Source: an uncultured bacterium (GTDB lineage Bacteria > Chlamydiota > Chlamydiia > Chlamydiales > CAZBXE01). Taken from it: a stretch of DNA of 64,000 nt. The notes below the pieces were generated by a model. The model worked only from the letters and a program-made list of their open reading frames with translations. It was not told the DNA's origin and did not search any database. Shown here piece after piece: positions 1 to 64,000 of the stretch (position 1 is the first letter of the stretch; the number at the start of each line of letters is the position of its first letter). The position numbers and the translations under genes are program-made. The stretch spans positions 86,084-150,083 of the forward strand of contig CAZBXE010000005.1 in NCBI GenBank assembly GCA_964496125.1, given 5' to 3'.

Positions 1-68
1 TTCGCTAGTATAAATATTAGTTAAAACTGATAATGAAATTTTGAAAGTGAAACAAGAAGTTCTAGTTT

Positions 69-1379
69 ATGAGGCTTTGGGAAGAATTCCTGAAAGAACA
101 GGCTCGTCAGATAGGTGCGGAGACGGTTGCTAAATGGTTGCAGCCGTTGAAAGTCAAGAAATATGACGCTGCTAATCTCTACTTAGAAGCAAGTGATGCC
201 CTTTTTGCTCTTTGGTTTGAAGAGCATATCCGGCCCAAGCTTGGCAAGAAATTCTGCAACAACAACGGACGCCCCATTAGGGTCCACCTTTCTTTTCCCT
301 CTGAAAGAAAACAACCAGCTCGAGAATGGAAAAAAGAAGAACCAGATTGGAGAATAGACTCTCTGGACCCTAGTTTTACCTTAGAACAATTTGTGCTCTC
401 AGAAAAAAACCTTCTTGTCCATCGCCTTATCTATCAACTCGTAGCAGAAAAAACATCAGGATCAGAGCTTGGTGCCTTTAATCCCATTTATATCCATGGT
501 CCTGTAGGAACTGGTAAGACCCACCTTCTCATAGCTATCGCGCATGCGCTTAAAAATCAGGGACTTCACGTTCTCTATTGTAGATCGGAGACATTTACAG
601 ATCACGTGGTAAAAGCCATCCGGTCAAGCTCGATGAAGGAGTTTCGAAAAATCTATAGAAACGTGGATGTACTTCTTCTAGATAATGTACAAAGTTTTAG
701 TGGTAAGAAGGCAACGCAAGAAGAACTTTTTCACACCTTCAATGAACTTCATCTTGCAGGAAAGCAGATTGTCATGGCAGCAGACGTTGCCCCGAGAGAA
801 TTGAAGGATATAGAACCGCGGCTTGTGAGCCGCTTTGAGTGGGGTATTGTTCTTAGTGTTGAGCTTTTGTCAAAAAGTGAACAGGCAACGATGCTGGAGA
901 ATAAGTGCCAACACTTTCAACTGCACCTGAATGAGAAAGTATGCGCCTATTTGCAAGATACATTTACTAGCTCGACAAAATCTCTGGTTAAGGCAGTAGA
1001 AGCTTTAGTGCTACGTACAGAAGCAAAACCTACTCCCACATCTCCACAAGCCGCGCGTGAGATGCTTTCTGATCTGATTCTAGAAGAGGAAAAGAGCCGC
1101 ATTAACCCAGAGAAGATTCTGCTAACCGTTTCAGAAAAATTTGGGATGAAGATAGAAGAGCTTACTGGAAAAACACAAAAGAAAGAATGCACCATTCCCA
1201 GGCAAATTGCGATGTACCTTTGTCGCGATGTACTACGTCTTCCCTTCATGAAAATAGGCGATCTTTTCAGTCGCGACCACTCCACAGTGATGTCTAGCAT
1301 CAAGATTGTGAAGGAGGAAATAGAGGGGGGGAACAAGGAAATTTCGACAATTTTAAGAAGTATCCATAACAAATTGTAG
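69..1379 (+). CDS. dnaA: Chromosomal replication initiator DnaA
   Basis: 436-aa ORF. AAA+ Walker A GPVGTGKTHLL, Walker B-like VLLLDNVQ, and a C-terminal DnaA-box-binding HTH (IPRQIAMYLCR...DHSTVMSS). Confidence 0.95.
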   Translation: MRLWEEFLKEQARQIGAETVAKWLQPLKVKKYDAANLYLEASDALFALWFEEHIRPKLGKKFCNNNGRPIRVHLSFPSERKQPAREWKKEEPDWRIDSLDPSFTLEQFVLSEKNLLVHRLIYQLVAEKTSGSELGAFNPIYIHGPVGTGKTHLLIAIAHALKNQGLHVLYCRSETFTDHVVKAIRSSSMKEFRKIYRNVDVLLLDNVQSFSGKKATQEELFHTFNELHLAGKQIVMAADVAPRELKDIEPRLVSRFEWGIVLSVELLSKSEQATMLENKCQHFQLHLNEKVCAYLQDTFTSSTKSLVKAVEALVLRTEAKPTPTSPQAAREMLSDLILEEEKSRINPEKILLTVSEKFGMKIEELTGKTQKKECTIPRQIAMYLCRDVLRLPFMKIGDLFSRDHSTVMSSIKIVKEEIEGGNKEISTILRSIHNKL

Positions 1380-1415
1380 AATAATCAGCGATATGCTACA
1401 CTTTCGTTATCTTTT

Positions 1416-1490
1416 CGGAGCATAGCGCAGCTTGGCTAGCGCGGCTGCTTTGGGAGCAGTAGGTCGGGGGTTCAAATCCCTCTGCTCCGA
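1416..1490 (+). tRNA. tRNA-Pro (anticodon TGG)
   Basis: Hand-folded 75-nt cloverleaf. Acceptor CGGAGCA/TGCTCCG is perfect; D stem GCGC/GCGC; anticodon stem GCTGC/GCAGT with loop TTTGGGA (anticodon TGG, G37); T arm GGGGG-TTCAAAT-CCCTC; discriminator A. No encoded CCA. Confidence 0.9.
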
Positions 1491-1500
1491 ACCCCAAAAA

Positions 1501-1535
1501 CCCTTACCTAGTAAGATAGGTAAGGGTTTTTTTTT
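1501..1535 (+). terminator. Rho-independent terminator after tRNA-Pro
   Basis: CCCTTACCTA-gtaaga-TAGGTAAGGG hairpin followed by a run of 9 T. Confidence 0.8.
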
Positions 1536-1568
1536 GTCTTTACGCTTTCTTTACTATGATCACGTACA

Positions 1569-2045
1569 ATGTGTTGCATGGATTTTTCAATAAAAGCCTC
1601 TACGCCGCATCAATCTCTCGGAGCTCAACTTAGTAAAAAACACCTAGCCCTTGCACTCCAGTGTATGGCTCTGCAAAAAGCTATAGGGCTGTCGGCTTTG
1701 GCACGAAGTCACGTTCGGTGGCATCTTTGGATAGGCGCAGCGGAAAGCTTGCCTATCGTTGGCGAGGTGATTGCTTGCTGTGATCTCTATTGGAACAGCA
1801 AGAAGATTGAGGTCATCAATTGTGAGTTGCCCGGCAATACAATTACTTTTATTTCTAGCTATCGTCTTGCTGCTCGCCATTTGGCTCTTGTCGCAATGCA
1901 CCTTCATATTAAGAAGGTCGACCACTCTTCGCTTCTTTCACCTGCAGAGGTAAGAATCCATCTGAAGCAGGCTGCTTTAAATCTCATACCCTTTTATGGC
2001 AGGATTCAGACAAAAAAAGAAATTGATGCTCAAAAAAAAAGGTAA
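1569..2045 (+). CDS. Hypothetical protein (158 aa)
   Basis: Only long ORF in this interval, with no recognisable motif. It is followed by an AAAAAGGT/ACCTTTTT hairpin. Confidence 0.5.
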   Translation: MCCMDFSIKASTPHQSLGAQLSKKHLALALQCMALQKAIGLSALARSHVRWHLWIGAAESLPIVGEVIACCDLYWNSKKIEVINCELPGNTITFISSYRLAARHLALVAMHLHIKKVDHSSLLSPAEVRIHLKQAALNLIPFYGRIQTKKEIDAQKKR

Positions 2046-2079
2046 GACCTTTTTTTCCTTTTATGCTAAAGTGTAGATC

Positions 2080-2952
2080 ATGAGCCTGCTTGCCTTTGTA
2101 CGTTGGAATCCGCCTAGAGAAATTTTTACGATACCCTTTGTTGAGAGACCAGTTGTCTTTTATGGCTTTTTCTTTGCTCTTGGTTTTTTAATGGGCTATT
2201 TGCTTGTCATTAAAATGTTGACTCGTTTTTTTCAAGAGGAGGGCACAATAAAAGATCCAGCCAACCTAGCTACACGGATTGCCGACAGGCTTTGTTGGTA
2301 TATCGTTGCTGGAACGATCATTGGCTCACGCCTCGGGTATGTTTTTTTCTATGGGCAAGACTACTATTTTAACCATCCCCTCGATATTTTAAAAATCTGG
2401 GAAGGAGGCCTTGCCAGTCATGGAGGTGCTGTTGGCGTGATTTTGTCTCTTTATTTGATCACCCGTTGGGTAAAATCACAAGTGCCTACTTTTACATTTT
2501 TTAGGATTCTTGATTTGATTGTAGTACCAACAGCACTTGTTGCTTTCTGCATACGTGTTGGTAATTTTTTTAATCAAGAAATCTTGGGTATGCCTACAAC
2601 CCTTCCTTGGGCAGTCATCTTTGAAAATCCTGCAGATAGAAGTTTGGTGGTCCCCCGTCACCCTGTCCAGTTGTACGAGGGATTTGCTTACCTTGCCACC
2701 TTTTTTCTTCTTCTCTACCTTTGGCAGACAAAAGGGAAAAACATGGTGGCTGGAAGACTGACCGGCATTTTCTTTGTTCTTATTTTCCTTAGCCGATTCT
2801 TTGCTGAATTTGTAAAGTCCTCTCAGCACGGTTTTCTTGAGACAAGCTGGCTTAGCACAGGTCAGTGGTTAAGCATTCCCTTTATTTTAGGAGGTCTTAT
2901 CCTCGCTTGGGGAGTTTCTAATGACAAGAAGGCTTTTGAGCCAAGCTCTTAG
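2080..2952 (+). CDS. lgt: Prolipoprotein diacylglyceryl transferase
   Basis: 290-aa polytopic membrane protein with Lgt signatures: IWEGGLASHGGAVG, RVGNFFNQE, HPVQLYE. Confidence 0.9.
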   Translation: MSLLAFVRWNPPREIFTIPFVERPVVFYGFFFALGFLMGYLLVIKMLTRFFQEEGTIKDPANLATRIADRLCWYIVAGTIIGSRLGYVFFYGQDYYFNHPLDILKIWEGGLASHGGAVGVILSLYLITRWVKSQVPTFTFFRILDLIVVPTALVAFCIRVGNFFNQEILGMPTTLPWAVIFENPADRSLVVPRHPVQLYEGFAYLATFFLLLYLWQTKGKNMVAGRLTGIFFVLIFLSRFFAEFVKSSQHGFLETSWLSTGQWLSIPFILGGLILAWGVSNDKKAFEPSS

Positions 2953-2953
2953 T

Positions 2954-3129
2954 TTGCTTTTGTTCGAATCGGGGAAATTGAGTAAAGGTGGATGAAGGAA
3001 CGGGTGATTTACAACACATATTACGAGCATTTTGAAGAGTTTAAAGGTGCGATTCTTGGGTTCTTTGCCATTTTGTCAACCCTGACTCTTGAGTCGACCT
3101 TAGGTCAGTCGTTGAGAACAGGAAGGTAA
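2954..3129 (+). pseudogene. IS630-family-like transposase C-terminal remnant
   Basis: Frame reads FAFVRIGEIE*RWMKERVIYNTYYEHFEEFKGAILGFF...*. The (L)W-K-x-V-x-YN-x-YY-x-F-x-EF-x-x-A-x-x-FF tail is typical of IS630/DDE_3 transposase C-termini. It is interrupted by an in-frame stop and has no upstream catalytic domain. Confidence 0.5.
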
Positions 3130-3132
3130 CCT

Positions 3133-3783
3133 ATGAAAAAAGTCATTCTTATATTTCAGCTTGTTGTCGCTCAATCTTTTTTTGGAGGAGAGATCCTCTA
3201 CGAGACAAAACAAGGTGAAGAGATATTTCCTTTTGTAAACCAGATTGTTACACTTTGTACCAGCGTGTATAGCGAGTATCCTTATTTGTATGATGGGAAT
3301 AGTGAACAAGATGAATATGCAACGTATCTTGCGGGTTATGCTGGATCAGAGAAAGGGATCGCAGCGCTTGCCTTTGACGGTTCTAGGCTAATTGGAGCAG
3401 CCCTTGGCAAGCCGATGGCGGAAAAAACGGGGGGGTATATCAAATCACTTATACCAAGCGAGATCCCCTCTTCTTTTTATTTAGGTGAATTGGTTATCGA
3501 CTCTGCCTTTCGAGGGATGGGGATTGGCACACGTCTCTATCATGATTTTGAAGAGAGAGTGAATAATTTCGAAAGCTATTCCCTAATCTGGTTTGCCGAA
3601 ATTGACGCAGAAAAAGTAGCTGTGGCACCTCCTGCAGGTTACGTCGGTAACGATCTTTTTTGGCAAGCCCTTGGATTTCAAAAGAAAGAATGTCTTTTTT
3701 TTACAGTTCCTTGGCTGAACGTGGGAGATTTTCAAGATTCAGAGCATACCCTCTATTACTGGTCGCTTGCGCTTAAGCGCTAA
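3133..3783 (+). CDS. GNAT-family N-acetyltransferase
   Basis: 216 aa with acetyl-CoA motif A (LVIDSAFRGMGIGTRLY), an AGGAAGG Shine-Dalgarno sequence, and a hydrophobic N-terminus. Confidence 0.75.
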   Translation: MKKVILIFQLVVAQSFFGGEILYETKQGEEIFPFVNQIVTLCTSVYSEYPYLYDGNSEQDEYATYLAGYAGSEKGIAALAFDGSRLIGAALGKPMAEKTGGYIKSLIPSEIPSSFYLGELVIDSAFRGMGIGTRLYHDFEERVNNFESYSLIWFAEIDAEKVAVAPPAGYVGNDLFWQALGFQKKECLFFTVPWLNVGDFQDSEHTLYYWSLALKR

Positions 3784-3920
3784 GTTTGTGGAATATAGCC
3801 CTCCCCTCTCCCGCTCGGATTAGCTGACCATAAAGAGACATCAATAGACGAAAATATTTAGGGCTAATACAGTTCAAAATCTCTAGCTCATGGGGGTCAA
3901 TCTTTACTTTAGACTTGCCC

Positions 3921-3937
3921 TTGCTTTTGTTCGAATC
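3921..3937 (+). repeat. 17-nt exact direct repeat of 2954-2970 (TTGCTTTTGTTCGAATC)
   Basis: An identical 17-mer occurs on both sides of the GNAT gene. The first copy is the start of the IS630-like remnant. Confidence 0.8.
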
Positions 3938-4001
3938 TTAATGCATCCTAAATGAAAATAATCCATAATATCTGCGAACAGACAACAATAAGGAGGTAAT
4001 C

Positions 4002-4493
4002 ATGGCAAACCCACAGCTCCCGCTCACCCCACAGCAAAGAACACAATTTGCTGAACTGCTCTATAAATCCAATCCAAGATTGCTAACTGTCGATCGCAGA
4101 GGGAATCTGACCGTCCGCTCCTCTTTGAACATCGTTGGCCGTTTTTGGTCTTGGATTAAAAGCTTTGTCTCAGACTCGGAAACAAAAGCTGTTCGAAATG
4201 CTGTATCAGCAGTTTTTCTTTCCTACAAAAATGATGCGATCGATTTCTATGGGTCCCCATTAGGAATGGTTGCCAGGTTTTTTGGTTCTACACCTGAAGG
4301 CGCTTTTCTTGTCAAAAAAGGAAAGGTAAAAGTAGTTGTAGGTTGGGATGAACTTGCAAAAAAGATCACTCCTTACTACAGAAATGACCTGGAACTAAGG
4401 ACGCTGATCGCAAAAGCTGAACATTTTGCAAACGGTGTAAGACTGTCACTAGCGGATGGAGCAACTGACGTTTGGTCAACACAAAAGATCTAA
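4002..4493 (+). CDS. Hypothetical protein (163 aa)
   Basis: Strong AAGGAGG Shine-Dalgarno 7 nt upstream of the ATG. No recognisable motif. Confidence 0.65.
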   Translation: MANPQLPLTPQQRTQFAELLYKSNPRLLTVDRRGNLTVRSSLNIVGRFWSWIKSFVSDSETKAVRNAVSAVFLSYKNDAIDFYGSPLGMVARFFGSTPEGAFLVKKGKVKVVVGWDELAKKITPYYRNDLELRTLIAKAEHFANGVRLSLADGATDVWSTQKI

Positions 4494-4503
4494 ATCTATG
4501 ATT

Positions 4504-4525
4504 CAGAGACTAGAAATGGTCTCTG
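4504..4525. terminator. Bidirectional hairpin between convergent genes
   Basis: CAGAGAC-tagaaatg-GTCTCTG followed by a T-rich tract. It lies between the stop codons of the 4002-4493 (+) and adk (-) genes. Confidence 0.55.
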
Positions 4526-4531
4526 GTTTAT

Positions 4532-5131
4532 TTATTTCTGTATAAGCTCGTTCAATACATCGCGAACAACTTCTAGCTTAGATTGTGATGCGTTCACCCG
4601 CGAGATGATTTCTTTTGGGTAGTGTTTAAGAACCGCAGCTGTTTGCGAATCGTAAACTTGCATTCTCGTCTCTAAGACTGCGCGGTCCATATCATCCATT
4701 CTCCTTTCAATGAACGCCCTGGCCTGAAGGCGCTTAATGAGCTGCTCTTTGTCTTTGACTTCGAGAACAATGATGCGCTCTACTTGAATGTAGGGTGTAA
4801 ACGCTTTCACTTGGGGTTCCGTCCGAGGAACTCCATCGAGCAGCAAACGCTGCTTCTCGGGGAAGAAGCGGTTCGTTGCAATCAGGCCCTGAACATAGTT
4901 ATGCCATATGGTAACTGTAACATCATCTGGAACAAGCTCCCCTTTCCCTGCGTATTGGTAAAAGATCTTTCCATTCGGCGACTCTTTAGAAAGGCCCCTG
5001 AAAATATCTCCTGAAGAAAGGTGGTAAAACTCATCAAAGGCGCTCAAGAAAGCACTGACTGTACCCTTACCGGACCCTGGTGGGCCAAAAATCACAATCG
5101 AACGAAATTTTTCTTTGTCATTCTCAAGCAT
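4532..5131 (-). CDS. adk: Adenylate kinase family protein
   Basis: P-loop FGPPGSGKGT, HLSSGDIFR (NMP-binding), LLDGVPRT, and an R..R....DD lid region. I moved the start to the internal Met (MLENDKEKF) because the upstream 13 codons look non-native. Confidence 0.8.
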   Translation of the reverse strand: MLENDKEKFRSIVIFGPPGSGKGTVSAFLSAFDEFYHLSSGDIFRGLSKESPNGKIFYQYAGKGELVPDDVTVTIWHNYVQGLIATNRFFPEKQRLLLDGVPRTEPQVKAFTPYIQVERIIVLEVKDKEQLIKRLQARAFIERRMDDMDRAVLETRMQVYDSQTAAVLKHYPKEIISRVNASQSKLEVVRDVLNELIQK

Positions 5132-5270
5132 AAGTGAAGTATAGGGGATAGGGAGACAAAAAAACAACATGAAAAATAGAGTGGTACTGTCTTTGCGTAT
5201 TCTTGTTGTGCAGTCCTTGATTCATATCAAATAGTACTGTACAATATACACAAATAAGCTGAGGTTTCGA

Positions 5271-5537
5271 GTGGGTAAGATAGTTTTTGAAAATAATGAC
5301 GAAGAAGCAGATGTTGAGGATGGCGAGAGAATCGCAGAAGCATGTGAAGAAATGGGAGTCCCCTTTGCCTGCACGGAAGGGGTATGCGGAACGTGTGTCA
5401 TCGAGGTGGTCGAAGGGATGGAAAACTTAAATCCACCCACCCAAGAAGAAATGGATTTTCTAGGTGACGATACATGCAAAGAACGACTTGCCTGCCAGTG
5501 CAGATTAAAGGGAAACACAATAACTATTACTTTCTAG
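5271..5537 (+). CDS. [2Fe-2S] ferredoxin-like protein
   Basis: 88 aa with a GTG start after GAGG. Cys pattern CTEGVCGTC...C.C is typical of plant-type 2Fe-2S ferredoxin folds. Confidence 0.75.
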   Translation: MGKIVFENNDEEADVEDGERIAEACEEMGVPFACTEGVCGTCVIEVVEGMENLNPPTQEEMDFLGDDTCKERLACQCRLKGNTITITF

Positions 5538-5544
5538 AGGAACT

Positions 5545-6102
5545 ATGGCAAAAATTCATAAAGACATGACAATTGATGAGATCATTTCCCTCTTTCCTAA
5601 CAAAGCGGAAAAGTTAACACAGGCAATTGCGGCCGCAGGTCTTCACTGTGTAGGTTGCCACGCAGCCACCTGGGAAACGCTCGAAGTAGGCATGCTCAGT
5701 CATGGCAAGACTGAACCTGAAATGAATGCGCTCATTAAGAAACTAAACGCTTTGCTAGAAGAAGAGGTTGATATGTCTACGATCAGTATGACGCAGGCGG
5801 CCGCAGAGCGCTTTTCCGCATATGCTACTGAAGAAGGAAAAAAAGGGTGGCACTTACGTCTTGGCGAAAAGATGGCAGGCTGTAATGGATTTGAATATGA
5901 ACTCTCCTACTCTGAAAAAGCGAGCGCTGATGACACCATTTTCCCCTCACAGGGGCTGGAGATCCACGTCAAAAAGTACTTAGTTCCAAGATTTCTCGGG
6001 ATTGAGATTGACTTTGTGGAGGGCTTAAACGGTGGGGGTTTCAAAATTAGCAATCCGAATGTGAAATCAGCCTGCGGTTGTGGCACTTCTCACGGCTATT
6101 AA
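5545..6102 (+). CDS. DUF1858 (redox-disulfide CxxC domain) fused to an IscA/HesB-type Fe-S cluster carrier
   Basis: The N-terminal MTIDEII..P.......GLHCVGCHAA.WETLE..MLSHG matches the hybrid-cluster-protein-associated redox disulfide domain. The C-terminal half has the HesB/IscA signature (GCNGF...SACGCGTSH). Confidence 0.75.
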   Translation: MAKIHKDMTIDEIISLFPNKAEKLTQAIAAAGLHCVGCHAATWETLEVGMLSHGKTEPEMNALIKKLNALLEEEVDMSTISMTQAAAERFSAYATEEGKKGWHLRLGEKMAGCNGFEYELSYSEKASADDTIFPSQGLEIHVKKYLVPRFLGIEIDFVEGLNGGGFKISNPNVKSACGCGTSHGY

Positions 6103-7451
6103 AATCCAAGCTGACAGGCTTCCTTGATCACCTCTGCGTAGTTGGGGTGGGTGTGAGGAGCATGAGCTATTTCGGCTAAGGTTACCTTCTTCTCAATGGC
6201 GATCACACCTTCCCCTATCATTTCGGAAACGTAGGGACCAACCATATGTAAACCTAAAAGAACACCAGTAGCTGCATCACCAATGACCTTGCACATTCCC
6301 TCTTCCTCACCTGAACATCGAGCTCTTGGATTTCCACGGAAGTAGGATGTGCCTATCTTAAGGGCAAAACCTGCTTTTTTTGCTTCTTCTTCTGTGAACC
6401 CAACAGAAACGGCCTCAGGTGACGTGTAGATCACACTTGGGATGGCGGCATAATTCACTCTGGAAGGGATTCCAGCCAGCTTCTCCACCACGGCTACGCC
6501 TTCGGCGTATGCCTTATGGGCGAGCATTGCGCCTCCAATCACATCCCCTACGGCAAAAATTGTAGGGACTTTTGTTCGAAGATCAGAATCCACTTCGATA
6601 AAACCTCTTGGGGTGAAGGTAACTCCAATTTTCTCAAGGCCCAGGTTCTTGGTATAAGGCGCCCTACCAATGGCTACAAGGACAACATCTCCATAGAGCG
6701 TTTCTTTACCTTCTAGATGAAGGGTTAAACCCTGTGTTTGAAGCTTTGCATTTTCTACCTTAGTACATAACGAAAAGACAAGTCCCTGCTTCTGCAAAAT
6801 AGTCCTCAGTGATTTTGAAACAGCCTCATCCATAAGAGGACAAATGCGATCTAGCATCTCCACTACATGCACTTTCGTTCCAAGTCGGTTATAGACAGAG
6901 CCTATTTCAAGACCAATGGCCCCTGCGCCAATGATCAACATAGTTTCGGGAACGCTTTTTAGAGCAAGTGCGCCGGTAGAGGAGAGCACAACCTTTTCAT
7001 CAAAGGGTAAAAAGGAAAGAGGCAAGGGAGCTGATCCACTGGCAAGAAGAAAGTACTTTGAGGTTAGGTGTTCGCTTCCAACAGCGACCGTAGTCTCAGA
7101 AGTAAAACGACACTCTCCTTTGATCCAAATAACGCCTGCTGCCTTAAACTCGTGCTCCACTCCCTTCACAAGTCCTGCTACTACTTCTTCTTTTCTTTTC
7201 ATCATTTTAGCAAAGTCAACGTGAAGTTCTCCCTGAATGCCATTGACATTTCCCTTATGCTTTAGGGAAGAGAGAAGTTCTGTGGAGGAAAGAAGGGCTT
7301 TTGAGGGTATGCAACCTACATTTAAGCAAGTCCCTCCAAGGGTGTTTTCTTTCTCAATGCAGGCAACCTTCATACCAAGCCGGGCAGCTCTACTTGCTGC
7401 CAAGTATCCCCCAGGCCCAGAACCTACGACTACAAGATCAAAAGCTTTCAA
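6099..7451 (-). CDS. lpdA: Dihydrolipoyl dehydrogenase (E3)
   Basis: FAD motif VVGSGPGG, redox-active disulfide [16 protein letters not shown] motif GAGAIGLE, and a C-terminal HAHPT-like HAPHTHP. Confidence 0.95.
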
Positions 7452-8551
7452 AGCGGCTCCTCCAAAAGAAGACGCGTGGGATCTTCTAAGTGGTCTTTGA
7501 TGTGGACGAGGAAGGTCACTGCCTCTTTTCCATCGATGACCCTGTGATCATAAGTAAGCGCTAGATACATCATGGGGCGTATAACAATCTGATCATTTTC
7601 TACAACGGGCCGTTTTTCGATCTTGTGCATTCCAAGGATGGCACTCTGCGGTGGGTTAAGAAAGGGAGTTGACAGGAGAGATCCGTATACACCACCATTT
7701 GTAATCGTAAAAGTCCCCCCCTGTAGATCATCCGGGGCAATGGAGCCATCTTTTGCTTTTTTTGAAAATTCTACAATCGCGTGCTCAATGGTTGCAAAGT
7801 TCATCTTATCACAACCACGAAGCACTGGGACAAAAACTCCTTTCTCAGTGCCTACAGCAACACCAATATCAAAATAGTTGAATGTAACAAGATCGTCCCC
7901 TTCAATCATGCTGTTGACCTGGGGATACGCCTTGAGAGCAGAAAGGGAGGCTTTTATAAAAAAAGACATAAATCCAAGTTTTACCCCATTTTGCTTAAGA
8001 AACCTCTCCTTATGCTTATCTCTAGCAGCAAGGATGGCTGTCATGTCTACTTCATTGAAGGTAGTCAACATGGCCGTTTGTGCTTGCACTTCAAGTAGCC
8101 TATTCGCAATGACTTTTCGGATGCGGGATAATTTTTGTCTTGTGGACCCCCCTCCTTTTGCTTTGCTTGGAATCGGAAGAGGTTCTTTCAATGTTTTTGC
8201 CTGAAGTTCATGAGCAAAATCCTCTTTTGAGTATTGAATTTTATCTGTAGACAGGATGAGCGGCTTAGAAGGTTCTGGGGCAAGCTTTATTTCCTCTTTA
8301 GATCTGCTTAAGACTTCTCCAATTTGAATCTCTGCAAGTGGTTGATCTACTCTAACCTTTTCTCCTTTTTTGACAAGAAGATGTAAAATGCCTGTTTTCG
8401 AAGCATAAACTACTTGGTTAACCTTATCTGTTTCTAACTCCAAAATTTCATCATCAGCATGCACTGCAGCAGCTTCTTTCAAAAAAATCTCGCCTACAGT
8501 AGCTTCTGAAATCGATTCGCCCATTCTAGGCACTTTTATGACTTCTTTCAT
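7448..8551 (-). CDS. sucB: 2-oxoglutarate dehydrogenase E2 (dihydrolipoamide succinyltransferase)
   Basis: Lipoyl domain (ELETDKV), catalytic DHRVIDG motif, and 4-nt overlaps with both lpd and sucA. Confidence 0.9.
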
Positions 8552-11223
8552 TTTACGCTCCCGAATAAAGTGTGGAGGATCTCTTTATGCTCGTTTTTAT
8601 GCAGTGCATAGGAGCCCACAGCAGGAGAGGCTGAGACTTGCCTTCCCATGTATTTTAGTTCCATTCCCTTCGGTAAAAGTTGCTGGATTTCCGTGTGAAT
8701 AAAGCTCCAAGCGCCCATATTCTTTGGCTCTTCTTGCACCCAAATGGCCTCTTCTAAACCTTTGTAGCTTTCAATGACTGCTGATAGACTCTCTTTGTGA
8801 AGCGGGTAGATCTGCTCGATACGAACAAGAGCGTCGGTAGGTAATTTGTGAGGAGCTAGCTCAACATACACGTGTCCGGTGCAGAAGAGAACTCTTTTGG
8901 GATTTTGTGGCTCTGTAGGGTCTTTTAAAATTTCATGAAACTCACCTTGAGCCAGATCGTCCAAGGAAGACGTGCAAGCAGGATGGCGCAAGAGAGCTTT
9001 TGGAGTGAGAATAATGAGAGGGGTTTCTGGTTTTCTCATCACTTGTCTTCGCAAAAGGTGAAAGAGTTGTGCTGGAAGCGAAGGGTAGACAATCTGCATG
9101 TTATGATTCCCCGCAAGGATTAAGAAACGCTCTAGACGGCACGAGGAGTGCTCGGGTCCTTGCCCCTCGTAGCCATGAGGAAGAAAAAGAACAATTCCAC
9201 TTGTCTGCGACCACTTTTGCTGTGATGTGGCAATGTACTGATCAATAATGATTTGAGCGCCATTGCAAAAGTCTCCAAACTGCGCTTCCCAAATCGTGAG
9301 TCCATCAGGCAGGCCTAAACTATACCCATACTCGAAACCAAGGGCTGCGTATTCAGAAAGAGGAGAGTTATAAATGGAAAAATCCCCCTGCCTACCACCA
9401 ATGTTCTTAAGAGGGATATGGTGTCCTTCTGTTAACTGGTCCATCCAGACGGCGTGGCGGTGGCTAAAGGTCCCTCTACAAGAGTCTTGGCCTGCAAGAC
9501 GGATATCAACTCCTTCACTTAAAAGGGTGGCATAAGCCAGGGTTTCCGCAGCTCCAAAATCAAACCCTCTCTTCCCTTCAGCCATATCCACGCGCTCTAC
9601 ATTCAAGCTTTCAATCTTTTTGTGAAGTGAAAAACCTGGAGGAACAGATGCCAGGCGTTTACTCAGATCCAAAAGTTTTTCCTTTGGTACCGAAGTTTTT
9701 ACCTTCTTAAAAGGATCAAGGAGCGTGCTTCCTGAAGTTTTTTTTGCGGTGCTTCGCGCTTTTTCTAGCGCCATAGACAGTCCTCTTTTGAAATCTTCCT
9801 CAAATTCCTTTACAAGGGAGCTATCAAAAGTTTCAGTCTGCTGCAGTTTTTGTAGGTAGAGGTCTCTGACTGGCGGCTTTTTTTTAATAATTTGATACTC
9901 AATTGGTTGTGTAAACGCAGGCTCATCCCCTTCGTTGTGGCCATACTTTCGGTAGCAATTCAGGTCGATGAATACATCTAACCCAAATCTTTGCCGGATT
10001 TCCAAGGCAAGCAGGCCTACAAACACACACTCTTCAGGATGCTCTCCATTAACATGAAAGACAGGCGCGCCAAAAGCTCTTGCGACGTCTGTGCAGTAGT
10101 AGGTAGATCTACCCTCATAAGGTCTTGTTGTAAACCCGATCTGGTTGTTAATCACAATATGCAACGTGCCCGCTGTCGCATAGCCACCTAAGTTCATCAT
10201 CTGAAGTGTTTCATACACAACTCCTTGACCCGCAAGAGCTGCGTCCCCATGAATCAGCAAAGGGATCACGTCTTTTTTTGCACCACCCTCTCTCATGTGG
10301 AGCAATTGCCTTGCAAAGGTTTGTCCCTCCACGACTGCATCAACTGACTCTAAGTGGCTCGGGTTGTTAGCGACTGTAAGTTTAACTTTTTTACCAGCTC
10401 TTGTTGTGATCACGCTGCGAAATCCCTTATGGTATTTCACATCGCCGCTTGTATCGAGTGTTTCTGGAAAATATCCTTCTTCAAATTCAGAAAAGACTTC
10501 TTCGTACGACTTGTCCAAGATATTGCAAAGAACATTCAATCTTCCCCGATGGGCCATCCCGATGATCAATTCTGATACCTCTTGCCGAGAGGCTATTTCA
10601 ATGATAAGGGCAAGCATTGGAATGAGGCTTTCCCCTCCCTCAAGAGAAAAACGCTTTTGCCCGGGGTACTTCGTATGGATGAAAGTTTCTAGTAGTTCTG
10701 AGCGATTGAGGTATTCGAGAGTATATTTTTTTTGCTCCAGTGGAAGAGAAATCTTTCCTTGTAAAGGCTCTATATGCCTCTGGATCCACCCAAGAAGTTC
10801 AGTATTTTCCGTTCCCATGAACTCATAGCCAATCTTGTCACAATAGATGGCTTTTAAAACGCTAAGTATTTTTTCTAAGGAAGCTTCGGGCTCAGGCAGT
10901 AAGGAAAAGGTAGGAAATTTTTTTGTCAGTTCCTCTTCTTTGAAATAGTGGGTTGCAAGCTGGAGCTCTCTTGGCGTTCTTTGGGAGGGAGAAGCAAGTG
11001 GATTAATCGAGGCGGCCAGGTGTCCGAAGGTTCTGTAGGCTTGGATCAGGTTGAACACACGGACGTCTCCCGCAAGAGGAGCTGGTTTTTCTAGGGAGAA
11101 ATCCGAAAAATTCTCAAAATATAATTTCCAAGAGGGATCTAAAGTTTGATCCTTTTTTAAATACCGCACATATTGCTCTTCTACAAAAGAAGCGCTCAAT
11201 AGAGGGGGAGTCTCTCTTGTCAT
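8548..11223 (-). CDS. sucA: 2-oxoglutarate dehydrogenase E1 component
   Basis: 891 aa with the ThDP-binding region ([24 protein letters not shown]) and the typical SucA length and order in sucA-sucB-lpd. Confidence 0.93.
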
Positions 11224-11330
11224 ATATTTTTCTTATAGCAACTTTAAATAATTTAAGCTAAAAAGATATAACTTGTTTAACTACAGAAAGTTGTAAGCTG
11301 TTAAGAAAGCGTGAAGAAATCCAAAATTCT

Positions 11331-14300
11331 TTGATAAAAAACGACAGTTGCTTTACAATGGTGTTTTTAGGAGAGTTTTCTGTGACAACCAAAGGCCGAA
11401 AAATTGCTTTATTCTTGAGTTTGGTCGCCGTTGTTGCTTTTTCTGCCCTTGTCGCATTTCTGCCCACAATTCTCTCCTCTGAGTGGGGCACAAATCTTCT
11501 TTTCGAAGCCTTCAACAAGCGTATTTCTGGAAAAGTTTTTGTGAAATCTGCACACTTCACCTGGTTTTCAGGGCAGAAACTAGGCAGCCTTTCTGTTCTT
11601 GATCAAAGAGACCAGGAGATTCTCTCCGCAGATACCGTACAAACAGAAGAGCCCTTTTGGAAGATCCTACTCTGCCCTGAAAACCTTAAACACTTGTTAG
11701 TAAGAAACTTACAAGCAGAAGTGATTCCTTATGGAGCTGGGGTAACGAATTTTCACGTAGCCCTTTTGAACCAAGCACCCGGAAGTGAGTCTGGACCTGC
11801 AATAAAGCTTTCGGATGTTTTTGCGGAAATGACGCTTCCCTCTCGCTCCTCTCCTCTAAAGATCGAGCTCCAAGGGAAGGCATTGCAACACGATCTAGGC
11901 GGCGAGTTTTCAATCCAAAGTAACCTTCAAGGGGCCGACCTCACAACCTTAAGCAAGATTCTAACCGAAAACGAGTTCTTACAAGAGAGTGAAGGTTATG
12001 TTAAAGTAAAAATTTCGAACTTGCCGGTCGATGCCCTGGATCACCTGTTCGCTTTGCAAAACCCAAGTGGACAAGGCATAGTGCGAGCTCTTCTTGGTGA
12101 AAGGCTAAACCTCGTAGTCGAAAAAAACTTTGTGCAAGGAGCTGTAAGCTTTGTTATCGATGCGAGCAGCCAGGGGCTCGACGCTAAACTTCTAGCACAT
12201 GTGCAAGGCAAAAAAATATCCTTGCTTGAACCTGCCCACATATCTCTTGAGCTTGAGCCTAAGCTTCTTGAACTTCTTCAAAAAAAAATTCCTTCTGAGT
12301 GGGCCCTTTCCTTAGAAGAGAGAAGCCGCGTGGAACTTTCTCTTACGAAACTAAGTATTCCTATAGTTGATAATGCGCTTCATCTTGCAAATGCCTCCTT
12401 CCTAGCAAATCTCACTCTTTCAAGAACCCTTTTGCACATGGATAAGGAAGGAAGAAGGGTCACAATAAAAGGCCTTAAGGGAACTGTTTCCAAGGTCGAG
12501 GCAAAAGAGGAGCTTCTTGTCAAACTAGATGGCGAAGCGCAAGCAAAACAACAGACAAGCCATTTAAAACTTGAAGCTAAGCTTCCTTTTTCAAACTTCA
12601 ATAGCTCTCTTGGGAACCTTCCCCTTTGGTCTGCTCTTTCTCTGGAGAGCATGCATATTCCATCGGCTGCCCTCGAAAAATTTTTTTCGGTTCCGAGTGA
12701 ACTCCGACAAGCCTTTGGCTCCTATGTAGACTTGCAGTTAAGCTCTGTTGCGACAAGTGGTCGGGTTGAGGCGACTTTTACTTTAAGCAGTGACACGATC
12801 CGCCTTCCCAATATCCAATTTGCATATGATGAAAGTGGACTCTTCTTGCAACAGCCAGCTGTTGGGATGTTCATTGCCGACTCTCATGGGGCTCCTTTGC
12901 GATTTGAAAATGGTCTAGAGCTTGAAACCTTTTCTCCGATTCAGTTTACAGTAAAAGAGCTTTCTTTTCCGGGTTGGAAAATAGGCGATCCACTTTTTCC
13001 GAAGATGCAGATTGCGGCCACCTTGAATGCAGAACAGCTCACCCTCTCCACAAAGCAAGATTCAATTGCATTACAGAAGGTAGAAGCAGCAATCCTCTTA
13101 CCCAGCCTGGCAAAAGGGCAACTTCTCCTCACGGGCGAGCTTTTCTTCCCCATGGAACACTCTTTCCTACAGGCGCTTGTTGGCAAAAGGGGATCTTTTG
13201 CCGTCAGCAGCGAATTGACTCTTGCAGAATCAGGGCTTATCTCCTTCCACAATCTTCAAGGGACAGCAGAAGGTGAAGGAGCACATCTCTCTTTTGCCGG
13301 AGAAAAAGTTCTCGATCAACCTTTTATGCTTACAAGACCTCTCTTGCTGAATATGAACCTGACTCAGGAGAGGTGGAACTTACTCTCGACGTTTAAAAAT
13401 CACCCTTTCCAACTTGAAAAAGAGGCTCTTCTAGCCCTTCGCATAGATCGGATTAGCTTCCCCATGAGGGCAAAAAGCTTTCAAGAAGTGCTCTTGGATG
13501 CAAAGTTGACAGCGGATGAAATCTCTATCGTGGACCAAGTCACCGGAGAAAAAGCTTCGTTTGCCAAACTAGAAGCTGATTTAAAGCTAAATTGCCCAAG
13601 TCAAGAAGCGATTTTCAATCTGCAAAGCACAATTTCCACCCCCAACGCCATAGATGGCACTGTGGCTCTGAAAGCATCGATCACGGATGTTCATGTTTTT
13701 GAGGGCAGCCTTACGTGCAAGGGGCTTCCAGTATTCATTGCAGAAGGGGTTGCTGGTCAAACGAATTTAAAACCCCTCCTGGGTAAGGATATCAACATCC
13801 TCTTGAAAACCTTTAAGGATGGAGCTGTCAAGCTCTCTGTTGAGGCAGATGCATTTAAAGCGGAAACTTCTCTCATCCTCGCCGAAAATCGTCTTGTCAC
13901 TCATCCGGAGGAACCGACCAAAATCATAGGCACACTTACCCCAGAGCAGGCTAGGCTTTTGCTTGCCTACGCACAAAAAGAGAAACCTAATTTTGTTCTC
14001 AGCAGCCCGGTAGAATTCGAAGTCGATGCTTCAAAATTAGAAATCCCACTATCTGGCTCTGAGGGCAAGCTGCGCAAACCAGACTGGAACAATCTTTCGC
14101 TCTCGTTAAAAGGACACATGAGAGGACCGACCTTCACACGGACGGAAGCAGAAAAAAAACTTGAGTTCTCAAAAATTGAAGGCACCATAGACCTCTTTGA
14201 TGCAAAACAAAAAGTGTTTTTCACTCTATTAGGACAGCCTGTAGAAGGAGCTTTAGAAAAAAATCAATTCGCACTCTCTGGAAAGATGGCTGATCTTTTC

Positions 14301-15383
14301 GATCCAAAGGGTGGGCTTGATCTTCAGAATATGAGTATTTCTCTGGAGGCAACAACAAGAAAAATCCCTGCTTCGTTTCTTGGACAATATGGGCAGGTTG
14401 ATGCCTATTGGCTTTCCCGTTTTAAAGCTCTCTTTGGTGAAAATGTAGATATGATCGTTTCAGCAAATCTCTTCAAGAAGGAGGGGGATTTGGATGTAGC
14501 GGTAAAAGGGGAACTTGGCGCCATGACATGTAAAGGAGTCATCAGAAATGGGATTTTCACCCTGGAGCAGCCTCTTGAAGCAGAGCTTAGCGTAACGGAA
14601 GCGCTTGGCGCTACAATTCTGCAAGACATTATTCCCATTCTCTCCTCTGCAAACCGTTCTGAGACATCCATCTATCTCCACATAGCAAGAGAGGGGTTCT
14701 CTCTTCCGATTGCACCTTTTGATTTATCTCAAGTAAAAATCAAGTCTGCTGTTGTTGATCTTGGAAAAATGCACTTTCATGCCAATGGACAACTCTCTCA
14801 GCTCCTTCAGCTGCTTAAAGCAGATGCTCTGATAAACCCTACAGTCTGGTTTACACCTCTTTATTTTAGTGTAAAGGAAGGTTTGATTCACACAGAGCGC
14901 GTTGATTTTCTAATCAACCACTCCTATCCGCTTGCTCTCTGGGGAGATATCGATATGGCTCGCGGCAAGATAAAAATGACACTTGGCCTTTCTGCTGAAG
15001 CGCTCCATCTTGCCTTCGGCATCTCAGGGCTTGAGAAAAGTTATATCCTTCAACTCCCCTTAAAGGGTCCAACAGGAAGCGCAAAAATTGATAAAGCAAA
15101 AGCTATGACAAAAATCACCGCTCTTCTTGCTCAAACACAAGGAGGACCACAAGGAGTCATCGTAGGCGGAGTGATTGATGTTCTCGGGGGCGGTAGCCTG
15201 CAGGAAAAGCGAGCTCCAGCTCCCACGACAAGCCCTCTTCCGTGGGACCAAGGGGATCATGCAGCAACAGACACTCAAAAAACTCCTAACGGTCCTCTCG
15301 AGTTTTCCAAGAGCTTACTTGAAAAAGGGGCTCAAAAGTTTCTAAACCTCTTCAATATCAAAACAGCTCCGAAAGAAGGGTAA
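11331..15383 (+). CDS. Very large N-terminally anchored envelope protein (possibly AsmA/TamB-like)
   Basis: 1350-aa uninterrupted ORF with one N-terminal TM helix (IALFLSLVAVVAFSALVAFLP). The remainder is beta-rich with low charge clustering and no catalytic motif. The start codon is uncertain: TTG at 11331, or the Met 9 codons in. Confidence 0.8.
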   Translation: MIKNDSCFTMVFLGEFSVTTKGRKIALFLSLVAVVAFSALVAFLPTILSSEWGTNLLFEAFNKRISGKVFVKSAHFTWFSGQKLGSLSVLDQRDQEILSADTVQTEEPFWKILLCPENLKHLLVRNLQAEVIPYGAGVTNFHVALLNQAPGSESGPAIKLSDVFAEMTLPSRSSPLKIELQGKALQHDLGGEFSIQSNLQGADLTTLSKILTENEFLQESEGYVKVKISNLPVDALDHLFALQNPSGQGIVRALLGERLNLVVEKNFVQGAVSFVIDASSQGLDAKLLAHVQGKKISLLEPAHISLELEPKLLELLQKKIPSEWALSLEERSRVELSLTKLSIPIVDNALHLANASFLANLTLSRTLLHMDKEGRRVTIKGLKGTVSKVEAKEELLVKLDGEAQAKQQTSHLKLEAKLPFSNFNSSLGNLPLWSALSLESMHIPSAALEKFFSVPSELRQAFGSYVDLQLSSVATSGRVEATFTLSSDTIRLPNIQFAYDESGLFLQQPAVGMFIADSHGAPLRFENGLELETFSPIQFTVKELSFPGWKIGDPLFPKMQIAATLNAEQLTLSTKQDSIALQKVEAAILLPSLAKGQLLLTGELFFPMEHSFLQALVGKRGSFAVSSELTLAESGLISFHNLQGTAEGEGAHLSFAGEKVLDQPFMLTRPLLLNMNLTQERWNLLSTFKNHPFQLEKEALLALRIDRISFPMRAKSFQEVLLDAKLTADEISIVDQVTGEKASFAKLEADLKLNCPSQEAIFNLQSTISTPNAIDGTVALKASITDVHVFEGSLTCKGLPVFIAEGVAGQTNLKPLLGKDINILLKTFKDGAVKLSVEADAFKAETSLILAENRLVTHPEEPTKIIGTLTPEQARLLLAYAQKEKPNFVLSSPVEFEVDASKLEIPLSGSEGKLRKPDWNNLSLSLKGHMRGPTFTRTEAEKKLEFSKIEGTIDLFDAKQKVFFTLLGQPVEGALEKNQFALSGKMADLFDPKGGLDLQNMSISLEATTRKIPASFLGQYGQVDAYWLSRFKALFGENVDMIVSANLFKKEGDLDVAVKGELGAMTCKGVIRNGIFTLEQPLEAELSVTEALGATILQDIIPILSSANRSETSIYLHIAREGFSLPIAPFDLSQVKIKSAVVDLGKMHFHANGQLSQLLQLLKADALINPTVWFTPLYFSVKEGLIHTERVDFLINHSYPLALWGDIDMARGKIKMTLGLSAEALHLAFGISGLEKSYILQLPLKGPTGSAKIDKAKAMTKITALLAQTQGGPQGVIVGGVIDVLGGGSLQEKRAPAPTTSPLPWDQGDHAATDTQKTPNGPLEFSKSLLEKGAQKFLNLFNIKTAPKEG

Positions 15384-15389
15384 TTTTAA

Positions 15390-16016
15390 GTGTTTACAGG
15401 CATAGTTGAAGAAATGGGGACCATTTTAGCCATGAGACGGATCCCGTGCGGAATTTCTTTCGGTATTGAGGCCTCAAGCCTTCTTGTTCATCTAAATCTT
15501 GGGGATTCTATCTCGGTCAATGGGGTCTGTCTGACCGCCTGCGCAAAATCAGAAGGTGTGTTTTTTGTGGAAGCAGTTGAGGAGACCTTAAGCAAAACAA
15601 ACCTCTCTTCTCTTCGAGAAGGCTCCCTTGTCAATCTTGAAAGGGCGCTTACTTTGGATAAAAGATTGGGGGGGCACATTGTCCACGGTCACGTTGATGG
15701 TGTTGGAGAGATCATTCAGAAAACGCAAAATGCTCAAGACGATAGTTTTGTTTTAGAAATTGCCCTTCCGGATTCGTTGTTAAAATACGTTGTTGAGAAG
15801 GGCTCCCTTGCTATCGATGGGATTAGCCTTACTCCCTTTGAAGTTTCGGATACAACTTTAAAAGTTGCCATTATCCCCCATACAGCTAAAATGACGACAC
15901 TTCAATTCAAAAGAGTTCATGATAAGGTGAACATTGAAGCCGATATTCTTGCAAAATATCTTGAGAAACTTGTTGTGGAATATCCCAAAAAGATGCGAAG
16001 CTGTACCCTTGAATAA
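15390..16016 (+). CDS. ribE: Riboflavin synthase alpha chain
   Basis: MFTGIVEE N-terminus and duplicated lumazine-binding halves (SISVNGVCLT / SLAIDGISLT). GTG start. Confidence 0.9.
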   Translation: MFTGIVEEMGTILAMRRIPCGISFGIEASSLLVHLNLGDSISVNGVCLTACAKSEGVFFVEAVEETLSKTNLSSLREGSLVNLERALTLDKRLGGHIVHGHVDGVGEIIQKTQNAQDDSFVLEIALPDSLLKYVVEKGSLAIDGISLTPFEVSDTTLKVAIIPHTAKMTTLQFKRVHDKVNIEADILAKYLEKLVVEYPKKMRSCTLE

Positions 16017-16039
16017 TACGCATTAGGGGTAGTGACATT

Positions 16040-17272
16040 ATGAGCTTTGATTCGATCGAAGATGCACTTAAGGCCTATAGCCAGGGGGTATTCGTCATCG
16101 TCTGTGATGACCAGGACCGTGAAAATGAAGGCGACTTAATGATTGCGGCTGAAAAAGTTACGCCCTCAGACATTGCTTTTATGGTCCGATATACAACCGG
16201 CATTATCTGTGTGCCCATGGAAGCCAAGCGTCTTCGAGAGCTCGACATCCCCCCCATGGTAGTAAAGAACACAGCGAAGGGGCAAACAAGCTTTACAGTT
16301 CCTGTTGACTGTCGCCATTCTACAACAACGGGGGTCTCTGCCGAAGACCGAGCAGCTACCATCCGATCTCTTCTCGATTCCAAGGCAAAACCTGACGATT
16401 TCCTACGACCTGGCCATATCTTCCCTCTTATTTACAATGAGGGAGGCGTTCTAGCTCGTCCCGGACACACAGAATCTGCAGTGGACCTGGCTAAAATCTG
16501 CGGTCTTTACCCCGCTGGCGTTCTCTGTGAACTGGTCAATGATGATGGATCCATGATGCGTGGCCCTGATCTTCATAAATTTGCAAAAGAGCATCAGCTG
16601 CCTATTATTACTGTGCAAGACATCATCGAATACCGAAGAGCCAACGAAAGCCAGGTAACACGGGTCTCTTCAGCTAGACTTCCGACAAAACACGGCTCTT
16701 TCCAAGGAATAGTATACACCTCGAAACTAAATAACCTAGAGCACCTCGCTCTAGTTAAAGGAGAGGTTGCAGGGAAAGAAGGCGTTTTGGTGAGAGTTCA
16801 TAGTGAGTGTATTACAGGGGATGTCTTTGATTCCTTTCGTTGTGACTGCGGACTTCAAAAATCCCTTGCGATGGAACTGATTCAAAAAGAAGAAGAAGGC
16901 ATTCTGATCCATCTAAGAGGCCACGAGGGGCGAGGCATTGGACTTGCGGCAAAATTTAGGGCATATGAGTTACAAGATCAGGGGCTAGATACCGTCGAAG
17001 CTAACCTAGAGTTAGGTCACCCCGTTGACATAAGAGAGTACTCCATAGCTGCACAGATTTTAAAGGATATGGGTGTTGTTTCAGTTCGTCTTCTGACCAA
17101 TAATCCAGATAAGTCCGCAAGCCTAGCCAAATATAAAGTAAGGGTTGAGGAACAGGTGCCTCTTCTTCCTGAAATTAGTTCAGAAAATCAATATACCTAT
17201 CTTCAGACAAAAAAAGAAAAGCTTGGACATTCCATTACTTTCTCCCCCCTTACTGGGACCTATACAAAGTAG
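16040..17272 (+). CDS. ribBA: Bifunctional 3,4-dihydroxy-2-butanone-4-phosphate synthase / GTP cyclohydrolase II
   Basis: DRENEGDL and PGHTE (DHBP synthase half). VHSECITGDVF..FRCDCG and HEGRGIGL (GCH II half). Confidence 0.93.
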   Translation: MSFDSIEDALKAYSQGVFVIVCDDQDRENEGDLMIAAEKVTPSDIAFMVRYTTGIICVPMEAKRLRELDIPPMVVKNTAKGQTSFTVPVDCRHSTTTGVSAEDRAATIRSLLDSKAKPDDFLRPGHIFPLIYNEGGVLARPGHTESAVDLAKICGLYPAGVLCELVNDDGSMMRGPDLHKFAKEHQLPIITVQDIIEYRRANESQVTRVSSARLPTKHGSFQGIVYTSKLNNLEHLALVKGEVAGKEGVLVRVHSECITGDVFDSFRCDCGLQKSLAMELIQKEEEGILIHLRGHEGRGIGLAAKFRAYELQDQGLDTVEANLELGHPVDIREYSIAAQILKDMGVVSVRLLTNNPDKSASLAKYKVRVEEQVPLLPEISSENQYTYLQTKKEKLGHSITFSPLTGTYTK

Positions 17273-17719
17273 ATGGAGTACAAAGGGGATCCTGATACGA
17301 CAGGCTTAAAACTTGCCATTGTCATTAGCCGCTTCAATGAAGAAGTAACCCTCCCTATTGCCGAGAAGGCAAAACAGGCATGTCATGACTTTAAAGTCTC
17401 CAAATATGACCTTGTTTGGGTGCCCGGCGCTTTCGAAATTCCCTTTATGACAAAACAGCTTTTAGACACAGGTCACTACAATGCGGCGGTCTGCTTAGGG
17501 GCTGTTATTCGGGGTGAAACGTCCCATTTTGATTACATCTGTGCCCATGTTGCTCAGCAGATTGGCAAGCTTGGGCTTGCCTATGACTACCCCATACTCT
17601 TTGGAGTGTTGACAACCGATACCACAGAGCAGGCAAAACATCGCATCCACAAGTCTGGGTATGAAACGGTCGCTGCCGCCGTTCTGATGCATAGCCTTCT
17701 GCTAAATATACGCAAATAA
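17273..17719 (+). CDS. ribH: 6,7-dimethyl-8-ribityllumazine synthase
   Basis: 148 aa with VPGAFEIP, GAVIRGETSHFDY and GVLT motifs. It abuts the ribBA stop. Confidence 0.92.
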   Translation: MEYKGDPDTTGLKLAIVISRFNEEVTLPIAEKAKQACHDFKVSKYDLVWVPGAFEIPFMTKQLLDTGHYNAAVCLGAVIRGETSHFDYICAHVAQQIGKLGLAYDYPILFGVLTTDTTEQAKHRIHKSGYETVAAAVLMHSLLLNIRK

Positions 17720-17734
17720 CAAGAAAATCTAGGA

Positions 17735-17908
17735 ATATACACAAATGAATGGGAAAGTTGTAATATGCCAAGGAAGCTCTCTCAATTTTTGTAAGAGGTA
17801 GCGGCGTCGAAGCAGCTCTGGTTAAATACCAGAGTAATGCAGACCGGCACAAATTGAGGAATTGTCCGACGCAGGCAGAAACAAACTTTCCAGTATGTTT
17901 GTGTATAT
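17735..17908 (+). mobile_element. MITE-like 174-bp element with perfect 11-bp terminal inverted repeats
   Basis: The left end ATATACACAAA (17735-17745) is the exact reverse complement of the right end TTTGTGTATAT (17898-17908). The interior contains a CTCTGG-ttaaata-CCAGAG hairpin. There is no credible ORF, and it fills the ribH-aroC intergenic space. Confidence 0.7.
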
Positions 17909-17919
17909 GTGTGTATAAA

Positions 17920-19008
17920 TTATAGGGCAGGTGAGAGGCGGGAGGCAAGAAGCGCATCCGCAAGCACAAGGGAGCACATGGCCTCTACAACAGGGACAGC
18001 TCTGATCGCAATGCACGGATCGTGCCGCGCTCCTTCATTGAACTCAAGAGTAGCGGGCTCTCCTTGTAACGTTGCTGTCATTTGTGTTTTACGGATACTA
18101 GATGTAGGTTTGAATGCACACCTAACAATGAGGGGAAGGCCCGTGGTAATCCCGCCCAAAATGCCCCCTGCTAAGTTTCGAGCAGGTTTTACAATACCAT
18201 CAACAACCACAAAAGGATCATTGTGTAACGACCCTTTTAGTTCAGCGGCGCCAAATCCTTCGCCAACCTCGAATCCTCGGCTTCCAGGGATAGAAAGAAG
18301 CGCTTTGGCAAGATTTGCTTCTATTTTTTCATAAATAGGATCGCCAAGACCTGCCTTTACACCAAAGGCTACGACTTCAACTACTCCACCTAGAGAATCG
18401 CCCTCAGCCTTGACCTTCTCTAAAAGGGAAATCATCTTCTTTTCTACTTCTATTTCAGGGCAAAAAAGAGGACTATTTTCAATCACAGGACGCACATTTT
18501 GCTCGGGTGTAACAGCAATAGAGCAGTTACCGACTTGCCTTAAGTATCCCATAACATGAATCTTATGAAGACAAAGAAGTTGTTTAGCTACAGCTCCAGC
18601 AGCAACTCTACAAGCTGTTTCTCGAGCTGATGCCCTCCCTCCTCCTCTGTAGTCAAACACGCCGTATTTTTCTAAGTAGGTATAGTTTGCATGACCAGGA
18701 CGATAAAGGTCCTTGAGTGGCTGGTAAGCGTCACTTTTTGCATCCAGGTTCCAAATGAGAAGAGAAATAGGGGTTCCCGTTGTTTTTCCCTCAAATACTC
18801 CCGAGAGGATTTCACAAACGTCTGGTTCTTTGCGAGGTGATGTATGTAGCCGAACACTTGGCGCTCTTCTGTTAAGCTCAGTCTGGATATCTTGTTCTAC
18901 GAGGCAAAGGCCTGCTGGACAGCCGTCGATCACGACTCCGATTGCTTTACCATGTGACTCGCCCCATGTTGTAATTCTAAAGTGTGTTCCAAAACTATTG
19001 CTTGCCAT
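17920..19008 (-). CDS. aroC: Chorismate synthase
   Basis: MASNSFGTHFRITTWGESHG N-terminus, GRSSARETA-like GGRASARETACRV, and RHDPC. The track ORF extends 35 codons upstream into repeat-like sequence, so I start at Met36. Confidence 0.92.
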   Translation of the reverse strand: MASNSFGTHFRITTWGESHGKAIGVVIDGCPAGLCLVEQDIQTELNRRAPSVRLHTSPRKEPDVCEILSGVFEGKTTGTPISLLIWNLDAKSDAYQPLKDLYRPGHANYTYLEKYGVFDYRGGGRASARETACRVAAGAVAKQLLCLHKIHVMGYLRQVGNCSIAVTPEQNVRPVIENSPLFCPEIEVEKKMISLLEKVKAEGDSLGGVVEVVAFGVKAGLGDPIYEKIEANLAKALLSIPGSRGFEVGEGFGAAELKGSLHNDPFVVVDGIVKPARNLAGGILGGITTGLPLIVRCAFKPTSSIRKTQMTATLQGEPATLEFNEGARHDPCIAIRAVPVVEAMCSLVLADALLASRLSPAL

Positions 19009-19215
19009 GCGAGAGACTATACTCGATACTGCAAATATGCACAATTGAACTGGAAAATTTGTGTATAGAGCAAGAAGGAGCTGGGTTACATCGAAAAATA
19101 GAGCATGGAGCATGATCTTGTTGTTTCCTTAACAAAAAGTTTATGTTGAGTTAACATTTCTGCAGTCTAATGAGCCTCATAAATTTTTACATTTAGTATA
19201 CAAAAGGAGATAAAT

Positions 19216-27795: not shown

Positions 27796-28451
27796 ATGGT
27801 TTGAAATACCCTTTCTCTGTCTAACGTTGCATCAATTACGCATATGCGGTTTGGCTCTTTCTTTGCAATGGCAAGAAAAGTCTCTCTTACTCTTTCATGG
27901 AAGGCAAACTCTTCAGATTCGATCCGGTCATTCTGGTGGCCATTTCGCCTACTCATCCTCTGCAGACCTAAACGAGGATCAAGGTCAAAGTAAAACGTAT
28001 AGTCAGGTTTTACGCGATCCGCTATGATGCTACTCATTTTTTCTACTTGATCAAAGGGAAGACTTCTGCCACCCGCTTGATAGGCAAGTGTAGAATCAGT
28101 AAAACGGTCACAAAGAACGATTTCCTGTCTTTCCAATGCAGGTAGAATCTTCTCTTGGATGTGCTGCGCACGAGCTGCTAATATTAAACAGAGTTCTGTC
28201 CAAGGAGATATGATGTGCCCTCGATGCTGTAAAAGAAGCGCGCGTATCTCTTCTCCGAGGATTGTACCTCCAGGCTCACGCGTGCAAACAACAGGATACT
28301 TACCCTCGAGTTCTGCCCGCACTCTCAGAATGGCTGTACTCTTCCCGGCGCCCTCGCCTCCCTCAAAGGTGATGAAAAGACCCTTATTCAGGGTTGTTTT
28401 CTGTTGCAGCTTCCTCATCTCCTTCAATCTTCTGTACGGCCACAAGAACAT
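27762..28451 (-). CDS. tmk: Thymidylate kinase
   Basis: FITFEGGEGAGKST P-loop, DRF, and LDPRLGLQR lid. The start is either 28451 or the Met at 28418. Both overlap the gyrA 3' end. Confidence 0.9.
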   Translation of the reverse strand: MFLWPYRRLKEMRKLQQKTTLNKGLFITFEGGEGAGKSTAILRVRAELEGKYPVVCTREPGGTILGEEIRALLLQHRGHIISPWTELCLILAARAQHIQEKILPALERQEIVLCDRFTDSTLAYQAGGRSLPFDQVEKMSSIIADRVKPDYTFYFDLDPRLGLQRMSRRNGHQNDRIESEEFAFHERVRETFLAIAKKEPNRICVIDATLDRERVFQTIWSQIQCLLES

Positions 28452-30855
28452 CGCCTTCTTTCAAGTTTGCAAGGCGCACACCTTGTGTATTTCTTCCAAG
28501 AACACGCAGCTCTTCCATGCCGATACGGATGGTTTGTCCTAGTGAGGACATCATGATCAGGCCATCTTTGTCCGTGACTTTGAGGGCCCCTACCACTTTG
28601 CCATTTCGCTCACTTGTGACAATCGATCTCACGCCAACACCCCCTCGGTTTGTCTGACGGAAATCTTCTACAGCGGTTCGTTTTCCAAAGCCGTTTTCAC
28701 ACACAACAAGAACTGTTTGATTTCCTTCCACGACCTCACAGCTAATGACCCTGTCCCCTTCTGCCTTCAGATTGACACCTCGAACGCCGCGAGCGGTACG
28801 TCCCATCGGTCGTACTTGGTCTTGGTCAAAGCGCACGGCACTGCCCTCTCTTGTAAAAAGCATTACCTGCTGTTTTTCTTTTACTTCCTTTGTCGCAATC
28901 AATTCATCACCCTCATCGATTTCAATAGCCCGTATCCCGTTCTTTCTTGGATTGCTGAAGGCACTGAGGGATGTTTTCTTAATCACACCATTTCGTGTTG
29001 ACATGATTACATAACTTTCTGGATTAAAATTGGAGACGCAAAGCAGTGCTGCAATTCTCTCTTGTGGTCTAATGTCTTCAATCAGGTTGATGAGGGCCTT
29101 GCCTTTTGCCTTTCTACCCGCTTCTGGGATCTGCCACCCTTTTAACCAGTAACATTGTCCCATATTTGTAAAGACAAGTAGGTTGTCATGTGTTGATGCT
29201 ACGAATATCGACTTTATGGCATCTGTTTCTCGCTTGAGATCAAAACCACTTACGCCTTGACCCCCTCTTCTTTGCTCCCTAAAGGTTTCAATCGGCATTC
29301 TTTTGACATAATCGTCGTCTGAGACGGTGATGACCACTTCTTGCTCTGCAATCAAGTCTTCCATGTTCATCTCCCCTTCCATAGGCATGATCTGGGTTTT
29401 TCTCTCGGATTTGTGGACCCTTTGGATCTCCCCCAGCTCCTCTTTTATGAGGTCCCGAACCATCGATTCACTTGCAAGCACTGATTGCAAATACTCGATC
29501 TTTTTCACGAGATCTTGATACTCTTGGGTTAGCTTATCTCGTTCTAGGCCTGTGAGTTGATACAATCTAAGCTCTAGAACCGCCGCTGCCTGTCTTTCCG
29601 TAAAGCTAAACTTCGCCTGGAGAGACTTTTGCGCAGCTTCCCGACTTTCTGAGGTTTTGATCAGCTGTACAACTTCATCAAGATGATCAATGGCTTTTAA
29701 AAACCCTTCTAGTACATGGGCTCTGGCCTCAGCCTTTTTCAATTCAAACTTTGTTCGTCGTCTGATAACATCAATTCTGTGATCAATCCATGCTTGGATC
29801 ATCTGCTTGACGTTCATGATTCGTGGCATGCCATGGTCCAAGGCTAGCATATTGCAGCCAATTGTCACCTGAAGGTCGCTATATTTATAAAGTTGGTTCA
29901 AAACGAGGTCTGAGGACTCCCCTTTTTTAAGCTCTACAACCACGCGCAATCCATCTTTATCTGACTCGTCCCGCAAATCGGATACCCCTTGGATGACTTT
30001 GTCGTTAACTAGATCTCCAATCTGTTTTACAAGGCGTGACTTATCGATATTGTAGGGGATTTCTGAAATAACAAGCTGTTCCCTATCCTCTTTTTTAGGC
30101 TGAGGCTCTACTTCAATTTTACCTCGGAGCAAAAGCTTTCCACGCCCTGTAAAAAATGCCTCGCGAATACCCCTATAACCGCAAATAATCCCTCCTGTCG
30201 GAAAGTCGGGTGCTGGCATAACCCTCATAATGTCTTCAGTGCTTGCTTGGGGGTCATTGATCAAGAGTTTTGTAGCGTCGATGAGTTCTGAAAGGTTATG
30301 GGGGGGGATGGTCGTTGCCATTCCAACTGCGATCCCCGAAGAACCGTTACAGAGAAGATTTGGGAACTTGGCGGGAAAAACAACAGGTTCTTTCTTGGTT
30401 TCGTCATAGTTTGCAACATGTTCGACCGTGTCTTTATCAAGGTCTTCCATGAGCTGCATAGAAGCGTGCGTAAGTCTTGCTTCGGTGTATCGCATTGCCG
30501 CTGGTGGATCGCCGTCAATCGAACCAAAGTTTCCTTGACCATCAATGAGACGGTAACGCATTACCCAGTCTTGCGCAAGCCTAACAAGCGTGGGATAGAT
30601 TACTGTTTCTCCATGGGGATGGTAGTCACCCGAGGTGTCCCCGGAAATCTTGGCACACTTACGGTGCTTTCCTCCTGGGGAGAGGTTTAGCTGCCGCATC
30701 GCATACAGGATTCTCCGTTGGGAGGGTTTTAGACCATCGCGCACATCAGGGAGAGCTCTAGAGACAATTACAGACATCGAATAGCGAAGATAGCTGTCCT
30801 TCATCTCATCTTCGACGGTACGTGGCAAAATGGTTTCATTTTCAGTATACGACAT
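28384..30855 (-). CDS. gyrA: DNA gyrase subunit A
   Basis: 823 aa with active-site AAMRYTEARL, the QRDR-like SGDTSGDYHPHGE region, and C-terminal beta-pinwheel repeats. Confidence 0.97.
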   Translation of the reverse strand: MSYTENETILPRTVEDEMKDSYLRYSMSVIVSRALPDVRDGLKPSQRRILYAMRQLNLSPGGKHRKCAKISGDTSGDYHPHGETVIYPTLVRLAQDWVMRYRLIDGQGNFGSIDGDPPAAMRYTEARLTHASMQLMEDLDKDTVEHVANYDETKKEPVVFPAKFPNLLCNGSSGIAVGMATTIPPHNLSELIDATKLLINDPQASTEDIMRVMPAPDFPTGGIICGYRGIREAFFTGRGKLLLRGKIEVEPQPKKEDREQLVISEIPYNIDKSRLVKQIGDLVNDKVIQGVSDLRDESDKDGLRVVVELKKGESSDLVLNQLYKYSDLQVTIGCNMLALDHGMPRIMNVKQMIQAWIDHRIDVIRRRTKFELKKAEARAHVLEGFLKAIDHLDEVVQLIKTSESREAAQKSLQAKFSFTERQAAAVLELRLYQLTGLERDKLTQEYQDLVKKIEYLQSVLASESMVRDLIKEELGEIQRVHKSERKTQIMPMEGEMNMEDLIAEQEVVITVSDDDYVKRMPIETFREQRRGGQGVSGFDLKRETDAIKSIFVASTHDNLLVFTNMGQCYWLKGWQIPEAGRKAKGKALINLIEDIRPQERIAALLCVSNFNPESYVIMSTRNGVIKKTSLSAFSNPRKNGIRAIEIDEGDELIATKEVKEKQQVMLFTREGSAVRFDQDQVRPMGRTARGVRGVNLKAEGDRVISCEVVEGNQTVLVVCENGFGKRTAVEDFRQTNRGGVGVRSIVTSERNGKVVGALKVTDKDGLIMMSSLGQTIRIGMEELRVLGRNTQGVRLANLKEGDVLVAVQKIEGDEEAATENNPE

Positions 30856-30865
30856 CGCTTTTCCT

Positions 30866-33768
<2,903 letters not shown>

Positions 33769-33826
33769 AAAACAAGCGAATCAGCAAGGTTTTTTTTGCT
33801 GTTAAAAAAGAGTTTAGGGGCGGATT

Positions 33827-34741
33827 TTAGTAGAAAAAAGCAAGCTGGAAAAGGCTTCTTACAGAAGACCATAACGCTTTGTTAAACGTCCCTTGCACAG
33901 TGACGGGAAACCTTCCCCCAAGACCTACTGTTTCTGCTAATACTTGTGTTTTTTGAACCCCTCGATTTGTCACAAAATCGGAGTATTTGCATAAGATAGA
34001 CGCGTGCCAAAAAGGTGTGATAAAATATCCTAGCTCTACATAGCCAACCTGTCCAAAACCAACCGCAGTATCTTCAAATTTTCCCACAAAATCCAAGCGG
34101 AGATTCCATTTGCCTTGCCCTTTGTACTGAGTGTAGTGCCACTCATACCCAAAAACAAAAGAAAAAGCATCAAGAACAAAAAAGCCCTCAAACCCAGCCC
34201 ACGGGCCATGCCATCTTGCTTGGTAGAAATTGTGCAGGCCTCTAATGGGACCTAAGTCTGCACTTGAAAGGGGGGGGGTTGCAATAAGCTGCATTCCATC
34301 TTCCATCAGGACATTTTGTGCTGAAAAAGAGTAGCCTATAAGAGGTTTAAATCCTGCCGATTCGAGCTGCAGATCTAGTGAGAAGCCAAAACAACCACTA
34401 AGGTCGTACACATCATCGCCATTAGAGCGGCTTTTGGAATAGGAAAACAGCTGCATCCTATCACTTGCATGGTAGTCTGCGTCCTCGGCATATCCTTGCA
34501 CAATGCGTCCGTAGGAAGCATCTAAGACCATAAATAGATTGCTGTCCGTTTCCAGGCGGGTTTTTGCTCCAACTTCCAGAATGCATAGAGGCGACCAGGT
34601 AAGCTCAGAAAGTACATTTGGATTGTCTCTCGGACCAGCGATATTCCAGCTTAAAGAGTCTTGTCGATAGCCTAGTCGAAGAGAGCATGCCCCAGACAAT
34701 TCGGTGCAGAGTACAAGAGCTGAAACAAGCCATTTGATCAC
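33827..34741 (-). CDS. Putative outer-membrane beta-barrel protein
   Basis: Signal peptide MIKWLVSALVLCTELSGA. Alternating aromatic/Gly-rich strands. C-terminal aromatic residues (...QLAFFY). Confidence 0.55.
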   Translation of the reverse strand: MIKWLVSALVLCTELSGACSLRLGYRQDSLSWNIAGPRDNPNVLSELTWSPLCILEVGAKTRLETDSNLFMVLDASYGRIVQGYAEDADYHASDRMQLFSYSKSRSNGDDVYDLSGCFGFSLDLQLESAGFKPLIGYSFSAQNVLMEDGMQLIATPPLSSADLGPIRGLHNFYQARWHGPWAGFEGFFVLDAFSFVFGYEWHYTQYKGQGKWNLRLDFVGKFEDTAVGFGQVGYVELGYFITPFWHASILCKYSDFVTNRGVQKTQVLAETVGLGGRFPVTVQGTFNKALWSSVRSLFQLAFFY

Positions 34742-34744
34742 AAG

Positions 34745-35674
34745 TTAGCCCGTCTGCAGAACAGCTTTGGGAAGCTGGAAAAAGACATCTTCTTCTACGA
34801 AGACAACATCCTCAACCTCTTTGACCCCAAGCTGCTGTAGACGCCCGATGCACTTCTGCACAACCTCCTCAGGTGTAGAGGCTCCTGCTGTCAGGCCTAT
34901 AGTCTTCACTCCAAAAAGCCAAGCGGTCTGGATTTCCTCTTCACCTTGGATCAGATAAGCGGCTACGCCTCGCACCCTAGCCACTTCAACAAGGCGGTTT
35001 GAGTTCGAGCTTCGAGGGTCTCCCACAACAAGAACAAGGTCGGCTTCTCCTGTGATCTCCCTAAGGGCCATTTGCCTGTTTGTTGTAGCATAACAAATGG
35101 AGGAGCTAGGTAGCGTTTCGATAGCTGGGTATTTCATCAAGAGCGCTTCTGTGATCTCTCTTACATCATCTAAACTAAGTGTTGTTTGGGTGATATAGAA
35201 GAGCTTTTCCTCGCTTGAAAACCCAAGGAAAGCCACATCTGCAACAGATTCAACAACATAAGTTACATCGGGAGCCTCCCCTTTTGTACCGATCACTTCT
35301 ACGTGATTTTTGTGCCCGATGAGAATGATCTGATACCCAAGAGCCGCGTAGCGCTTGACAGCAGAATGCACCCTTGTTACAAGACCGCAGGTGGCATCAA
35401 TTTCGATCAGATTGCGACTTTTCGCCTGGTCACGGATGACCGGTGAAACACCATGGGCTGAGTAGATGAGCCGCGCTCCTACAGGAACATCTTCTAACTC
35501 TTCGATAAAAACTGCCCCCAAATCCTTGAGGCGGTTCACTACATGCTTATTATGAACAATTTCATGTTTGACATAGATAGGGGCTCCAAAGAGAGCGAGG
35601 GCACGTTCTACAGTCTGAATGGCCCTTTCCACACCGGCACAAAAACCGCGTGGCTTTGACAACAGCAGCTTCAT
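34745..35674 (-). CDS. ispH: 4-hydroxy-3-methylbut-2-enyl diphosphate reductase
   Basis: PRGFCAGVERAI N-terminus, the three conserved Cys regions (ATCGLV, ICYAT), and SSNSNRL. Confidence 0.93.
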   Translation of the reverse strand: MKLLLSKPRGFCAGVERAIQTVERALALFGAPIYVKHEIVHNKHVVNRLKDLGAVFIEELEDVPVGARLIYSAHGVSPVIRDQAKSRNLIEIDATCGLVTRVHSAVKRYAALGYQIILIGHKNHVEVIGTKGEAPDVTYVVESVADVAFLGFSSEEKLFYITQTTLSLDDVREITEALLMKYPAIETLPSSSICYATTNRQMALREITGEADLVLVVGDPRSSNSNRLVEVARVRGVAAYLIQGEEEIQTAWLFGVKTIGLTAGASTPEEVVQKCIGRLQQLGVKEVEDVVFVEEDVFFQLPKAVLQTG

Positions 35675-35685
35675 GGTTATATCTT

Positions 35686-37161
35686 TTAAGGTAGATCTTG
35701 TAAAAAGTCAAGCATCAAGCGAACTCCTCGTCCTATGCCAAACTGAGGTTCATAGCGTCTTTTATTTTCATTATAGGCATTGCCTGCAATATCGAAATGG
35801 GCCCAGGGTACGCCATGCACAAAATCTTCTAGAAACTTGGCTGCCGTAATTGCGCCGCCATTCTTTCCTCCTACATTCTTCATGTCAGCGATATCAGATT
35901 TCAGTAGGTCTCGCTGCTCTTTAAAAAGTGGCATTCTCCACACCCTCTCAAAGCTTTTGTCGCTTGCTTTCAAAAGAAGATCTGCTAGTTTGTCGTTATT
36001 GCAGAAAAGTCCAGAAGCTTCTGGACCTAAAGCAAGAGCAATGGTTCCCGTGAGTGTTGCAAAGTCAATCATACGTGTTGGCTTGAATTTATCGTAGGCG
36101 TAAGCAAGAGCGTCAGCTAAAATGAGTCTTCCTTCGGCATCCGTATTGCCAATTTCTACCGTTTTACCGAGGTAGCTTGTATATACATCGCCAGGCTTGT
36201 AGCTTTTCCCTCCAATACAATTTTCGGTCGAAGGAACAACTATAGTCAAATTGACTGGTAACTTGAGCTTTGCTGTAGCATAAAGGGTTCCGAAAGCACA
36301 GGCGGCACCAGACATGTCATATTTCATTGTCTCCATCGATCCGGTGGGCTTTAAGTTAAGGCCTCCCGTGTCAAAAGTCACACCTTTTCCCACAAGGACT
36401 GTCAAGTCATTGCTCTTCGGATTGCCTTGGTACTCCATCACAATCAGGCGGGGTTCAAGCGCAGATCCACGGTTTACAGCCAGAAGAAGGCCCATTTGCT
36501 CTTTTTCTATCTGAACCTTATTTAAAACGGTTGCCTTGACCTGAGGTAGCTGCTTGGCAAGTTCTTTTGCAAGATCGCCTAAATATTCGGGTGTTACATC
36601 ATCTGCATTGCCATTGACAAGATCTCTCGCAAGGTAGACACCCTCGCAAATCAAAGCGACATTTTTTGCAACTACAAGAGACTGTTTTGAGACGCCTACA
36701 AAGCAAACGCTCTCAAGAAGAACCGTCTTGTTATGCTCAAGTGTTTTTGCCTTCAGCTTCTCAAATACGTAATTTGGGAGCATGAGGCCTTCTGCAATTC
36801 CGCGTAGGGTTTCTTCCTCAGTTAAATGACTGGAGGAAGGCATGCACAAGGTAAGCTTGCGAATTTTTTTTGAATGAGCGTTGTAGACAAGAGGGGCTAT
36901 GCTTCTTCGCAACCCCTCTACAGTAATCTCTTTTTCCTTTCCTAAACCAACAAGAGCAATTCGGGTCTCATGACTGAACTTCCCATAGAGAATGAGGATC
37001 TCCCCCTCTTTTCCTTTAAAATCTCCATCGTCGATTGGTTTTTGCAAGTGGGCTTCATACCCTTCGTGCTCTGTGGCAATCTTCCCGCCCTCCCAAAAGG
37101 GGAAAACGAGAATCTCTGAGTCCTTTCTCTCTGAAAGAGATGAAACGCTTGCAAATTTCAT
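35686..37161 (-). CDS. pepA: Leucyl aminopeptidase (M17)
   Basis: M17 signature NTDAEGRLILADAL and VGKGVTFDTGG. Confidence 0.93.
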   Translation of the reverse strand: MKFASVSSLSERKDSEILVFPFWEGGKIATEHEGYEAHLQKPIDDGDFKGKEGEILILYGKFSHETRIALVGLGKEKEITVEGLRRSIAPLVYNAHSKKIRKLTLCMPSSSHLTEEETLRGIAEGLMLPNYVFEKLKAKTLEHNKTVLLESVCFVGVSKQSLVVAKNVALICEGVYLARDLVNGNADDVTPEYLGDLAKELAKQLPQVKATVLNKVQIEKEQMGLLLAVNRGSALEPRLIVMEYQGNPKSNDLTVLVGKGVTFDTGGLNLKPTGSMETMKYDMSGAACAFGTLYATAKLKLPVNLTIVVPSTENCIGGKSYKPGDVYTSYLGKTVEIGNTDAEGRLILADALAYAYDKFKPTRMIDFATLTGTIALALGPEASGLFCNNDKLADLLLKASDKSFERVWRMPLFKEQRDLLKSDIADMKNVGGKNGGAITAAKFLEDFVHGVPWAHFDIAGNAYNENKRRYEPQFGIGRGVRLMLDFLQDLP

Positions 37162-37167
37162 GATAGC

Positions 37168-37602
37168 TTAGAAGGGAATCTCTTCCTCGTGCAAATCCAT
37201 TTCCATCGAAAGAGCTGCGCCTGAATTTGCCCCATAAGAGGTTCCGGCAGACTCATCGCTGTTGCCTTCCTGGTTTTGAGTTCTGTCTGAGCGTCCAAAC
37301 GGGCTGAATCTAATGATCTCAGCTGTGATCTCGAGAGAAACTCTAGGATTGCCTTCGCGATCGTTGTAAATCGTTGGTGGAGCGAGTTCGCCAACAACAA
37401 TGACCGCAGATCCCTTTTTCAGATAAGGCAGCATCTTGTCGAAACGGTCTCCCCAGATGGTCACACGGTACCAAACTGTCGTATCCTTACCGCCTCTGCG
37501 AACATTTGTCGCCACGCGAAATGTCGACACTTTTTGCCCTTTCGGAACAACTCTTGTTTCTACTTCGTCACCTAGGTGACCTGCGATCTCAATCAAATTC
37601 AT
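37168..37602 (-). CDS. ssb: Single-stranded DNA-binding protein
   Basis: OB-fold N-terminus (NLIEIAGHLGDEVETR), TVWYRVTIWG, and an acidic C-terminal tip EEEIPF. Confidence 0.92.
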   Translation of the reverse strand: MNLIEIAGHLGDEVETRVVPKGQKVSTFRVATNVRRGGKDTTVWYRVTIWGDRFDKMLPYLKKGSAVIVVGELAPPTIYNDREGNPRVSLEITAEIIRFSPFGRSDRTQNQEGNSDESAGTSYGANSGAALSMEMDLHEEEIPF

Positions 37603-37661
37603 AAGCTATTCCACAAAAAATGGTGTTGCGATTAAAAAGAAAAGTCAAACACGCTTAAAGA

Positions 37662-38180
37662 TTAAGCGCGAATGCCCATCGGACCGCCTGGCCCACCAGG
37701 ACCGCCGCCCATTTGTTGCTGTGGTCTTGCGACTGGTGCTAGGTCTTTAGCGTCAGGCGTTCTCCCTTCTGCTAAGTCTGCACAGATCCTTCTCCATTTT
37801 TCCACTGTCTCTACATACAGAGGCGCAAACGCACGCAGAGCTGATGGAACCGCATGCTCCATATCAATTGTGCAATGCATCAGGATAAGCTCTTCTTTCA
37901 CAGCAACCCCAACACCACCGCCTGCCATCTGACCGCCGAGCATGGAGCCTTCTAACAGCTTTTCATAGAGCTTTAGTTTGTTTTTATCATCTTTTGGAAG
38001 GCCATCGAGAAGAGGCGAATACAGGTAAAGACGCTTAGAGTTTGGTTCATAGGTTAAGTGAAGAGAAAACTCATCATCGATCCCAAGGATACACGTGTTG
38101 TTTTCGTCGAATTCAAGGCCCTCAAGTCCGAGTTCTTTACCGAACTCTTTAAGGTTTTCCTTGGCGTTTTCAAAGGACAT
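37662..38180 (-). CDS. slc1: Type III secretion chaperone, CesT/SycE family (Slc1 / CT043-like)
   Basis: 172 aa. NNTCILGIDDEFSLHLTYE...RLYLYSPLLDGLP...LYEKLLEGSMLGGQMAGGGVGV...LILMHC closely matches my recollection of the chlamydial Slc1 family. The slc1-ssb-pepA order is the same as CT043-CT044-CT045. Confidence 0.8.
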   Translation of the reverse strand: MSFENAKENLKEFGKELGLEGLEFDENNTCILGIDDEFSLHLTYEPNSKRLYLYSPLLDGLPKDDKNKLKLYEKLLEGSMLGGQMAGGGVGVAVKEELILMHCTIDMEHAVPSALRAFAPLYVETVEKWRRICADLAEGRTPDAKDLAPVARPQQQMGGGPGGPGGPMGIRA

Positions 38181-38357
38181 TCTTACCTCCTGGAATGTTT
38201 ATCCGTCCACAATTTATCACTAACAGTCATCTTAAATGGTTTAATTTTAGTTTACAACTAGATTTTCACCATCCCCTATAGCTATGGGTTTCTTACCATC
38301 ATTATACCTCCAACTTCAAATGATGACCATTAAAAAAACCTTTAGTCACAACTCCTT

Positions 38358-39383
38358 CTATATGATGAGCATAGCATCGCCATAAGAGTAAAATCGAAAT
38401 TGCTCCTTAATAGCCCTGCGGTACGCTTGCTTCATCAAATCATGCCCGGCAAATGCAGAAACTAGCATAAGTAGAGAAGAGCCCGGTAGGTGAAAATTAG
38501 TAAGAAGAGCTTCAACATAGCGGAATTCGTAGCCTGGATAGATAAAAATATCTGTTGTAAATTGTGCCGGTTGAATTTTTCCAAATCTCTGCATGGCGGA
38601 TTCTAGCGCCCTGCAGCAGGTTGTCCCGACACAGATCTGCCGCCCACCTTTCTTTCCAGCAGTAATTCCACGGGCAGCTTCCTCGCTGATCATGACATGT
38701 TCTTCATGCATCCTGTGCCCACGGATATCCTCGCTAGAAACTGGCTTAAATGTCCCCATGCCTACATGGAGTGTGAGCATCTGGATGTCCACTCCTTTAC
38801 CCTGTAAGCTGGCAAGCAGCTCTTTTGTAAAGTGTAAGCCTGCCGTTGGAGCTGCGATCGCTCCCCTCTTCTTTGCATAAACTGTCTGATAATTTTCTGC
38901 GTCGGTTTCTTCAGCTTCGCGTTGCATGTAAGGTGGAATCGGCAACTTTCCATAACGGTCCACGAGCGCTGCAAAATCCCCATGAAAGTGAAATTTAACG
39001 CGTTTTTCACCCCCAGGAAGTGTATCTACCACCTCGCAGGCAAAGTCTTCTGCAAAGTGGATTTTTGCCCCCTTTTGAAGTCGTCTACCTGGTTTTGCCA
39101 AAACTTCCCAAACAAAATCATGCACCGGTCTAAGCAGGAGAATTTCAGCATGACCTCCTGTCTCTTTTTTGCCCACAAGTCTCGATGGGAAAACCTGCGT
39201 GTCATTCAGGATAAGGCTGTCTCCGTTCTTTAACAGGTTCTTTAGTTCAAAAAAGGGAATCTCAGAAATTAGGCCGTTTTTTCGCTCAACAATCATAAGT
39301 CGTGAGTGATCCCTAGGCTCTACTGGAAACTTAGCAATCTGCTCTGGGGGGAGCTCGTAGTAGTAATCAGAAAGGTTATACAT
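38358..39383 (-). CDS. queA: S-adenosylmethionine:tRNA ribosyltransferase-isomerase
   Basis: DYYYELPPEQIA N-terminus, PIPPYMQRE, TAGLHFT, and HVGMGTF. Confidence 0.93.
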   Translation of the reverse strand: MYNLSDYYYELPPEQIAKFPVEPRDHSRLMIVERKNGLISEIPFFELKNLLKNGDSLILNDTQVFPSRLVGKKETGGHAEILLLRPVHDFVWEVLAKPGRRLQKGAKIHFAEDFACEVVDTLPGGEKRVKFHFHGDFAALVDRYGKLPIPPYMQREAEETDAENYQTVYAKKRGAIAAPTAGLHFTKELLASLQGKGVDIQMLTLHVGMGTFKPVSSEDIRGHRMHEEHVMISEEAARGITAGKKGGRQICVGTTCCRALESAMQRFGKIQPAQFTTDIFIYPGYEFRYVEALLTNFHLPGSSLLMLVSAFAGHDLMKQAYRRAIKEQFRFYSYGDAMLII

Positions 39384-39397
39384 AGTAAGAGAGAGAC

Positions 39398-39426
39398 AAA
39401 AAAGGGGGTGCTCACGCCCCCTTTTT
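39398..39426. terminator. Hairpin with A/T runs between spoIID and queA
   Basis: AAAAAAGGGGG-tgctcacg-CCCCCTTTTT. It is symmetric and could terminate spoIID transcription on the minus strand. Confidence 0.6.
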
Positions 39427-39448
39427 GGGATTCATAAACGAGTAAGCG

Positions 39449-40366
39449 TTACCTAGTCAAAGGTCGGTCTGTTGCTACTCGTCCTTTAGCTACGCTCCGT
39501 GCTACATTCTCGACAGTAGGATATCCTAGCTCAATCGTTGACTTAGGAAATGCTTTTGCTAAGATTCGAGCTGCGTTGAGCCCTTCTTGTGCCATCTTTT
39601 CAGCCTCATCGATAGATAACGCCTGTGAAACAGCCTCCTCTGCTTCCAGGTCTCCCTGGAAGAAAACTGGGGCTTGGAAAGGGGTGATCTGCGCCTCATA
39701 AATCCCTGTAAGACTCATGACCATGTACTGCGTTGCAGCAACAGCTCCTGCTACTGAGTCATTTCTCTTACTTGTTGCTACGCCTTGATACCCCACCTGT
39801 GCTGCATCCACTTGCCAGTAGGGATTCTGTGTATTTTTAGCTTTGAAATACGCATTCGTTCTGTAGGCAATAGCAACTGCAGCGAGCGTCTCTGGCGAGT
39901 AGGGGCGAGCGCAGCGACAATTCATAACGGATGTCACAAATTCCTCGATATCAACTTCGTTTACGATACTGATCGCACCGCCGATATCGTAAACATAGAT
40001 CACACCTTTATACTCGGTTCCATCCACAAGGGTTACCGTACTTGCATCGTCTGGAACAATTTTAAGCTGGTAAACTCCAGGAAACTCTTCTCCCCAACGC
40101 AGCCCGCCAAGCATTGATTCAATAGGCAACGATTTGCCGATAAATCGTGTTCCAATACGGTAATTCTTGTAGGGATCGTACAGCGTGTATCGGCCCGCTA
40201 CCTCAAGATTAGCGTAATCCAAGTCGTGTCCGAGCAAGACTTTAATGGTTGGCGTATTTTTCTTTGCACCGCCACCAAACAGACTCGTCACGGTATCCCA
40301 AATTGTAGCTTCTGCGCAGCTCATAGCTCCCATTGCGAGGAGTAGAGTTAAGGCAATTTTTTTCAT
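39449..40366 (-). CDS. spoIID: SpoIID/LytB-domain protein (peptidoglycan remodelling)
   Basis: Signal peptide [20 protein letters not shown]. SpoIID-domain core ([24 protein letters not shown]......[19 protein letters not shown]). Confidence 0.75.
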
Positions 40367-41370
40367 GGTTCAATAACTCCTTCTTGTTTTCCTAAGTGCT
40401 CATAGGCTAAGTGGGTTGCCACCCTCCCTCTGGGGGTACGCTTCAAATAGCCTTTCATGATCAAATAGGGTTCATGTACTTCTTCAAGAGTGGTAGCTTC
40501 CTCACCGACGGCAATAGCAATTGTTTCCAATCCTACAGGTCCACCGTTGTAGTGCTCCACGATTACTTCTAAAATCTTTCTATCCATTTCATCTAGGCCT
40601 TCTCGATCTATCGAAAGCATTTCAAGTGCCTGATGAACAACGTCTGCGTCTACTTTGCCTATTTTTTTTGTTTCTGCAAAATCTCTTACCCAGCGCAGCA
40701 AGTTGTTAGCTATTCTTGGGGTTCCTCGTGATCTTTTTCCAATCTCGAGAGCACCACTTTTATCTATCTCCACATTTAAAATCCGGCCACTGCGCACAAC
40801 AATCTCTTGTAAGACTTTTGGCTCGTAATAATCGAGCCTCGTTGTAAATCCAAACCTCGACCGTAGCGGACTTGACAAAAGCCCAAGGCGTGTTGTTGCC
40901 CCCACGAGGGTAAAAGGTTTCAAATTCACTTTCACCGAACGAGCCGAAGGACCACTATCGATCATAAGATCCAAAGAAAAATCCTCCATTGCTGGATAAA
41001 GGTATTCTTCCACGTTTCTTTGCAAACGGTGCACTTCATCGATAAAGAGAATATCCCCTTCCTGCAAATTTGTCAGCACTCCAGCCAAATCGCCTGCTTT
41101 TTCAAGCACGGGACCTGAAGTGACAATAAGGTTTGTCCCCATGGCTCTTGCTAAAATGTTCGCCAAAGTTGTTTTTCCAAGTCCCGGAGGCCCGCTAAAG
41201 AGACAATGGGAAAGGGGTTCACTACGTGTTTTTGCGGCTGTAATGATAATATCCAAACGTGTGCGCACGGCCTCTTGGCCCGAAAAGTCGGAAAGGGATT
41301 GTGGTCTTAGGGGTACTTCAAAGCGAACATCTTGTTGGATGAGCGATGATTCAATGAATTCATTTGTCAT
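40363..41370 (-). CDS. ruvB: Holliday junction branch migration ATPase RuvB
   Basis: [26 protein letters not shown], and [16 protein letters not shown]. Confidence 0.96.
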
Positions 41371-41518
41371 ACGTATGTAGAAAACTTATAACAGATCGTT
41401 CTTTAATTCACAATGCCATCGAATTGGCCTCCAGGTGCTCGCGGAAGTAATTATTTGAAGGGACTCATGTCAGGATCTTAAGGGTAAAAAAACCAGTAAA
41501 AATACCCCTCCCCAATAA

Positions 41519-41570
41519 ACGGGCAAAAATTGAAAGCCTGAAGGGCGCAGGCAGAAACCGACTTTTCAGT
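41519..41570 (+). repeat. Partial, diverged third copy of the MITE-like repeat family
   Basis: Aligns with 17843-17894 (about 38 of 53 positions by hand), with the exact 13-mer CGCAGGCAGAAAC. It shares the same ...GGCA(A/C)AAATTGA... junction as the 17735 element. Confidence 0.45.
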
Positions 41571-51760: not shown

Positions 51761-51895
51761 ATGAAAAAAGTGATGATGAGAGGGTTGTTTATTAGCCTGC
51801 TCATGGTTATGGCCCTATTTGAGGAGTGCCCAGAAGGACGTTGTCCAGGCGGTCAGTGTGGACCAAGCGGGTGCGCAACTCGAAGCCACGAGTAA
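51761..51895 (+). CDS. Cysteine-rich microprotein (44 aa), not in the supplied track
   Basis: AAGGGGA Shine-Dalgarno 6 nt upstream. MKKVMMRGLFISLLMVMALF hydrophobic leader followed by EECPEGRCPGGQCGPSGCATRSHE. Confidence 0.45.
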   Translation: MKKVMMRGLFISLLMVMALFEECPEGRCPGGQCGPSGCATRSHE

Positions 51896-51984
51896 AAAAG
51901 GAAGAAAATTACAAAAAACCGCCGCTTTTCTCGTAGATCAGCGGCACAATTAACCCCATCTAAACAAAGGAATGGAGGATCTCT

Positions 51985-52236
51985 ATGGACCTGATGAAGA
52001 AATTGACTGCAGTAGTAGTAGCAGTCGCTATGATGACAAGCTCTGCTAACGTTTTGAATGCAGCAGAGTGCAAAGCATGTTGCGAAGAAACTTGTGGATA
52101 TACTGATTGCTGCAACGCATTCAGCGTTTCCCCTGTTCTCGCTTTTGGTGCTATTGCGCTGCTCGCCGTAATCGCGATTACTGTGCAAAACAACCACAAC
52201 GTTTGCTGCAAAGATTCAAACCACGCTAGCCCCTAA
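51985..52236 (+). CDS. Cysteine-rich small membrane/secreted protein (83 aa)
   Basis: GGAGG Shine-Dalgarno. Signal-like MKKLTAVVVAVAMMTSSANVLNA, a Cys cluster (ECKACCEETCGYTDCC), a TM helix, and a VCCK tail. It is better supported than the two antisense ORFs in the track. Confidence 0.6.
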   Translation: MDLMKKLTAVVVAVAMMTSSANVLNAAECKACCEETCGYTDCCNAFSVSPVLAFGAIALLAVIAITVQNNHNVCCKDSNHASP

Positions 52237-52272
52237 GGATTAGCAGGTTGCTTTGTATCCAAGCACAATCAA

Positions 52273-52309
52273 AATGGTAAAAAGCGCACTTTGCTTTTTA
52301 CCATTTTTT
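52273..52309. terminator. Bidirectional terminator between convergent genes
   Basis: AATGGTAAAAAGC-gcacttt-GCTTTTTACCATT (13-bp stem) flanked by A and T runs. Confidence 0.75.
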
Positions 52310-52858
52310 TTATAGAGCGTTTGGACCAAACCTTGTAGGGCGCAAATTTCGACTGAAAACACTTATAGTGTTTGTTTTGGCATTTGTAACCTGTATCGTT
52401 TGGATCCGATCAGCCCCGAAAAGAGCATGTACGAGAGGAGATTGTTCAGCTCGTGGCCTTTTATAAATCTCACCAACTGATCTGCATTCCTTGGATTCCT
52501 GGACAATAAATTTAATGGCCTGACTTGTTGTTTTAGAGCTTGTTGTATAGATGTCCAAAATAGGCCTTGTTCCTTCAAACGAAATCTCAAAACTTGCCTG
52601 ATGGTCATCTTTTGTTTGAAAACTAAGCTTTTTGTAAGCCCGAGTTTGCATAAAGGCAAGGAGCACGCTAGCGTCACCTTCCGAAAGCGGGGGCTGAGGA
52701 TGGCGCAATTTCCCAATTTCATGAAAGATAAACTGCCCTAGTTCCCAAGTTTTGGGATCCTGGGGCTTTAAAATTTGCCTTGAAGGTGTAACGATCTGTG
52801 AACAAACGGTCTGCACAAGGCCACGGACTGACTTTTCAATAGTAACAAAAAAAGACAT
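52310..52858 (-). CDS. Hypothetical protein (182 aa)
   Basis: Longest ORF in the interval, with no motif recognised. Confidence 0.55.
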   Translation of the reverse strand: MSFFVTIEKSVRGLVQTVCSQIVTPSRQILKPQDPKTWELGQFIFHEIGKLRHPQPPLSEGDASVLLAFMQTRAYKKLSFQTKDDHQASFEISFEGTRPILDIYTTSSKTTSQAIKFIVQESKECRSVGEIYKRPRAEQSPLVHALFGADRIQTIQVTNAKTNTISVFSRNLRPTRFGPNAL

Positions 52859-52974
52859 GTAAAATCCCTTGAGTTATAAGTACTTGGGGAAAGATGTTAC
52901 CCGGTTTCGCTCAATTTTGCAACAAAAATTGGCGGTCCCTTGAGTTTCGAAATAAAGGCATTGTAGACAGGGGA

Positions 52975-54474
52975 TCAGATGGGTTCGAAATGCAAGGGAG
53001 CAATGCGAGGGACAAGCTCCTCCACGTGGGTCGCCAGGTCAGGCTGCTCTGCGTACACCCCTTCCATAAAAGAGGAAAGCCAATGGTAGATGTCATTATG
53101 CGAAAGAATGGCCTGCAACTTCTCCATCCTTTTCTGCCTCTCATGAAGCGGCATTCTATACGCCTTATAAATCGCCTCAGACATCGCCTTTAAGTCATAA
53201 GGGTTCACAAGAAGGGCTCCCACCTTAAGCTCGGCAGCAGACCCTGCAAATTCGCTGAGAATTAAGACCCCATTCTTTTTCAGATTACATGCGCAATACT
53301 CCTTCGAAATCAGATTCATTCCGTCGCGAAGAGGGGTCACAATCGCAATGTCTGCTGCCCGCAAATAGGCAACAAGCTGACTTCTTGGAAGCGCCCTATA
53401 AAAGTAGTGAATCGGCGTCCATCCTGGTACTCCTAACTCTCCATTTACCTGGCTCACAAGCTGCTCAACGTGTTGCTTTATTTTTTCATACTCCTCCACA
53501 CCACTACGACTAGGAACTACCACTTGTACAAAGCAAATCTTTCCTCGCATCTCAGGGTGTTTTTTCAAGGCCGCCCAGTATGCTTCAATCCTCTCTGGAA
53601 TCCCTTTTGTGTAATCCAAACGATCTACGCCGAGGAGTATCTTCTGGCCCGGAAATTCCGCCTGAAAACTCTCTGAGCGAAGTGACATTTCGGGAGACGA
53701 AGATAGGGAGACAAAATGCTTGTAATCAATGCTAATCGGAAACACCCCTACACGCACAGTGCGGTCGTCGAAAACAAGATCTCGAAGAGCTCCTTTTCCG
53801 GTAATTTTGACCCCCTTGTTTTGCACCCTTCTAAATGCCTCTAGGAGGTTGCGAAAGTCGTTCATGGTCTGTACCCCTAATAAATCATATTCGAGCAGCC
53901 CCTGCAAAACTTCAGCCCTCCACGGCAATTTACAGAAGACATCTGCAGGAGGAAACGGAATATGAAGAAAAAAGCCAAGCTTTCTCTTTTCGTGGAGTTG
54001 TCGCTTTAGGTAATGCCCAACTCCCATCAAATGGTAATCTTGCACCCAAACATAATCATCCTCTGTCGTTACCGCAGCGACCTCTTCTGCAAACTTCAGA
54101 TTCACCCTTTTATAGATATCCCAGTACTCTGATTTGAAATTACATCTTGTTTCAAAACTATGAAAAAGAGGCCAGATAATTGCGTTTGCAAAGCCGTCGT
54201 AATACCCCTTTTTCTCCTCCTCTGTCAGAGCCACAGGGTGAAGGGTATAGCCAGCATCTTTACCAATCGGCTCTAAATTCCTGGCAGTCCCATGTCCATC
54301 TGCCAATCCCGGCCAACCAATCCAAGCTCCCCCATTTTGTTTCATGATAGGATTGAGTGCGGTAACAAGCCCCCCCGCGCCGGGATGCGTCTTCTTAAAC
54401 CCTCTCGCTTCCGGTTTCAGAATCAAGGGTAGGCGGTTCGAAACAACCACAAGGCGAGATGTTTTTCTCTCCAT
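52975..54474 (-). CDS. otsA: Alpha,alpha-trehalose-phosphate synthase (GT20)
   Basis: VVSNRLP, WIGWPG, VWVQDYHL, FLHIPFP, and the LVTPLRDGMNL-like IVTPLRDGMNLISKEY. Its ATG overlaps the otsB stop (TAATG). Confidence 0.92.
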   Translation of the reverse strand: MERKTSRLVVVSNRLPLILKPEARGFKKTHPGAGGLVTALNPIMKQNGGAWIGWPGLADGHGTARNLEPIGKDAGYTLHPVALTEEEKKGYYDGFANAIIWPLFHSFETRCNFKSEYWDIYKRVNLKFAEEVAAVTTEDDYVWVQDYHLMGVGHYLKRQLHEKRKLGFFLHIPFPPADVFCKLPWRAEVLQGLLEYDLLGVQTMNDFRNLLEAFRRVQNKGVKITGKGALRDLVFDDRTVRVGVFPISIDYKHFVSLSSSPEMSLRSESFQAEFPGQKILLGVDRLDYTKGIPERIEAYWAALKKHPEMRGKICFVQVVVPSRSGVEEYEKIKQHVEQLVSQVNGELGVPGWTPIHYFYRALPRSQLVAYLRAADIAIVTPLRDGMNLISKEYCACNLKKNGVLILSEFAGSAAELKVGALLVNPYDLKAMSEAIYKAYRMPLHERQKRMEKLQAILSHNDIYHWLSSFMEGVYAEQPDLATHVEELVPRIAPLHFEPI

Positions 54475-55277
54475 TAGGCCTCCCCCCAGGCATCAAAAAA
54501 ATGAAAAAGCTCCTCGGGGGGCCTGAGCCACACATCTGCTGATGTTTCCCTTTTTTCAGATGCAACAAGAATAGACGCCCCCCTGCCTTTCAAGGCTTTA
54601 AAGGCGTATTCATCTGTAAGGTCATCTCCCAAATACACACAAGGCACAGAAGGCCCCACCTCTTCTAGAAGCGCCTCTACCACATGCCCTTTATTCATCG
54701 AAGAACTCTTAAGCTCAAGACCTTGGTCAAAAGGCAGAACCTCGACACCGCCTTTTGCTGCAAAAGGCAAGAAAATCTCCCAAGCCCGCGCCTCTAATTC
54801 GAAAGAATTCTCTCTCCCCCTCCAGTGCACACCGATCGAGCCTCGCTTTTTTTCCATGTACTCTCCCAAATGGTGCCTTTGCAAGAGCTGCTCTGCTCGC
54901 TCAAGAACCCTCTTTACCTCTACTTTCAAGGATTTGCGTTTGATGCGAGTTTTTCCCCTCTCTTTTTTTTCAAGGCCATGGCAACCCCAAACTTCAAGTT
55001 CTTTAGCTGCAGGAAAAAGAGGAATAAGGGTTTCAATTTCGCGGCCCGTAACGATCACAATACGAGTCTTTTCCCCTTTAGCAATCGCTCCCAGTTTCTC
55101 CTCAATACCAGGATAAGGAAAAGCTTGCATGCGATCGAGCTGAAAAGGCGCAAGCGTTCCATCATAGTCGAGCATTAAGAGAGCTTCATTCGTCTGAGAG
55201 AGCAGCTCCCAAAAGGAGGGGTCAAAATAACAACTCATACCCCCCCTATAACACGAGGGAATACTAATGCCAACCAA
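54474..55277 (-). CDS. otsB: Trehalose-6-phosphate phosphatase (HAD)
   Basis: HAD motif I LMLDYDGTLAP, motif II IVTGR, and motif IV-like YLGDDLTDE. Confidence 0.88.
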   Translation of the reverse strand: MVGISIPSCYRGGMSCYFDPSFWELLSQTNEALLMLDYDGTLAPFQLDRMQAFPYPGIEEKLGAIAKGEKTRIVIVTGREIETLIPLFPAAKELEVWGCHGLEKKERGKTRIKRKSLKVEVKRVLERAEQLLQRHHLGEYMEKKRGSIGVHWRGRENSFELEARAWEIFLPFAAKGGVEVLPFDQGLELKSSSMNKGHVVEALLEEVGPSVPCVYLGDDLTDEYAFKALKGRGASILVASEKRETSADVWLRPPEELFHFFDAWGEA

Positions 55278-55280
55278 GAA

Positions 55281-55973
55281 TCAATCGTCCGATAATTCTA
55301 CGGCTCGATCCTTTAGTTTTCTGGCCTCTCTTTTGATAAAATCTTTATCCTCTTTCTGGATCAAGATCTTCTCGGAAACAGCGCCAGCTTTGATAGTCAC
55401 CTCTTTCCAAGCAGAGGAAAGACACTTTAGAAAAAGGTATTTAATGCGGGAAAATAGGCTGCGGGATCGGTAGATGTGGCAATACTTCTTATCCGAACTA
55501 ACAGAGAATGATCCCCATATGTTTTTAAAGGTCTGCTGCTGCAAATTTTTTTCAGGAAAACGAAAGAATTCCATTCCTATACCTGAGGCATAAGCTTCAT
55601 GATCGATAAGGATTGCAACGGGAAACGACTTGCCGAAAACTAATGCAATATCAGTATTAACTGGAGCACTCAACCTTGTGTAGGCTAAAATTTTTCTTGG
55701 CGCTATTTTGTCTCCCTGATCTAAATAGACTGTTTGCCAAAGCCAGGGAAGCACCCACTCTTTTAAGAGGCCTGTGCAAGATGAAAACAGGTCCTTTGGA
55801 ATATGTAAGTAGAGAGAACGCTCGTTTACTCTCATATTGGCAGATCTGCTCCAACCAAAAAACTCAAAACTTATAACTGGCTTGGCCTTTACAGTATCGC
55901 AAGTTCCAAAAAAACTTGGGATCTGCGTAACACTTCCTTTAAACTCAGTTTTTGAAAAACCTATAATCGTCAT
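55281..55973 (-). CDS. Hypothetical protein in the ots operon (about 230 aa)
   Basis: Same strand, 3 nt upstream of otsB. The track ORF overlaps the upstream gene by 106 nt, so I start at the internal Met (MTIIGFSK). No recognisable motif. Confidence 0.55.
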   Translation of the reverse strand: MTIIGFSKTEFKGSVTQIPSFFGTCDTVKAKPVISFEFFGWSRSANMRVNERSLYLHIPKDLFSSCTGLLKEWVLPWLWQTVYLDQGDKIAPRKILAYTRLSAPVNTDIALVFGKSFPVAILIDHEAYASGIGMEFFRFPEKNLQQQTFKNIWGSFSVSSDKKYCHIYRSRSLFSRIKYLFLKCLSSAWKEVTIKAGAVSEKILIQKEDKDFIKREARKLKDRAVELSDD

Positions 55974-56023
55974 GATACACTCGTAAAACGCGAAAAAACG
56001 AGGAATTTTAGAAAAACCAATGT

Positions 56024-56908
56024 TTACTGTAAACCTTTCGTTTTTCTCAACCAAGCGTGGCAAGAGACATATGCATAACCTTCCCTCCGGTATCGCTCTA
56101 TATCGTCTAGATAAGGAGAGTTCAACCATTTAAGCGGACGAAGGGTCACCTGATTAGTTTTTGCAAACGCAAAATTAAAATAAAGCTCATATTCTGAGGC
56201 GTGATACTGGTAAGGATGCAAATTAGGGATAAATTTACAAAAGGCTTCAAAAAAACTGCAGCCATGTGTCTTCTCTACGAGTGCAAATAAATCTTGCACT
56301 ATAGACCTTTGAAAAAGCATATGGTGACAAATGCCAGAATGGTTGGGAAATACTTTTTTAAAACCAGGCAAAAGCTTAACCGCGTGGTCAAAGTAATCTC
56401 TTACATACTCAGTTCCAGTAGCATAGTTGCCACCATGGTTTGTATTAAGAAACCGAACATCATGTAGAAAAATCGTGTCTGCATCTAATATTAAGACATT
56501 GGATGAAATCTCAGGGATGACTAGAGGGGCATAAAGCTTGAGAAGCTGCTGGTAATACCAGCCCACTTTTTGCTCAGTTGGTTTTTTTTTGTTTTTCTTG
56601 TTAACGAGTTTGATCATGTCGTCTTTCGCAAAGGGGAATCCCGCTTCATCAAACCACTCCGCATTCTCTGTAAACCTGCTGGGTGAAACGACAATGATTC
56701 TTCGGACGTTCGCACAATATTTTTTTATCCCTTCAATACAGGGCTCTAAAGTCAGATCTGCATCCTTTCTACAACAAGGAATGACAACATCGATTGGTTC
56801 ATCATTCAGCTCATAACTTCTCTTTTGCCAAAGCTGCGTCTGCTGGCGCGCCTCTGTCATCGCAAAGGTAAAGAATGTACATAGAAAAAATAAAAGAAGG
56901 CGTTGCAT
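56024..56908 (-). CDS. Putative membrane-anchored nucleotide-sugar (GT-A, DxD) transferase
   Basis: N-terminal signal/anchor MQRLLLFFLCTFFTFAMT. IDVVIPCCRKD (Rossmann-like start), GWYYQQLLKL, and the LILDADTIF DxD motif. Confidence 0.6.
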   Translation of the reverse strand: MQRLLLFFLCTFFTFAMTEARQQTQLWQKRSYELNDEPIDVVIPCCRKDADLTLEPCIEGIKKYCANVRRIIVVSPSRFTENAEWFDEAGFPFAKDDMIKLVNKKNKKKPTEQKVGWYYQQLLKLYAPLVIPEISSNVLILDADTIFLHDVRFLNTNHGGNYATGTEYVRDYFDHAVKLLPGFKKVFPNHSGICHHMLFQRSIVQDLFALVEKTHGCSFFEAFCKFIPNLHPYQYHASEYELYFNFAFAKTNQVTLRPLKWLNSPYLDDIERYRREGYAYVSCHAWLRKTKGLQ

Positions 56909-57015
56909 ACGTAAATGCTATACCTTAAAACCACCCTTTAATGCAATTTAAAAAACGTCTTCTTACCCTGAAAACACTTGAAATGAATAACCTTTTTTCC
57001 TAAAATCCCGAGACA

Positions 57016-58296
57016 ATGAACACAGACAGATTCCGAAAAAACCACTTTGCCCCATTAGCATGGGAAACTATTACACCGGATAAACATATACAAAAAACAG
57101 GTAAAACTGGTACAGATCAAGATCGTCTATCTAAAATCCCCGTTGAACTTCTGCTTATGATTTTTCAGCGTTCATCTATAGGAGACCTTTTGATGGTAAG
57201 GCAGGTCTCTCGCTTTTTTAGATCTATCATAGACAATAGCGATCACGTCTGGAAGCAGCGAGGCTTGCCAGTTGACGTGAAAAAATTAAAGCAACGCTTT
57301 CTCTTTCTAAAGCAGCTTACAAGAACAGCAAGAGTTGTGCAACAGAGCTTTTCACTTCGCTCGCTACATCATCTCAGCGACTTTCCCTTCACCCTCTCCT
57401 CATTTACGCACTATGCCCCGAATGTGCCTGTCTACGCCCTTCTTGAAGGCGACAAATTGGGTCCTAGCATAAAAATCCTCAGATACTTAGCTGGGGACCT
57501 GCTTCTAGATAAAGTCTACGAAAATTTTATAACCACAAAACTGGCATGGGGGGGGCTCCGAATAGTCCGACAGACTCCTGAGATAATTCGATTATCCCTG
57601 TCTACAGTCTATCGTTTTAGAACACTTTGTATGTTAAACCTCAGCAAATGTAATCTCCAAGACTGTCCCAAAGAAGTTGGCGCTCTTGCAAACCTAAAGA
57701 TGCTTGATCTTCGATGGAATATGTTTAGAGAACTTCCTGCTCAATTAGGAAACATTACAAAACTTCGATGGCTTTGCGTGTCGAATAACCACTTGACGAC
57801 CCTCCCTTCTACACTTGGAAAGCTGATAGCGCTAACCTCCCTCAACCTATCAGAAAATGCGTTGACGGCGGTCCCAAATGCAATAGCTCAGCTAAGCCGT
57901 CTAAAAATATTACTCATTTCCCACAATAAGCTCGAAAAGGTTCCGCCCGAAATAGGAAACCTTAAAGATCTCAAACAACTTTCAGTCGCACATAACGCGC
58001 TCTCTTCGCTACCCCAAGAAATCGGGGGATTGACTTCTCTTGAAGTGCTTAATGCAAACAATAATAGGCTCTCTAGTCTCCCGAGTGGAATAGGTAGTCT
58101 TTTGCAACTAAAGAGGTTTTTCGTGCAAAACAATCATATCAAAGATCTACCGAATACGTTTGCAAATCTCACATCACTTGTTGTTCTGGATCTTCAAGGC
58201 AACAGTCTCTCTAAGCTCCCCCCTGGTATTGCGGGTTTTACAGCGCTTACCAAACTGTATATCCAACGAAATAATTTTGTTGCAGAGCACAGATGA
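57016..58296 (+). CDS. F-box plus leucine-rich-repeat protein (eukaryotic-like SCF adaptor mimic)
   Basis: aa 38-80 (LSKIPVELLLMIFQRSSIGDLLMVRQVSRFFRSIIDNSDHVW) fit the F-box consensus. aa ~200-420 contain about nine 23-residue LxxLxxLxLxxNxLxxLPxxIGx repeats. Confidence 0.85.
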   Translation: MNTDRFRKNHFAPLAWETITPDKHIQKTGKTGTDQDRLSKIPVELLLMIFQRSSIGDLLMVRQVSRFFRSIIDNSDHVWKQRGLPVDVKKLKQRFLFLKQLTRTARVVQQSFSLRSLHHLSDFPFTLSSFTHYAPNVPVYALLEGDKLGPSIKILRYLAGDLLLDKVYENFITTKLAWGGLRIVRQTPEIIRLSLSTVYRFRTLCMLNLSKCNLQDCPKEVGALANLKMLDLRWNMFRELPAQLGNITKLRWLCVSNNHLTTLPSTLGKLIALTSLNLSENALTAVPNAIAQLSRLKILLISHNKLEKVPPEIGNLKDLKQLSVAHNALSSLPQEIGGLTSLEVLNANNNRLSSLPSGIGSLLQLKRFFVQNNHIKDLPNTFANLTSLVVLDLQGNSLSKLPPGIAGFTALTKLYIQRNNFVAEHR

Positions 58297-58310
58297 TTTT
58301 CATTGAAGAT

Positions 58311-58898
58311 TTAAATGTAGTGCTGAAAAAGAAGAAAAAGCGCGAGAAAAAAACCCACACAGACAGCAATCAAAAGATAGCCCAAACAAATAAAGAGCCC
58401 ATCATCTTCTGTCATTCCAAAACTAATGAGCAAAATGGGCCAAGAAACGAGCATATTACTAAAAGGTATGGGAAGCGGAAGAGCAAGCACAACTCCCAGG
58501 ATCGCGATTAAAACTCCATTCAACACGTGAACAACAGGATTCTCGGAAAGATACGCAAGCCTTATTGCGGTAAAGTTTTGGGCTTTCTGATTGACCCAGG
58601 AAGCTGCCTGAACAACCTTGATAAGAACATCGCGAGACACCTTCTTTGCCAGAATAAATTGAGGAAGTAAGATATGATGCCCAAAGGCCATTCTGAGTCC
58701 AATGAAAATTACAAGAAAGCCAAATGGAGTCGAGAGACCGGGGATTTGGATGGGTTGGCAGAAAGGAATGATGAAAAGAATCAAGATCATAGGAAGCCCA
58801 CGGCCTGAAAGAAGACGAATAATTTCTTCTATAGAAAGGGGGCCTTTCTCAGCCTCTTTCAGAAGCTGAGTGAATGTTTCTTCAAGCGTTCGGTTCAT
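58311..58898 (-). CDS. exoD: ExoD-family membrane protein (exopolysaccharide synthesis-associated)
   Basis: LSIEEIIRLLSGRGLPMILILFIIPFCQPIQIPGLSTPFGFLVIFIGLRMAFG matches the ExoD family pattern, with 4-5 TM helices. 4-nt overlap with the nuoN stop. Confidence 0.7.
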   Translation of the reverse strand: MNRTLEETFTQLLKEAEKGPLSIEEIIRLLSGRGLPMILILFIIPFCQPIQIPGLSTPFGFLVIFIGLRMAFGHHILLPQFILAKKVSRDVLIKVVQAASWVNQKAQNFTAIRLAYLSENPVVHVLNGVLIAILGVVLALPLPIPFSNMLVSWPILLISFGMTEDDGLFICLGYLLIAVCVGFFLALFLLFQHYI

Positions 58899-60289
58899 TG
58901 GATAACATGAAGCAAAGGGCCAGGATAAAAGGCTAGTACAACAAGCCCTGCCAAGGCAAGAAGAGCAAGTCCATCCGCTGCACGGAGCCTTACAACTCGA
59001 GACGTCTCGACTTGCTTATCAGAGAAAATAGAACTTACAATTCTTACGTAGTAATACGCGGAGAAAAGAGAAACAAGTAACCCCAAAGACCCAAGAAAGA
59101 AGTATCCAGCATGAAATGTAATCTTTAACACATAAAATTTCGCAAAAAAACCAGCTGTCGGAGGAATTCCGGCTAAAGTCAAAAGACAAAGGGCAAGGAC
59201 GCATGCCAAGAAAGGTTCTCTCTGATAGAGACCTGTTGCCGAGCGCAAAAAGGCCCCTTCTTTTCCTTGGTCGAGAGACTGAAAGACCGCAAAAGAGCCA
59301 AAGGTTGCTAGAGCATAGATAACAAGATAAAATAAAACCGCTGACTGCGCCTCGGGGGTCCCGGCAACAAATGGCATTAAGAGAAAGCCCGCATGCGCAA
59401 TCCCCGAATAGGCAAAAAATCGTCTGAACTGCTGCTGCTGTATTGCCACAAGATTGGCAAAAACAAGTGTAAGGTAGGCACTATATGAAACCCCCTCTTT
59501 CCATAAGGGATCAAAGACAGGCAGATAGTGCAGAAAAACAACAGTAAAACAGGCAAAAGCAACACCCTTGCCCCCCACAGCTAGATAGGCCGTTACCGGC
59601 ATAGGAGCTCCTTCGTATACATCAGGCGCATAGAATTGAAAGGGAACTAAAGCAGCCTTAAAGGCAAACCCCAGAGTAATCAACCCTGTGCCCGCAAAAA
59701 AGAGGGTAAGGGCTGTCCCCTCTAACCCTTTATATCCTTCTGCCACAAGGGCAAGATTAGTTGTGCCAAGTGCTCCATAGAGAAGAGCAATCCCATAAAG
59801 AAGAAACGCTGTTGCAAAAGAGCCCATGATAAAATATTTAATTCCCGATTCACTCGCTCCGAGCCAGCTCTTCATGTAGGCGCAGAGGATATAAAGAGAG
59901 ATCGAAAAGATCTCAAGCCCCAAGAAAAGCACCAAAAAATCAGCGGCCATCCCTACAAGAATGGCTCCAAAGGTGGAGGCTGTGATTAGAAAGAAGTAAG
60001 ACGTTGTGTCTGCTTTAAACCGATGGAAAAATGACCTTGCCAAGAGAAGGGCAGCAAAGGCAACAGAGAGAAAGAAAAGGGTAAAAAAGCGCGCCAAAAA
60101 ATCAAAGCGTACCCAAGGCAAAAGAAGCGGATTCAGGCTTGGAGTTGCAATAAAGAGGGAAAACCCTGCCAAGATAATCGCTGCAAATGACACACTGAAG
60201 GCATGTCTATCCTGCACGAGGAGCAGAAGGAGGGATGAGAAAAAAAGGATGACAAGGGGAGCAAGAGAGACAAGATCATAGGCTGTCAT
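58895..60289 (-). CDS. nuoN: NADH-quinone oxidoreductase subunit N
   Basis: 464-aa polytopic antiporter-like subunit in the last position of nuoJKLMN, with the conserved K...YF..G and HAGF-type motifs. Confidence 0.88.
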   Translation of the reverse strand: MTAYDLVSLAPLVILFFSSLLLLLVQDRHAFSVSFAAIILAGFSLFIATPSLNPLLLPWVRFDFLARFFTLFFLSVAFAALLLARSFFHRFKADTTSYFFLITASTFGAILVGMAADFLVLFLGLEIFSISLYILCAYMKSWLGASESGIKYFIMGSFATAFLLYGIALLYGALGTTNLALVAEGYKGLEGTALTLFFAGTGLITLGFAFKAALVPFQFYAPDVYEGAPMPVTAYLAVGGKGVAFACFTVVFLHYLPVFDPLWKEGVSYSAYLTLVFANLVAIQQQQFRRFFAYSGIAHAGFLLMPFVAGTPEAQSAVLFYLVIYALATFGSFAVFQSLDQGKEGAFLRSATGLYQREPFLACVLALCLLTLAGIPPTAGFFAKFYVLKITFHAGYFFLGSLGLLVSLFSAYYYVRIVSSIFSDKQVETSRVVRLRAADGLALLALAGLVVLAFYPGPLLHVIQ

Positions 60290-61686
60290 AAGCGTATTTC
60301 CTCCACAACTGGTAATTGTTTAATCACGGGTGCTGGATAAATGCCAAGCCATAAGATCAAGGCAGCAAAGGGAAGAGCCTTCAACAGATCTTTATAAGAA
60401 AGATCTTTATAAGACGTCGTCTCCTCGGTTGCCGGACCAAAATACACACTTTGCATAAACTGCAGCATATAAAGAGCCGACAAGATCACACTGATCCCCA
60501 AGATCGCTGCCGCCAAACGGTCGCCCGTGAAAATTCCAAAGAAAATCATAAGTTCCCCCACAAAAGTATTTGTCCCGGGCAAAGCAATCGATGAAAGAAT
60601 AAAGAACAATGTCAGCCAGCACAGTCTAGGAAAGTGGTTGCACAGCCCATGAGGCGATGAGCTTACCCTCTCTTGGAGCCAACCCGCACAGAGAAAAAGG
60701 GCGCTGATGGTAATACCGTGGTTGAGCGATTGCAAGACAGCGCCAGCATAAGCTACGTCACTCTTTGTAAAAATCCCCGCCAGAATGAAGTTTACGTGGC
60801 TAAAGCTTGAATAGGCAAGAAGAGTCTTAAAATCGGCTTGCATCCAAGCAACACATGCTCCATAAAGAACGCCAGCTATCGCAAGCGGGAGAAGGTAGCC
60901 CCCCCAGCTGTTTAACACGTGTGGAAAAAATTCTCTTCCGAGCCGCAAAAAACCGTAAATTCCAGCCTTCGATAAAATAGCCGAGAGCAAGATCGTCCCT
61001 GCAAGAGGAGCTTCTACATACGCATCTCTTAACCATCCATGAAGGGGAAAAAGGGGGGTTTTTACAGCAAATGCAAAGAAGAAAACGGCTGCTATATAGG
61101 GCGCATGGCGCATACTCAAAGCTGCCCCTGCTATCTCTGCAAAATCGAAAGAGGATGCCGTAAAAAAGAGGCCCAACACACCTGCTACAAGTAACACTGA
61201 ACCAAAAAGCATGTAGAGGATAAACTTGATCGCAGCGCTTCGTCCAGCAGCACCTCCCCAAATAAGAACGATAAAAAAAAGGGGCAGAAGCACAGCCTCC
61301 CAAAAAATTGTAAATAGAGCAAGATCTCGCGCTGAGAAAAAGCCAAATAGAAGACTTTGCAATACAAACACTAACGCATAGAAGGCATGAGGCCTTGCGA
61401 GGGCGCGGCTATCTACTGCCAGAAGAGAAGCTGGTATTACAAAAGCTGTTAAATAGATAAACAAAAGAGAAAGGGAATCGCATTCAAGATGAAAGCGGAT
61501 CGAAAGTGTGGGGATCCAGGGAAGATCAATAACACCTAGATTTCCTTGCAGGGCCAGCAAGAGAAAAAGTGGGATGACGCTTAGCAAAAGCGCAAAACCC
61601 TTCAAGGGAGCGCTTTTAAGAGGCACGGGTATAAGAAAAAAAGCGCTGAGAAGGGGGATAATAAAAAGCCAAAGAATACCTACCAT
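60286..61686 (-). CDS. nuoM: NADH-quinone oxidoreductase subunit M
   Basis: Antiporter-like subunit (WLRDAYVEAP, SSFSHVNF). The start is set at MVGILWL, whose ATG overlaps the nuoL stop. The track ORF has 19 extra codons. Confidence 0.88.
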   Translation of the reverse strand: MVGILWLFIIPLLSAFFLIPVPLKSAPLKGFALLLSVIPLFLLLALQGNLGVIDLPWIPTLSIRFHLECDSLSLLFIYLTAFVIPASLLAVDSRALARPHAFYALVFVLQSLLFGFFSARDLALFTIFWEAVLLPLFFIVLIWGGAAGRSAAIKFILYMLFGSVLLVAGVLGLFFTASSFDFAEIAGAALSMRHAPYIAAVFFFAFAVKTPLFPLHGWLRDAYVEAPLAGTILLSAILSKAGIYGFLRLGREFFPHVLNSWGGYLLPLAIAGVLYGACVAWMQADFKTLLAYSSFSHVNFILAGIFTKSDVAYAGAVLQSLNHGITISALFLCAGWLQERVSSSPHGLCNHFPRLCWLTLFFILSSIALPGTNTFVGELMIFFGIFTGDRLAAAILGISVILSALYMLQFMQSVYFGPATEETTSYKDLSYKDLLKALPFAALILWLGIYPAPVIKQLPVVEEIRL

Positions 61687-63554
61687 GCGTTCCCTCCGCG
61701 GGCTAAATAAATGATAATAAAAGATGCACCAAGTGTCATCCATGCTAGATAAGAGCGCACCTTTCCGTTTTGCCCTTTCTGTAAAAAAAGAGAAGAAAGA
61801 TCTACGGCTTTCACAGTCGCACTCGCTGCGCCTTGAATCACATGTGGTTCTACAAAACGAGCAAGTAAAGCAGCCATACTTCTAGTGGAGCGGACAAAAA
61901 TCACATCGTAGATCTGATCGATGTAAAATGACTGAGCCAGAAAAGAAAGGCTTTTTCCAAGGGTATCTTTATATCGAGTATACATTATAGCCGCACAGAA
62001 AACACCTGCTACGGCACAAAATATCGCCACAAAAAGCTCTAAGTTTAGATCAAAATGGGAAGCTAGCCGATCTTCTGTAGGGCTGATGCGCACATCCTCT
62101 AAGAAACTCTCAAGAATAGGCCTGCGACCTGTTGCAAAACCAAGATAGCCACCTGCGGCTGAAAAAATCGCAAGAACAGACACCGGGATCCACATCACAG
62201 CAGGAGCCTCTTTTAGATCTTTATTTTGGGGAAGAAGATCCCCTTGAAACGTCAAGAAATACGCTCTTGTCAAATAAAAAGCTGTCAGTAAGGAGGTTAA
62301 TAGCCCTACAGTGTAAAGAACCATAAAACCAGAAGCATACTCCATCTCCAAAATCAAGTCTTTACTAAAGAAAGCAGCTAGAGGAGGGATGCCTGACATG
62401 GCCAGGACCCCAATCAAAAACATGATGTTTGTTTTCGGAAAGGGTTTAGCAAGTCCGCCCATGTCCTTCATGAGGGTCTTTCCATGCATCATGTGGATGA
62501 TATTACCGGCAGACAGAAAGAGAAGGGCTTTCATAAAAGCGTGGGTTGTTAAGTGAAACATAGCTGCATAAAAAGCACCCACACCGCACGCTAAAAACAT
62601 ATAACCAAGCTGGCTCACGGTGGAGTAAGCAAGCACGCGCTTCAGATCTGGTTGCTGCATAGCGCAAAGGGCAGCAAAAAGAGCTGTTGCCCCGCCCACG
62701 CTACCCACAATCTCCAACGTCGTTGGTGCTGCTAGAAAAATCGGATGGAGCCTGACCAAGAGATACACGCCTGCCGTCACCATCGTAGCGGCATGGATGA
62801 GGGCTGAGACAGGCGTTGGCCCCTCCATCGCATCCGGAAGCCACACATGCAGCGGAATCTGCGCTGACTTGCCGATGGCCCCAACGAAAAAGAGCAACGT
62901 GAGAAAAGTTAACATCTCACTCCCCGCTAGGATGCCCTCATTTACCTGTTGATTTATGGTCTGGATATCACTTGTCCCAAAGAGAATAAAGGTAAGAAGA
63001 AGCGCCAAGATAAACCCGAGATCACCTACCCTGTTCACAACAAAAGCTTTAACAGCGGCAGCAGCAGCGCTCTCTCGTTCATACCAGAACCCAATCAGCA
63101 AGTAAGAAGCAAGTCCCACTCCTTCCCAACCCACGAAGACAAGCGTAAGATTGGCCGCAAGGACAAGAAGAAGCATGGCAAACACGAAAAAGTTCATACA
63201 AGCAAAAAACCTGGCGTAATCCCTCTCGTGGTCCGTATAGCCAATCGAATAAATGTGGATCAAAGAACCAACTCCGGTGATGATCAACCCCATTAGCTGG
63301 GAAATATGATCCACATGGAGAGCAAAATCGGCATCAATCCCCCGGACAGGGATCCAGGAGAAGTACGTATATGTAATACCCCCCCCCTCTGCTGGCAAAG
63401 CCAGGACCGAGGCCACAATACAACAAAAAGAAAACACCAAAGTCAGGCACCCAATAAGTGAGGCAATAGCTCGAGGAACGATTGCGCAGGTTGTAAGCAG
63501 AACCAAAAACCCAAAGAGGGGCGCAAGTAGAGCAAGTAAGATAACGAGTTCCAT
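61680..63554 (-). CDS. nuoL: NADH-quinone oxidoreductase subunit L
   Basis: 624 aa with WEGVGLASYLLIGFW, WLPDAMEGPTPVSALIHAATMV, and a long C-terminal lateral-helix region. Confidence 0.93.
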   Translation of the reverse strand: MELVILLALLAPLFGFLVLLTTCAIVPRAIASLIGCLTLVFSFCCIVASVLALPAEGGGITYTYFSWIPVRGIDADFALHVDHISQLMGLIITGVGSLIHIYSIGYTDHERDYARFFACMNFFVFAMLLLVLAANLTLVFVGWEGVGLASYLLIGFWYERESAAAAAVKAFVVNRVGDLGFILALLLTFILFGTSDIQTINQQVNEGILAGSEMLTFLTLLFFVGAIGKSAQIPLHVWLPDAMEGPTPVSALIHAATMVTAGVYLLVRLHPIFLAAPTTLEIVGSVGGATALFAALCAMQQPDLKRVLAYSTVSQLGYMFLACGVGAFYAAMFHLTTHAFMKALLFLSAGNIIHMMHGKTLMKDMGGLAKPFPKTNIMFLIGVLAMSGIPPLAAFFSKDLILEMEYASGFMVLYTVGLLTSLLTAFYLTRAYFLTFQGDLLPQNKDLKEAPAVMWIPVSVLAIFSAAGGYLGFATGRRPILESFLEDVRISPTEDRLASHFDLNLELFVAIFCAVAGVFCAAIMYTRYKDTLGKSLSFLAQSFYIDQIYDVIFVRSTRSMAALLARFVEPHVIQGAASATVKAVDLSSLFLQKGQNGKVRSYLAWMTLGASFIIIYLARGGNAW

Positions 63555-63559
63555 AACAT

Positions 63560-63859
63560 CTATCCTTTCAGTGACTGGTAGCGATCAATATCTACAATGT
63601 TCTTTGAGCGAAAGGCATGGATGATGATAGCAAATCCAATGGCTGCCTCCGCTGCTGCGACAACGAGCACAAAAAACACCCAGACAAGACCCACTTCATT
63701 TCCATGATGACGCGCAAACGCCACAAAGAGAAGGTTTCCGGCGTTTAGCATCATTTCGATCGAGAGAAAGAAGATCAGAATATTTCTCTTGAGTAACACT
63801 CCTAGCACGGCGATACTGAACATCGCAAGGCTTGTAAAGATGATGAGACCTAAGTCCAT
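63560..63859 (-). CDS. nuoK: NADH-quinone oxidoreductase subunit K
   Basis: 99 aa with three TM helices, the conserved SIEMMLNAGNL motif, and AAAEAAIG. Confidence 0.9.
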   Translation of the reverse strand: MDLGLIIFTSLAMFSIAVLGVLLKRNILIFFLSIEMMLNAGNLLFVAFARHHGNEVGLVWVFFVLVVAAAEAAIGFAIIIHAFRSKNIVDIDRYQSLKG

Positions 63860-64000
63860 GAGTCCCCCTTTTTCCCGATGTATAGAGCACCAACAACGGC
63901 AATCAAAAATAAAACTGTGATCGCCTCGAAAGGAAAGAAAAAGTCAAGGTACAACAATCTTCCAAGTGAAAAGGCAGAACCATAGCCTGCCTCTAGCGTT
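63850..64000 (-). CDS. nuoJ: NADH-quinone oxidoreductase subunit J (3' end only; runs off the window)
   Basis: My translation of the minus strand gives ...TLEAGYGSAFSLGRLLYLDFFFPFEAITVLFLIAVVGALYIGKKGDSWT*, which matches the NuoJ C-terminal helix (PFE..S.L.L.A..GA). Its stop overlaps the nuoK start by 10 nt. Confidence 0.75.
   Translation of the reverse strand, partial: TLEAGYGSAFSLGRLLYLDFFFPFEAITVLFLIAVVGALYIGKKGDSWT

Follow-up and report, generated by a model that had tools for sequence, protein, structure and literature searches.

An F-box/leucine-rich-repeat protein of an uncultured chlamydial bacterium, a probable adaptor for the ubiquitin ligase of its host

Why would a bacterium in whose genome no Skp1 domain or gene was found encode an F-box protein? 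The question is raised by a gene at 57016-58296 (+ strand) of the window, the whole 64,000-nucleotide stretch of chlamydial DNA analysed here. A sequence-only reading, made from the letters of the DNA, had described this gene as an F-box joined to leucine-rich repeats (LRRs) and had proposed that its product imitates an SCF ubiquitin-ligase adaptor. Given that no Skp1 gene was found in the bacterium, any partner of the F-box must be the host's. The most likely answer is that the protein is injected into the host, where it probably plugs into the host SCF ubiquitin ligase. Profile matches, the paralogues and a chlamydial background of type III secretion genes all support the adaptor-mimic reading, in which Skp1 binding and export are the steps that we infer.

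The gene is a single uninterrupted open reading frame of 426 amino acids, and its ATG is the first start codon past the upstream in-frame stop. The parts of the gene and the site ahead of it are as follows.

56978-57006, + strand: promoter-like site TTGAAA-17-TAAAAT, 10/12 matches, inside the 107-bp divergent spacer and ending 10 bp before the ATG
57016-58296, + strand: coding sequence of the F-box/LRR protein, 426 amino acids, 48 kDa, pI 10.1, stop codon counted in
57016-57126, + strand: N-terminal leader, residues 1-37, candidate type III secretion signal, hydrophilic, predicted disordered and without a signal peptide
57127-57258, + strand: F-box, residues 38-81 (LSKIPVELLLMIFQRSSIGDLLMVRQVSRFFRSIIDNSDHVWK), PF12937 and PF00646 both above cut-offs
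57259-57624, + strand: helical linker, residues 82-203, found in this genome only and carrying the family motif SFSxxxLxHLxDFxFxL
57625-58293, + strand: LRR solenoid, residues 204-426, SHOC2/Ras-group class, with nine repeats of 23 residues followed by a shortened tenth

The promoter-like site is weak evidence only, because the two such sites found in the region do not exceed the 3.1 expected by shuffling.

For membership of the F-box family we used the curated gathering scores of Pfam. The threshold of PF12937 (F-box-like) is 24.3 bits, and its match to residues 39-81 reaches 35.8 bits (E 6.9e-9); PF00646 (F-box), with a threshold of 20.5 bits, matches residues 38-76 at 30.0 bits. Both models exceed their gathering scores in whole-genome scans too, whereas in 14 well-known control genomes neither gives a match above its threshold. 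The peptide that the sequence-only reading had quoted as an F-box is encoded exactly, as residues 38-80, by nucleotides 57127-57255, and its call of both domains holds in the Pfam models, with the two F-box profiles and LRR_8 (95 bits) above threshold.

Conserved positions in the domain comprise I41-P42-x-E44, L45 and L46, I49 and F50, D57-L58-L59, V64, F68, I71 and W79. When the 54-residue F-box segment was compared with the sequences in the Protein Data Bank (PDB), four matches were returned (FBXW7, Cdc4, cyclin F and FBXO31), all of them F-box proteins. Each match is weak (E 0.46-1.6) and each alignment is gapless, and the alignments preserve the [L/I]P-x-E motif, the hydrophobic core and the trailing Trp. 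The domain deviates from the family at Ser53, a core position at which F-boxes and the paralogues carry Leu, and at Phe68, which replaces the usual Trp of helix 3, a residue that is also missing from FBXO31 and cyclin F. AlphaFold2, run on the full-length protein with a 40-row alignment (mean pLDDT 73.8), predicts F-box helices at residues 43-52, 55-64, 66-73 and 75-81, at a pLDDT of just 65-74. Run on the N-terminal module alone with a six-sequence alignment, it reproduces these helices at a poor overall pLDDT of 45.5.

The C-terminal half is a strictly regular array. LxxLxLxxN anchors begin at residues 204, 227, 250, 273, 296, 319, 342, 365, 388 and 411, always 23 residues apart, so that the regular array of about nine 23-residue repeats noticed earlier resolves into nine full repeats and a tenth that is cut short at 16 residues; the two repeats quoted as examples lie at 273-295 and 296-318. 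The ladder position is Asn in nine of the ten repeats and Cys in the first. Pfam scores are higher still for LRR_14 (134 bits) and LRR_4 (103 bits) than for LRR_8, and residues 200-410 are modelled with pLDDT above 90.

Two kinds of LRR were considered for this array. The repeats fit the SHOC2/Ras-group consensus LxxLxLxxNxLxxLPxxIGxLxx at its length of 23 residues; the cysteine-containing (CC) class has 24-26 residues, whereas the period here is exactly 23. The nearest matches agree with this assignment. By sequence, the LRR half finds LRRD1 (2.5e-81) and SHOC2 (about 1e-73) in the PDB, as well as FLS2 and Leptospira LIC proteins, and Foldseek matches of the model include Leptospira LIC11098, SHOC2, RSU1 and LRRC8. 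FBXL/Skp2-type proteins are absent from the 60 best PDB sequence matches and from the 50 best fold matches listed, and no GALA-like entry is among the sequence or fold matches listed. The LRRs thus belong to the SHOC2/Ras-group class and not to the CC class of FBXL and GALA proteins.

The segment between the two domains is private to this genome among the sequences searched. No Pfam family matches the linker, which is conserved among the six paralogous F-box/LRR loci of the genome (alignment A1). AlphaFold2 models it as helical with low confidence, with a long helix at 88-108 and with residues 118-193 below pLDDT 50. A single-sequence search with the N-terminal 205 residues found no match in 60 relatives. 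The A1 profile, which spans F-box and linker, matched the F-box stretch only, at 25 bits or less, across 400 genomes of the order, and among 1.84 billion representative proteins its matches through the linker were three proteins, all from this genome. The N-terminus had no match in a further contig collection, from which the window's own records were possibly excluded. Among the sequences searched, the N-terminal module thus appears to have no detectable relative outside this genome, and no orthologue was found in the 400 genomes of the order.

How could such a protein leave the bacterium? Its first 30 residues are hydrophilic (mean hydropathy -1.18) and hence give no Sec signal, and residues 1-31 are predicted to be disordered (pLDDT below 50). 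No membrane span was found in the 426-residue protein, for which the highest 19-residue hydropathy is 1.37. The first ~17 residues contain a pattern, N..[HY]F.P[IL], that is common to paralogues otherwise 22-26% identical. We infer that the leader, residues 1-37, acts as a type III secretion signal.

The genome offers a matching background. Its single FHIPEP (SctV) gene adjoins SctU and, divergently, ychF, the arrangement also seen in Chlamydia trachomatis. SctV is 63-77% identical to its counterparts in MAGs titled Chlamydiae, Chlamydiota, Parachlamydiales or Simkaniaceae, and the genome carries three TLC ATP/ADP translocase genes. None of the other genomes compared shares its family or genus, and as far as we can tell it does not belong to the Parachlamydiaceae.

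The assembly has 31 contigs, 1.92 Mb in total, and is 96% complete with ~45% GC; the gene is on its contig C5 (158 kb). Its upstream neighbours are otsA, otsB, a gene of unknown function and a DUF6492 gene, all on the - strand and separated from it by a divergent spacer of 107 bp; downstream, across a convergent gap of 14 bp, are ExoD, nuoN and nuoM, also all on the - strand. It is therefore the sole + strand gene there, isolated between two minus-strand groups as the sequence-only reading had it. The GC content is 42.8% against 45.5 +/- 2.4% for the genome, GC and GC3 are within ~1 SD of those of long open reading frames, and codon usage falls at the 47th percentile of the genome. Such genome-typical values indicate that the gene is neither a contaminant nor a recent arrival. 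Recent transfer, considered separately, is rejected by the context of the gene together with its native codon usage. Near the ExoD homologues of 11 relatives we found no nuoN, DUF6492 or LRR gene within 1.5 kb, and these 11 genomes are too distant to tell whether the gene is an insertion.

A second ubiquitin-related gene had been pointed out in the window, a RING-H2 gene, and it is indeed present at 26202-26816; its product scores 41.4 bits with zf-RING_2 and 36.2 bits with zf-rbx1.

The F-box/LRR gene is not alone in its genome. A count of paralogues, suggested with the earlier reading, gives 14 F-box loci by the two F-box models: seven F-box/WD40 loci, one F-box/other locus and six that share the F-box/linker/LRR architecture of the gene studied here. 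The seven with a WD40 propeller include a tandem triplet on C1, and in the one F-box/other locus the C-terminal ~350 residues have no Pfam match. Common to the six F-box/LRR loci are the F-box, a Trp after the F-box, the linker motif SFSxxxLxHLxDFxFxL and the pattern in the first ~17 residues. Three of these loci stand in tandem on C2, and among them C2:241476-242333 is a pseudogene: stop codons interrupt its leader, and its repeat array has collapsed. On C1, a further F-box/LRR locus is followed by a fragment of another copy (C1:249774-250253), and one locus is in two parts, at an end of contig C5 and an end of C14.

Within this family the gene at 57016-58296 stands apart. Its N-terminal module is just 22-26% identical to those of its paralogues, its F-box is the best preserved of the family (35.8 bits versus 18-25 bits in the paralogues), and its repeats have a mean pairwise identity of 33% with a maximum of 48%, versus up to 91% in a C2 paralogue. 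The combination of native codons, diverged repeats and the best-preserved F-box of the family suggests an older, maintained gene and not a decaying copy. The C2 cluster looks like the part of the family that is currently expanding.

Both halves of the protein are widespread in the order. F-box matches occur in 124 of 201 sampled genomes (117 above cut-off, with up to at least 32 per genome), and SHOC2-type LRR proteins in 88 of 200. Among ten N-termini taken from the best LRR matches, eight give no F-box match, one has a sub-threshold match and one, in a genome of another family of the order (G117), has a clear F-box of 39 bits; this is the sole clear F-box plus LRR protein that we found in another family of the order, and its linker is unrelated. 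The best F-box matches that we inspected in other genomes have C-termini that are WD40/beta-propeller-like or of unknown type, and LRRs in none. A homologue search with the whole protein gave results dominated by the LRR half, and only two of the matches, P0040 from a MAG and P0115 from a marine protist transcript, pair an F-box with SHOC2-type LRRs; they align to our protein in the LRRs only. The pairing of an F-box with SHOC2-type LRRs therefore recurs in the order with differing linkers, and these differences imply either repeated domain shuffling or very fast divergence, past recognition.

We consider it likely that the protein is a host-directed effector of an environmental chlamydia and that it imitates a eukaryotic SCF (Skp1-Cullin-F-box) substrate receptor. 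Its way out would be the chlamydial type III system, with the disordered ~35 residues at its N-terminus as the guide; export-gate genes are present, and an analogous chlamydial family has functional type III signals, which together are our grounds for proposing this route. In the host cytosol the F-box (38-81), with its three predicted helices, would dock on host Skp1, as its intact signature and the lack of a Skp1 gene in the bacterium suggest. The ~120-residue helical linker may position the LRR solenoid, the concave face of which, 9.5 repeats long, would bind a host protein. This host protein would then be ubiquitinated by the hijacked SCF and either degraded or re-routed. In support, the protein has no transmembrane segment or signal peptide that would give it another export route, and F-box/WD40 and F-box/LRR paralogues within a 1.9-Mb genome mirror the eukaryotic pairing. 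Against it stand the moderate predicted confidence of the F-box (pLDDT 65-74), the failure of the model to define the linker (below 50), the unusual Ser53 and Phe68, the absence of an orthologue from the genomes searched, the pseudogene and fragment in the family, and the argument for drift made by Domman et al. (PMC4209131).

Four other explanations bear on the same evidence, two of which keep the protein in use but change what it does. It could be secreted as a Skp1-binding inhibitor or decoy instead of a productive receptor, titrating host Skp1 or the ligand of the LRRs, or shielding the bacterium or its inclusion from SCF ubiquitination. Architecture and context are the same for this account as for an effector, and a linker that is private to the lineage and not confidently folded does not assure productive positioning of a substrate. 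We nevertheless regard it as unlikely: Legionella AnkB, Orientia Ank5 and Ralstonia RipG/GALA are described as assembling working SCF complexes, and the conservation of the linker motif in six paralogues argues for a defined structure. It is also quite unlikely that the LRR solenoid is the sole working part, a host or surface binder comparable to the Leptospira LIC proteins and internalins, with the F-box as a vestigial helical cap. The nearest structural matches are indeed Leptospira LRR proteins, the order has many SHOC2-type LRR proteins that show no F-box (88/200 genomes; 8/10 of the N-termini tested), and Ser53 and Phe68 are off consensus. However, this F-box passes both Pfam thresholds and is better preserved than any other in the family, no signal peptide is present for surface display, and paralogues with no more than 22-26% identity have all kept F-box and linker together as a module.

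Under neutral birth and death of genes, the protein would be a product of drift, not secreted or not used and heading to decay, as Domman et al. proposed for such families (PMC4209131). The intact frame of 426 codons, the native codon usage, and the retention of all ten Asn/Cys ladder positions in exact register, among repeats that by now are only 33% identical, make this very unlikely to us, even with a pseudogene (C2:241476-242333) and a fragment (C1:249774-250253) in the family and no orthologue in 400 genomes of the order. Finally, the domain pairing is typically eukaryotic, the protist transcript P0115 has an F-box with the same type of LRR, and some small contigs of the bin deviate in GC, all of which might point to host DNA that was mis-assembled or mis-binned. 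We see virtually no chance of this for a gene in the middle of a 158-kb contig, amid bacterial otsAB and nuo genes at gaps of 107 bp and 14 bp, with no introns, with genome-typical GC and codon usage, and with five paralogous loci on other large contigs. Our preferred explanation is therefore still the host-directed SCF substrate receptor.

What this gene adds is mainly comparative. It brings a family-level chlamydial clade, represented by a single genome among those compared, to the intracellular bacteria that have eukaryote-style SCF adaptors, and the seven F-box/WD40 genes and the RING-H2 gene alongside it echo the eukaryotic habit of pairing F-boxes with WD40 or LRR domains. Since the LRRs are SHOC2-like and not of the CC class, these bacterial adaptors did not arise by simply copying FBXL genes of a host. 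What is particular to the gene is its SHOC2-class repeats and its private linker; they are of some comparative value and leave the accepted picture unchanged. The combination of F-box and LRRs is already well described as a strategy of amoeba-associated chlamydiae, of which we present a new example and not a new principle.

The closest precedent is the work of Domman et al. (Mol Biol Evol 2014, PMC4209131), who reported more than 370 F-box proteins in the Chlamydiae phylum; the sequence-only reading had correctly pointed to F-box/LRR expansions in amoeba-associated Chlamydiae, and this is where they are published. Their NEX1a family of Neochlamydia, with 138 members, has an F-box, a conserved ~50-residue region without a known domain, and C-terminal LRRs (PMC4209131). 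The chlamydial F-box families follow birth-and-death evolution, the first 20 codons of tested NEX representatives worked as type III signals in a heterologous assay, and much of the expansion was argued to be possibly non-adaptive genomic drift (PMC4209131). Our protein resembles NEX1a in its N-terminal F-box and C-terminal LRR array and in belonging to a lineage-specific multigene family that includes pseudogenes, but there are six loci here versus 138. With the A1 profile we found no homology to NEX1a, its ~50-residue region included, in libraries assumed to contain that family. As judged by sequence comparison, the protein would be an analogue of NEX1a or at most a very distant relative, and not a member, since even its paralogues are just 22-26% identical in the N-terminal module and its linker is unmatched outside the genome among 1.84 billion representative proteins.

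The GALA/RipG proteins of Ralstonia solanacearum are likewise bacterial type III effectors with an F-box and LRRs. They have been proposed as SCF substrate receptors acting through host Skp1-like proteins (PMC2244805, PMC13243912), and the GALA-LRRs have been assigned to the CC subfamily, as in eukaryotic FBXL proteins (PMC2244805). The repeats described here are unlike those of GALA in being 23-residue, Asn-ladder repeats of the SHOC2/Ras group, and the phylum and the kind of host are also different. Eukaryotic FBXL proteins such as Skp2, FBXL3 and TIR1 share with our protein the order of F-box and then LRR, and, presumably, the task of receiving substrates for the SCF. They differ in the class of their LRRs. 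In the Skp1-Skp2 structure, the F-box of Skp2 packs directly on the LRR, whereas a long helical linker takes the place of this contact in our protein.

In its repeats the protein is most like SHOC2, RSU1, LRRD1, plant PIRL and Leptospira LIC proteins, all of which have the same 23-residue LxxLxLxxNxLxxLPxxIGxLxx unit. The LRR fold matches are up to 39% identical, with an rmsd of 1.2-1.4 A over about 210 columns; this identity is mostly repeat consensus, and so no common ligand can be inferred from it. SHOC2 itself has about 20 repeats, roughly double the 9.5 here, and surfaces that bind MRAS and PP1C; unlike our protein, no chain among the matches carries the name of an F-box protein. It is a long shot, yet conceivable, that this deep-branching chlamydial lineage built its F-box/linker/LRR family independently of NEX1a and GALA, with a new helical linker joining an F-box to a SHOC2/Ras-group-type solenoid, and that the solenoid mimics a SHOC2/RSU1-like scaffold of the Ras pathway and delivers the partners of that scaffold, small GTPases or PP1-type phosphatases, to destruction by the host SCF. 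Two F-box effectors of other intracellular bacteria, AnkB of Legionella pneumophila and Ank5 of Orientia tsutsugamushi, bind their targets through ankyrin repeats, use other secretion systems and come from other phyla; like the protein described here they are F-box proteins, and they are translocated and recruit the host SCF through Skp1.

The F-box/linker/LRR design of the window's 426-amino-acid protein extends to G117, a genome from another family of the order, and within the source chlamydial genome (G000) its family includes a copy split between contigs and two decayed copies.

G117 contig C161, ORF 868-2457 (locus L183), minus strand: F-box/LRR protein, 530 amino acids
G000 C5:2-1021 (minus strand) and C14:2-580 (plus strand), outside the window: F-box/LRR paralogue in two pieces, cut by the end of C5 and continued on C14
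G000 C2:241476-242333: F-box/LRR pseudogene whose leader contains stops and whose LRRs have collapsed to about one repeat
G000 C1:249774-250253: linker-only fragment adjoining an intact copy

The G117 protein has a clear F-box (39 bits) and at least 14 LRRs of the same 23-residue type as those of the window's protein, but its linker of about 130 residues is unrelated to that of the window's family; it is an independent instance of the design. The pieces of the split paralogue overlap by 17 residues (AIPREIGNLSSLKSLGL). The assembly break falls within near-identical LRR repeats, so contigs C14 and C5 abut. The pseudogene and the linker-only fragment both point to birth-and-death evolution of the family. 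Members of the C2/C14 subfamily (C2:243680-246861 and C14:2-580) share a conserved, partly hydrophobic C-terminal tail, ...LTALRIA[KR]Q[FW]EGTIMQAMP, which the window's protein lacks.

Further F-box genes occur elsewhere in G000, as does a type III secretion neighbourhood.

G000 C1:218217-222919, C1:138344, C3, C6 and C12: seven F-box genes with a WD40 propeller, three of them in tandem
G000 C5:1675-2940, plus strand: F-box protein (26.3 bits), with no Pfam family matched by its other approximately 350 residues
G000 C1:81837-88817 (locus L082): ychF, then divergent sctU, sctV and a gene for a 307-amino-acid protein without a Pfam match

In a genome of 1.9 Mb, the WD40 and LRR classes together recall the way eukaryotes combine F-boxes with either WD40 or LRR domains. 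Gene order at L082 is that of the copN region in Chlamydia trachomatis. An ORF of 524 amino acids beside these genes (C1:87243-88817) has a marginal BTB match (20.4 bits).

Contigs C16, C21, C26, C27, C30 and C31 have a GC content of 56-63% or 25%, compared with 44-46% in the main contigs, and are probably bin contaminants. Within the window, the minus-strand ORFs at 55281-56129 and 56024-56908, a 282-amino-acid ORF without a Pfam match and a DUF6492 gene, overlap by 106 bp as listed; the real start of the former probably lies further downstream.

The sequence-only reading had also placed a RING-H2 gene in the window, and domain searches bear this out.

Window 26202-26816, plus strand: RING-H2 protein, 204 amino acids, with the finger at the N terminus (zf-RING_2, 41.4 bits; zf-rbx1, 36.2 bits)

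This protein is the sole match to the C3H2C3 pattern in a search of the whole G000 genome. It is a candidate second mimic of the host ubiquitin system, similar in idea to the RING/U-box proteins of the Neochlamydia gene family NEX1b.
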